A DNA stretch of 61,975 nt, filler included, from Sphacelaria rigidula (lineage: Eukaryota), in assembly GCA_964200075.2 (NCBI GenBank). It is 11 parts of 11 records of this genome, joined end to end, with 100 filler letters (N's around TTAATTAATTAA, not from the genome) between each part and the next. Parts side by side here need not be neighbours in the genome. Positions count along the whole stretch, not along the records: positions 45,147 to 50,689 come from CAXNAA020026479.1; 10 more parts are not named here. One strand, given 5' to 3'. Made by a program: the position numbers and the translations under genes. Under the pieces are notes generated by a model that worked only from the letters and a program-made list of their open reading frames with translations, had not been told where the DNA came from and searched no databases. Below are positions 1 to 61,975 of the stretch, one piece after another (positions within the stretch are counted from its first letter, which is position 1; every line of letters begins with the position of its first letter).

Positions 1-435
1 AAGCTCTCTTTTTTTTAATATAATTTCTCCCCCCCTGTTTTATGCCCCATTTGAAGCATTTTTCAGCCAAATATGCGTACTTTATGCGCCCCCTTCGCGT
101 CCTTGTTGTGGCGTTTTGGCAGTATCCCCTCACGAGGCGCGCCTTCTAGCATGAGAAGAAGACGACAATTTGGGTATTCGAAGTTTTGAAAATTATTTTT
201 AGTTGAAAAACAGGACTTTTCTCCGATCAATGAGTTTGAATGCCACCCCGGACCACCTATCGAAACAATGTATCCGCACTACGTACACTCATGATACATA
301 CCATGTACACTCATGATACATGATGCAGCAGTACGTCATTGCAGCCTCTGAACACAGGGTATTGCAGCCTTTGGCCTCTCGCCCGGCAGGCGTCAAGCTA
401 CAAGCTATCGCCCCCGCCCCCCCCATCATCTACCA

Positions 436-830
436 TCAGTCGACATTTGAAATCGTGTCAAATTTCCGGCTCCGATTGTCCTTGAGCATAACCGCAGCTT
501 CGATCCGGTCACCTGACGCCTCTCCTGGCGGGAGTCCAAACACCCCCTCAAAATGGAAAACACTCGCTCCATAAACGCGGACAATGGCTAAATAAGTACG
601 ATATCCCTCGTCACGAGATACCAAGTGGGAAGCCTTGCTTTGTCATCGTCCCAAAACGACAACAAACCGTAATTTGAGGGCGCGCCCGAGGCCGCGACCA
701 AAACGTCATCCTTCGCGGACAAAAGGCCCGCCATGACCTCGGGGTCACGAAGGGGAAAACAGCAAGCTGGTGGACCTCCTCCCCGATGTAGCCTGTATGC
801 TGCTTACTACACACGAAGTCGATGAGTTAC
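436..830 (-). pseudogene. Degenerate hAT transposase C-terminal dimerization domain
   Basis: Hand translation of the minus strand gives LLSFWDDDKARLPTWYLVTRDIVLI*PLSAFMERVFSILRGCLDSRQE, then a frameshift to SGDRIEAAVMLKDNR. This fits the hAT dimerization pattern W...P......L..P.SA..ER.FS. Contains a stop and frameshifts. Confidence 0.75.
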
Positions 831-852
831 CGCTGTAGGTTGTCCGCTGTAA

Positions 853-1154
853 CAATGTACAATGGGCCCCATGGCACAACTATTGTACAAAATATCGATT
901 ACATTTTTCGATTCAAAATTGTATCAAATATATGAAACACAAAGGGAAACGTTTTTCGGGTCATACCCGCAATCATGACAGTTTGGAGTATTGAATATTG
1001 AAGCCCGTCTGGTAACGAGTAGCGAGTGACGAGTCACGCCATAGGCCGTAGTGAGCACTTTCAAGCAGCTGATACACTGGCTGCAGGAGGCGCATGGAAA
1101 GTTATCGCAGGATTATGCGCGTTTCGAGCACATTATAAGCTTTTCACACATTTT
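853..1154. repeat. Dispersed repeat, probably a DNA transposon end; reverse-complement copy at 38735-39050
   Basis: About 300 bp colinear in reverse complement, e.g. ACAATGGGCCCCATGGCA vs TGCCATGGGGCCCATTGT and GTGACGAGTCACGCCA vs TGGCGTGACTCGTCAC. Confidence 0.8.
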
Positions 1155-2284
1155 TAGCTCTCTTTGAACTTTTCGAAAAACGCTTATTTTAGCCCGAGAA
1201 CCCCAAATTATGCTTAACCTTAAGCGCGCTCACGGAGCTAATGCCTAGCATAGAAGCAGAAGCAGCGTGCCTCGAGCGGGAGACCAGGAGCATGAGTAAC
1301 AGCCACGCTGTCTGAGGAATCAAATACGTCCACGGGGGCATTCTTCATTTTACCTCTCAATTTCCTTATTTTGCGTACCTCAGCAAACATCAAACGGCAC
1401 CGAACATGACGTATCTATCAGCACTTCTGTCGCCATACCCTTCTGTAAATTGAAGTTCGGGCGCGCAAAACGCTGCTATCGGGCGGTCAATCGCAAGCTC
1501 GATCGTAACCCTTCGACCTCCAGCCTCGCCAGATTGCCGATTATCGCAGGGTCAAATTTCGCTTCGGAACTGCTGCTTTTCAAGGGGCATAACGCGCCTA
1601 TTTATTCAAAGAGGTAAATGTCGAGTGTTTGTATGTAAGTTAGTACGTGACGACCTCTGACCGTTTTTCCAGCTAAGCCTTGGAGCCACGTGAGCGTGTA
1701 CTGCGTGTGTTTCGGTATACTGAGTAGGCGGTACGCGCTGTCATGCGCAATTGAGTGGTGCGCGCCGGGTGTCACTACTGCTGTGATATGCTCAAGCAGC
1801 ATACTCTCTGCCTTGCTTCAGCATTCTTGGTACTTTCAAAGTGTTAACGCACCTCCTTCATGTTTCGATATTTCGCTGCATGTCATATGATGTCATATAA
1901 TCTCAACAATCGGACTCTATGGTACCGTGCTGGTATTGTATATATAGGTACTGTGTGCTGTCCGTTTGCAACACCTCGACCCTGCGTTCTGTTTTTTGTT
2001 GCAGGCCTCCAGTGTTCCACTTCTGTGCTTGACAGCATGAGTTTTGACAACAATGAATGAAGCTGGAAGCCACTGCTGTGGAGTTCGACCCACGGATCCG
2101 TTGCTGACCACAGACTCCATCAAGGCAGAGGTATGTGATGTGGGAACGGGGAATACGTACGGCTGCGCCTGTGCGCGGTCTTGCCGTAACATGGGTCAGG
2201 GTAAAAGGGGGAATTATTGCACTGTTTGAGATGAAGATACTGGAGTCTTGAACCTTGAATAGTGTTGGATGTTCTCAAGTGGTC

Positions 2285-2309
2285 CGGTGCGGTGCGGTGC
2301 GGTGCGGTG
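2285..2309. repeat. (CGGTG)5 pentanucleotide repeat
   Basis: Read directly from the sequence. Confidence 0.9.
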
Positions 2310-4077
2310 GGAAGTCGTTTGGCATGCGTTTTCTCTTCACGCCCATCAGCATTCCATTTTTTTCCCCGTGACATTTCCCCGGTCCTCTTCTTAGATAAGA
2401 TGAATGCCTGCTTCGACAGTTTTCAAAACTTGTTGTTAGCACGTTAGAATAGCAATTTCGACGCAAGGTTTCTTGGTGTAGACGACACGCAGTTCACCCC
2501 AACTCGTGCTGACTCGTTCCGACGTCCCAGACGCTAGAAACGGCGTCGGCGTTGTTTCTGGGCGCGTCGGGCGAGTATCGAGGAAGAAGCTACCATGTTC
2601 TTTCATGCTGTCGGCTCCAACTCGCCCTGTGGGTACACACACAGCACGATGCAGTTTCCAACGCAGCTTTACCCGCACACAAGTAACCGAGCAGCTCTCA
2701 AAAACTCGGAGCGCTTTCCGAGTAAGCTTGCGCCGAAAATGGGCCGTTCGAAGGCTTCGCAACGGTTCAGGTTAGGAGGTGGAAGTATGAGACGGAAACA
2801 AGTAGGGTCTGTACGCAGAGTCAGTAGTCAGTACCTAAGACAAATACTGCGGAAACGCAGAACACGAAATCATGGCCTTTTAGATCCACGAGTCCAGCCG
2901 GCGGAAAGTGAAAGAGCCTCAACGCTTGAAGGCAGCGTGCAGCTCCTGAAGAAGGTGCGACACAAGGTTGAGTCGGAGTCACCCTGGTATCGTGCCTGTG
3001 ACGCACTGCCTATGCTCTGCGTTGTTGTTTGTACCTGTGCCACCGCAGGCGCCGTCCGCTGTGTTTTTGTTTTTTGGGGGTGGAGAAAATCGCGCTTCTA
3101 CGTTGTTCTTGTAACTAACTTGGGCATATGACACGTAATACGTTCTGTACTTTTCTGAGCTGGCGCCTGTTCGTATGTTGTGATATACTGAAATGATTGT
3201 GAGCACACGAGACGCGTGTTGTGTGTTTTCACGTCGATGCAGATTGCGGCATCTTCGAGATTTGTGCTCGTGTGCTGCGGCCGCCGGCTGTGTTACCATT
3301 TACGCTCCCGACTGCCGACTGCCGTGTGCGGTCGGTTCATCTGTGAAAGATGTTTTGTCTGTCCCATGTCTGCCTACAAATTGTACTGTTCCGTACGGTT
3401 GTGTTGTGTTGTCTTGACTGGCAGTCAGTACCGCCCATAGTATAACGATCGGGCAGTCTGTACGGTACTCTACACTGCCCTTCATCGTCCTGCGAGAAGG
3501 CGCTTTTGTTGTACAATGCCAAGTTATGTCCTTGGCACGAGTTTATCTCGTGTGCTCCAAATATGTGTTCATCCCAGAAGCTTAGAGCGCCGATCGCCAC
3601 CTCAATAAAGGAAACCTGCCTGAGTCTCGCAGCAAACCGTCGCCGATGGTGTCGGGGGCGGCCGCGGGTAACGGCAACTAGCGGATGCTGCCAGCAAGCC
3701 CCGCGCAGGCTGCAGCCACCGCGGGAAGAGTTGCGGCTATTTTCATGAGGGGTCACCCTCATGTCACGATAGCTGGGAGGCAAAACATTATTCGCCGTGA
3801 AAGTTCAAACATGTTATTTTCTCTACATTCGCGATTTAGTTCGCAATATTGGCTCGAATCGTGCCTGTCAGATACATTAAACTGTTTCGAAAATACCGTC
3901 GCCATGTTACCGTTTCCCGATTTTGTGTACATTCCGTTTTCATTTTTTGTCGGGACCGGTTAATCGTCTCCTTGATCTCCTTCCCGTCCCCTTCCTGTTT
4001 TGTTCGCCTTCCGTTTTGCTCAGTTTACTCTGTTCCATCTTTTTTCTCTGTCCCTCACCTTTCTCTAGTTTCCTTTA

Positions 4078-5213
4078 CAGGCTGGTTCAGGGTGAACGAC
4101 CGGAATTTACGTCCCAGCGATTGCTCTCGCCGTTTCTTGGTTTTAGACCCTGAAATTTTGCACACGGGTGCTCTATAATATTGAGAAGGGCTGCACGAAT
4201 GGGATCTTCCGAAGTTTTTTCCCCCGCCAGATATCCCGGGTCTCAGGAAGGGTGTCTTCAAACGAAGACACCCGTCCTGGGACCCCGGATATCTGGCGGA
4301 AAAGAAAATCGAAAACTGCAGTCATACACCCCTTCTTAATATCTCAGAGCACCCGTCTACAAAAGTTTAGGGCCTAAATCCAAGAAGCGGCGTGAGCAAT
4401 TAATTAGCCGTTTGTGCGTGGAAGTATATAGAAGTAAGCGGAACCCCCCTTGATACTTGATTATAGCACGCTACTGGCGCTTTCCTTGTGCGCTTGAGCT
4501 TAAATCCGCCGTTTGAGACCAGCTTTTCTAGCTACGCAACGAAATAATACAAACATTCCTTGGACTACGTCGGGACGAGTCAATTTTGAATCTTGAATTT
4601 TAAAGTCATCTGTACCGACTTCTGGGGGTCCCCTCGTTGGGACCCCGGGAAGCCGGTAGAGAGCAGAAGATCTTTGAGATGTTCTTCAACGTTTTTCTTT
4701 CCATGCGTAGCACCCATATTTACGAAAGTGCCAAGTTTGAGGGTGATCGGAGCTTTTCCGCAAAAGTTACAAGGGAAAACGTCAAGAGGCCTCCTGGGTC
4801 TTCGATACATATTATGAGGGGGAATCCGACGACGCCAAAACCCCACGTGACCGAAATACCACGTTTTGGGGTATAACTCGATATCATACAAACCGTTTTC
4901 GATTTTTGTTTTTCTGTGTTAGATTCCTCAGCTAATGGCGGTTACTAATGTTTGAGTGGTGATGAGATTGGGTAAAAATTGAGCAGAAACAATGTATTTT
5001 GAAATTCAGAACAGTTCGAAGTTCGCTGATTGGCCTAGAAGTATTTTCACTAACAGTGCCACGGTGAAGGACATGAGAAACAATCTGGCCATGTCACACT
5101 GTTCCCTTTGCTTGTGCGGGTCACTATGATACCACATGTGCTTTTTTCGGGTCAGTTTTGCCTTCTGGATCTAGTGAGGAATACATTTTGGGGATTCACC
5201 CTGAACCAGCCTG
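4078..5213. mobile_element. Non-autonomous Tc1/mariner-type element (1136 bp)
   Basis: Perfect 19-bp TIRs CAGGCTGGTTCAGGGTGAA (4078-4096) and TTCACCCTGAACCAGCCTG (5195-5213), flanked by TA at 4076-4077 and 5214-5215. No transposase ORF inside. Confidence 0.85.
4120..4400. repeat. About 280-bp imperfect palindrome (fold-back) inside the Tc1/mariner element
   Basis: Arms pair throughout: ATTGCTC/GAGCAAT, CGGGTGCTCT/AGAGCACCCG, CCGCCAGATATCC/GGATATCTGGCGG and GGGTGTCTTC/GAAGACACCC, centred near 4261. Confidence 0.85.
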
Positions 5214-5438
5214 TATAGCGAGGGCCTCCGTTTTGTTCGCCTTGGGTACGTCTATTTTGTCCATAATGACCACGACTGTATATCTCGGGGATCAGTTAAT
5301 GCGTGGCAACCAACCCATCAAATCCTTTATGTAAACACTGGCAATTTAATGCTCACGACCATCAGTGGTAGCGTGAAGAAAAGAGGTCAAATGAACTGTT
5401 GCTTCGTTTTGCGTAGTGCAGAGCGGTGACTATTGCCC

Positions 5439-5508
5439 TGTGACGGTTTAAGAGACAACCAACTAGACTAAGTCAGTAGTCTAGTTGGTTGTCTCTTAAA
5501 CCGTCACA
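5439..5508. repeat. Perfect 32-bp inverted repeat with 6-nt loop
   Basis: TGTGACGGTTTAAGAGACAACCAACTAGACTA (5439-5470), loop AGTCAG, TAGTCTAGTTGGTTGTCTCTTAAACCGTCACA (5477-5508). Confidence 0.95.
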
Positions 5509-5544
5509 AAAGTTAGTCGTGGGGGTTTGATCCCCGTCACTTTC
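5470..5544 (+). mobile_element. Possible tRNA-derived SINE head (Pol III A and B boxes), cut by the contig end
   Basis: A-box-like TAGTCTAGTTGG at 5477-5488 and B-box-like GGTTTGATCCC at 5524-5534, with tRNA-like spacing. No full cloverleaf found. Confidence 0.4.
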
Positions 5545-5644
5545 NNNNNNNNNNNNNNNNNNNNNNNNNNNNNNNNNNNNNNNNNNNNTTAATTAATTAA
5601 NNNNNNNNNNNNNNNNNNNNNNNNNNNNNNNNNNNNNNNNNNNN

Positions 5645-7965
5645 CTGGTTTAGATTTTACTATTCAGTAGTCTCTCCGCTGTCTAGGCGTACGCATGTCC
5701 GCATGCCGTCATGGAATTGGCGGATGATGGAAATTACCTCGGCGGGTATACCGTAGCGTGCTAGAACTTTCCAGAGAAGAGCGCGGTGCACAGAGTCGTA
5801 CGCTTTTTGGAGGTCGATGAGGCACGTACACAGAGGAAGATTCTTTTCTCGGGCCAGTTCTTGGAGTCTGCGGACAACGAACATCATGTCGACTGTAGAA
5901 CGGCTAGGTCGGAAACCGCATTGCGCTTCTGGGAGGAATCCCTTCCACTCGCAGTAGGCACTGAGACGAATCGCAACTATCTTGAGCACCACCTTGCCTC
6001 AGTGGGACCCGAGAGAAATACCGCGGTTGTTGCCGCATTTGTACGGGTCCTGTTTCTTGAAGAGCACCTTGATGATAGTGTCTTTCCACTCTTGCGGTAC
6101 AACTTCCTGACGCCACACGGTGAGCACGATGTCGTGGAGGCACTTCAGGATGGCATAGTCTTCGGTGCGGCCGAGCTCTAACAGTTCGCCACAGATGCCG
6201 TCTATCCCAACGGCGTTACCGTTCGCCAGTTTGCTCACCGCTTGCTTCACTTCTGCCATCGAGGGCTCCGCCGCGAGTGGTGTGTGCTCTGGCAATTGTT
6301 CGATGAGATTGATGATGGAGTGATCGATTGTAGGTAGGTTGCGCTTAGCAGTGTGTCAAACTATTCCTCCCATCGTTGCAGGATAGCTTGCTTGTCTCGT
6401 GACAGCTCGCCAGTCGCGCTTCGGATGTAGGTTGAGTCGCTCTGCTTCTTCCCTTCCAGTTCCAAGGACTTGAGATGCTGGTAGAGTCCTGCTTGACCCT
6501 TCTTGCGAACAAAGTCAGCGATCCGCACTGTGAACTCGTGGACGAAGTTCTGCAGCTTAGCATCCTTCACCCGCTCAAACGCCTTGTACGTCACCTTCAG
6601 CGCCTTCTTCAGGACAGTGTCTTTAGGATTCACTCGTTGCATGTTTCATACACTTTCCCGGAGATCCCATGCCTTTAGGAGGCGGTCCTGAGCTTGGGAT
6701 GACTCACTGAAACCTCTAGATGGGGTTTTCTTGGGTCATCGACGGAGTGTATCCGCCGCAGTCTGTCACAGGGTGTTGGCGAAGGTAGATGCCATGTGGT
6801 TGACGTCCAGTACGGCGGGAGAATCAGCGGCATTCGGGAGCCTAACGACAATGACCTGTGCAACAGTTACTCTCCAGCTTCGGTCGGATGCAAGGGCTTG
6901 GCGGCCGAAACGCACTCCCCTATCCCCGCCTCTCGGTCGGGGTTAGCGGTTGGGGGCGTTCCGCCCAAGGAGACGGATGGCGGCAGAGACCAGACGATGG
7001 TCCGACTTCATCTTGGGGTGCACCGTGACGTTTCGGACAAGTCTGCGGTCTTGCTGACGTACGAGAATGTAGTCCAGGCGCCAGCGGTGTTCGACCTTCG
7101 GCCCCGCATATGTGTACGCGGTCGAGCTTTCCCCGCGAATTGGTATGCGAAAAAATGTGTTGGTGATGGTCATTGTATTTTCCGCGGCGCATTTCAGTAG
7201 GCGTCTACCATTATCGTTCCGGGTGTCTCTGCCATACTCTCCCAAACCCCGAGGATCATCCATGCCTCCTACTTCTCCTTTTCCGGTACGAGCATTGGCA
7301 TCCATCATTAGTACTAGGTGCTCGTTGGTGGGCACTTCAGCGATGGAACTACCGAGAGTTTTCCAGAACGTGGTCTTATCAGAACCTTGTGCTGTCTCAG
7401 TAGGAGCATACCCTATAATGAAGGTTGTGGCAACTCTATGCCGGAAAGCTACTCGTGCCTTCAGGACCCTGGCACCCACGTGCTCGGGAGTGATGGCATC
7501 TGGATCCAGTGTGTTGGCGAAAGACTCCTTGATGGCAAGGCCGACTCCGAGCATTCCCGGTTTCCCCCCGTCTCCATGGCAGTGGCCGCTGCAGTGAACT
7601 ATGTAGCCTGCTCCCGGTACGTGAAAGGTTGTTCGTCCATCGCGACGGGTTTCTTGAAGAGCGACAAAATCACAGCTGTACTTGGATACAAAAAGCAGTA
7701 GGTCCTCTGCGTGACGTGTGCCGTTGGAACCTCTCTTGGCCATGGTGCGTACATTCCACGTGGCCACAACCAGCTCTTTGGATCGAGCCTCCGCCCTTGC
7801 GGGAGTACGGTTGGCGTGAGCCTGAGCATTGTCGGCTCGCCGAGCTGGTCTTTCCCTCCTTCTCTTCCTTTGTTTTCCTCTGACCCTTTCTTTCTGGTGT
7901 CTGATCCAGCGTTTGTGTGCTACAATTCTCCGTTTCCACGCACTCTTCCGCCCACGCTGGTTCAT
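5645..7965 (-). mobile_element. RTE-clade LINE, single APE+RT ORF, decayed and cut by the contig end
   Basis: 6943-7965 has APE endonuclease motifs ATWNVRT, ALQETR, GYAPT, MDANAR and RLDYIL...SDH. 5660-6295 has RT motifs GIDGI, W....VPQEWKD.II..LFKK.D...C.N.RGISL, EAQCGFRPSRSTVDMMF..R.LQE and IDLQKAYDSV. The ORF is split by stops and frameshifts. Confidence 0.92.
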
Positions 7966-8589
7966 GCCTATCTGTTCCTGCGTGACGTTCAGCGGACCTC
8001 GCGCACGTCGACCTCCACCAAGTCGACCTTAATGCTTACACGCACGCCGCTGTCTGCTCTCAGAGCTACAGCAACAATGCTTTCGGCGGTGGCGATGAGT
8101 AATCGGATGAGCGGCCCCTTCCGGAAAGGGTAGGGCGTGTTCCGGTATCATCGCCATGTAGCAGCACGTTTACGGGTGGCAAACACCGTACGGTGCAGTC
8201 AGGGGCGCTGGCGCAAAGGGCATTCAAACCCACCCCACTGTGGTGCGTAGCAGTTAGATACTGTAGTAGGAGTTAATCTCCACACAAGCCGGGTGTTGTA
8301 CTCTTCCAGGGATCGCTGCTTTAGCCGGTGACGGCGGTTTGGGTCTACGACCGGGAAAGGCACCGACTGTATCACGGGTGATAACCACCGTATGGCTTGC
8401 ACGAGCCGGGGTACGTGGGATGAGAAGTAATCCAGCTGCCGCACGGGCGTGGTACAAATTAGATTGACCGTAGATATCACAGATACTCCGTACTAGTCGA
8501 ATTGCTGCGTCTTTCCTTGGGCCGCTGCCGCCAGCCAGCCGAACCCAGCCTCGGGGCTCGGGCCGAGGCTGGAGGGAAAGCAGGCGGAT

Positions 8590-8860
8590 TATACTCTACT
8601 CAAATACTGAGCAAGCACTCTCAGTAACACTTGAGTATAGAGTATCACTTGGGTGTGACCCCAACACTCTGCTCAATTTTTGAGGAGGTCGAGTACGGCC
8701 GCAAATACTCTACTCAAACTTTGGGTAGATTGGGTATGACCTCGAATACTGTACTAAAGGTTTGAGCACACCGAGTACGACCTGCAAGAATCCACCCAAA
8801 TATTGAGTAAGCAGTATCAGTAATACTTGAGTACAAAGTATCAACTGGGTGTGATGGGTA
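8590..8860. repeat. Degenerate GAGTA/TACTC-rich subrepeat array; related arrays at 10070-10290, 14898-15490 and 61697-61789
   Basis: Recurrent motifs such as GGGTAGATTGGGTATGACCTCGAATACT and GAAGTACTCAGTATT. The 14898 array starts CAGGG and the 61697 array ends CCCTG, consistent with hAT-like ends (inference). Confidence 0.45.
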
Positions 8861-8975
8861 ACCGTGACCGTCGGCAGATGCGTGACGCCGCTTCACAGGC
8901 TATGTTGAATACATGGGCGAACGATTGCCATCAATGACAGGAGTGGCGTTACGTCACGGGCTACGATGAGTATGA

Positions 8976-9406
8976 AACGCAGGATTTGACAAATTGGGAA
9001 TGGATTTTTCATCGGGGATGGAAACCCGGAGAAATAAAATCTTCGTATTCACACCAAATCTTCGAAGTATGGTTCTATTTCTTCACTGACTGGTAGCTAT
9101 TGACAACTACTACACGCCACACAAATTTGGACTTCGATAACCAAAATGTCGGGGTCCTAGGTGAAAAACCAGTTTCGGCGTCCGATCGGATCACCTAAAT
9201 CGCCCAAAATTGTGTTTTCACCTGGGACGCCGACATTTCGATCACCGAAATCCAAATTTGTATGGCGTGTAGTAGTTGTCAATAGCTATGAGGAAGTGAA
9301 GAAATTGAAGCGTGGTCCGAAGATTTGGGGTGGATACGGGGATTTTAGTTCTCCGGGTTCTCATCCCCAATGATTAATCCATTCCTAATTGGTGAAACCT
9401 CGTGTT
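8976..9406. mobile_element. About 430-bp fold-back MITE
   Basis: Imperfect palindrome along its whole length, with a perfect core TAGCTATTGACAACTACTACACGCCA / TGGCGTGTAGTAGTTGTCAATAGCTA. ATGA flanks both sides (8972-8975 and 9407-9410) as a candidate TSD. Confidence 0.8.
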
Positions 9407-10601
9407 ATGAGCGAATCATGGCCATAAAAAAAGAAAGAAACATGCAGATGAATGAACCTACCTGCCCCAGCTCACCTGTACCCATCCATGGTAGTACATA
9501 TTTTACACCTAGGCAGTGGGATGGTGGTGTCACGGTATGAGGGCGAGGACCGAGACACCAGCCGGGCTGTGTGGAGATGCGATCCAATATCGTGGAACGT
9601 TTGTTGTGAAAAAAATACGTGTCTCATTCAGCGTCTGGGCCAAATCAGAAGTGTAGATGCAGTTGTACCGGCCGGTTGGATTCTGTCTTATTTGTTTGTG
9701 CCCGAGAAATTGTGCATTCTAAATTTTGTTCTGTGGCGCATGTGCCTCTTGAACCTTTCGCTATCAGCTATTTCCCCTTCTCCCTACTTGCAGGCGGGTG
9801 AAACGCGTCACACACCAGGTGACATGTGCGAATATCCGGGTATGGACTACACACAAGACTTCGACTGTCAATACTTCGACATGATTTTTACGCTTTCCGG
9901 TACTCCCGCCAGTCTACACGGTACAGTCCGAACGCCCTTCGACAATACCGCAATCTTCCTTTTACCCTAGTTGTGTACCATGTGGTTTTGATCCAAATGC
10001 TTTCTCGAATAGACTTCTGGGATTTGATGGGGAATCAGCCCTAATAATGGGCGGGAATCTCAGTGAATACGTCGGTATTTTACTCAACCCGAGTTTGAGT
10101 ACCTTACATACGAACTTGAATATTAAAGTGAAAGTTATGCTCAAGGGTTTTGGTACTTCTGGTCCGGCCTCAGATACCCTACCTAAGTTTCTGGTAGATT
10201 GAGTACGACCTCGAACATTCTACTCAGAATGTTGGGTAGATTTGGAACGACCTCCAATACCACGATATCACAGATGGTTTGGGAGTCCCTGCGTGATGAT
10301 GCTTGGGATAGGGTGTACCGTCACGAATGCGTGTTCAACCGCTGGACATTTTTGGCTACAATACCCGAGCGAACGCTCTCCGTATCGTTCCCCCCGTGTT
10401 TTGCTGGTTTGTCGGCCGAAGCGATGTAGCTACAGAACACGCCAATATACAACTAATTTATTCCCTAGGAGCAAGCTTGATTCGATTGCGATGATCCAAG
10501 CACTTTGGGGGGGGGTCTGCTCGCAGGTGCTCCAAGGTCTCCGTCGCCATGTGTTACTAGTAGGCGTCTCACATTTCATGTGGGGTCGTTGTCACGTGCA
10601 G

Positions 10602-10900
10602 GTTCGCCATAGGCGTGAGGGGAACGAACATCTTCACGAGATCGCAGCGAGCTGCTGAGTTCCAGACGTCCTACAGGGGGCTCCCATTCCACTGTCTAAC
10701 CCAACGAAATCTGGGCAACTTCGAGGGCCTCCTGAACGGTCTTGTCAACCGTGTGGCGAACATCACGACCTTCAGAGATTTTCCGCGCGGAGAAGCGTGG
10801 TGGGCGGGTGCAGGTGACGTTCAAGCGATACATGCACAAGAATCAGTGGAGCGGGAGGTGCGCGGGCGGCTCATTAGACCCGGAGGCCCCCCCACACATT
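10602..10900 (+). pseudogene. Possible decayed transposase exon (DUF7869/Sola-like C-terminal region)
   Basis: After a TGCAG acceptor the frame reads FAIGVRGTNIFTRSQ...NLGNFEGLLNGLVNRVANITTFRDF, then frameshifts to RAEKRGGRVQVTFKRYMHKNQWSG. The resemblance is from memory only. Confidence 0.3.
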
Positions 10901-11292
10901 CTCTTGATTGGCGCCACACCTAGTATCCGATGTACCCCGCCGGTCCACCTCCACACGGTGACTGACGAAGGTTTTTGCAAGGTGCGGCAGCGGTACGAAG
11001 ATTCCCACGAGCGGCTAACGGCTGCATTCCCCGGCAGTGAGCTACCACCGTCGCGCATTTTCCCTTCCACGTTCCACTTGCAACTGCGTTTCCTCTTGCT
11101 TCTTGTTTTCTTGTATACGCTCCACGGTTAGGACAAATCATCACGACTCAAAATCACCAAATTCACGATTTCTTCTGCTGATTGCCCGNNNNNNNNNNNN
11201 NNNNNNNNNNNNNNNNNNNNNNNNNNNNNNNNTTAATTAATTAANNNNNNNNNNNNNNNNNNNNNNNNNNNNNNNNNNNNNNNNNNNNGCTC

Positions 11293-11363
11293 CGAGGTCA
11301 ATGGTCATGGCATGCATGATCATGAGTACACCCCCCCCCCCCCCTCCCCCCCCCCCCCCTCCC
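11293..11363 (+). mobile_element. 3' end of non-LTR family F1 ending in a C-run; other copies 16761-16831(-), 17004-17133(-), 19500-19614(-), 33664-33760(-), 53146-53190(+)
   Basis: Shared GAGGTCAATGGTC...GCATGCATGATCATGAGTACA followed by a C-run in all six copies (only CCC in the 53146 copy). Confidence 0.8.
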
Positions 11364-11716
11364 TAAAACCAGTCCAAAGCTGTCACGAAGAAAATGGTGA
11401 TGCAGCGCCTGGTGTTTGGGCCAAGGCTGCATGAAGAGTCTCATATGGGCGACATTGGCGAAAGCGAACCCAAGCGTGAGAATTCCCAGCTGCTTGTTGT
11501 GCTCACCTTTCGTCACTTCGAGTTCCGTGTAGATTTTGCCTCGCCAAACTAGCGACTTTGGGGTGGGACGGGGGGGGGGGGGGGGATAATTAGTTGGTTA
11601 CCTGAACAGATAGAAAATAAAAAAAAAAACCCAGNNNNNNNNNNCCCGTTTTTTTTTTCTTCCCCTTTTCCCCCCTTTGGGTTCCTGTTGAGTTTTGCCC
11701 CCCACAACCTGGCGGT

Positions 11717-11905
11717 GTGGGGGGGGGGGGGGGGGGGGGGGGCTCATTCGTTGCTTGCCTTAGTCGATTGACCATTGACCACGTAGCCCTGTCGAGACGG
11801 AGCACCGTTCCTACTTCTGAAATGGAGAAAACCACAACATTTCGGTGCTTATTACGTTTCTCCCATACATTACACAAGGACATTTCACGAATCTTTTCCC
11901 GGGAG
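11717..11905 (-). mobile_element. 3' end of LINE family F2 (ORF ends ...VVNGQ.TKASNK*, then GTAC + C-run); other copies 21488-21645(-) and 33861-33929(+)
   Basis: Three homologous copies. At 33861-33929 the text reads GTAGTCAATGGTCAAACGACCAAGGCAAGCAACAAA-TGA-GTA-C11. Confidence 0.75.
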
Positions 11906-12843
11906 AGGGGAGGGGGCGGCGGGAGGGCATCGTCGAAAGTGCCCAACATGAATAATGGAGAAGAGAAGGAGAGGGTGTGCAGCACATTCCGTCAACATAC
12001 CTGATCCTCCGCCCTGATAATAAACGACAAAATGGTGGGTTTATCGTTCGTGGCTGCTTTCAAGTACTGCGACAGCTCGTACTATCGGTCGAGCTCTTGA
12101 CTTAACCTTAACACGGGAAGTAAGACAATGCTCAAAAAGTTGTTGAGGCGTAGAGACCAAGCGTCGAGGGCCAGAAATGAAATGATGAAGTTTAGTACGC
12201 TGAATTCAGCCTTCGTGCGAGCAGCATGAGGGATATAATTCTCTTATCTCGGTATTTTGCGTTTCCCACCATCTTCGTATCCATTACATCACTGTACGTT
12301 ATGATGAAGTTGTGCCGCCTACATCCACAGCCCAGCCGGGCGTTCATGTGAGGCAGAGTGATAAGCCGTAACGTCTGCGATACATGCAGTGGATGAGTAC
12401 ACAATGGAAGAGGAATATAAATGGTAGCTCACCTTTTTACCCCCCGGATGGTTATTACAGTTTCTGTAATTTTCGCTCTGGTGTACCTGAAAAATATCAG
12501 AAATTTCCCCTAATGCTGTAGTACCGAAGGCGTCTAGTTTCGTGGGGGTGGCGCCGATGTATTAATCTCGTTACGCCACACCACGAGTATGCGATTCGTT
12601 AGAAAGGACAGGCCAGTTTTTCAAGTACTGAGTGAACCGTGCGAAGAGTGCTTTGTTCCTCTGCTCGTTTTTCTTCAGCGCCGAGTGATCCATGTACCCT
12701 CAGTCGGTCGTCCACAATGACGACTTCTGTCTGATCGCAAATGCGGCGAACAATAGCTATGATGCAGAGACGCGATTGGTGACACACCTCAACGCCCTAC
12801 CTGAGGGGGATTGAGTAAGTTCATGGCAAAGAAAAGGAATAGA

Positions 12844-12844
<1 letters not shown>

Positions 12845-12877
<33 letters not shown>

Positions 12878-12940
12878 TAGCAACGTCAACAACCCAAACA
12901 ACAACAACCACGACCCCGACAACAACAATAACAACAACAG
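12845..12940. repeat. (CGA)11 followed by a degenerate (CAA)n microsatellite
   Basis: Read directly from the sequence. Confidence 0.9.
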
Positions 12941-13319
12941 GATTGATGCAGTCGTGACGTTCCGGTCGGATCTGCAATTCCTCTCCGAACGCACTCCCTC
13001 TCGTACATCACCAATTTCAACGTTTCAAACTATACAGGAATACTCGTACCTATCCGGAGCACACGTGCGTGGTCCTGTGGCACCGTCCAACCCAAGGCTT
13101 GCATACCAGCACCCCGTCAATTCGGTCAAGTCACGGCACAAGCCTGTCGGACTCGTTCTGTAACGAGATTGGAAACCCGAGGGTATCCATCATGGAGGTA
13201 TCGTATTCAAAACGTCTTCGTCATATACAGCAGAGATGAAGAGAGAAAGTGGCAACCACTTTCCGATCAGCCAACAAAAACCTCGAGGAGTCTGATCGGT
13301 CGATATGCCGAGCAGGGCC

Positions 13320-14741
13320 CTAGCAAATGGAGTCAAAAATATCATCAATAGCCGCGGCCCCGCCGCTGCCGCCTGGGCGCCCACCGGCCGAAGATTCGGC
13401 ACCCCGCATTCTCTTCTTCTTTTTCTTCTCACTATTTTTTTTCGTATGGCGTTTTGATGGTTTGCCCACGTCGGTCGACGCACGGTGTACCGCGGAGGGT
13501 GAGACCTGGTTTGCGGGCGAAACGCTCGTCCCCTGCCGGTGCTGCTGTTGTTCCCCCTCCGTCCTATCTCTCTTGTAGCGCCTGTTCGGAACGATTGTAT
13601 CAACAGGAGCATCTGAGCCAACACCACGATTCTCTGTCGTCGGGGACTCTCGAGGGCTCGCTGGAGACGCCATTCGTGCCGTCATGCCTCCGGCGGATTC
13701 ACCACGCCGTCGATCAACGGAGAAAGGACAACTACCCCGACGACCGAATCGACCGCCGCCGAGTGTGCCACTCTTTTCGTTTTCATGCGCACGACGACCT
13801 ACACTGCCGACACCGTCGGTTCTGCTCGATTCGGAGTTTATACCAAGACGCCCGCCACTCCTAACGCGCCTATCTTCATTACCATCACCACCATGATCGT
13901 TATTGCGGGTGGCGGAGGAGAGTGCGGCTGACGGGGTAGATGTAGTGGTGGCCAAGGTGGCGATGGATTGACTCTTCATAGGGGTGGGGGTGGTCATAGC
14001 TGAGCCAGCCATCACCATCGATTGCCCAAGAGCATCGGGCAAGTGCTGCCGTGTCGTTGGGAACAGGTGGGATGGCGACCGCGCCGCAGCCCTGGGTGAA
14101 CTGGGAAAGGTCGGCCCCGGGAGGGACGGCGGAGAGATTGAGGGTGCTACCGACAGAGACAAACCGTTGGCCTTCGCCTCCGGTGAATCATGGGCGGCGG
14201 ATGTCGACACAGGAGGAGACGGTGGTGTGGTAGTGGTGGATGTTGTCGCTACATCGTGGAACGTACAGGAAGGCTTACGTGTCTTCGCGGGAGGCGGTGC
14301 TGCAGGCTCCATATTTGCACGACGAGGAAGACTTCGTATTTTGCGAGTATCAGCAGAGCGGAGTCGCTTAGAGGCACCGGTGGAAAGTCGCGTGGAACCA
14401 CCACCGTTGATGTCGCCGATATTGGCATCGGCACACGCATCAGTGCGGACTTCGGCATCAGTCGCACATAGATTTTTCTTTTCCATGCGGCGCCTTGCGT
14501 TGCCTTTCCCGCTGTCGGTTATCAGGGCGCCATCCTCCTCGGCAGAGCTACTGTCGCTATCGTCACTGTCGCTGAACTCACTAGCTAGCACTACCTGCTG
14601 CTGCTCGGGTGGAGGAAGGGGAACGTAGGAGGCAGCGGAAGAACATGTATCAACCGTTGCAGGACACGAACATGGGGAATCGCCTCTTAGGAATCTTTGA
14701 TGGGCGCTCAAATTCTCAAAAACGAGAGCGCGTACGACCAC
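13320..14741 (-). CDS. Probable long terminal exon of a host gene; low-complexity S/T/P/R/G-rich protein ending KKKKK...IDDIFDSIC
   Basis: 473 uninterrupted codons, the longest ORF in the window, with an acidic SDSDDSDSSS patch and a basic NLS-like tract. The 5' splice boundary was not determined. Confidence 0.6.
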   Translation of the reverse strand: MVVRALVFENLSAHQRFLRGDSPCSCPATVDTCSSAASYVPLPPPEQQQVVLASEFSDSDDSDSSSAEEDGALITDSGKGNARRRMEKKNLCATDAEVRTDACADANIGDINGGGSTRLSTGASKRLRSADTRKIRSLPRRANMEPAAPPPAKTRKPSCTFHDVATTSTTTTPPSPPVSTSAAHDSPEAKANGLSLSVAPSISPPSLPGPTFPSSPRAAARSPSHLFPTTRQHLPDALGQSMVMAGSAMTTPTPMKSQSIATLATTTSTPSAALSSATRNNDHGGDGNEDRRVRSGGRLGINSESSRTDGVGSVGRRAHENEKSGTLGGGRFGRRGSCPFSVDRRRGESAGGMTARMASPASPRESPTTENRGVGSDAPVDTIVPNRRYKRDRTEGEQQQHRQGTSVSPANQVSPSAVHRASTDVGKPSKRHTKKNSEKKKKKRMRGAESSAGGRPGGSGGAAAIDDIFDSIC

Positions 14742-17700
14742 CAGCGTATTATTTTGTAAGCGTTGGGCTTCGCGAGTATGTGAACAACAGCATCACAGAG
14801 CACATGCCGAAGCGACGGGTTGAAAATTAGCGCAAGACTCAACGGGGGGGTGTCAGAAGTGTGTCACTACGACGGGAAGATGCACAGATGCTTAAGGCAG
14901 GGTACGTACCCAGTGCTACCCTGGATTCTCAGGGTACTTGGAGTAACAAGTACCCCGCGATAAGCACGGGTATATATATCCAAAAAATACTCAGCATTCT
15001 AGGGTCTCCAGGACACCGCATACCAGAAGTATTCAGTATTTCAGGAACGGGGTGTCGACCGACAAATGCACTCCATGCTCTGGAGTACGCAGAAGAGTTA
15101 CTTCCGAAAGTACTGAGTATCATGGGGTACCTCGGGTACTTGCCTGCCGAAATATCGAGTGCATCACCCGGAGTACTGCGAATAAGTGCCGAGTTCTTCG
15201 GGTACCCAGAGTACCTCTTGTCGAAGTACTCAGTATTCTAGTGCAACTCGGCTAACCGCTCCCGTTCCCCCAAGGACCCGGTTGTACCCCGAGTACTGAG
15301 TATACGTACTCATGACCACGTCGAAATAGTCAGTATTTCAAGGTACCCAAGGTACAAACTGGCGAAAATACTTGCCATGTCAGGGCACCCAGGGAATGAA
15401 GTGCCGAAAACACTCACTATTCCAGATTACCCAGGATACCGACATCCCGAGAATATTCAGCATTCAGAATAAATAACCAGTACTAGGCAACAACCTATAC
15501 TGGAAGGCGAGGCAAACATGGTGATGATTACCTACACAAAATCAAGTTGTTCGGCTGCATTCTGAATCTTGAGTATGTGACGTGAAGAGCGGTAAGAAGC
15601 TGCCCCGTTTAATTCTGTATTTTTTATATTCGGCTGCTCGATGTTCCAAACCAATTACGTTGAGCTCTACGAATGACCGGTGGAATTTTTTGCAGTTCAC
15701 CGTCGCGTCGGGTATACGTATACGTGTCGAAGATACGCATCACATCAGTTTGTTGATCTTGATTGGAACGACTCTGCAATGTGTGAATTCAACGTATTAT
15801 GCGCGAGCAGACGTAACGCGACCCCCGGTGAAGCATGCAAGCACGGTTCCGCACACATCACAACATCCGACCCTTCCCCCCTTCTTTCACAGTTACCAAC
15901 TCACATGGTGCTCTACAGAACAGTACTCCAGGGCACGCGGGGTATCGATCGTCGATTCTGCTGCCAGTTACGTTGGGTATCCACCAACCCGAATAACCTG
16001 AATGCTTACTCGGAATACTCATTACACACATCGAGAATTGCGGGCACCCAGGGTAATCCTTGCTACTATAAACATCTTCGGGCAAAATGTCTTGGGCGAT
16101 GCGCGTGCTCAACGGGATGTCTGCGGCCCGCAATAGAACTCGACGTTCAAACCAAGGATCCCTTTCGAACAAAACAAACAATCGCATGACTTCTACAATC
16201 TTGCTGAACAAAATACGTCCGGCCTTCAGCGGAGATTGGGTGCCAATTGACTTTGCTGACGGTGCTGTACGTGTAGATTGCACAAAATATAAACAGCCTT
16301 TTGCGGATCATTGACATGTGACGAAAGAGATCGCGGCGTGCGTTCATATCGGACCTTGCTTCGGGCGTGTTGCAACTTTAGAGAGAGGGGGGCTTGCGCA
16401 TGTGGTCATTGTCAACATGCATCGTGCACACTACTATATCTAGCCAATACAGTACAAAGGAGGTCTTGCAGCCCTGTACTATCACGTATAGGGCGTGACC
16501 GTGATAAGGGTTATGAAAGAAACGTGGCGTGCTGCACTTTTGTATAGAGCTCATGCCGTCGAAAGTCAATACTTGCCTATATAGGTATCTTAGACTCCGC
16601 GCAACGACAGGCACACATCACAATTGGACGCATGTCACCACAACTGCTTTGTCTTTCCTCCCCGACTATGGCGCCAATAGAATACAAATAATGCGACGTC
16701 TGGCCCGGGTATCAGAGATATTTGGAAAGGGCCATAACACGATATTCACGTAACCAAATTGGGGGGGGGGGGAGTGGTGTACTCATGATCATGCATGCCG
16801 TATTTATCTCACCATTGACCTCGCATCCCTANNNNNNNNNNNNNNNNNNNNNNNNNNNNNNNNNNNNNNNNNNNNTTAATTAATTAANNNNNNNNNNNNN
16901 NNNNNNNNNNNNNNNNNNNNNNNNNNNNNNNCCCCCCCGAGCCCCCAACCCCGAAAAAAGCCACACCAACAAAAGAGAAAAAAAGACCACAACCACCAGT
17001 TTTGGGGGGGGGGGGGGGGGGGGGGGGGGGGCGGGGGGGGGGGGGGGTACTCATGATCATGCAAGCATGCATGTCATAGTCATCTGACCATTGACCTCGC
17101 ATCTCTACAAAGCCGGAACGGAGCACGCCGGGTTTGGGGCAGGGAAGGGCATACACACACAGCAAACGCAGAAACGCAGTGAGACAAAAGCAACACGAAC
17201 ACATACACACCTTTCAAACCAAACTCAGAAAATAAAGTATATCAAAGCATATTTTGCGCAAAAATAAGAACAAACCAATCAAACGAGGGCACCGGCAGCG
17301 TGAGGATGACTGACGGTTACACGGACCGATCGAGACCAAACCGTGCAGCGCAGAGCGCGCGGTGCACGGATGAGATGACGCATGGGAAACTCGCGGATAG
17401 CCCAAGATGCAAACGAGCGCACCCACATGACTACAAGATCGACATCTGCTTCCCACATCTTCCAACACGGTAGAAAAGAAACCACGAATAGAATGCGAAG
17501 TTCTCGAGCATCACCCCCCCCGGTGCACATGTACTCCGAACGTAAGCAAGTGGAAAGACACACATAAGAACAAAGAAGATGACGCAAAAATATCGACGGG
17601 AAAATCAATGGAAACTGTGAACAGTACTACAGCTGACAACTGCGAACTGACTCAAGGAAACAGTGTATAAAAGGAATAACGAACGCAACAAGGGGGGGGG

Positions 17701-17753
17701 AGGGGGGCAAACGCCATCGTTTGCAGTGTCGTCGCGCCGAACACGTCCCTCAC

Positions 17754-17825
17754 CATTTTGTAAAAATGCCGGAAAACGTTGAGACGTTGGATGGTGTTCT
17801 CCGCCTTGCCGTCTGCCAGCGACGC
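17754..17825 (-). CDS. GPR107: GPR107/GPR108 (lung seven-TM receptor family) exon
   Basis: AACAG|ASLADGKAENTIQRLNVFRHFYKM|GTGAGG; 72 nt, phase 0; matches the family motif DGKA....L..FR.FY. Confidence 0.85.
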
Positions 17826-18542
17826 CTGTTTCGAGAGGGAAATAAAAAGTAAAACGAATGCATATTTTCTCAGTGCGCTATGGTTTGGAGAAATACAGTT
17901 ACACGGGGAGGTAGTCATCATCTATCGTACCAGATAGATTAAAACCTTATACAATCAATTACGAAAGTTGGGTACACATGGCAACCAAACACACACGAAA
18001 AAACAAGAACAAAAATAAAAAAGGATCTTCGTGGGGCATAGTGTGCCGGCTATAAAAAAAAGACAAATTACATCACGATGACGGCACGTTCAGACTGCAA
18101 TACTGCACCCATTCCAATCCGGGAAAACGATGCACTTCGTTCAGACACGAGTCGATGGCCAACAGAAGAAAGTGAAGAGCATCGTGCGCAAAGCTGTCCA
18201 TCTTTTCATCTCTACCAAAAATCACGATCGAGGAGTCGAACATGCATCCAAGGCAGTGTTTCGTAGGGCATACCCGAATGTGGTGGTGGTGGGGGGGGGG
18301 GGGGGGATTTGGTGAGCAAGCTAAGCCATACCAAAATGTGTACTGATTATTTTGGTATGGTCCGGCATAAAGTATCGAACCCTGTTTCGAACAATCCGAC
18401 ACGGTTTAGAAGGGAATTTTTCGATAAAATACCTCTTTTAGACGTCCGTAAGTACCCGAATTTTAGCCGGTATATCCTTCAGAGCACACACAATCTTGGA
18501 ACGTGTGCGTAGATCTGCTGCAGTACTGTACTGTTTCTGCAC

Positions 18543-18695
18543 CTGTCTTAGATGCCGAATGGACCATATGATGGGGAACAGGATGCTGCAGCAGCATACC
18601 AAATCCACCATGTGAAGCACGTTTCTCCACTTGAGCCAGACCATGGACCCAGGCGCCGTCTCCTCCAGTACGATCTGTGCCACGTTGTTCAGTAC
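18543..18695 (-). CDS. GPR107: GPR107/GPR108 exon
   Basis: TATAG|VLNNVAQIVLEETAPGSMVWLKWRNVLHMVDLVCCCSILFPIIWSIRHLRQ|GTGCAG; 153 nt, phase 0; family motif VD..CC..ILFP.VWSI.HL. Confidence 0.92.
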
Positions 18696-21133
18696 CTATA
18701 AAACAGGTGGCATGTACGTGGGATAGCAATTCAGATCGTAGGATAAAACTTCGACGTTAGTCCATCATAAGCTGCTCAGCAGTAGACCTATCCAAAAACG
18801 GAGGGGGAAAGGGGAAACATGTAAACGCTTTCTTGCTGTTCTAAATCTCCCTACTATACGTACTTGCGATCAATCTTCTGTGACTTCATACCTGCGCTGC
18901 TTCCTGTAGCTTGTTCGCCCTTTTACAGGTGAAGTTTATGAGTTTTGAGCGAGCTTCGAAAAAATGTTACCGTTCTCAGGCGAAAAACTACCTCATGTCC
19001 AGTACGAAACGGCTACGGACGACATCATCCATTGAACCTGTGCTTCCAGAGGAGAATAACAAATGTATGGTATCGGCAACGATTTGCAGTTTTTCACGTT
19101 GCTCAGTAGCCTCTTGCTTGTTCCTCTGTAGAACTGAAGGTCATGTGATCAACTACAAAATCGATCAAATAAATACTCGATCACAGATCTCAAGTAAAAG
19201 CTTCAATTCATGTTTCTTATTTTACAAGGAAACAGAGTGACAATAAAAAAATGTACACACATCGCGTCAACAATTTCTGAATACTCCACAATAAGTACCT
19301 TGACTTTCCCCAACCCCTCCCCTCACGAGACTGTGATTTCGATCATGGCCCAACTTATTTTCACTACTTTTGTACCTAACCCTCATCCTTTAGTGGGAAT
19401 AAAAAGTAATTTTCCATTTGAAGTCGAACGAGGTACACATAGTGCTGGCCACTTTTTTCAGTTAAACCTATAGACATTAACAAAAGGAAAAATGTGCGTG
19501 GGGGGGGGGGGGGGGGGGGGGGGGACTCATGATCTTGCATACTGTAGTCATGAGACCGTTGACGTCGCACCGCTACAAAGCCGAGACGGAGCACGCCGAG
19601 TTTTCGCCGGACCAGGCTCACAATCAATCACCAAGCGCGAAGAGCCGCGGTTTGTTCGGCGAGTTGCATGAAGGGTGAGCTGCATCCTGCCAAGATGGTT
19701 CGGCCTGAAGCGGACTAACTATCTTGCGTATAGATGACAGCCTCCAATGAGTTGCTTCATTTTCTGGTGTGGCCACCTCCATAAACAGCCACGGGTGGCG
19801 ATTGTGTATGGGAAAAATGGCGAATCTTTTCAGCTCTTTTCTTGCGGCGGGTAGGCCCTCTGCGTCCCTTTGTTTCAACTCGAAGGGCCGGTCACATCGG
19901 ACGGGAGTCAATTGCTCCTCAGTAAGTCTTACAATACACGACCCCTGTATTGTAGACGACAAACTCCAATAAGAAATAGTGTGGACGAGACAATGGGACG
20001 CGGAAGTATCTACAGTCAATGCCTGGAAGCAAGTCCAAAAGGGTGATATTTGCGTTTCAACAGCATCATCCCACACCCTGGACATTGGATGACATTGTCA
20101 AGAGGTGTACTGCGTACAGTATCGACTACTACGGCTCTTGAAATAGACAACAGAATCTATACTGTACGCACATTTTTACATTTTCTTTACAAGTGTAGTA
20201 ATATGTCATCCAGGGGGTGGGTGCATCATTCCCAAAACCTTGCGCTCGTGACCTCTTGGTAAATCACCATCACTTTGGCTGCAAATGTAAGACACACTAA
20301 CTTGACACATAATCGTGCATCAACTGTGGCCTACGCTAAGGCACCGCCTGCAGGAGGAGACGGTGTTATTCGATGCCTCTTTTTGGAACGGAAACTGAAG
20401 CTAAAAACGTCGGCCCAACATCTTCTTCAGCCAGCTTGCAACCAAGGGCTTGCCCAATATTCAACCGCTTTTGCTGCAGTTCGCTGGCTTCCCATGCCGA
20501 TGTGCAGTAATTCGAATTCCCAGACAGAGGTGCGTATTTTCCGCATTCCTTGGTACATATGAAACCATTCACTGCGCGTGCCATCAGGGCTCATATCTCG
20601 CGATCGCTTTTGTCGGTGGTGGTTGAGCATGCCTTGAAACTTCGGGTTTGCAAAGCAGACATACAGGTGCGGTATTTCAGCCGGGCGATCGTGCGGTAAA
20701 AAAAGGTCCATGTGTTTACAGAGGGGCATCAAGATCGGCCTCTTTACAAAAGAGTGGGGTCTGTGCAGCATAGGAGGGAAACACGATCTCGATCGTCATT
20801 GTGAAGAATTTTACACGTATTCATTCATCTTAATATTTACCGTTTCGTTGCGGAAGAGCCGGAAAAATGTTTTTATTGGACCAAAAACGGTCAATAACAC
20901 CCTCCTGATAAACGGGGTATCTAGTACGTATCGCCCCCCCCAACATACCAACTTGGGAACTGCAGTTTGAGCGCGGCCTACGCTTTTCCCCTAAATCTAC
21001 CAGCGCGAGCACTTTTAAGCAGTAATGAAGAATAGTACTCGAGAAAAAGTCAAAAATTACAACGACGGATTCTGAAAACTTCTGAACGAGACCGTTCCAG
21101 GGCGTTGTGCCAACAGCTGCACTTGGCGAAGCG

Positions 21134-21134
<1 letters not shown>

Positions 21135-21188
<54 letters not shown>
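21135..21188. repeat. (AC)27 microsatellite starting exactly at an intron donor
   Basis: On the minus strand it is (GT)27, beginning with the donor GT. Confidence 0.95.
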
Positions 21189-21190
<2 letters not shown>

Positions 21191-21446
21191 GCAGCGACAG
21201 CACGACGAAAATGATTCGCTTGTCGCGACCGTTCAAGAACGGTTTCATGAGAGACCATCCCGTGCCGATGAGTAAAACCACCACGAACAGAGTGATCCCT
21301 TTGAGGAACGCAAACAGGTAGTAAATGATGCTCCACGCCTCGGCCGCCCCCGTGAGCCCGAGGTAGTGATACCGGATGGACTCGAACAGCATGGACAATG
21401 TCTTGAACACCAGCAAAACCGCCATCATATGATGAATGTGGTGTAC
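21189..21446 (-). CDS. GPR107: GPR107/GPR108 exon
   Basis: CGAAG|VHHIHHMMAVLLVFKTLS...AFLKGITLFVVVLLIGTGWSLMKPFLNGRDKRIIFVVLSLQ|GT; 258 nt, phase 0; motifs IH.LM, LKG..LF and LIGTGW...KP.L. The three exons join in frame. Confidence 0.92.
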
Positions 21447-21840
21447 CTTCGGGCGGCAAGGGCGAGGACAAGAGTGAGGAGGTGAACGGGGGCGTACTCA
21501 TTTGTTGCCTGCCCTAGTCGTTTGGCTGTTGACCACGCATACCTTTCGAAACGGAGCATCATTCCAACTCCTAATGGAGACACCTCCAATGCTTGGAGCG
21601 CTCATTACACTTTTTCCAGACATGAAGCAAAAAACCTCTTACATCGACTGATGGATTGATTGATTGATTATCTCACATTAGCTGATCGCACAACAATCCA
21701 GCCCGTGATCAGGAGCAGCGGAAAAAAAAAACACAGAATAAGACAGAAAGGAGAAAATAAACAGAAAAAGACAGAAGCAACAACCACAGAAAGGAAAGAA
21801 AGGAAGGGCGCAACGACAACAACGAAGACATCGAACAAGC

Positions 21841-21841
<1 letters not shown>

Positions 21842-21874
<33 letters not shown>
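21842..21874. repeat. (AAC)11 microsatellite
   Basis: Read directly from the sequence. Confidence 0.9.
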
Positions 21875-21876
<2 letters not shown>

Positions 21877-21994
21877 ACACAAACACAACAAGATGATTAT
21901 CTCGCATTACGTCGCTGATTGCAACACTCCTCGAGATCAGGAAAATAGAAAAAATGGAGAAAAACCAAAGAAAATAAAAAATTAGGAGAAAAAA

Positions 21995-22390
21995 TTACAT
22001 ATTTTATCCCCTTCCTGATTTGCCGTCTGTGGCCACCATCTATCTCCTAGTAAAGCGATCGTTGTCTCCCTTCTGGCTAGTGCATCACACAATCTCATGT
22101 CACCTTCTTTTACTTCCCAAATTTCCCCCTCTAACACCTCCCGTTCCTCCTCTTTGTGTAGTTCACATCATGCCACTGTGTGAGTTTTACTCTGTATTGC
22201 TTTGCCACAGGAACAATTCTGTGAATCTTCTTCCCCCTCCACTCCACCACTGGTGTATGTCTTTCTTCTTTCCGGCGCGTCCAGGTTTTCGCCGCGTCCA
22301 CTGGGCCATGCAAAATACGTTTTTATTCCTATCCCCTCGCTCAACCCGCCATCTTCAGGTGCTCTTCCTCGTCTACTTTCCGTCTTGGCG
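21995..22390 (-). mobile_element. LINE family F2 C-terminal fragment with a CCHC-like zinc knuckle
   Basis: Decayed frames give HGPVDAAKT, ERRKTYTS, CSCGKAIQSKTH...CELHKEEEREVLEG and TIALLGDRWWPQTANQEGDKI, leading towards the F2 3' end. Confidence 0.65.
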
Positions 22391-22705
22391 AGGGGGGGGG
22401 GGGGGGGGGGTGTGTGTTTTTGTCTTGTCGTTGTGTTTTTGACTGGTACTGTAGGGGGGAAGGGGATTGGTGTGNNNNNNNNNNNNNNNNNNNNNNNNNN
22501 NNNNNNNNNNNNNNNNNNTTAATTAATTAANNNNNNNNNNNNNNNNNNNNNNNNNNNNNNNNNNNNNNNNNNNNCCAAGTCAAATCGTCCTTGAAAGGAG
22601 CAACGGTTGCTCGAACGAGCTTGTTATAGATATATGACGCTCGTTCATACCGATTGACACCGTTTTGAACCAAACAGAAGCGCACCACGAGTGTGGCAGG
22701 CCGTT

Positions 22706-22770
22706 TGACACACTTTTGAGCCTCTTTTTTCGTGCAACCAAATACCCCCCACCCTATCGTAGGATGACTC
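22706..22770. mobile_element. Terminus of Sola-like family B; also at 28228-28292 and 45157-45187
   Basis: The end reverse-complements to GAGTCATCCTACGATAGGG, differing at 3 positions from the family A TIR GAGTGATGCTACGGTAGGG. In contigs 6 and 9 it abuts interrupted Gypsy coding sequence. Confidence 0.65.
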
Positions 22771-22987
22771 TTCAGACGGTAAGTCTTTTTTTAACGTTCA
22801 GGGTGCGTGTTATCATCCCGTCTATCCTGGGCTGCATTCTACACCAGGCCAGTCTACACCTGGTGTAGACTGACGTCCAGGAGATGGCATAACAACAAAC
22901 ACTCTTAACCTTCGAATGTTTCTGCTCTAAACTTCTCCCACTTTAAGTCTGAGGCGAAAAACATTTTTCGGAACTCTCTACTGTTGT

Positions 22988-23755
22988 TGTAACACCCATG
23001 GTACAGCCATATAGTCCAAGGTTGTCGAATGGGAGGAAGACGATCACTCTCAGGGTACAGTCACGATGTCGGCACATACCCCAAAGGTATACCCTCCTCG
23101 CACCTTTGTCCTAGATGTATACCCCACCAATGGACACAGTCTAGATGAACGGGTATGCAATTTTGGTAAGGATTGGGCGTGGAGGTCGATTTCGGGCTTT
23201 ATATGATGGAGCTCGTGAGTAGTTTAGTGATGCCCGGAAGAACGGAGTCGCACACCATACACACATCCAATCGCACATATATATGGACACAGCCAAACAC
23301 ACGTAGACGGCACGCGCGGCCAATCGGCTCCTCCTTGAGATCCTACTATCGCTTTTTTCCTCTCTTGAGGGCAAAATGGCCCTCCGGAGGGTGAAACATC
23401 CTTTTGTGAGGAAGGCGTATCGCTAGAGTAGTCAGAGACCTACGGGGGAGACTGCAGTCCTGATGCCGAAGGAAGTCCAAGACTGGCGATGATTTCATCT
23501 TGCATATGTAGGCAAGAAGTTGGGTCAGACGAGAAGTGGTCGCCAGGGACGACCAGTACCTCGAGGGAGGTTGGACCGTCCTAGTATTAGGCTCCTCCTG
23601 GCGTCACCCCGAGTCGTCTAGTTACGTTGGTATTACAGGGTCCTCGGTAATCTGGTCCTCCCGGACCGTTCCTACCTTGTCCCTGCTTGCGCTGGTTCTT
23701 CACACATGTGTGGCTTCAGTCTCTGGTATGCCACTACAAAGAGGTATCTTCCACA
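22988..23755 (-). mobile_element. Candidate 3' LTR of the contig-5 Gypsy element, with PPT at 23756-23772
   Basis: Minus strand reads AAA-G12-AA followed directly by TGTGGAAG. Candidate far end is GGGTGTTACA at 22988. No second LTR is present to confirm the boundary. Confidence 0.5.
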
Positions 23756-24009
23756 TTCCCCCCCCCCCCTTTATGCGTCTCTAGCCCATCGGAACTATGG
23801 CTGGTGAGACGAGGCAATTATCAGCTTCGCTGATGATAGAACCGTGGAAGTGTCTTTGAGTGGCAATCATTGATTGAGTCACGCCACCACTAATCGCAAA
23901 GGCAGCCCTTTTCTTTACTGTGGTATTGAGTAAACACCCCCCCCCTTTAAATTTAAACTACCTGTCGTCAGTAACAGTGCATGTATTCCAAGCCCTCTAA
24001 TTTTGGTTT

Positions 24010-24870
24010 TCTCTGTCTTGTAGCTGTCATATGTGACATGTTCCCATCAGATGTATTTGCACTTGGGTGCTGGTTGCATCTGCTGGTATGCATGACTGAG
24101 CACTGGGGCTCTAATCGGTCCACGGGCGCCTGGATTATTTCTACCCGGGTTCTGGGATGCCTTCGGTTCCGCGGACACCGGAGTAGGGCTAAGTTCTCGA
24201 GTTAGTAACAGGGCGATGTTGAAGATATATATACATATACTTATACACCTCCGAGCATTGTGCTCTTTTGGCTGAACATCGTCAGAATGACCCTTGCTTC
24301 TTGTTATTTCGTGTCAAATACCTGCATCATGCCTGACACATTTTTTATGGGATGCTTTTGCACTTTGGTGCTGGATGCATCAGTTAGGTTTACATGACTA
24401 GGCACTGGGACACCGACCGGTCCACGGGCGCTTGAGGTATTCCTGCCCGGGTTCTGGGATACCTTCGGTTCCACTGACACCGGAGTAGGACAATGTCTTA
24501 GCGTTAGTAACAAAGCGGTGGGTATGATGTTTATCTTGCGAGCATTGTGCTCGTTGGTGAAACATCGACATGTTCTTTGCTTCGTATTATTTTGTGGCAT
24601 ATAAGTGTGTCACATGTGATCCGTTTCCACGAGATGCCCTGCTCTTTGGTGCTGGATGCATCTGCTGTTTCCACATACCCGGGCACTGGGACACTGATCG
24701 GTCCACGGGCGCCTGAATGTTTCATGTCCGGGTTCTGGGATGCCTTCGATTCCGCTGACACCGGAGCAGGACAACGTCCTCGTCTTAGTAACAAAGAGGT
24801 GGGTATGATGGTCAACATACAAGGCTTATGCTCTTTGATTAAGCATCAAAGAAATGATTTTTGCTTCTTG
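24010..24870. repeat. About three diverged tandem units of 280-300 bp in the Gypsy 3' non-coding region
   Basis: Core CGGTCCACGGGCGC...CCGGGTTCTGGGATRCCTTCGRTTCC...GACACCGGAG...TTAGTAACA recurs near 24116, 24418 and 24699. Confidence 0.9.
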
Positions 24871-25107
24871 TCAGCACCACCCCGATTGGTGAGAGGCTAC
24901 GTTCGTTGGGAACTGGCACACCAGTCACCGTTGACATGTCAGATATTTTCCCGTTCATGTCTGCATTGCTCTAACGTCGTGTTCGTTATTGTCTTCATTT
25001 TTCTTTGACTCTCTTTGATCTCCGTTTTGACCCCGGGCTACTGCTTAACCCTTGAGCGTTTTGCTAGGACGCCGAAACAGTCTGTCGAACAATCATATCA
25101 GTTTCCG

Positions 25108-27650
25108 TTACCCGGTATTTTCGGATTTCGACTCCGGATGTGAGCGCTTCGCTGACCCGTTGCCATGACGGTATATATCAATGAGGCGTCTAAATTGTGG
25201 TGTTTCATCAGCTCGATAGGTTAGGCCAGCTGCTGGGCCGTAGTGTTTGAGTGTCAACCTATACTTTCGGTTATAAAGACTTTCCCAACCTGGTCCTGGA
25301 GCGTAGACTGCCACTTTTTCGACAGCGTAATCGTTATATTGTAGGCAACGTTTCGTCTGGTTGGTCTCTCTGGTAGAGGTATCTGTTTGTCTAGGAACAA
25401 CTCGCTCGATTTATCGACATCTGATGCGTGTGGCGTTTCCCGCGGACTCTTTACTCAAGTGAGCAGAATGTACTGATACTTCTTTAGAGTCATCGCCCAT
25501 TTTGATTATGTACACAACCGACGATCGTCTCTCGGTTATCATGCAAGCTCCTCTCCATGGTAATTGGAGTTTCGGGTTCGGCCCTTTTGAGTCATGGTAT
25601 GGTGAGTACAAGAGTACCTTTTGACCGGCTCTGAACACTGGGAACGGTTTCAATTATTCTTTGTTTTTTGCTGGTTCGCTCCTACTTGCAGAGCTTGACC
25701 TGCAATTTCAAATCCTCACCGTAGGTTTTTCCGTGTTTATTTGGAAAATGATTCGGGTGTTGCGGCTTTTTCCGGATGCCAAATGTGGTGAACGCTATCG
25801 ATGAAAGTCCTGGCTATCGACGTGGTCTGTTCATTTGGTATCGAAATGAGAAGGGCATACCATGTGAGGTGGACCATTACGGACAGTACCTATCTACAGA
25901 GTGATCCAGCTTTCGACATCGAAGCTGTTTTGTATTCGACTAGGTCTGTTGACACCCTCTCGTATGGCCGTCCTACATGAACGTGTCCCATCGCAAAAAC
26001 TTGGCCGGTTGACTGACAGCTATCGGTCACTCTGCACTGGCTTCAAACGGTCGAGCACCTCAGCTGATATTTGACGGTGATATGTGGTTCAGCTATATTT
26101 ACAGCGCATGGTCCTTTGGCCCGTTACCATATATTCGTGTAAGCAACGGCTTGCTTCCTGCTCCTTGTCGCTTTTTAAACACAAACAGTCGTGAGAGGGT
26201 GTCCGGAATAACATGAAGTTTCTTCGGTTCTTGTTTATCATTAGTAGTATTATATTATTAAGTTTCTCCGGTTTTTCGTCTCTTGTATCGAGGTGATATA
26301 GCCCAAAAATCGTATTGCGTTTCAGCTTTACATGTCGGCTCGACGGGTTGGCGTACCATTGTCGTCTTATTCGTTGCCGACCACGTGCATACTGTCTTTG
26401 TAACAATGATGCGCGTGAGTGCTTGAGGTACATCGGGCGATGGAGTGTCTTCCTCGCTTATTATACGTGGCTCCACGACAGCTGCTGTCCTTGTTGACGG
26501 GGTATTTTCCGTCCCAACTAGTACTGTCATGTCATTCGGTGGCGGCACAACGCATTTTTGTGAAAAACTCAAACAGGGTTAAAACATTTCACACCGACTA
26601 TAGAACCGTGTGTTGTTTCCATGAATTCTATTTTGTGAGCCCTGTTGTTTTCGACGCGATGCTTTGATTTTCGTTCTGGAATCACGGAACGTTCGTTTTT
26701 CCGTCTGCCAGTCGAGTACAGAGTATAGCTTTGAAAGCACTGCTGACGAAGTTGTCTAGTAGTAGACAATCCGGCCCCAGATTAGATAATACAAACGCTT
26801 CAACAGGCAGGGTTTTTATCCCCAACGTAAGCTCGAAATGAGTGAACCCTAGGATTTTTCTGGGGGAGCCGTCCGCGCTTCCGAGATCCATAGACCCCGG
26901 CGTAACTGGCTTTATATCAGCTGCCATGATGGCCGAGTGTTCATCTATGTACGTTTTGTTGATACACGGCACATATGCTGCGGAATCTATTGTGATTTGT
27001 TCAGCGGGTGTGCCGTTTGCTCTAGCTGCGACTCTCACACGGGCTGAAGCACAGGATAGCGCTAGGGGCGCATCTGCATACCTGGCGAGCGATGATGCGT
27101 TATATAAGTCAAAACAGTGATCGTTCAAGATCGGGTTGAAAAAACAAAACTGCTGCTTCGATTTGGAATCAACAACCCCTGCTCACAGCATTGTTGGTTT
27201 TCCTGGCTGCCGGTTGAACTTGTGTCAGTGCGGGATGTAACATTACTGATTCACTGGGGTACGGCGCAGAATGTAGCATCATGAGAGCCTCAACAGGTTG
27301 AAATTCATCTTCGACGATGATGGCCCTTTGTGTGGCGTATTGCTTTTTCCACGGCTGCTCTGACGGCTGCTTAGGAATTAACTCTCATCTTGCTCTTTTC
27401 AGCTTCTGCTCCTACCATAAACGTATACATCACAGCTGAGGGCTGTTTTGGTGCCCCTCTGCAAGAGTGAGTTACCGTACTGACCAAGAAACTTGCATTT
27501 TGTTTTCACCAGACGGTTGACACTTTTCTCCATTTCATGCGTGATAAGATGTGGAATCTTGAACTGTCTGAAGCTTTCAACTCCTCTCAGCTCGTGGGCT
27601 GGGGTGCGGTAAGACCATCTAATACACCTCACTTTCTTTTGTTTGCTAAA
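25108..27650 (-). mobile_element. Internally deleted, decayed Ty3/Gypsy gag-pol
   Basis: Protease TIDSAA...LGSADGSP..ILG...LLLDNF (26682-27128); RNase H end HVIPDTLSRL (about 26190-26220); integrase RPYERVSTDLVEY (about 25935-25975); FRAGQKVLLY...KLQLPWRG (25411-25653); chromodomain-like KYRLTLKHYGP (25108-25314). No RT seen. Confidence 0.8.
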
Positions 27651-27798
27651 TGGTAGGGAATGACAAGGTCGTGAATTCGCAGGTTGGGTAAATATGTAAG
27701 TTACTGCTATTTCGAGTCACCACGTTTCCAGAGGTCGGCCTGCTTGATTCATTGTCGTGTCTTTCGCACTATGGTGGTGAAGGGTTGGTTGATGAGTG

Positions 27799-27968
27799 TT
27801 TTTCGCTGTTTAATTAGCCATCCTGATGATATATGATGTACGCTGATGAGACTAATTTCGCGTTTTCGCTGTTTGACTAGCCATACAGATGACATGTACT
27901 GCACACCGAGGAGTCAAACTTCGCGTTTCGCTCTTTGATTAGTCATGCGGGTGACATATAAATGCGCA
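27799..27968. repeat. Three diverged tandem units of about 63 bp
   Basis: Each unit starts TTTCGCTSTTT and contains TAGYCAT; the first two end TTCGCG. Confidence 0.75.
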
Positions 27969-28292
27969 CTTTTTGTTTTTTTCTCACACTTTGAACCTCT
28001 CCCCTTCCTCGGGATGAGTTCGTGGTCTCAAGGGATGAACCCATCTCTCCCCCGGTACGCGCTTTGCATTTTGGCTTCGCGGGTTGGGTCAGCACTCCCG
28101 GGCCGCGTCAACTCACGNNNNNNNNNNNNNNNNNNNNNNNNNNNNNNNNNNNNNNNNNNNNTTAATTAATTAANNNNNNNNNNNNNNNNNNNNNNNNNNN
28201 NNNNNNNNNNNNNNNNNGAAGGATGTCTGACACACTTATGAGCCTCTTTTTTCGTGCAACCAAATACCCCCCTCCCTATCGTAGGATGCCTT

Positions 28293-30716
28293 CCTCTACA
28301 ACCTCATGCATAAACGCCCCAACTGGAAAGTTGGTGATTGGGTTTGGATATACAACTGTTCGTCGACCATCCGCCAAGGCATCAGCAAGGCAGCCAACGG
28401 AACAAATTTTGAGGACAAAATTGTTTCTCAATTGGACAGGACCATTTAAGATCCTGACAGTCGGACCATCGCCATCATGACCGGATGATAAACCCGTTGG
28501 TGACAAACTGCTCTATCTCGACTTCCCTCGCGACTTCCAGGGCAAGGACACCAAACGGCGCGTCTCCGTGCACAGATGCAACCCCTGCACGAACCTGCAT
28601 GATATAAGTGACATGCCCAAGTACCTGCCTGCCGGACTCACGCGGTATGTTCTCAACAGCTACTCGACCAAGTCCCCGCCCTCCAATGTTACCACCGACG
28701 ACGTGACGGAACAGCCCCTCCGATTAACCGTGTCCATCATCTCCGGCCACCAGATAACCCGCGGTTCAGGTGGCAAAATTGCTGTGATGTACAAGACCCA
28801 CTGGCATGGTCTCCGGAGATCGTCCTGGAGAATCCGGCCTTCAATTGCACCGCCGTACAATCCTCCTGTACTAGACGAAATCTCAACATCAGCATCTTCC
28901 CCACAACAAGAAATATCGCGACATGCGTCGTGGCGCACCAGCCCGCGAACTTCACCGCGATCAGGGACTACGCTTCGTCGCCGATGGTTACGAACTTGTA
29001 CCTACCAAGACTTGTAAAACGAGGTTCGTTGCAAACCAGCGAATACTGCCCAAGGGCAGCTTGCCTTTGGTTCAAAGGCAGCGACAACCTCTGGTGGTTT
29101 GGCCAGATCCACTCCACTAACCTGGTTTCTGCCGACACATACATCGTGCGCTTCAGCAATGACCCTGGACCCATACAGCTCAAGCTTCGACCAGCACTAT
29201 ACACCACTGGCCCGTCCGCACCACGCGGATCCTGATGCCTCCAGCGCCTCGAGTCCGGAGGACTTCGCCGCGGTCTCCAGCGCAACATCGACCACACGCA
29301 CGACGTCCACGCACCGCTTTGAACCACGCTCCTTCGTTCCAACTTTCCCACCCCTTCTATTGTACTGTTTTCCATCCCTTCTTCTCGAGGACCCTACTCT
29401 ACGACATCCACAACAGGAGCACCTACATCGGACGACGATCGAGGAACTGCTGGAGCCAACCACCACCCACGGGTAATGGAGCTTTAGTATCCCCTATCGG
29501 CTGGCGCTCGATCTCGTTGAATCACCGATCTCCAGGTTATGCTTCCGGTCAAAATGCGTTGGTCGCATACTGATCTTGCAGTTTTTTTCTCTTCGGATTC
29601 CCCCAGGTTGAAACTCTGCTCTCTGTTGTATCTTTGGATTCCCTCAGCTTGAAGGTTTTCTCCCTGTTGTACCTCCCTGTTTCTCCCCTTCGTTTTGCTA
29701 GGACGCCGAAGCAATTTGTGCTTCTTCGTTGGTCGCTAGCACGCAGAATCAGTTTGTGCTTCCGCGTTTTGAAGCAGTTTTTCTGCTCCTCGAAGCAGTA
29801 TATGCTTCCCTTTTTTTGAGGTGTGGGAGTGGGTGCGGGAGTGTTGGGCACGGGAGTGTTTCCTTAGGTATGCTTTACTAGCCGCTCATGACTTCATGTG
29901 TAAGAAAAAACCTTAGTTTTTGCTGCTTTGAGGATAAGTCCTCGCAGCTGTAATGAAGGTTCGTCTGCGTGGGTTAGTGTCATGAGGACGCATATTAGGC
30001 TGTTATATGCCGCCTCAGACCCGTTGATGAGTCCGGCTTTATATTTGCATTTTCGGGTATTTCCAAGACTGCGGGTCTGTTCAGAGTTGGTCAGGTAAGA
30101 GTGTGAACTTGTATATGGTAGAGACGGTTACGGCTCGATTTGCCCTTGTGCAAATCGAGCCCCATCCATCCCACTACCAAGCGCGACCATCTGAACCCCG
30201 CTTTCAGCAAAGAAGCCTAACCCCGGTAAACCTGATTGACTGAGCGTGAGATTGGACTGATTGACTGGATACTGGAAGGTGGAAACCAAGCAATAAAGAA
30301 GAGATATAGAGCGATGCTACGGTAGGGGGGCACTTTTTCCGCGAAAATTTGTCTGGTCCAGGGGTTGCTAACGATTTTAGAAGCACGAGAATATGGATCA
30401 GGGCATCCCCGTTTGCAGATTAATTCGAGATATTCCCAGCACATTGGGATAGTAATCCTGGCGTACTCTCGCATATGCCATAAGTCGCGTTTTGGACGAG
30501 ATTAAGGGCTCCTAGCAATTCTAACCTCAGGAAATATTTGTGTACTCCTACCGTAGCATCACTTTATAGCCTACGCGTGAGATATTGGTACCTTTGGACA
30601 CGTCTTGTGTGAGGCGGTGCCTTGTTGTTAGCCTGGCCGTTCAGTCTGAGGGCTGACCCCCATGCCTTGCCCAGTGAGGCTATGCTTCCCATATATCGCA
30701 CCGTAACCTAATTACA
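28293..30716 (+). mobile_element. 3' part of a Gypsy element (same family as contig 9): integrase C-terminus, 3' UTR and 3' LTR 29978-30716
   Basis: Colinear with 48207-50431. NWTGPFKIL (GPF/Y motif). LTR ends TGTCATGAGG...CCTAATTACA. Confidence 0.88.
30309..30564. mobile_element. Sola-like MITE family A (256 bp) inserted in the Gypsy LTR, TSD TATA
   Basis: TIRs GAGCGATGCTACGGTAGG / CCTACCGTAGCATCACTT, with TATA at 30305-30308 and 30565-30568. The empty site GAGATATAGCCTAC is present in the sister LTR at about 50277-50290. Confidence 0.9.
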
Positions 30717-30925
30717 GTACAGAACATGCAGAGAAAGAGATTGCCAACCATAGTTGATAAGGCTGTATGGAAGAAAAGTACGAAAGGGAAACCTGGAACA
30801 AGGTGGGATAAAGTGGTGGAGAAAGCATGGAAAGAGGTAGGAGGAAACCAATACGAAATACTGTCCATAGATGAAGGCGCGGGGTACAAGACAAACGTAA
30901 GAGATACAGACAGCGTCAGATGTTG
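30717..30925 (+). mobile_element. LINE fragment (post-RT region, probably family F2) into which the Gypsy element inserted
   Basis: VQNMQRKRLPTIVDKAVWKKSTKGKPGTRWDKVVEKAWKEVGG starts immediately after the LTR's terminal CA; typical LINE motif M...RLP......G.R..RW. Confidence 0.65.
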
Positions 30926-31419
30926 AGAAATTAGTACTTAGGCTCGCTTTATTGAAAAAAAATACGGGTGAGCGTTTGTGCTGAACTCAAAGGGGGGAAT
31001 AATGATCAGAAACTGGGGAGTTGCAAGAGGATCGGCAGGTAAGAATCTGTAAGAATGCACTGCATCTCAGTATAAAAAGAAACTGTCTCCACAGCCACCA
31101 TTACTATGCCAGGCCCCCAAATAAGCTATCTCCTCTCTTCAACCGGCGAACCACATTGATATTCACTGGAACACCCCAAGGATGATGACAATTTGCTAGG
31201 ATACCCCATGGATAATGACAATCTTTATGAAATTAGTTCATTTCGTATTTTGCTCCGATTTTGTCTTTCGGTGCAAGACTGGTTTACGTACTGCTTACTG
31301 CTCGCGCACGGCACAGTACTGTATCTGTAGTCTCTTTTGGCAGAGGATAGGGGTAGGGGGTACCTTGACGTGCACACCTGCACGACATCGCCTCCTTTGA
31401 TTCACAGTGGTAAGGGTCC

Positions 31420-32439
31420 GTCACGATGAATCTATACCACGACGCTTTGCGGGATCTGACGGCTCTTGCAGAGTTCAAATCTGACGGCGGGATCCTTGAT
31501 CGATATTTCGTGCTGATCAAGAAGCATGTCATCAAGTGTCACCTTGTTGGTGCCTCGAGCTTAGAGGGGATGCGCATGTCGTTGCCCAGGGACAAGATCC
31601 GAAGTACGGTCGGTTTCAGCTTAATGAACGGTTCAACTCCGACCAGGTGCCCTTGCCTTTCGTGAACAGCCAGTCGGAAACGTGGGCACCCAAGGGAAAC
31701 AAACGCATCACTATCGCGCAGCCGTTCAGTGGGCTGGATAAGAGACAGTGCACGATCCTAGCGATCATTGGGCTGGGTGGAAAGCTTATGCGATGAGCAA
31801 CCATTTTTCGAGGAACCGGGAAGCAGATCTCGAAGGCGGCGAAGGAGGCGTATGACCCTCGCGTTGACGTTTCTTCCAGAAAAATGCGTGGGCGGACAGC
31901 GGGTTCTGCATGGCGTGGGCGAAGAAGTGCTTCCGCAAACGCCTTATGCAAGGGCAAAATGAGGTGCCCTCGGAGGAATCGCTACTCGTACTGACTGTCG
32001 ATAAGTTTTTGGGACAAACAAGGGGCTAATTCAAGGCATATATGAAGAAGTGCAACTCGTTGGTGTGATTTTACCCCGGAGGGTGCACGGACGCACTGCA
32101 GCCCATCGATGTAGGCCTGGTGCACTCATCAAGCACGAGGTTGGGAAGCAATTCGACTCATGGCTTGAAGACGGGGACAGTCTGGAACGGTGGGAGAGTG
32201 TCTCGTTGACGGCATCTGCTCGACGCGTCCTGCTGACCAGGTGGGTCGCAGAAGCTGTGGCCATCATCGCCAATCGGCCCGGCTACAGATTCCGCCTGTT
32301 CGAGAAGACAGGAGCCCTGATGACGACGGACGGAACTGGTGACGATCGACTCAGACTGGAGGGATTGACGAAGCCTTCGGCGTTCATGAACGATGGGAGC
32401 AACGACGAGGGGGACGAGGTCGAGGAGGACAGCGGGTAA
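31420..32439 (+). pseudogene. pogo-family (DDE_1, CENP-B-like) transposase relic
   Basis: RFNSDQVPLPF...TWAPKG, DKRQCT, IFRGTG, QKNAWAD, PGGCTDALQPIDVG, LTASARRVLLTRWVAEA and FEKTG, with several stops and frameshifts. Confidence 0.85.
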
Positions 32440-32586
32440 GGGAAAAGTGGGCAAGGAGAATATGGGAAAAGTGATGAAGGTATTCAAGGGCAGGAAGGAG
32501 GGGTTGGTGATGGGAGTGGAGAAGAAACGGGTGGAGCAGGGTGTGCGTAGGAAAAGTAAGGAGGAGAAACAAGGGCCAGGGTAGCG

Positions 32587-32710
32587 GGGACGAGGACAAT
32601 GAGAACGAGGACAGTGAAGACAAGGACAGTGAGGACAAGGACAGTGAAAACAAGGACAGGGAAGACAAGGACAGTGAGGACGAGGACAGTGAAGAGGGAG
32701 ACAAAGACAG
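32587..32710 (+). repeat. 15-bp minisatellite (GAGGACAAGGACAGT-like), probably the acidic tail of the pogo transposase
   Basis: About 7 units encoding EDKDS-like repeats downstream of the transposase. Confidence 0.75.
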
Positions 32711-33955
32711 CCGGAACAAGGTAGCGGAAAGCGGGATTTTGTTTGTGTTGTTTCTTCAAGTCTCGTTTGCATCAGAGCTTGTGGGTGGTTCACTGTGTGG
32801 GTCAGTCGATATAGCAGTTCGAGTATTTCGTTTCGTGCGGACCTGACATGAAGTACCGTGGCTTACAGTATGACTGACGGCATAGCTCTCTGGTCGTGAA
32901 TGTCCCCGGATTTTGGCCCTTGTGCCACGAGGAATGTGTCCCCCTTTCATGTTCGTTTGCGCCAACGCTCTACCTTGTACGGTAGTCAGGTGTCTCTGAC
33001 AGCGGGAAATACCCGCTGAGTCCGGTGGACGATGAAGACGACATGTAACCGAACGATGCGCCTACCGGGATGGTGGTCGTGGACGGGCTTCGCCTTCAAC
33101 AGTCGAGACCACCTGCTTTGGGTAGTTCCTTAGGGAAACGTGGAGTGCTGTTAAGATTGAGCATGAGGTGGCTTGTTGGCCTGATCACTCGCAAGAGTCA
33201 GGAGCGCACCAGAGACTTATGCAATCATCCTGTGCATCTTGAAGAAGATCAGAGCGTGCACAGCATGAAGCTACTGTTAGCTACATACAGCACGGAAGCG
33301 ATCGCGCCGGTGGGTTCGCAGGTCTTAGTAAACCCTACTAGCAAGCAGCAGAGGGGGATTACGGTCGGAAAGGGCGGGCAGAACAGCTAGCGTGGAGATC
33401 CAGAAACAGACCAGCAAATACCGGCAGTCAGTAGCAGAGGGAGAGTACTAACGCCCAACATGCGTACTATAGATCATGTTGATTGAGTGCCTCTTCTGTC
33501 TCCAGTAGTACACTGCTACAACAGTTTTGTAGTCATCGGGGGTGGGCAGCATGAACTTTCACCCCTGCATCCCTGGAGAACTTCGTCATGCAATGCGAAT
33601 CTGGTGGAACACAGTATGCGTGATGGACGCGATGTTCCAAGCATGATTGTTAACAATCGCTCAGGGGGGTGTACTCATGATCATGCATGCCATACTCATA
33701 AGACCATTGACCTCGCATCCCTACGAAGCGGGGTGGAGCACGCCGGGTTTTCGCCGGACCNNNNNNNNNNNNNNNNNNNNNNNNNNNNNNNNNNNNNNNN
33801 NNNNTTAATTAATTAANNNNNNNNNNNNNNNNNNNNNNNNNNNNNNNNNNNNNNNNNNNNCGTCTCGAAAGGATACGTAGTCAATGGTCAAACGACCAAG
33901 GCAAGCAACAAATGAGTACCCCCCCCCCCTCCAGGAGGGCAATTTTCCAACATGT

Positions 33956-34180
33956 GTCATGATTTTGTGATCTTTGTTGTTAAATATCGTTGAAGAAATC
34001 GATTAAGAAACACTGACAAAAACCGAAAAGTCTGGTGCGCTTTCGGTCGTATACTTTCTTCTGCTCCTTGCCCGCTCCGTCCCGATGACCTCGGATGCTG
34101 GCGACGCTCACACGCACGTATGCACACTTGCGCACGGTAGCGACAGCCTGTAGCCAAAGAAGCAACATTATCTCACGCCT
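33956..34180. repeat. Dispersed repeat; reverse-complement copy at 56765-57025
   Basis: CAGCCTGTAGCCAAAG.AGCAACATTATCTCACGCCT and TTCTTCTGCTCCTTGCCCGCT match in reverse complement. Confidence 0.85.
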
Positions 34181-34529
34181 TGCCAAGCTTGTCCAGGCTG
34201 CTGGTAGGTACTCGAAGCACACGGCACGGAACATGTTCCCATACTTCCTCTGTGTCATCAGTAAATATCCTTATGATTGCACGGACCCTGAACGGTGTCC
34301 GATGCCGTAGGCGACAATTGTTTTTAAAACTTCGATGCTTTTTTAGTTGAATTCCGTTTTTTTTTCGCATGCACCCCCCTGCATGCATGAACGGCCGAAA
34401 AAACAAATGCCGGCCCAAAAATGGCCTATTTATGCCTCTTCGGAGGGCTGAAAAGTGGCGAAAGAAAAAACAAAAACCGTAAAAAAACAACAACTTGATT
34501 GTCCTCGCCGTCACTCGTGGACGCCGCTT

Positions 34530-34910
34530 CGTGAAGGCCTCCTGATCATATTTTACCACCCTCGCTAACGTTCTTGCCTTCTGCCGCGTCGTCACCCCGG
34601 TATGCTTCACACTAAAGTCCTTATCGCCCATTCTACGTAGTGTCTGGTTGTGAACCTTGAAGAGGCTCTGCCAAACCCGTTTTAATGTGGTCCCATCGTA
34701 CTCCTCGTACTGTTGAAAGATAGTCTTCACCAACTCGTCTATCGAACTGGCGTTTATCTCCCATACCCTCGACTTGAGCGATGCGAAGAAGCCCATGTCG
34801 TTGACATTAAAGTCAGGCGACTGGGCAGGCTGCGTGACAAGCTCTACCACCCAACCCCGCCCCATCCCCGCAGAGTTAAGTATCGCTATCTCCCCCGCCA
34901 TGGCAGTACA
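34530..34910 (-). pseudogene. Tc1/mariner transposase C-terminal fragment, DD39D (plant-mariner)-like
   Basis: LVTQPAQSPDFNVNDMGFFASLKS...SIDELV...LKRVWQSL...GD.DF...H matches the QP..SPD.N..D.GFF signature. The N-terminal part is missing. Confidence 0.8.
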
Positions 34911-35687
34911 ACGTCCCACCAATAGTTCGGCGCCCCGTTCATGTTTAGGGGGCGTATCAATCGTGGTCGTGGGGGTTAGTGGGCGCTAAAACGTCCAAAA
35001 CATCATGAATTCTCACACAAAAAAAAAAAAAACAGAAAAAATGTCCCAAAATCCCGCCAAAATTCCCAGTTTTCGACCCACTAATTCTCGAAGAGTACGA
35101 CTTGAATTTTTTTAATGAGTATCACCTTATCAATAGCTCTTCAGCAAACCTAAATAGTTATAGCACTGTGGGCAACTCCATTGGCGAGATATGATCTATC
35201 CCCCATGAGGACATTTTCTTATGGCACAGAGGAAGTATAACTTATAACTTGGGATTATCTCCCCCGACCAGCGTATATATACCCCTGCAGAAAAAAGGGA
35301 CAAATCTCTCCCACGTGAAAGTGTATTTCTTGCGGGTGCAGGCAATGCAGTATCTGTATTCAAAATATATGGTGACTCACATAAACCTAGGGGCTCGGTA
35401 CAACAGTACCCATAAAGGCTCCCTCATCTTTGTGGGTTCATACAGTCGACATCACTAGGGTGATATACGCCGTGTAAATATTCAGACCTTGCACAGTTTT
35501 ACACTCGTACGCGGCGTAGATATTGATAGAACAGCCCGTACGCGATGGGATAACAGGCGTTGGAGTCTGTAAAATATACTGTACGCGTGGAAGGTATTCC
35601 ACAGGGAGGGAGGTCTACATGATCTCGAACTTCGTTGATATCAAGCAAATGAAATATATTTCAGGGTAAGTTGAGCAGGGTAAATAC

Positions 35688-36071
35688 CACACGCGGCCAT
35701 TTCTCTACCCCCAAAAATACTCCGTTCCGGTCAACTTTTCGAGCTTCCAGAGTAATTACACGCCTCCAGAGGGTGCGCGGCCCTCCAGAGGGGTGGGATC
35801 AAACGCCTCCAGATGTTTGTTTCCCTCTGGCGGGCCACGCATCCCTCCGGAGGAATTTGGAGGATGCGCGACCCTCCAGAGCACCATTTTTTTTGTTACT
35901 CTCGAGGGATGTAGACGTCAGAAGTCACTGGAGCATCAGATGCCCTCCAGAGGATTCTTTTATGACCGCGCCTGGGGATGAAATACCCTCTAGAGGGTAT
36001 ATGTACCCTCGAGAAGAGGATGAAAATCGCGACAGAGGACTTTTATGGGGGTAGCCGAATGGCCGAGTGTG
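35688..36071. mobile_element. MITE with CAC...GTG ends and many CCTCYAGAGG-type motifs; partial copy at about 51325-51618
   Basis: Imperfect TIRs CACACGCGGCCATTTTCTCTACCCCC / GGGGGTAGCCGAATGGCCGAGTGTG. No TSD seen. Confidence 0.7.
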
Positions 36072-37690
36072 CTCGGGTGATTGCTCTCCCGAAGTTCGTG
36101 TCACGATGGTCAGATTTCCAATTTCTACCCAATATTGGGAATAGTTGGATACGATTGCAATACTCTATCCAATATCTGGGTATTATTGAGTGCGATGTTG
36201 AAATTTTACCCCGAGTTTTGGGTTCTTGAAGCACGATTTTTTCAAATACCCATGATGTAGGAAATACCGTACCCACACGCACCCTTACCCATTTGTCACT
36301 TGAAGACGATGTCGGCAGCACAACTTGACCGTTTGGTGAAGAGCCCATTCTTGTTTGAGATAATTCGCTTCTCGTCCCGCGAATCTATGCAAATCGCACT
36401 TCTAACGACAAGGGTACGTTGGCATGGGGTGTACCGTCTTCAATTTGCTACTCAAATGCGAGTATTTTCGCGGCAAACAACGAGTCTCTCTATGGTGAGG
36501 GTGTTCCCGACCGCGGATCTGAACAGGAGGCTAAAGTGAGGTATATTCGGGTTTCGAGCGAACGCAGAACCGAGGAGACCGAGCGCACCCCAACATGGAA
36601 CCCTGAGCTGCCACAAAGGAGAGAATGGAAGTGAGTGTTACTGTACTAAAAATACCTGCAATTATCAGATGCGCTCCGCTTTTCGTATGACGGGTAGTTG
36701 TTGGGCTGTCATTGTTGTTTCGCCTCCCTGCATCATAAGAGAGGTAACCTCCTCGCCCTGGCGTACAGACTCACGACCGTCCTGTTAGCAGCCGCTGTGA
36801 CCCCCAAGAGGGGTTGCCGTTTTTGACGTTGCTCGATAGAGTGCATGACATAGCTGAGCACAGATAGTCATAGAATAAGCAAACTAAACAAGCATCGCCG
36901 TGTGCTCAGGTGGCACACAAAGTAGGACCCTCAGGTGATTGACAACAACGAGGAGTTACTGTTTCAATCGGTTTTTTCACCTTTGTCCGAGTCCCAACGG
37001 ACTCGCGACGAAAAAATCGAAAAGCTCAAAATTATTATTTTTTTTAATCGGAACAGAATCGGGCCTCTTTTCACTTGTTGCGCACTGCTGCAGCCTGCAA
37101 CACCAGATCGAGCCACATGGGCTTGTTGACTGTGGTTTACATGACATTTGGCCGAAATTTCAGCGCGTTGCAATACCGACAGCATCCGTACCGCCGTGCC
37201 TCCCAAACTGAGCATCTCTCTACAGTGGGTGTCTGAATGACTTCCGTACATATATCATCCAGAGGGTATCCTAGATCTATGATTATCTGTGAGCTCAGCA
37301 CCCCCCCAGGTGCCCATCATTTAGAAGTGTGTGCACCAGCGTGTCAAGATATGCAGCCAGTCGCGGTGTACAAACTCTGGGCTGCGAGAAAGCCGTTTTG
37401 AGGGGCGTATCGCTGGTATTGCCAAAAATCCCGCAAATCGCTTTTTTCAACTTACATGCACGCCCGAAGGTGCCGCCGACTTCAACATATATTGCCTGTG
37501 CTGTGTCCTACTAGGGCACCCAGTTTTATGGTGGCTACTTCACCTGCGGATCCGAAATTCACAAGCAAAGTTTCTGTTCCGAAAATGATTGTTCCACGTG
37601 GGCCAAGTAGGCTCTAGCTCCGGAAGCGCGCTTGAGGTTTTGATTTATTTGAGGATTTGGCTGAAATAGGCTTTTTTTCGAAAAGCTTAA

Positions 37691-38723
37691 CCCTTTTGGG
37701 ACCGGGCCTCCAGAACGACCATTGAGGCTGATCAGGAATGACGTGTCTGGCGTCTGCACGAAACAGTGGCGTGTTGCTGAAGATCCGCGGATGTAACCGC
37801 AGGGTTATGACAGACCGAAAGTTCTAATCTATTTTCAGGTGCAGGGTGCGCGTTAGGTGGTGTACATCTAATGTAGCAAACAGTATGGGTCATGGTAAAG
37901 AGCTTCCAACAGGATGCGGCGACCGGCGGGCCGCCCGCCACTTGTGGCTTTTGATTATACTTTTGTCCTCATCATCTTGCCACACAGCCCTTAGAGGTCG
38001 GGGTGGGCCGCCATTTCCCACAATGTTGCGTGCGGCAAATTCTCTTCGAACGGTATAAGCGTTGCGGCGCGCATGCATACAACAGTGTAGTACAGTACAG
38101 TCTAGAACGCCTCCCCAACTGAAGCAGCAGTTGCCGCTGCATACTCCCTTGGACGTTCTGGGCAATTCTCAGCTACCGAAATCAGCTGCCTATATACAGC
38201 TTTGTCATCCCCGTCCACAACATACATGTGGACTGCACACTGCAAGTCATCGGCAGAGGGATACGCAGAATTCATGACGGTAGCTCCTTTTGTCTTTCCA
38301 CAGCCCATCTAGATTTTGTGCCTCGTGAAAATGACCGACCACATGGTGGCATGTACACTCCTTCCCGGCTTTTCCGGTCGACCCTGTGTTAGTGTAATTA
38401 CTACGTTTTAGTAAAGAATTAGGACCCCAAAAAACCACCGGAAAACTCGGGAACGGTATACTGAGTGCAAGTCAGATCATATAACCAAGTTCCGACCGCC
38501 CTGCATTTGGAAATCTGCGAAGGGTTATCTTTGCCAGGAATAGGGCCCCCACACGATCTTCACAGTAGTATCGTACTCGCCAACAATCCCAGCACTGGTC
38601 GTTCGGGTGTGGGCGATAAATTTTGCCTCGCCGTGATTGGGCAGGTCGCTCGAAGACTTGCTTTTTATTATTTTACTAACACAGGGTCGACCCTGTGTTA
38701 GTGGGGGGTCGATCCCAAAAGGG
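37691..38723. mobile_element. Non-autonomous piggyBac-type element (1033 bp)
   Basis: TTAA|CCCTTTTGGGACCG...CGATCCCAAAAGGG|TTAA. Subterminal perfect 28-bp palindrome at 38675-38702, partly repeated at about 38375-38394. Confidence 0.88.
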
Positions 38724-39841
38724 TTAACAATAGATTAAAATGTTCGAAAAGCTTACAATGTGCTCGAAACGCGCACAAAATTGCGATATTTTTTTATGCG
38801 CCTCCTGCAGCGATTTGTATCTGCTGCCTGAAAGCCTGAAAGTGCCCCCTGTGGCTTGTGGCGTGACTCGTCACCCGTCACTCGTCACTAGACAGGCTTG
38901 AATTTTCAATACTTCAAACTGATGTGGTTGCGGGTCCGATCCGAAAAACGTTTCTCTGTGTATTTCATATACTTGATAATATGTTGAATTGAAAAATGAA
39001 ATCAAGATTTTGTGCAATAGTTATGCCATGGGGCCCATTGTATATTGTACAGTATGAAAAAAAAGCTTGAGATGGGGCATAAAACAAGGGGGAAAGCCTG
39101 TAAAAAACAAAACAGAAATCGGAGCTTCATTCTTTTTAAGCGGGATTACGGAGCTGAAGCCTAGGGCCAAGTGCGGGCATTCACAACATAAAGTTCGGGC
39201 ATCTAGATATATTTTTATTCTTTTAATTTTGTCGCAGGAGTGCACGGAGACCTGCAGCTTTGTCCCCAAGCATTACACCCCACTATTGATAAAGGATTGT
39301 TATGCCCTCTTACGGAATGAGGTACCCCCCCCTCCCCCCCCCCCCCCCCGCTCCCCCCACACACGCCTCCACGCCAGCATCGACCGCCCGCCCGGGCGAA
39401 CGANNNNNNNNNNNNNNNNNNNNNNNNNNNNNNNNNNNNNNNNNNNNTTAATTAATTAANNNNNNNNNNNNNNNNNNNNNNNNNNNNNNNNNNNNNNNNN
39501 NNNTCAAAAATAAAAAAAAAGCCCCCCCCCCCCCCCCCCCCCCCGCGCTCCTACCTGCAGACCACAGCCAAAGGATACTCCGAGGACCGTGCACACAATT
39601 ATTTCGACATGCGTGGCTCGTCATCAGACACGAACGCAGAGACACATCTGGCCTGTACCGCAAGTCTCGACAGGGGCTGATTTCAAAAATTGTGTACGAA
39701 TTGCGCAATATTCGGTGAGAGCAACGAATGTCAATTCAGGATAAAGGTGAATTTGACAGTGGAAAGATCACACTCAGGACAAATCAACATGTATATGTAC
39801 ATGTATATATAGTCAAGAGTTGTAGTACACAAAAACTGTAC

Positions 39842-40030
39842 TTGTTGTTGTCTTCACACTGAAAACCATTCCGATATCTGCGCGGTACACTCGTACTGGG
39901 CATCTGATGCGGACGCCTTCCGCGGTCACAGGCTAGCTACCTATAAAAAGGTATAGGGAAATCAAACAAAACCAAGATTAAAAATAGACCTGTATTAAAA
40001 CTCACAGAACGCGACACAAGCAAAATAGGT
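39842..40030 (-). repeat. Retroposon-like 3' tail ending in (CAA)n; second copy at 40478-40665
   Basis: Both copies share TGGGCATCTGATGC.GACGC.TTCCG.GGTC.CAGGCTA.CTACC downstream of a (TTG)n run on the plus strand. Confidence 0.65.
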
Positions 40031-42297
40031 ATACATAATAAAGGAAGAAGTAAGATAATACATATGGCTGACCTCAGAAGATCCGGTGCCGCAGATGGCC
40101 ATTCGGACTTCAGGGGGGGTGGCACCCGGCTTTCCAACTCGACGCGCGAGGCCAAGTAGAATTGAACATAGTACTACGTGAAGTATACGCCTATTGCAAC
40201 TATTGTTCATATTTTGTCCAGGATGTGGAAAATATTCACGTAAAACATGGGTGCCAACAAATAACACAACGTGGTGACTACGATCGCCATTTTGTGCAGC
40301 GTTGTTGCTTGCACACCAATGCGACGCATGGAAGCCTCGACATCTCAACCTTGGCATCGCCTCAGTACCCCGCAGAAACGAGTGGCCTTGGGCTGCTCTG
40401 CTTGAAGTAAGCCCATCCGCAAAAATCAGGAAGGATGAAATTACACATCATTTTACCTTGACAATACCCAATATTTTGTGTTGTTGTTGTTGTTGTTGTT
40501 GGCTTCGTTCCGGTATTTGTGCAGTACTCTGTAGTGGGCATCTGATGCTGACGCATTCCGTGGTCGCAGGCTAACTACCCCAAGCTAGGGTATAAGAAAA
40601 TCAGGAAATAAAATCGGACCCAGAAACATGTCACACTGATTCACACAGACGCGATACGTACAAGAATAATTAAAATTGAAGAAAAAAAAATAGAAAAGAG
40701 GAAGACCCTGACAATACATACAGTGCTTCGGTGCATGACTAACACGAACCCCAGCTACGCCCACATCCCCAGTCGTCGCTTTCTGGATCCAGCGTCGTCA
40801 CCATTGGCGATGTCTGAAGTCACACATGTACGCCAACAACTCTCACCGCTACAGCCAAATATGAAATATCCTGGCAGTGCAAATGAAGCAGCTGGTCAAA
40901 ATCAGTTGCTCTGACCTGCCCGTGGCGTTTTGCATTACTGCAAAAAAGCGCATCAGAGTAGTATCTATGGTTTCATTATCAGCTCTGCATGGCTGGCTCG
41001 AGGGCTGAGGGCAGGTGTGTTTTGTACCGCCCGTCTCGAAAGTGCGACCATGGGTTTTTTTAATTGTTTGGCTGCCGTTCACGTGAGGAATACTTGTCTT
41101 CAGCATTCGCTGCACCGGCTTCGTCCCGGGATCAACCCTTTGATTGCCAGCTTAGGTCATGTGTTGATGCATAATCGACACAAGCCTCTGTTGCTTCAGC
41201 ATCAGTTTCGCTGAAAAAAACACTGCATGACGAGACATACTCTCGCGGTCCAAAGGGTTGATACTTCGACCATCAGGATGGGTCACATGTTGAATCGGCA
41301 TCGCTCTCACTTGAAAAATTAGTTCATGACGCGGATGACCTACGCTGGCATTCGAAGGGTTCATCATAGAGGGGGCACCCAACGATGGCTTGTGAAGTGA
41401 AGTTTCACAAATACAGCAGCAGTCGGACCCACTCGTAAAGACAGCACTGGAGTTGACTGCATTGCAGTCGAAGCTGTACATATTATTATCTCCATGCTGC
41501 AGCCCTTGAATGTACGTGCAAAGCAGCTCACCTCAAGCTAGCTGTCGTGGTGGTGAGAGGGGCGACAAGGTTTTGCTTTTCCGCACATCGTTTTGACTGT
41601 CGATTTCGTTTCTCCTGCCCCTGGCTATTCATGTGCTGACCATCTACATCATGATTAAACTGTTTCGCAGGGGTCGAGCGGCGTGGAGTATGAAAATGCC
41701 GACAACATGGAGATCTTGGGATGGTCGGTGAAGGTGAAGAGCTGGTTGCACTGGATCGAAAAACGGAAAACAAGCAAAAAATACGGAGGGGTACTCGTCG
41801 TGCAGCAGCAGTGCAGCCTACAAAAGCACAGACAGAAGAGAAACAACGGAACCGGCTTCTACGTCACCCACATCATGACGCCCTTCGAACGCTGGGCATT
41901 AGCATTACAGTGCCAGTAACGGCAAACCAAATGCTCCTGTTCACGACGGGGAAACCTGTTGTATGCCGCGATGAGTTGAGGGTCGTCGGTACGCACTCCG
42001 TACACACCGTAGCTGTTTATCCATGTACATTTGAAAGATAAAACTACAGTACAGTACAACACACAGTAGTAGCCCTTAGTCACCGACTGAAAGCACGGTG
42101 AGACATCCTAATTGCCAAGTACCCTGCAAATCCTGTCCAACCGGTTTTACAGCGACGGATGTACCCAACCTCGCCTCGAGTCTACCTTATTCTTGTATAT
42201 TTTGTGTAAACAGTCACGGCTGCAGATTGGTGGTACTGTACCGCATGAGAAATGTCCCACAAGAAAGGATCTGTTTTTGTACCCTAGATACATCATT

Positions 42298-42391
42298 AGA
42301 GGCATCTCAAACTCCAAGTCCCGGATATTCAGAGTATTTAACCGCAAATTACTGAAAAAGGTATCGGGAACCTCGTGAGTGAGATACCTCT
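42298..42391. mobile_element. Small (about 95-115 bp) TIR element family; copies at 42585-42675 and 60259-60374
   Basis: Ends AGGTATCTCAAACTCGAGG-like / GGAACCTCGAGTTTGAGATACCT-like in three places. Confidence 0.65.
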
Positions 42392-43440
42392 GTTCATGGC
42401 GGATACATGCAGTATGCTGGTTGTGAGAAGTATTACTACTAGCAAGCATTGTTTTCCCGTTCTGGTTATACTAACTATCATGGAATAACAATTTATCGTG
42501 GCTCTGTACATTTCCCCACAGTTGATGGGCCCTGCTAATTTATACGCCTCTCTCGCGCTCTCTCTCTCTCCCCCTCAGGGGTACAGTATCTTAAACTCGA
42601 GACTTCCCATCGTGTGTTACAGAGTAACGTACAGTGTAGTTGGATATATCGGGAACCTCGAGTTTGAGATACCTTTATCGACCAGCTTCAATTTTGTTTG
42701 TACAAGCCTGCTTCCTGGCATCTGCCTCGATCCCTCATTCCCCTCGTGATTGTGGTGAGGGTGGAGGGTAGGAAGAGCGTCGTCTCCATCGGACCCAACC
42801 GTGCAGATCTTCATTCAACGCTCATCATCACGTGGACGTCCAGCGATTCTTCATTTGCCACGCGTAATGATTGCAGACATACGTTCGTGTGTGGTCTGTA
42901 TATATCTATAACAATGTTGTCTGTTCACCTACTATTATAGCAGTAGCGATGCGGGTCTAGGGGTACTGCGGGAGTCTGTTCAGGAGACCCCACTGAAAGG
43001 GAGCGATGTGTGACGGCCTATGCGGCGGATCCTATGCAGCTGTCGGTAAAAGGTCGAATACGAAAGGAGAACGATTGCACGAATGATGGTAAGTCGGGCT
43101 ACCGCTGGCAAATGACGTACACCAGCCTCACCGTCACCACGCGCACAGCACAGCACATCGTCCGCCAGCACACGCCGATCGGTCAGTTGCAAGCGTGTGT
43201 GAAGTTTTGAACGTCTTCGCGGGGTTGCCATTCCGGCACCAGGGGACGACAGACGAGTGATATGTATGTATACCGGCACGTGTGTATGAGATTGAGAATG
43301 GCCTACACCAGGCTTCTTGCTCTACACTCGCTAGATGTTGAATGTCTTGCTGCGCATACAGTAATCGGACAAAAATATTTTCGAAAAAGTATGTCGTACT
43401 CTTACTGTAGACAAAACAAAACGACATGAAAAGGGCCCAC

Positions 43441-43778
43441 CTCAGTGCCCCGTTCGTATTTTCCTCCTCCTGCTGCTGCTGGTGGTGGTGGTCCTTCTCC
43501 TCCTCCTCGTGTTGTTGTTGCTGCTGGGGTTGCCGCGGCAATGCACCACCACCGCGCCAGCCAAACCTCGTCGCAGCAGCTGGCCCACCGGAGTGCTTCT
43601 TTTGGTACAACCGCCAGCCTACCCCCTTCTGCAGTCGTGACAACGAATCCTTTGGGTCTTCTCCATCATCGTTAATTTCTGTTTCTCCGTCCACCGCTGC
43701 TGCGGTTGGAATTTCGGGGGTCATATTCGGGTCCCCGTCTTGGTTGGGCGTGGCCTCGTGTGCCTCTGCGGCGTCCAT
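43441..43778 (-). CDS. Probable first exon of an unknown host gene (acidic, poly-Q/E low complexity)
   Basis: ATG at 43778 with an in-frame stop just upstream; MDAAEAHEATP...QQQQQHEEEE...GALR ends at a donor GAG|GTGGGC (43441/43440). Confidence 0.5.
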
Positions 43779-44159
43779 TCTTGCGACGTGTTAGACGGCA
43801 GGTGTCAGTTGTGCACACGGGTTTTGCCGGTTACAACTTGGAACGTGTATATTCGGTTCCTGGAGACCACGACACGCTTTCCTGTTTCTGTTTTGAGCCT
43901 TCGATTTGGACTTCTCTGCTGCCCATTCAACCTGTGGGCAGTCTATGGCGTGGTGACGGTTCACTTGGATCTCGAGTTGTTGCGGCGGCTGCTGCTTCCT
44001 ATTCCCTATGCTTTTCGATGGTCGAATGGTTGAGTACGAGGGACGGTGACATGATGGGAGAAAAAAAATCAGGGTAAATGCCGTAGAACCTTTTTTGATG
44101 GGTAGAACCTTCTGTGTCAACTGACCTGAACCAGTTTTGCGGGCTATGACTCATGTTAA

Positions 44160-44278
44160 CCCTTTTGGAACCCGTTGACGATTTCTGTTATTGTGAATCG
44201 GCATCCTTTTCATTCATTTTTCAAGTCAAAATGATGCCGATTCACAAAAACAAAAATCGTCAGTGGGTTCCAAAAGGG
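44160..44278. mobile_element. 119-bp piggyBac-type hairpin MITE
   Basis: TTAA|CCCTTTTGGAACCC...GGGTTCCAAAAGGG|TTGA; the arms also pair through TGACGATTT/AAATCGTCA and TGTGAATCGGCATC/GATGCCGATTCACA. Confidence 0.85.
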
Positions 44279-44335
44279 TTGAAGGTTTAGATGTCCCTCC
44301 CTACAAAGAGACCTTGACTGCAAGGTGTCGACAGC

Positions 44336-44605
44336 ATGGTCTGTGTAGTGTGGACTGCAGCTATCTCTGTGATATGTCTCCATTTCCGGCATGCTGCAGG
44401 ATTCGCCCCCACAGGAAAAATTCGAGCTGTTCAGAAGGCTACACTCCAATATGAACGCAGCAGGTCAGCAGTAGGTCCTCAGGCGGCAACAGCAACCGGC
44501 TTTGGAGGACTGGTGGGAGACAAGATCGCCAGTGCCGTCGTGAACTCTCCGTTGTACCCCCTCCTCATCAAGCAGGCCAAAGGCACCATGAAGAAGAGCG
44601 CCGAG
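44336..44605 (+). CDS. First exon of a plastid-targeted protein, probably a cyanobacterial-type class I SAM-dependent methyltransferase
   Basis: Signal peptide ending AAG-FAP (ASAFAP-like), then a transit peptide, then VVNSPLYPLLIKQAKGTMKKSAE|GT. The last part resembles a recalled N-terminal motif PL.....QAR..M...AE of algal and cyanobacterial methyltransferases. 270 nt, phase 0. Confidence 0.7.
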
Positions 44606-45187
44606 GTCCGTGGTGTCTTATTCCTCGCGTAGAATACGCCAGGAAAAGTTTGAGTTGTTAGGCCGTTTCTTCCGGTTCGTACTTTGTTTGGCTCGTATTT
44701 TCCACTTTTACGACATTTGACGAGGTTTTTGACCCTCAAACAGGGAAAATCGCCACCACACATCTTGGACACTTACTATCACCCCACCGAGACGAGCCTA
44801 GCCCACTTTTCCGATTCGCTTGGGTCAGAGATTTCGAGAGCGGCCTCTGGACGAAAATACGAGGAAAACATCCCTGAAATACCTACGGACTGTGTATTAG
44901 AGAGTTTCGGAAAAAAAGATGAGAACTCAGGGATAAGAGCGAGAACGACTGGATTGTTTACGCTTAAACCCCAGGTTTGTTTTTATTTATTTTTACCACG
45001 TAGGTGTGGACCGTGGCCAACTTTTCAGGGTTTAGTATTTTCTGTTNNNNNNNNNNNNNNNNNNNNNNNNNNNNNNNNNNNNNNNNNNNNTTAATTAATT
45101 AANNNNNNNNNNNNNNNNNNNNNNNNNNNNNNNNNNNNNNNNNNNNAAATGCCCCAAAACCCCCCCCCCCCTATCGTAGGATGACTC

Positions 45188-48100
45188 TTGGATGCGTATT
45201 TGGGAGCGGGACCAATACAACATTCCTCCTCTCCTTGCGCCTCGGCACTTGTGGTCGTCCCCCAAAAGTATGGAAATATACGCATAACCATGAATTATCA
45301 ATGGTTGAATCGCGTCACTGTGGTCGGCAATTTTTCGGTTCCCCGCATTAATGAAGTCTTCGACTCCTTAGGCGAAGGAAAAATATTCAGCACCTTCGAC
45401 CTCGCTCCTAGATTTTTTCAGAATGCTATATACCCTGACACAGTTCCACTGACGGCTTCTTGTACCTTGTCCGGACTCTACGTGGCTTCGAATGCCACAA
45501 GGCGCCGCCACTGCCCCGGGATGCTTTCAAGGCTAAATGAAATGCGTCACCGAGGGCCTCGAGTACATCATCATGTACCTGGATGACGCTATCGCTTTCG
45601 ATTCCTCACCTATTGCACATATCCGCACTCGACGAGAATTTCTCTCTCGCCTACGCACACACGATTTGAAACCGTCTCCATCCAAAACTTGCCTTGGTGC
45701 GACTGACTTGGATTCCTTGGGGCATTCCATTTCGCCAGCAGGACTACATCCGGATACAAAGTCAAGGTAATGGCTGACTTGCAGATGCCAACTGACATTT
45801 CTCAACTTCGGTCATTGTTCGGCGGACTACCCTACTACAGTAACTTTTTGCCGAATTTGTTTAAACGGATTCGCCCCTTACTATGTTACTCAAGAAAGGA
45901 GATGTGTTCACCTTCACAACCGATATGGAGAACATCACCCGCCAATTGCTCAAGACGCTCATCGAAAAGCCGATACTCTGCTTTCCTGATTGGGAGGCAG
46001 TACAAAATGGCTCTCGCCTTTTCCAACTCCACACTGACGCTAGCACAAACGGATTTGGAGGAATTTTGAATCAACCTCTGGTTGATGGCTCCGTCCGACA
46101 CATCCTCTACATCAGCCGCGCCACCCTGCCCAACGAGGCCAATTGGAGCCCGCTAGAACTGGAAGGCGGAGTAATCACCTGGGCCATTAACCGCCCTCGA
46201 CAATATCTGTTTCACGTGCCCTTTGATATGAATACGGATCATGGAGCACTCAAACAACTCGCCAAGGTTGGCAAACACAACCTGCGTGTACAAGGATGGT
46301 TGGAGTTCCTAACAGCAGACCAGTATACCATTGAGCACCGTCCAGGCAAAACTAATGGGGACGCTGATCTTCTTTCTCGACTACCCCTGCCGCCTACGGC
46401 CGCAGATTTCAGCCCGGCTTGCCCTTTAACTGAGCCCGATGAACCTGGAATTCACGCGATTAGACGTTCCTTAACGCCCGTTTACACCTTCGACCTCCTG
46501 TGCCCAGAAGCTGTAATGCATATGGGAGGGCCTCGCCCTCTACCATATGACGCCGTCTTGGGTGGGTTGGCGCCAATACCTCTGATTTCGTCGATTCCCG
46601 CACTTTCGTTACTCGCCCGAAGTTCTTCACGGACGCACCTTCGGTCACCCACCTAATCCCCGACAACACGCGCTCTCGGTCTGCCACCCGCACTAAACCC
46701 CCGAGTGCCAAGTCGCTACCGATAATACCTGCAAATTCCACGAGCCACGCAGCACCGGTCCCACGAACCAGCACGCAACGCTCCGCGAAAACTCCTGCGA
46801 CGTGCACCACGCGCCGCGGACAATCTCCGCCGCGCACTGATACAGCCCCGCCGCCTGTAACGGCGCCATCAACATCTACGGCTCCTGATCATGGAGCTGA
46901 CGACATAGCTCCTGCTCCCGGGACATATGTCGACGTCGGCATTTCTGCCGCGTCCTCAATTCCCCCGCCACCCACCCCACCATGTTTGGTCGGCTCTCCA
47001 GTGGAAGGTCAACTACGCGAGTTCCTCGTCAGCTACTCTCACGCGATTGGGCTCGCGAAGAAAACGCGGAAGCGCTATGTCGCGCAGCCATCCGGTACTT
47101 ACAAGTCGATTGTCCAGTCCCTTTTCCATCCGCCCTTCTGGCCCCGATCGACATACTGCCACCACCAATTGTTTCCGACATATACGAGCTCGTGCATAAC
47201 AACATCCTTTTTACTACGGATGAAGGTGTACAGCTACTGGTGCGTCGCCCCACGCCCTTGACAGGCGCAAATTCCGTCTCAACCTCGGGACGCCACGCAC
47301 GACTACTCGATGACGAACCAACACGCATATATGTCCCAATATTAATGCGCCCCCAGGTTATGAAAGATTGCCACACAGACTTGTCATGTCACCTTGGCGT
47401 CACCCGCACCCTAGCGCTCTTGGAACGCTTCTACTGGTGGGTTGGCATGAAAGAATCCACCCGCCTCTGGATTTGGCGATGCTTCAAATGCCAAGCCCGA
47501 AAGACTTCACGGCAGACAGTACGCTGGCCCGTCATCTCTATGGGACTACCCAACGAGCTAGGCCACCTTCTGCTCTCTGATTACTTTGGCCCTCTACCGA
47601 CCACAGGTTGCAGCAACACCTACATTTTACTCTTCACTGACCGCTTCAGCCGCCACGCGTCCGTGTACGCGGTAACCGCTGCAGATTTCACTGGCGCCGG
47701 AACGGCCGACATATTGGTCCATGACTAAATTAAGCACTACGGTTACCCGAAGCGACTCCTGTCAGACAAAGGTCAGCAAAATTGCCCAGATCTCTCTGAT
47801 GAGCTTTACAAGCTCCTGGGCATCCGCACAATTGCCACGAACGCCTACCACCCGAACGGTAACGGTTGTACCGAAAGAGTTAATCACACCATGGCCCAGA
47901 TGCTCTCAATGTTTGTCAATGACCGCCAAAATGACTGGTACCTACATCTCTCGAACATCATGTTGTCCTACAACAACTCGGTTAACGCCGCCACAGGCCT
48001 TCTTCCGAACGAACTCCATCTTGGACGTTACCCTCGGCTGCCCATCACCGTATTTGAGCCACACACGCTCGATGGCCACCAAGGATTGGATCAGGATCAG

Positions 48101-49231
48101 ATATCCTGCCACAAGCTAGCGCATTCACGACAACGCAAAGCGTTTGCCCTCGTGCGCGAACAACACGCTATCAACGCCTCGCGCCTGAAGATATCTAACA
48201 CTGCGCTCTACAATCTCATGCACAAACGCCCCAACTGGAAAGTTGATGATTGGGTTTCGATCTACAACAGGTTGTCGACCATCCGCCAAGGCACCAGCGA
48301 GGCAACCAACGAAACAATTTTGAAGACAAAATTGTCCCTTGTTGGACCGGACCATTCGAGACCCTGACAGTCGGACCATTGCCATCATCACCGGATGATA
48401 AACCCGTTGGTGACAAACTGCTCTATCTCGACCTGCCTCGCGACTTCCAGGGCAAGAACACCGAACCTCGCGTCTCCGTGCACAAATGCAAACCCTGCAC
48501 GAACCCATATGATACAAGCGACATGCCCAAGTACCTGCCTGCTGGACTCACACAGTATGTTCTCAACAGCTACTTGACCAAGTCCCCGCCCTACCATGTC
48601 ACCACCGACGACGAAGTGGAGCAGCCCCTCCGATTGACCGTGTCCACCATCTCCGGCCACCAGGTAACCCGTGGTCGAGGTGGCAAAATTACTGTCATGT
48701 ATGAGACCCACTGTCACGGTCTCCAGGAAGCGTCTTGGGGAACGCGAATCCGACCTTCAACTGCACCGCCGTGCAATCCTCCTGTACTGGACGCAATCTC
48801 AACATCAGTATCTTGCTCACAAAAAGAAATATCGCAACATGCGTCGGGGCGTAGCAGCCCGCGAACTTCACCGCGATCGGGGACTATGCTTCGTCGCCGA
48901 GGGTTACGAATATGTACCCACCAAGACTTGTAAGACGAAGTTCTTTGCAAACCAGCGATACAAGGGCAGCTACCTTTGGTTCAAAGGTAACGGCAACCTC
49001 TGGTGGTTTGGTCAGATCCACTCCGCTACTCTGGTTTCTACCGACACATACATCGTGGGCTTCATCGATGACCCTGGACCCATACAGCTCATGCTCCGGC
49101 CAGCACTATACACCACCATCCCATCTGCACCACGCGGATCCAGGTGCCTCCAGCGCCTCAGGTCCAAAGAACTTCGCCGCGGTCTCCAGCGCAAGATCGA
49201 CCACATCCACGACGTCCACGCGCCGCTTTGA
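45188..49231 (+). mobile_element. Decayed Ty3/Gypsy pol: RT, RNase H, integrase, chromodomain and C-terminal extension
   Basis: RT: SP.AS..VVV, FSTFDL, YLDD (45577-45588). RNase H: LHTDAS..GFGGIL, ELE, TDH, ADLLSR. Integrase: HHCC zinc motif, DYFGPLP, DRFSR, YNNSVN, WTGPF. Order RT-RH-IN is Gypsy. Many frameshifts. Confidence 0.95.
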
Positions 49232-49955
49232 ACCACGCTCCTTCGCTGCAGCTTTCCCCCCCTTTTATAGTACTGTTTACCATGCCTTCTTCACTACGAC
49301 CTTACTCTGCGACATCCACAACAGGATCACCTGCATCGGACAGCGATCAAAGAACTACTGGAGCCACCCACCACCTACGACCATGGGAGGTTTAGTATCC
49401 CCTTCCGGCTGGCGTTCGATCTCGTTGGATCACCGATTTCTAGATTTTGCTTCCGGTCAACATGCGTTGGTCGCATACTGATCTTGCCGTTTTTTCTCTT
49501 TGGTAGCTATGAGTACGCCCCCCCCCCCCCAAGGTTGAAGCTCTGCTCCCTGTTGCACCTTTGGGTTCCCTCTGGTCAAAGCTCTGCTCCCTGTTGTACT
49601 CCCTGCCGTTTTTTCTTTGGATTTCTCCAGGTTGAAGCTCTGCTCCCTGTTGTACCTCCCCATTTTCCCCCTTCGTTTTGCTAGGACGCCGGAGCAATTT
49701 GTGCTTCTTCGTTGATCGCTAGCACGCCGAAGCAGTTCGTGCTTCTGCGTTCCGAAGCAGCCTTTCTGCTCCCCGAAGCAGTACATGCTTCCCTTCCTTT
49801 GAGGTATGGGAGTGAATACAGGAGTGTTGGGTACGGGAGTGTTGGGTATGCTTTATTAGCCACTCATGACTTTGCGAGTGAAGAAAAACCTTAGTTTCCG
49901 CTACTTTGAGGATAAATCCTCGCAACTGTAATAAAGATTCGTCTGGGTGGGTTCG

Positions 49956-50431
49956 TGTCATGAGGACGCATATTAGCCTCTTATCATGCCGCCTCAGACC
50001 CGTTGATGAGTCCGGCTTTATATTTGCATTTCTGGTATTCTAAGACCTAGGACTGCAGGTCTGTTCAAATTTGGTCAGATACGACTGTGAATTTGTATAT
50101 GGCAGATATGATGATGGCTTGGGTGTGCCTTTGCGCAAGCCGAGCCAACCTCCTATTCACTGTCATCTGCACTCCTCTTTCAGCAAAGAAGTCTAACACC
50201 GGTGAGACTGATTGACAGAGCGTGAGATTGAATTGATTGATCGGATACTGGAAGGTCGAGGCCAAGCAACAAAGAAGAGATATAGCCTACCCGTGAATTT
50301 CTCATATTTCCCGGACACGTCTGTGTGAGATGGTGGCCATCATCCTGCTTGGCAGTTCAGTCTGAGGACTGGCCCCCTTGCCTTGCCTAGTGAGCCTGTG
50401 CTTGCTTATGCAGCACCGTAACCTCATTACA
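49956..50431 (+). mobile_element. 3' LTR (476 bp) of the contig-9 Gypsy element
   Basis: TGTCATGAGG...CCTCATTACA (9/10 inverted match). Homology with contig 6 stops exactly at ATTACA. TTTATATTT TATA-like motif near 50018. Confidence 0.8.
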
Positions 50432-52156
50432 AAAGGTTTTGAGGTTACCAAGTGAGCCACAGGGGGAAGTACCTACTGCAAACTAAAAACGTCCCGGTGT
50501 GCAACCTCTGACCACCTTGCCACGCACGGTTGTGTAAATACAGTGCAGTAAGAGCGAATGCGGTAATCGAAGTGTCAAATGGAACAGAAATCAACCCCAA
50601 ATAAATCTAGTACTAACAGAAAATTGTGAGAATTGAGGTTTAACTCTGAATTGAGGCTCAAGTGGGCAACCCAACTTGCGAACTGTTTGNNNNNNNNNNN
50701 NNNNNNNNNNNNNNNNNNNNNNNNNNNNNNNNNTTAATTAATTAANNNNNNNNNNNNNNNNNNNNNNNNNNNNNNNNNNNNNNNNNNNNTGCCCGTTCTT
50801 GCAGCGTGCTCACCGCTGCAGTCAGTGGCACGTGAAAGAGAAGCGCACAAAGTAGAGTACAGAGAGCGCAGGACTATATGTATGTTTTCCGCTCACAGTG
50901 CAACGTGAAAAGGACTTGAACAGTGTGCGCAGCTTTGTCTGCCTGCACTGTTCATGGGTGTGTACGCAGTGAACCGCCGGTTGTTGCTCGCACCATACCC
51001 CACTGCTCAAGTTCAAACTTCCACCAACAAGACAAACATCATGCTCAACTACTGCAGTGTGTATCTATATCCCTGTGCCCAATTCGTGCTCTTTGCTGCA
51101 GGGTTATCGTGGTGGTATTATAGCTGGGGGTAAGCGTTGTCGGGTTCGCAATTCAATCTGTGAAGGGCGGGTGATACATATTTTTTTTCTGGCGTGATGG
51201 TCCCAAAGGCCCCCTGGAAGCAGTTATAGGACACAAGTGCGTAAGTGCTGATGTACACGCTGGAGGATACTGTGCGGCTATGTCTTCCGGCGTCGCAACA
51301 AATGCCTTACAGGCCATATTCGGTCCCTCCGCCAGAGGAATGATGCACATATTTCCCTCTGCCATTCATATTTCCCTCTAAGGGATCTTCACGAAAACCA
51401 CGTGCTCCAGTGCACCATATTTTTGGTACTCTGGAGGTATTCAGACCTCAGAAGTCACTGAAGCATCAGATGTCCTCCAGAGGATTCGTTCCATGACCGG
51501 AACCGAGTATGAAATACCCTCTAGAGGATATTTTTATCCTCCCGAGGGTCACTTTACCCTCGAGAGGATGAAAATCGCGGTAGAGGATTTTAAGGGGGTA
51601 GCCGAATGGCCGCGTGTGATATCTATCGTCCCCCCGTGCTCCAGGGAAGGTCCACAACAAAAATTTCCATCATCCGCTGAATGTATTGTTCGGGGTTTCG
51701 TATAGATTTTAGCGTGGGCGCTATCTTCGTACGATATAGGAATTACTAGACATGGGGCTTATTCAACGAGGAAATGTTGACCCAGAGTTTTCAGCAGATG
51801 GGCACCTTCCCCTTGATTAGACGATTAATACGATGTGCGGATCACGGCCCTCGTCTGTGTCGATGAGATATTGCTTTGAGAGCTCAAAGCCGTTTTTAGC
51901 CTGGCCCAGCTCGTAGGGATATCCCGAATTAATTTGCAAACAGGGATGCCCTGACTTATATTCTTGTGCATCTAGAATCTTTAGGAGATCCTGAACTAGG
52001 CAAGATTTCGCGCAAAGTGCAACCCTGCTGTAGCGTCGCTCATTTTGGTCATGACAACTCCACGATACGAGTAATCGCACGGGCACCAATAATTATGTGC
52101 TTTTTGCTCTGCTCGTGGTCTATGCCGCCTGCCTGATCCCTCATGTGTTGCCGCGG

Positions 52157-52474
52157 GAGTGATGCTACGGTAGGGGTACAGAAATAATGTCTGAGGTTAG
52201 AATTGTTGGGAGAGTGATGCCATACGGTAGGGGCACAGAAATAGTTTCTGAGGTTAGAATCATTAGGAGCCCCTCATCTCATCCAAAACACGACTTATGA
52301 AAATATGCCAGAGTACGCCAGGAGTACTATTCCAATGTGCTGGGGATATACCCAATAAATCTGCAAACGGGGATGCCCTGGCTCATATTCTTGTGCGTTT
52401 AGAATCGTTAGGAGCCAGCCCCTGAACCAGACAAAATTTTGCGAAAAAAGTGCACCACTACCAAAGCATTGCTC
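52157..52474. mobile_element. Sola-like MITE family A copy with a duplicated 55-bp end; older partial copy at about 51900-52041
   Basis: GAGTGATGC...ACGGTAGGGG at both 52157 and 52212; ends GCATTGCTC at 52474; flanks GCGG and CCGG. Confidence 0.8.
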
Positions 52475-52769
52475 CCGGCATAACTTCAAAATGTCTGCAT
52501 TGTCGTTGTGGAACACCAAGCAGAGACATCAGCTTGACATCAGCAACATGAAGTAGATTGTGTTCAGTGGAGAGCGATGGCACGCTGACTCCTTTCCGTT
52601 GTACAGGTGGCGACAACACTCACTCACGAAATAACCATTTAAGAAATCGAGGCTTAAAAATTTCCGTTTTTAAGAAATTGATCCTGAGAAATTTGGCTCA
52701 GATCGGAGCGGAAATGAGGATGAGAAATTGAAAGATTTAAGAAGCTCGGCGGATAAGAAATCTGTCAGC

Positions 52770-53029
52770 GAGCAATGCTACGGTAGGGGTGCACTTTTGT
52801 TCGCGAAATTTTATCTGGTTGAGAGACACTCCTAACGATTCTAGACGCACAAGAATATGAGCCAGGGCATCCCCGTTTGCATATTTATTCGGAAAATCCT
52901 CAGCACATTGGAATAGTAATCCTGGCGTACTCTGGCATATTTTTATAAGTCGTGTTTTGGATGAGATGAGAGGCTCCTAACAATTCTAGCCTCGGAAATT
53001 ATTTATGTACCCCTACCGTAGCATCACTC
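52770..53029. mobile_element. Sola-like MITE family A (260 bp), TSD CAGC
   Basis: CAGC|GAGCAATGCTACGGTAGGGGT...ACCCCTACCGTAGCATCACTC|CAGC. Confidence 0.9.
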
Positions 53030-53145
53030 CAGCGACACTGCAGCCTTGGCAAAAGGGAGATTAGTTCCCGGTCCACCAGCCCCTCGACGCAAGGATGCCT
53101 TACCGACCTATCCCCCCCCCCCCTCCCCCCAAGAGAATACACTGC

Positions 53146-53190
53146 GAGGTCAATGGTCTGATGACTATGGCATGCATGATCATGAGTACA
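53146..53190 (+). mobile_element. 45-bp 5'-truncated F1 copy flanked by an 18-bp direct repeat
   Basis: CCCAAGAGAATACACTGC at 53128-53145 and 53191-53208. Confidence 0.85.
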
Positions 53191-55588
53191 CCCAAGAGAA
53201 TACACTGCATCGTGTACATGGTCCAAAGATGACCACTGTCGACGCACAAGAAGGTGCTCGCTGGTTGAGCGATCAGTTCGGACAATGTGTCTGCTGGGGC
53301 ACACCTACCTGAGGTATGTGACGTCAGCCAGAAGGAGAACTGGCGAATTTTCGTCACAGGTAGTGCATACCTCTGTACCGCTGTAATACACCGCAGTCCC
53401 CAGAGTGATCACCTGCAGAGCTTCAAGCTTGATCGGCTGCAGTGGTGCCGTGGTATTCGGCTAGCAGGGCAGGTCGTACTCCTCCAGAGAAGGGTGTTAA
53501 CAAGCCCGTCCTGTGGTCAACTCGTGTTATCAAACTGAGGGTTTTTTCTCTTTCAATCAACCAGCTGTTTGGGGAAATCACACAGCCCCAAGCAGAATAC
53601 AGGTAACAGTTGGGGATGAGGGTAAAAGTACGGCACAGCTTGAAGACTCACGTCAAGGCTGTGGCCTCGCGACCGTGGAGGCGGAGAGACCAAGGTGGTA
53701 GGTGATGGGTAAAAAGCTGTTCTATATCCAATAGGTGCCTGTAGGCTGGTCGGGGAGATCGAGTGACCTCGTGGGCGACGGTGGGTGCTGCTCGCTGCTA
53801 CCCTGCCTCGCATACAATCTTGTCATATAAATACAAATCAGCGTGACGCGCTGTACCTTTAGCCAATCAAAGCTGTAGTAACAGCAGGTACACGCGGCTA
53901 ATCGGGTGCAATCCTCATCCGACTCATGGGGCTGGATCAACGCTTCAGCAATGCAATTCTTATCATATACAAGCACATATTGGACTGAAATCTTGGTTTA
54001 TACCCGCCGGTCGTTTCCGGGGACCATCAGCAATTCCCAAGGAAGTGGTTTATTTCACGCACTCGGTCATTTACCATCACATTAGCCCACCCTGCATCGT
54101 TCAAGTGCGATTCCTTTTCAGAAGGGACGAACTTGCATCGAGCCATACCTCTCCCACACCACAGAAAACTGAGGCACCATTTGAAATTCGAGTCTTCGTT
54201 GGTACGGGGAACGGGAAGGGGCGATCAACACAAAAAATCAATAAAATACAAACACAAGCACAAAGCAAAGAAACAATCGCACCGATACAATACTTCAGTG
54301 TCCTCATGTTCCGTGAGCCTTTCAGACGGAGTCATAGGAGATAAAAAAAAAAAAATCCAAATTCAGCAATCAAAACCATGTACCACAAAAGGCAGTGTCT
54401 TCAGAATTCCGTAAGCATTTCCGGGATAGCCACAGGAAGTCAGAGACCTACCATTGAAACAATTATCCTACTCTGCCATAACTATGTCATGAATATCAAG
54501 GTTTACTCTTTTTCGGACGTCTAGACTCGAGGGTCAGGAACTCAGGAACGTTGGAACACTCATGGCGAAATTCCCGACATAGACGCAGAAACCAAAACCA
54601 AAATAAATACAAAACCGGGGGCACGCTGGGCAACAGCGAAAGCGAAATACCCGCAACATAAAGCAGAAAAACAACACGTGGCAACTGTCCTTGTAAACGG
54701 GAGCGCTTATCGTGTGTATGAAGCAAGCAGGGTAAAAAGTTGCAATCAAGAAGGTCAAAACATTTCAGGCCTTCGGCTTCGGCTACTATCGCCCATGTTA
54801 ATACAAAACTCAGCGTGGTACGCACACAAAAAGGGGACACGTCATTACCGATCCTGAAGGGGGCGGCGGTATGCGTGTACGGAGCGGTTAGGCAAGAGCG
54901 CAATTATTCCAGACGGGGAGGTCAGGTATATCCAGCGCTCGCTCCTAAAACTCTCGACCGAAAAGACAAAACAACAACAACATATTATACAAAAGACAAA
55001 AGATGCGTATAACGAAAGAAAAAAAGAAGAAGAAATAAATAACTTGTGGCAACTGTTCCAGTAGACGGGATGGTTGTGAATGTACGGCGCGGAGGACGGA
55101 GGTTCAAGGTTCCAGACTCGGGGTCAGGAATGGAACGGTCGTCACGTGTACTTTGCCAGATGAACCCAGAATTATCCAAGAAAAGTGCCCATTGAACACA
55201 AAAAATCAACCACAAAGCACGAAGCGAAAAGAGAAGAGAAGAGAAGTAGAAAAACAACAAAAAGAAACAAAGACAAAAACAAATCAAAACAAATGACACA
55301 TGGCAAACAAAACCGAAACACAAAATCAGGTCCAAAGCAACAAAAAACAAAACACAACACAAAAAAATACAAAATACAAAAACAAAAGACGAAATACCAA
55401 ATACAAAACACAACATCAAACACTACAAGTACGGGGCGAATCGATACGAAAAAAAATGTAGGCCGGGAGGGGGGGGGGACTCATGGTTTTCCAACGACCG
55501 CACGGTGCAAGACAAGCGACTCGAACGCGGTACACTACGCAAGGTGATTGGGGAAGCAGACTCGGATGCATCATGAGTCATCTGCATC

Positions 55589-56320
55589 CTAAGCGGTGTC
55601 CGTGTTCCGTAGAACGGCTGTTTCGAGTTCGCCATGGTCGTGTCGTTGGAGGCACCAGGATCCCCTCCGAGCGGTCGGCTCCTCGGTGTAGTAAGCATCA
55701 TCCAAGCGAATCTTAAGGGGGCTCGGGTCATCAAGGGAACAGATAAAGTAGGAGTGGTCAGACGCAGGATTGACCAAATGAATTTTTCCCAACCATCACA
55801 GTAAATCCAAGGCCTTATACCAAAAATACGCCCCTTTCGGCAAGCGCTCTCCGTGAAAACATTGCATGTATTGTTAACGCGAAAGAAGATAAGAGCCTGT
55901 CACAACAAACCGCGCTGAGTGTCCACGTGCCAGTTCCCGAGCGGCAGCTCCCTTGCGCATCGACCGATATCTCTTATTCAACGGGCGGTGTTGGACGGTA
56001 TCTCCTACCTAGTACAGCAGTATTTCCCGACAAAAGTAGCGTAAATCAACTTCACGCTCCAATGCAACACGCATGATACCCTTCCAACGTGTTTGATATA
56101 TTACCGCTATCTTACCTCCACGACCGCGAACCAGCTGATGACCCGAAATCCTATCTACCTCAACGCGTTCCAGGGGTGCGTCCGCATCCTCGACCGTCAT
56201 ATGATACGGCGGAGTTTTGATCGCATACTTGGTCAACACATGCTGGTTAAGCCCTACCGGCAGTTGTGTGGGCATGTCAGAGGAGCCATGAGGGGGGATG
56301 CACGGTTTGCATCGTAGCAT
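55589..56320 (-). mobile_element. Gypsy integrase C-terminal region (chromodomain plus extension) of a diverged subfamily
   Basis: One frame with three stops: RCKPC...VEVDRISGHQLVRGRGGKIAVIYQTRWKG...EREVDL...KGAYFWYK...L*WLGKI...LDDPSP...RGSWCLQ; homologous to 48480-49231. Confidence 0.88.
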
Positions 56321-57715
56321 GTTGTTGTTGTTNNNNNNNNNNNNNNNNNNNNNNNNNNNNNNNNNNNNNNNNNNNNTTAATTAATTAANNNNNNNNNNNN
56401 NNNNNNNNNNNNNNNNNNNNNNNNNNNNNNNNTGCTAAGATTGTTCGGCCCAAAGCCTACCGATTATCTTGAATTTTGATGACAACCTCCAACGGAGTTG
56501 CTTTATTGTCTGGTATCGCCAGAGAAAAAGGGGGTAGGGGAAGGGTGGGGGGCACCCAGCCTGCTGTCCCCTAGAATATTGCCGAGGCATTGGCGGATGC
56601 GGTCAGCTGCCGTGTACAGAGATCCTTGCTGACATGAAGACCGCTGAGATAACGGACACATCGCCCCGCCAAGCTCATCATGCACCATGATCACCTTCAT
56701 GGGATCATGTTCCGCGTGTCGTGTGCCTCGATTACCGACCACTAGTAGGCCGGGCGAATTTCGCGAGGCGTGAGATAATGTTGCTACTTTGGCTACAGGC
56801 TGCCGCTACCGTGCGTTCGTTTTTGTGCATAGCTGTGTGTGAGCGTTGCCGGCATCCGAGGTCATCGGGACATAGCGGGCAAGGAGCAGAAGAAGCAAAT
56901 ACACAAACCTCGCAAAGCCCGCCAGAATGTTCGGTTTTCCTCAGGGTTTGTTGATCAATTTCTTTCAACAATTTCAACAAAAAATCATTGAAAAAAACAC
57001 CAAGAAAGATGTCAAAATCGTGACAATTAAAAAAAAAAATGTCTTCCGGGAGGAGGCGCGGGGGGGGGCTCCGTGTAAAAAAAAATCTCTCAACAGACCC
57101 CTGGGCCGCGTTGTAATAATTTTTCGAACATGTCACCAAACGCGTCGTCGTACCATAATAATACACTCCACGCAAGTCCGACACACACTCATAACTGTGG
57201 TGCAAGACGTCATGATGATCTCTAACGGAATGGCAATGCAGCCAGGTGTAGTATATTGCCTGTGCGCTGTAGACTATGCGAATCGTCCACATCGTCTTCT
57301 TCCAGCTGAAGCTGGCAAGAGTGAGGAACTGCATCCAATGCAACGTCGTGTACCCGCCGAGCATTTGAATTTTGACGCAACGCAACCAAGGGAATGCGGA
57401 TACCATGGCGGCGTCTCAGGAAGGTCTTCTGATTGCGATGGCAAGCTTTTCTACTTCGTAAATGACCGACTGTGATGGGCATGGCAGTTGTGATGGATGT
57501 CTCACTTAGCTCGTTGAGGTGTATTGATTTTGGACTGGCTCCGGCCATGGTGGTGAAGGTCGCGCTCTTTTTCGTTCCCCTGTGAAAGAAAAGGCACAAC
57601 GGTTTTCAGAGTGAAGAGGTGCAGACGCGGGACTCAGACGACCGCGATGCGGGTAATCCATCTAGCTCACGCATGCTTTTTTCAAGTAAATATGGACGCC
57701 GAACCAGTACGTGAC

Positions 57716-57739
57716 CTACCCTCGCGGCCACAGGGTTAA
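57716..57739. repeat. Orphan piggyBac-like right end; near-identical copy at 58161-58184
   Basis: CTACCCTCGCGGCCACAGGG|TTAA and CTACCCTCGCGGCCAAAGGG|TTTA. Confidence 0.5.
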
Positions 57740-58214
57740 CGGGACTCTCGATATATACTTCGTATGTATCATGTAGTGTTGTCTCATGGAATGATGTGAC
57801 GACACCGCCGCCGGCAATTGTTCTGGAGGAGGTGTACGGTCCACAGGATCTTGGTGCTCTTCGGCGATACTTCTTACGAGTACACTATTTTTGGTGAGAT
57901 CAGCCGTTTATTCTGAATTGTACGTGGTTCTCACTATTTCCATCAACCACCAGGTAATACTGTGATGCCACTCCCTCCCAGGCGCACGTGCAAGGATGCT
58001 GATCATCAGCACTCCCGCCGCACATCGACTATCATTATATCCTCGCCTGTTCAAGGCGGAAATCAGCTTCTTCCTGTTGAGACTTAGACCGCGTTGTGGG
58101 TAGTCCATCTGGATCACGTATACCTTTTCAAGTGAAATTGAAGCCGATTCCACAGGTGGCCTACCCTCGCGGCCAAAGGGTTTAGAGTTCAAGAAAAAAA
58201 AACACCATACGCAC

Positions 58215-58724
58215 CTGTTGGGATCGGATCGATTGTATGTTTAACCATTATTTCCGTGTTTAGAAGCGTTTCCCGTCCGAATATTTGCGAAATTCCGAAT
58301 GAAATATAATTTCCGAATGCGGTTGGATGGAGGAGTGAGGTACATACTCATCAATAAAGATGCCCTTTATGATCATACGAAGTATGTTTTCACCTCGTTT
58401 ACGACATGCGGTGCTACATTCAGCATGCCGTGAGCAAGCGCGGAACAGCCATTATTTTTCAGTCAGGTTGGGTTGGGCATATCGTAAGTACTCCACCAAA
58501 TAGTAGTCTAATAATATTACCGTCTCATCGGTGAAAAAATAATTTATGGCGTTCATTGACGCGACTGGCGCTATTGTTTTGACAGAGGGGTACAGTACTG
58601 AATGTGCATCAAATGCATCATTCACATTAAAATAAACCTGTCTTGTGTATCTGAACGAGCATGATCCATCTAAAAGACCATCATCGTCACATACTGTTGT
58701 ATCACAATAGATACGGTTGATCAA
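58215..58724 (-). pseudogene. Possible tyrosine recombinase relic
   Basis: Motif order TRQVY, SVKT, LLDYYLVEYLRYAQPNL, WLF, then after a frameshift LHPTAFG, IMVKHT, GAY, resembling the R-K-HxxR-H-Y layout. Degenerate. Confidence 0.3.
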
Positions 58725-61700
58725 TTGCCTATGCGGCTAGAGGATGCGTTTCACGTGTATATACCCCTACTAGATTTTCTCAAATTGTGCACATATTTTT
58801 TTCTTCCTGCATCGACAACAATTACATGTATCTTCGGACTCTAAAAAACTCAAGAATCACCGCCTGGTCACCAACCCCCTCCCCCCCCGCCCCCTCTTCC
58901 CCCCCGCGTGCAATACCGAAAGAGTCAGGCGCCCACCTCACAGCAGACCAACAAAAGCTCCTAAAACTCCATACCATATATATTGTGGTCGCTACATAAC
59001 CCAAATTTGTAAGCACGACATCATTGTGTCTCTGCTGAGACGTGGACAAGTCTGCTGGCAGCTCCTTACTTACGGCGGGACACGGGGAGAGAGATCAAGA
59101 AATACGGCGTAATCGGGAGCTCGCCCCCTCCACAAGGTGCGTGATTCTCGTGAGATAGCATGTTGCAGACGGTGTACTTGTGTCCGTGTGTAAAGTGGAT
59201 CTTTCGATAGTGGGCATGGTAGATCTCTCACCCCAATCTATTGCTACAAACGTCAAGTTGTGTTAACCTTTATGGATAGTACAGCACAATTGCGTAGTAT
59301 CCTTGTGCACTTCGGTAAGTTTTCGTTGATCATAGCTGATCATTTCGTTTGTCTCGAAGAAATACGGAACAGCATACCGCCAAGCACTAGTGTGAAACGC
59401 CAAGCCACTGATGATATAGCTTGCGCTACAGCAACATACTACAGCAACACACAGCACTGCTGTACAGCAGGAGGTCTGTGCCGTACAACAGCTCGTATCC
59501 CCTTTGATAGTGCATTCTCGCCTAGCAACGGGCGTTCGGCACAGTTTGTTTTTGCTTTGAAGAAGCCTGATGCTAGTGTATACCAAACAATGCATGGTTC
59601 TTTCAGCACTCTGGACCGCAAACATGTCTAGCCGCATGCATTACATGAGCTAGAGCCACATGGTGTAGTGGACCTGAACCTGCGACTAGGTAACCTTGAA
59701 ATATTTTGCGATTTCAAAGGCTGCTCGCTCGATCGGCTCTGCAATGTCGAGAGTAGACATGCGAGTACGCGGGGACACCCTTCACCATAGCAAGCTAACT
59801 GCGGGCGACCAAAGTGTTGTGTAGATGATCGTTTCGACATAAGGGCCCCATCGCAGGGTTCAACATGAGGCAGAGTAAGTAGCGCGGCCGAATGATATTC
59901 AAAAGTTGAAGGTACCAATCGATCGACTGGTGGGGGTGTCGCTCACCATTTGCACCTGCATTTTTGTTTCTTAAATCAAGAGTGGTTAGCTTGTCGACGG
60001 GAGCATCTCTGACCCTCGAATGCGCAGTGCCAGTGTTTGATATGACGTGTATCGTGGTATGCATCACAGCATTGATCTCTGTGTCCTGCTGCACTTGTGT
60101 ACCCGATACCCGATCTATCCTGCTCGGCGGTTACGCGTGTATCCGCCCCTTAGTGCATGGATGATGGGTATGTCGTGAGGGATGTTGACCCTTTCTGGGT
60201 TATTTCAACTCCTGCGTTCGAGATCCATTTTTTGTGCAGGTCTGGATCCACACAACCGAGGTATCTCATACTCGAGGTTTCCGGACATGGTGCACAGTAA
60301 TTTACTGTGGAATATATCGGAACCTCGAGTTTGTCAGTATGGAATATACGTGGAACCCCGAGTCTGAGATGCCTGACATACTCTTAATCGGAGGGACAAT
60401 GTGTGAACATGTACAACAGGGGCGATTTTGTGCAGATCCAAGAAAACCCGATTTGTACAAAGGTTGAACGGTGCATTGGCTCTGTCCCGGCTGTCGGTTC
60501 AACGTACGACGTACTCGTGAAAATGGAGATACGGGAACACAACACCAACACGCCGAAGACAACATGCTCAATAATGAGGCGCTCGTCCTACGCCCACATC
60601 ATTACGGTATACAAGCTTCAGCGGTAGCCCTTGCTGCTAATCTACATCAAGATATTCAATTTGACAGAAATCCGGGCAGTATTACAAGATGGGCGGCTGG
60701 CTGATTATCGCTTCCTCCTAACCGAAAACGCGCTCATATGTAGGTGTTTCCGGCGCGTCTCAGGCAAAAATCCTGAAAAAGGGCACAGCACCCGTACATG
60801 GGGATGGTGCTGAAGGGAAATGAGTAACTGGGTGAAGCAAACAATGAGGACCCGCTCAAAATGAGATGAAGAGCTGAAACATGTGACGTACCCTATTTTA
60901 CTGACTGTACGGCATCACGGACCACTCAAGTCCTCCCTCGTGTGGTGCAGCGCGGCGTAGATATCACTGTGCTGTGGTGTGTTTGGACCTTTCAAAGGCG
61001 GTTGGGTCTCCGCTGAGATCGCCTGAGCTGTATTGTTTTCTATGTAGGAAATAGTCTCAGTCGAGACCGAGTGCTGTCTACACAGACTACTGTTGGAGAC
61101 TGACTGCATGGTGTGCTGGAGTGTTCCTTCTTCCGTTCAACGAAAAAGGCGCTGCCCAGACACATCATTCGCGCGATACCAAACATGGTTGGGTAGAGAC
61201 ATGCAATCAGCGCCGGTATTCACCACTCGACAGGCTGGGTCAGCTGCCATGAAAGGAGCAACCTACAGCGCTAGTACAGTGCGGATATCCCGCACCGCCA
61301 GGGTATTGATGGCACCCGGTAGCATGCCGGTTTCCGCCGCTGGCATCGGCGCCAGGGCTTGCGGCCACGAAAAGGCACAACCAGCCATACTACGATGAAG
61401 GGTGATAAACAGATCCACGAGCATCGCAATGACCTGCGGCGGCAGTGTACCACTCGCTGTCTGCTTGTCTGCTTCCTGGTCCGTTTCTCAGGTGCTGCTC
61501 TTTCCGTCCCAGTGCGGTTATTGTTCGTTCATGTTTTCGATACTCCAGCTATGACTCGAGTGAGCGAGCTATTAAACTAGATTTTTCAGTGATACATGTC
61601 TCAGAATAAAGGTCGCAGTTCATTGGAGGTAAATTCCGATGATTACTCCCTGAGGCGCCTCTGATTCGTTGAATTCTCTACAGGATCGGTAGCTAAGGTA

Positions 61701-61975
61701 CCGTACCGCGCGTACCCCTGGTATTTACCGGGGTATCCCATACCTTGGTATGCGTGGGTATCGTAGGTATGAGTGTTGAAAATACCCTGTGGTGGCAGAT
61801 AGGGCCAACAATCAAGGGCGCTACCTCACCCAAGGCGCCCCAAGAGGGCTATTTTTTTAGTGTTTCTTGATGTGAAAAAAAAAAAAAAAACGACCGCCGG
61901 AAAAGGGGGGGGGGGGAAATGGAGTCCGGGGTGTGGTTGCAGGGGACCCTTTGGTTTTCTTACTTTTCTTTTTTT

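Follow-up and report, generated by a model that had tools for sequence, protein, structure and literature searches.

A Gypsy-type Pol protein encoded in this window (the whole 61,975-nucleotide stretch of Sphacelaria rigidula DNA analysed here) ends in two consecutive modules behind its integrase, a chromodomain and a conserved extension of ~145 residues that is predicted to fold into a Tudor-type barrel, and this tail probably helps to decide where the element inserts. Three decayed copies of the Pol C-terminus (integrase, chromodomain, then extension) were found in the window (Table 1). The window consists of 11 separate pieces of ~5544 nt each, with spacers of the form N44-TTAATTAATTAA-N44 between them, and the piece boundaries cut every element: copy 1 at 45147, copy 2 at 28218 and copy 3 at 56332/56333.

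The two protein strings that the earlier note had quoted from the extension, KGSYLWFKGNGNLWWFGQI (48962-49018) and TYIVGFIDDPGP (49046-49081), were both recovered in copy 1, in the translation of 48668-49231. The motif GPFETL and the chromodomain segment ISGHQ...VMYETH...EASW (48649-48738) lie in the upstream frame, 48250-48933, and ERESDL begins at 48740 in the next frame, so that the chromodomain of copy 1 is split by a one-base frame change at ~48738/48739. With the 187-aa translation of copy 1 as query and the window as target, tblastn returned copy 2 at 28758-29319 (E 6e-73; identical residues in 71% of 103 columns and in 78% of 89), which carries stops and a frame change, and, on the minus strand, copy 3 at 56059-55604 (E 5.7e-27; 40% of 152 residues identical), in which chromodomain and extension share a single frame broken by three in-frame stops; no further copy was found within the window, where all remaining tblastn matches had E >= 1.9. 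The earlier note had already placed the same module in these two additional copies and had described the one in copy 3 as lying in one frame, and both observations stand, the latter with the three stops added. At the nucleotide level (blastn), copies 1 and 2 match over 48206-50285 and 28294-30309 (82.1% identical in 2106 columns) and again over 50281-50431 and 30565-30716. All three window copies are dead pseudogenes, and the five internal stops that copies 2 and 3 carry within chromodomain and extension all fall at consensus Trp positions. G-to-A hypermutation was considered and dropped: the 278 differences between copies 1 and 2 include 94 G/A and 101 C/T transitions, a symmetry that points to ordinary transition-biased decay. 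A megablast of the element against a phage collection, a poorly suited target, gave no match.

Table 1 Features of the three element copies, in window coordinates
Feature	Position	Strand	Remarks
RT fragment and RNase H, copy 1	45185..46656	+	Pfam RT_RNaseH E 9.7e-21 on 45865-46656
RT-like ORFs, copy 1	45185-45586, 45537-45770	+	5' part of element lost at boundary 45147
Integrase, copy 1	46901..48367	+	H2C2 zinc finger, catalytic core, C-terminal region to GPF motif (GPFETL, 48349-48366)
H2C2 zinc finger, copy 1	~47333-47509	+	Pfam Integrase_H2C2 E 4.9e-15
Integrase lesions, copy 1	TAA in frame 47726-47728; frame change between ~48298 and 48349	+	
CKPC motif, copy 1	48487..48498	+	linker between integrase C-terminal region and chromodomain
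Chromodomain, copy 1	48625..48790	+	PLRLTV...ILLYW; frame change inside; W45-equivalent mutated to C
C-terminal extension, copy 1	48791..49228	+	146 aa; pol stop 49229-49231
Basic helix of extension, copy 1	48800-48877	+	predicted, AlphaFold model m22c9f99e8dd0
Short strand and helix of extension, copy 1	48905-48952	+	predicted, same model
Five-stranded Tudor-like barrel, copy 1	48971-49159	+	predicted, same model
Short helix after barrel, copy 1	49163-49195	+	predicted, same model
Non-coding 3' part, common to copies 1 and 2	49232..50285	+	probably 3' LTR region (blastn)
Copy 2, same subfamily as copy 1	28283..29319	+	integrase C-terminal region, chromodomain, extension
Lesions, copy 2	in-frame stops 28872, 29233	+	frame changes; terminal stop 29320-29322
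Copy 3, diverged subfamily	55604..56332	-	linker, chromodomain, extension; one frame
Stops, copy 3	in-frame 56009-56011, 55874-55876, 55796-55798	-	likely terminal stop 55589-55591

The Pfam matches of the window follow the Ty3/gypsy order, RT_RNaseH and then Integrase_H2C2 (E-values in Table 1), and relatives show RVT_1, RT_RNaseH, Integrase_H2C2 and rve in this order. Intact relatives also carry an N-terminal NADAR domain of the YbiA type (P0153, E 1.9e-45; among the 17 full-length Pols, 5 have PF08719 in their lists); the window copies are cut at or after RT by the piece boundaries.

The extension is a real domain under purifying selection. A phmmer search with the translation of 48740-49228 against 1.84 billion representatives returned 213 relatives at E<=1e-3, of which 69 reach E<=1e-10; longer proteins, sought in a word index with the translated window sequence as query, gave no match at E<=1e-3. 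Across ~100 sequences, the core columns W63, W71, W72, G74, R90, F91, D93, D94, P95, G96, P97, L102 and C119 are 75-88% conserved. The module is matched by 17 full-length Pol proteins of 904-2422 aa (E 2e-50 to 2e-97), and 18 of 19 full-length relatives carry the linker motif RCKPC. In intact relatives the extension runs to the pol stop, the position of which is shared: locus L002 encodes RT, RNase H, integrase, chromodomain and extension in an uninterrupted 1636-aa ORF closed by a stop, and L001 the same domains plus NADAR (E 1.9e-45) in a 2386-aa open frame. Among L001, L002 and L003, dN/dS of the extension is 0.10-0.21 (pN 0.23-0.28 against pS 0.67-0.73, with synonymous sites saturated); L004, near-identical to L003 and carrying an in-frame stop, and L005, which has frame changes, were left out. 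The stops and frame changes of the three window copies, together with the lack of a Pfam match for the extension, would suit a non-functional sequence, whether a tail made by read-through, a frame overlapping another or a similarity that decayed copies share by chance. This reading is scarcely credible, being contradicted by the 213 relatives, by the intact long ORFs that cross the extension to a common stop position, by the dN/dS values (synonymous sites saturated), and by two confident AlphaFold models with the same topology. The earlier note's view of the extension as conserved is borne out, the two checks that it had proposed, on the pol frame of intact copies and on dN/dS, came out in favour of a domain, and the brown-algal setting that it had considered agrees with the labels of two relatives, one Ectocarpus sp. 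and one Undpi1.

The segment after the GPF motif, which the earlier note had called chromodomain-like, is in the AlphaFold model of the relative P0003 (pLDDT above 90 for 154 residues) a canonical chromodomain fold, with a three-stranded antiparallel sheet on a C-terminal helix. Residues 73-130 of this model match Chp1 (3g7l_A; Z 7.0, rmsd 1.5 Å, 53 of 55 residues), CDY1 (6v41; Z 7.0, rmsd 1.7 Å, 55 of 61) and HP1 (6mha; Z 6.7, rmsd 1.5 Å, 51 of 53), and overall the matches to these three proteins have Z 6.6-7.0 at 1.5-1.7 Å over 51-56 residues, below Z 8 yet covering the whole targets. All 23 PDB sequence matches of P0055 are chromodomain proteins, weak but consistent (E 0.037-1.4). Pfam Chromo (PF00385) stays below threshold throughout (best P0008, 17.1 bits against a cut-off of 25.1), reaches E<=0.1 in only 2 of 103 members and is found in none of the precomputed lists of the 17 full-length Pols. 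The cage register was taken from a HMMER alignment to CDYL and MPP8, with the cage residues Y24, W45 and Y48 as given in the text of PMC3350952. One of the three positions is retained: in 18 of 18 relatives W45 is kept, with L, I or C at the first position and L or I at the third, and the P0055 fragment has F at the third. According to the same text, a W45-only pattern is that of plant group II and shadow chromodomains. In MAGGY-type (group I) chromodomains, which bind H3K9me2/3, the full set of Y24, W45 and Y48 is present (PMC3350952), unlike in the chromodomain of the window lineage, which keeps W45 only.

For the extension, the models support a basic arginine-rich helix followed by a five-stranded SH3-like barrel of the Tudor type, a likeness of fold from which homology to Tudor domains is unproven. 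The five strands come in the same order in two independent models, that of P0003 and that of the copy 1 extension (m22c9f99e8dd0, mean pLDDT 84.7). The barrel matches the RDM15 Tudor (Z 6.8, rmsd 2.0 Å, 56 of 58), Spindlin-4 (Z 6.5), the Esa1 knotted Tudor (Z 6.2), TDRD3 (Z 5.6-5.7), PHF19 (Z 5.4, 56 of 57) and SMN (Z 5.2), all of these Z scores lying below 8, a range that can reflect merely a common arrangement. Tudor, chromo-barrel, Agenet, SAWADEE or PWWP entries make up about 30 of the 50 structural matches listed; the top match is a TraI SH3-like domain, and several KOW domains are among the matches listed. With Foldseek, the PHF1/PHF19 Tudor is matched at probability 1.00, 27-32% identity and rmsd 1.8-2.8 Å, the E-values of the structural matches being 0.003-0.3 with none <= 0.001, and nothing was found at E<=0.001 among the BFVD viral models. 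At the sequence level, the family profile run against all PDB sequences retrieved the PHF19/PHF1 Tudor only (12 of 12 matches at E<=10, best 0.0011), and a profile including the chromodomain columns retrieved PHF1/PHF19 Tudor or chromodomains in 16 of 16 cases. Judging by their entry titles, some of the matched PHF19/PHF1 structures were solved with H3K36me3. These Tudor domains (PDB 4hcz, 4bd3, 6wau and others) superpose on the barrel at a Foldseek rmsd of ~1.9 Å over 43-51 columns but lack the family's N-terminal helix and its conserved GSWCLQxH strand, and the profile E-value is too marginal to establish common descent. PTM_DIR17_Tudor is the label of the nearest named clusters in the ESM Atlas (scores 0.75-0.76, a lead only).

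The Royal-family SH3-like barrel foreseen by the earlier note therefore did appear in the structure search, as a predicted Tudor type, but its other expectations fared less well. The HMMER comparison with Pfam brought no model to threshold on 103 members, with SH3_VIII-1_N (12 members), Agenet (7, best E 0.0018) and Chromo (2) seen below it. PWWP, which the note had named beside Tudor, was rejected as the best label: none of the 103 members has a PWWP Pfam match at E<=0.1, and PWWP structures do occur among the matches but rank below Tudor (6kco Z 5.7, again under 8; 2nas E 0.21; the DNMT3A/3B complex 9y4p E 0.28). The motif at the start of strand 2 is (D)GLWWLGK, without PWWP-type flanking prolines, and the barrel is followed by one short helix, where a PWWP domain calls for a helical bundle. 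The aromatic cage of the barrel appears partial by alignment. In the HMMER alignment, PHF19 Y56, F74 and D76, which we take to be two cage aromatics and the cage aspartate, pair with W72 (84% W), F91 (78% F) and D93 (80% D), and opposite the two remaining cage aromatics of PHF19 stand A/G/S and P, so that 2 of 4 cage aromatics are present by alignment. The further conserved aromatics W63, Y64, W71, Y87, Y107 and W118 could act as substitutes. Since the cages of both modules are incomplete by sequence, we can only infer that a mark is read.

The two non-aromatic cage positions also fit a reading that we regard as possible, if rather unlikely, in which the barrel would be a nucleic-acid-binding or integrase-assembly module resembling the SH3-fold C-terminal domain of retroviral integrases, and would stabilise the intasome or bind target DNA while reading no histone mark. 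Barrels associated with DNA or RNA score in the same Z range as the Tudor domains (TraI Z 7.0, Spt5 KOW Z 5.0-5.4, a PWWP with ssDNA Z 5.7), and the helix and barrel hold the conserved basic residues R18, R24, R28, K65, K75, R90 and K99. MMTV and RSV integrase chains do occur in weak Foldseek rows of the two-domain model (probability 0.21-0.28), but an integrase C-terminal region with its GPF/GPY motif is already present upstream in these Pols. Moreover, the columns of the cage-type W, F and D rank with the best conserved, and at the sequence level no relatives of solved structure are seen other than the PHF19/PHF1 Tudor domains, of which some were solved with H3K36me3; both points argue against this reading.

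Two proteins other than Pol, P0047 and P0070, also end in the barrel and have no chromodomain. No match to the window or to any Pol was seen for the N-terminal parts of P0047, P0070 and P0087, and that of P0070 used as query matched only itself. This distribution fits a portable interaction module, and by analogy the extension might tether the integrase not to a histone tail but to a host protein, e.g. one that bears methyl-arginine or another factor associated with chromatin. The integrases of Ty1, Ty5 and HIV use host partners. Alignments of 72-84 residues, N-terminal helix included, are obtained with the extended-Tudor domains of Papi, TDRD1, Tudor-SN and Drosophila Tudor, but their Z scores of 4.9-5.4 are low and do not exceed those of plain Tudor matches, and a host-protein tether appears quite improbable to us.

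The reading that we favour, and hold to be moderately probable, is that the chromodomain and the Tudor-like barrel act in tandem on the integrase as a two-part chromatin tether. Such a tail would anchor the integration complex to a given chromatin state or nucleosome surface, and would thereby bias the insertion sites of new copies, the barrel possibly giving the specificity that is missing from the cage-poor chromodomain. Candidate ligands would be the methyl-lysine marks present in brown algae, H3K36me3, H4K20me or H3K79me2. In the text of PMC13076208, H3K27 methylation is missing in each of the five brown algae examined, H3K9 methylation is detected in only some, and expressed gene bodies are covered by H3K36me3. 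A bolder version, which we think unlikely as a whole, is that in a host without H3K27 methylation and largely without H3K9 methylation the lineage let its chromodomain cage decay, and that a PHF1-like Tudor barrel would read a remaining mark (gene-body H3K36me3, or H4K20me/H3K79me2 in silent DNA) as a LEDGF/p75-style tether built into the integrase; the barrel, passed also to P0047 and P0070, would then be a mobile targeting cassette.

Fusions of chromatin readers to Gypsy elements of brown algae, including a C-terminal Tudor, have already been published for Ectocarpus (PMC12477816, 2025), which makes the find less unprecedented than the earlier note held. As described there, Ectocarpus has a NADAR-bearing Gypsy lineage with a 'putative C-terminal chromodomain', e.g. 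Gypsy-12_Ec32. Intact relatives of our module likewise combine NADAR with RT, RNase H, integrase and a chromodomain at the C-terminus, one relative being labelled Ectocarpus, and judged by this architecture they probably are that lineage; however, its text description gives a C-terminal chromodomain only and does not mention a Tudor-like module of ~145 aa. The second published case, Gypsy-10_Ec32, was reported as the first transposable element with a Tudor domain (PMC12477816) and similarly places a Tudor-type barrel at the C-terminus of a brown-algal LTR-retrotransposon Pol. It belongs to a separate lineage, in which the Tudor replaces the chromodomain and is recognised by CDD cd20401, whereas the barrel of the extension, compared here with that published description, stands behind a chromodomain and passes no curated model. 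The same source places the Ectocarpus chromodomain Gypsy lineages outside the chromovirus and Chronos clades.

Integrase-chromodomain fusions of the chromovirus type are otherwise described for MAGGY and others, for Chronos of oomycetes and for the CoDi-I Copia elements of diatoms (PMC3350952, PMC5348765, PMC11541908). In these, too, a chromodomain is fused behind the integrase and is thought to steer integration to a chromatin state, but each is described with one reader module, whereas the window lineage has a second barrel. Two small reader-type barrels in one polypeptide are seen in Spindlin, the UHRF1 tandem Tudor, the SHH1 SAWADEE and the CHD1 double chromodomain, all of which are among the structural matches of the two-domain model, though per domain only and with a large whole-model rmsd. 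These cellular tandem readers are Tudor-Tudor or chromo-chromo pairs in host regulators, in contrast to the integrase of a transposon that carries a chromodomain and, behind it, a Tudor-like barrel. Our literature search found no printed description of this tandem form on a Gypsy integrase in the texts consulted, in line with the earlier note; chromodomain and Tudor Gypsy lineages have been published separately (PMC12477816).

Integrase-fused readers are the clearest natural cases of transposons picking their landing sites by chromatin state, and a tail with two readers would be an instance of combinatorial or replacement targeting. As the hosts lack classical heterochromatin marks, the ligand would reveal a safe-haven or gene-body chromatin feature in brown algae. 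Domain-based surveys miss the extension because no curated model detects it, and the 17 full-length Pols have neither Chromo nor Tudor entries in their precomputed Pfam lists; with a family model drawn from the 213 relatives, the module could be annotated. Among ten other long ORFs of the window, the sole Pfam match is a LINE-type endonuclease.

A two-barrel integrase tail, in which a chromodomain is followed by an extension of ~145 residues, is conserved and under selection. When window positions 48740-49228 were searched by HMMER against 1.84 billion representative proteins, 213 relatives had E<=1e-3, 69 of them E<=1e-10; most of the 213 are short gene-model fragments, and in several (P0003, P0008 and P0018) a single protein joins the integrase C-terminal region to chromodomain and extension. 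A metagenome-contig scan yielded five loci with the same module (L001-L005). L002 has an unbroken 1636-codon ORF in the order RT, RNase H, integrase, chromodomain and extension, which stops six codons past the conserved RNxDxSRG end, and L001 has a 2386-codon open frame with an additional NADAR domain at its start. In both intact copies the extension lies inside the pol frame. In a word-index search, 17 Pol proteins of 904-2422 aa matched the L002 tail (E 2e-50 to 2e-97), one labelled Ectocarpus sp. and one with an Undpi1 identifier; precomputed Pfam lists show NADAR in five of them and a Chromo or Tudor entry in none. dN/dS was computed from L001, L002 and L003, which are intact and independent of one another, leaving out the L004 rows and L005. 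Because only 23-28% of non-synonymous sites in the extension differ while synonymous sites are saturated (pS 0.67-0.85), dN/dS is 0.10-0.21 where computable. The columns conserved among ~100 sequences read G-A-x-F-W-Y-K-x-x-D-G-L-W-W-L-G-K-I ... Y-x-V-R-F-L-D-D-P-G-P ... Y ... G-S-W-C-L-Q-x-H.

Within the window, re-translation reproduced every string and coordinate quoted in the earlier note, and the chromodomain and extension it had observed behind the integrase are present in three copies, as in intact relatives. The window is made of 11 pieces of ~5544 nt each with spacers N44-TTAATTAATTAA-N44 between them; since it is concatenated, elements are cut and neighbourhood cannot be assumed across joints. 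Copy 1 is a dead element, interrupted by an in-frame TAA (47726-47728), shifted in frame near 48298-48349 and carrying a compensating one-base change at ~48738 that divides the chromodomain. tblastn with the extension found two further copies, no other match in the window being better than E 1.9. Chromodomain and extension of copy 3 share a single frame, which three internal stops interrupt. In copies 2 and 3, the five internal stops within chromodomain and extension all fall at family Trp positions. As 70% of the differences between copies 1 and 2 are transitions, distributed strand-symmetrically, this looks like ordinary transition-biased decay, and editing as the source of the stops is disfavoured.

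Features of the window and of the metagenome-contig loci L001 and L002
Feature	Position	Strand	Remarks
Spacers	5545-5644, 11189-11288, onward every 5643 nt		
Copy 2	28758-29319		tblastn; 71-78% identity to copy 1; stops and frame change
Internal stops, copy 2	28872, 29233		
Piece 9	45147-50689	+	3' two-thirds of a Ty3/gypsy element
RT fragments, then RNase H	piece 9, copy 1	+	Pfam RT_RNaseH E 9.7e-21
Integrase with H2C2 zinc finger	piece 9, copy 1	+	E 4.9e-15
Integrase C-terminal region, last motif GPFETL	48349-48366 (GPFETL)	+	
CKPC motif in linker (RCKPC, CxxC)	48487-48498	+	between integrase C-terminal region and chromodomain; in 18/19 full-length relatives
Chromodomain-like segment, copy 1	48625-48790	+	
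Extension, copy 1	48791-49228	+	146 residues; stop codon 49229-49231
WCLQxH (C-x3-H), last barrel strand	49142-49156		in 17/19 full-length relatives
Copy 3	56059-55604	-	tblastn; diverged; 40% identity over 152 residues, E 5.7e-27
Internal stops, copy 3	56009-56011, 55874-55876, 55796-55798	-	
NADAR, YbiA-type	L001 973-1422		= residues 262-411 of relative P0153; E 1.9e-45
NADAR-side ORF	L002 1382-2998		same-frame stops between NADAR and RT ORF

AlphaFold2 models of P0003 (273 aa, 104-sequence alignment, pLDDT >90 for 154 residues) and of the window extension (103-sequence alignment, mean pLDDT 84.7) share one predicted topology: behind a three-stranded chromodomain with its helix come a long helix and a short strand-helix pair, then five strands, followed by another short helix. 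The chromodomain part matches the chromodomains of Chp1, CDY1, HP1 and MPP8 (Z 6.6-7.0, rmsd 1.5-1.7 A, 51-56 of 53-61 target residues), and the PDB sequence matches of the relative P0055, weak at E 0.037-1.4, are chromodomain proteins in 23 cases out of 23. For the extension, the search against structure representatives returned no match with Z >=8. Its best rows were the TraI SH3-like domain (Z 7.0) and the RDM15 Tudor domain (Z 6.8, rmsd 2.0 A, 56/58), then Spindlin-4 (Z 6.5) and the Esa1 knotted Tudor (Z 6.2), with PWWP, TDRD3, PHF20L1, BAHCC1, PHF19, SAWADEE, Agenet, SMN and extended-Tudor entries lower down. Judged by titles, ~30 of the 50 matches listed are Royal-family entries, the remainder being small barrels, KOW domains among them. 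As less likely alternatives to the chromatin tether considered below, the barrel might act in DNA binding or intasome assembly, as suggested by a basic helix, conserved R and K residues and the matches to KOW domains and TraI, or might tether the integrase to a host protein, as suggested by the extended-Tudor matches.

Foldseek aligned the P0003 model with the PHF1/PHF19 Tudor domains (probability 1.00, 27-32% identity, rmsd 1.8-2.8 A, E only 0.01-0.04) and the window-copy model with the same domains at 18% identity (E 0.13-0.25). When the family profile was run against all PDB sequences, its 12 matches at E<=10 were all PHF19/PHF1 Tudor domains (best 0.0011), and with chromodomain columns added all 16 were PHF1/PHF19 Tudor domains or chromodomains. 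Of 103 members, none scored above threshold with any Pfam model; sub-threshold votes went to SH3_VIII-1_N (12), Agenet (7) and Chromo (2). The closest named ESM Atlas clusters carry a Tudor family (scores 0.75-0.76), a lead only. Together, two converging lines, each weak in itself, give good support to a predicted SH3-like barrel of Tudor type, and Polycomb-like Tudor domains are plausible, if marginal, homologues. The proposal of a second PWWP/Tudor-like module is supported in its Tudor half, but PWWP is not the best label: it received none of the Pfam votes, and the profile matched only PHF19/PHF1 Tudor domains.

We then considered the residues that might read a mark. The chromodomain cage consists of Y24, W45 and Y48, of which W45 alone is kept in plant group II and shadow chromodomains (extracts of PMC3350952). 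With the register taken from the alignment of P0055 to PDB chromodomain proteins, each of 18 full-length relatives has W at the W45 position, with L, I or C at the first cage position and L or I at the third; in copy 1 the W45-equivalent itself is mutated to C. In the barrel, HMMER alignment to PHF19 places family residues W72 and F91 on two aromatics and D93 on an acid that we take to form the PHF19 cage, and the remaining two cage positions are A/G/S and P. Further conserved barrel aromatics are W63, Y64, W71, Y87, Y107 and W118. Of the barrel with an aromatic cage that had been expected, the barrel is predicted in both models, but the cage appears incomplete, two positions being non-aromatic. 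The CxxC and C-x3-H motifs could together supply four zinc ligands; AlphaFold pLDDT is <50 over the CxxC region.

By analogy with chromodomain-bearing elements such as MAGGY, whose H3K9me2/3-binding chromodomain is proposed to steer integration to heterochromatin (extracts of PMC3350952 and PMC11541908), the two-barrel tail would tether the integration complex to chromatin and bias insertion sites. In brown algae, all five species analysed lacked H3K27 methylation and H3K9 methylation was seen in some species only; expressed gene bodies are covered by H3K36me3, and repression is associated with H3K79me2 and H4K20me3 (extracts of PMC13076208). One may speculate that specificity shifted to the second module, the barrel taking over from a chromodomain minus two cage residues; this would fit the loss of those residues and the presence, among the barrel's nearest relatives, of structures solved with H3K36me3 (entry titles). 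The earlier reading of a tandem reader for integration targeting is in this way partly supported. With two reader-type modules of putative function, and with hosts whose chromatin is unusual, this integrase makes a clean, testable case.

Four Gypsy lineages are described in Ectocarpus, three with "putative C-terminal chromodomains", one of these also with an N-terminal NADAR (example Gypsy-12_Ec32), while the Gypsy-10_Ec32 lineage has a C-terminal Tudor domain and is termed the first TE with one (extracts of PMC12477816). The relatives of the window module fit the description of the Gypsy-12_Ec32 lineage, but the extracts of running text on it, considered apart from the domain figure, do not mention a barrel behind the chromodomain. 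Extracts of brown-algal centromere papers mention the chromodomain alone (PMC11541908, bioRxiv 10.64898/2025.12.07.692804), and those of a chromatin-evolution preprint report that TEs captured Chromo and PHD and that reader genes contain just one reader domain in 92% of cases. Full-text literature searches, covering text rather than figures, found no description of the chromodomain and Tudor-like barrel in tandem. The architecture, unfamiliar to the earlier note, thus appears undescribed in its tandem form, but is not categorically new, integrase-fused chromatin-reader tails being known (PMC12477816, in part). The tandem tail probably belongs to a brown-algal lineage that has been catalogued before, but in which this feature has gone unannotated.

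The Tudor-like barrel also terminates non-Pol proteins: P0047 (828 aa), P0070 (612 aa), P0087 (626 aa) and P0014 (373 aa). P0047 and P0070 are 29% identical over ~600 residues, contain coiled-coil-like and Ser/Arg-rich regions and have the barrel without a chromodomain, and P0087 has an unrelated N-terminus followed by chromodomain and barrel. In P0014, WSC and TIMP domains are joined to the barrel, and this may be a chimeric gene model. The N-termini of these proteins have no match in the window, loci or Pols.

Elsewhere in the window, a Lys/Asn/Thr-rich low-complexity stretch with long open frames on both strands lies just downstream of the copy-3 stop (55164-55547). Nine open frames, each 170 codons or longer, have no Pfam match at E<=0.001, and a further one of 361 codons (6946-8028, minus strand) matches the Exo_endo_phos endonuclease family (E 2.9e-13) and is probably a LINE-type element.
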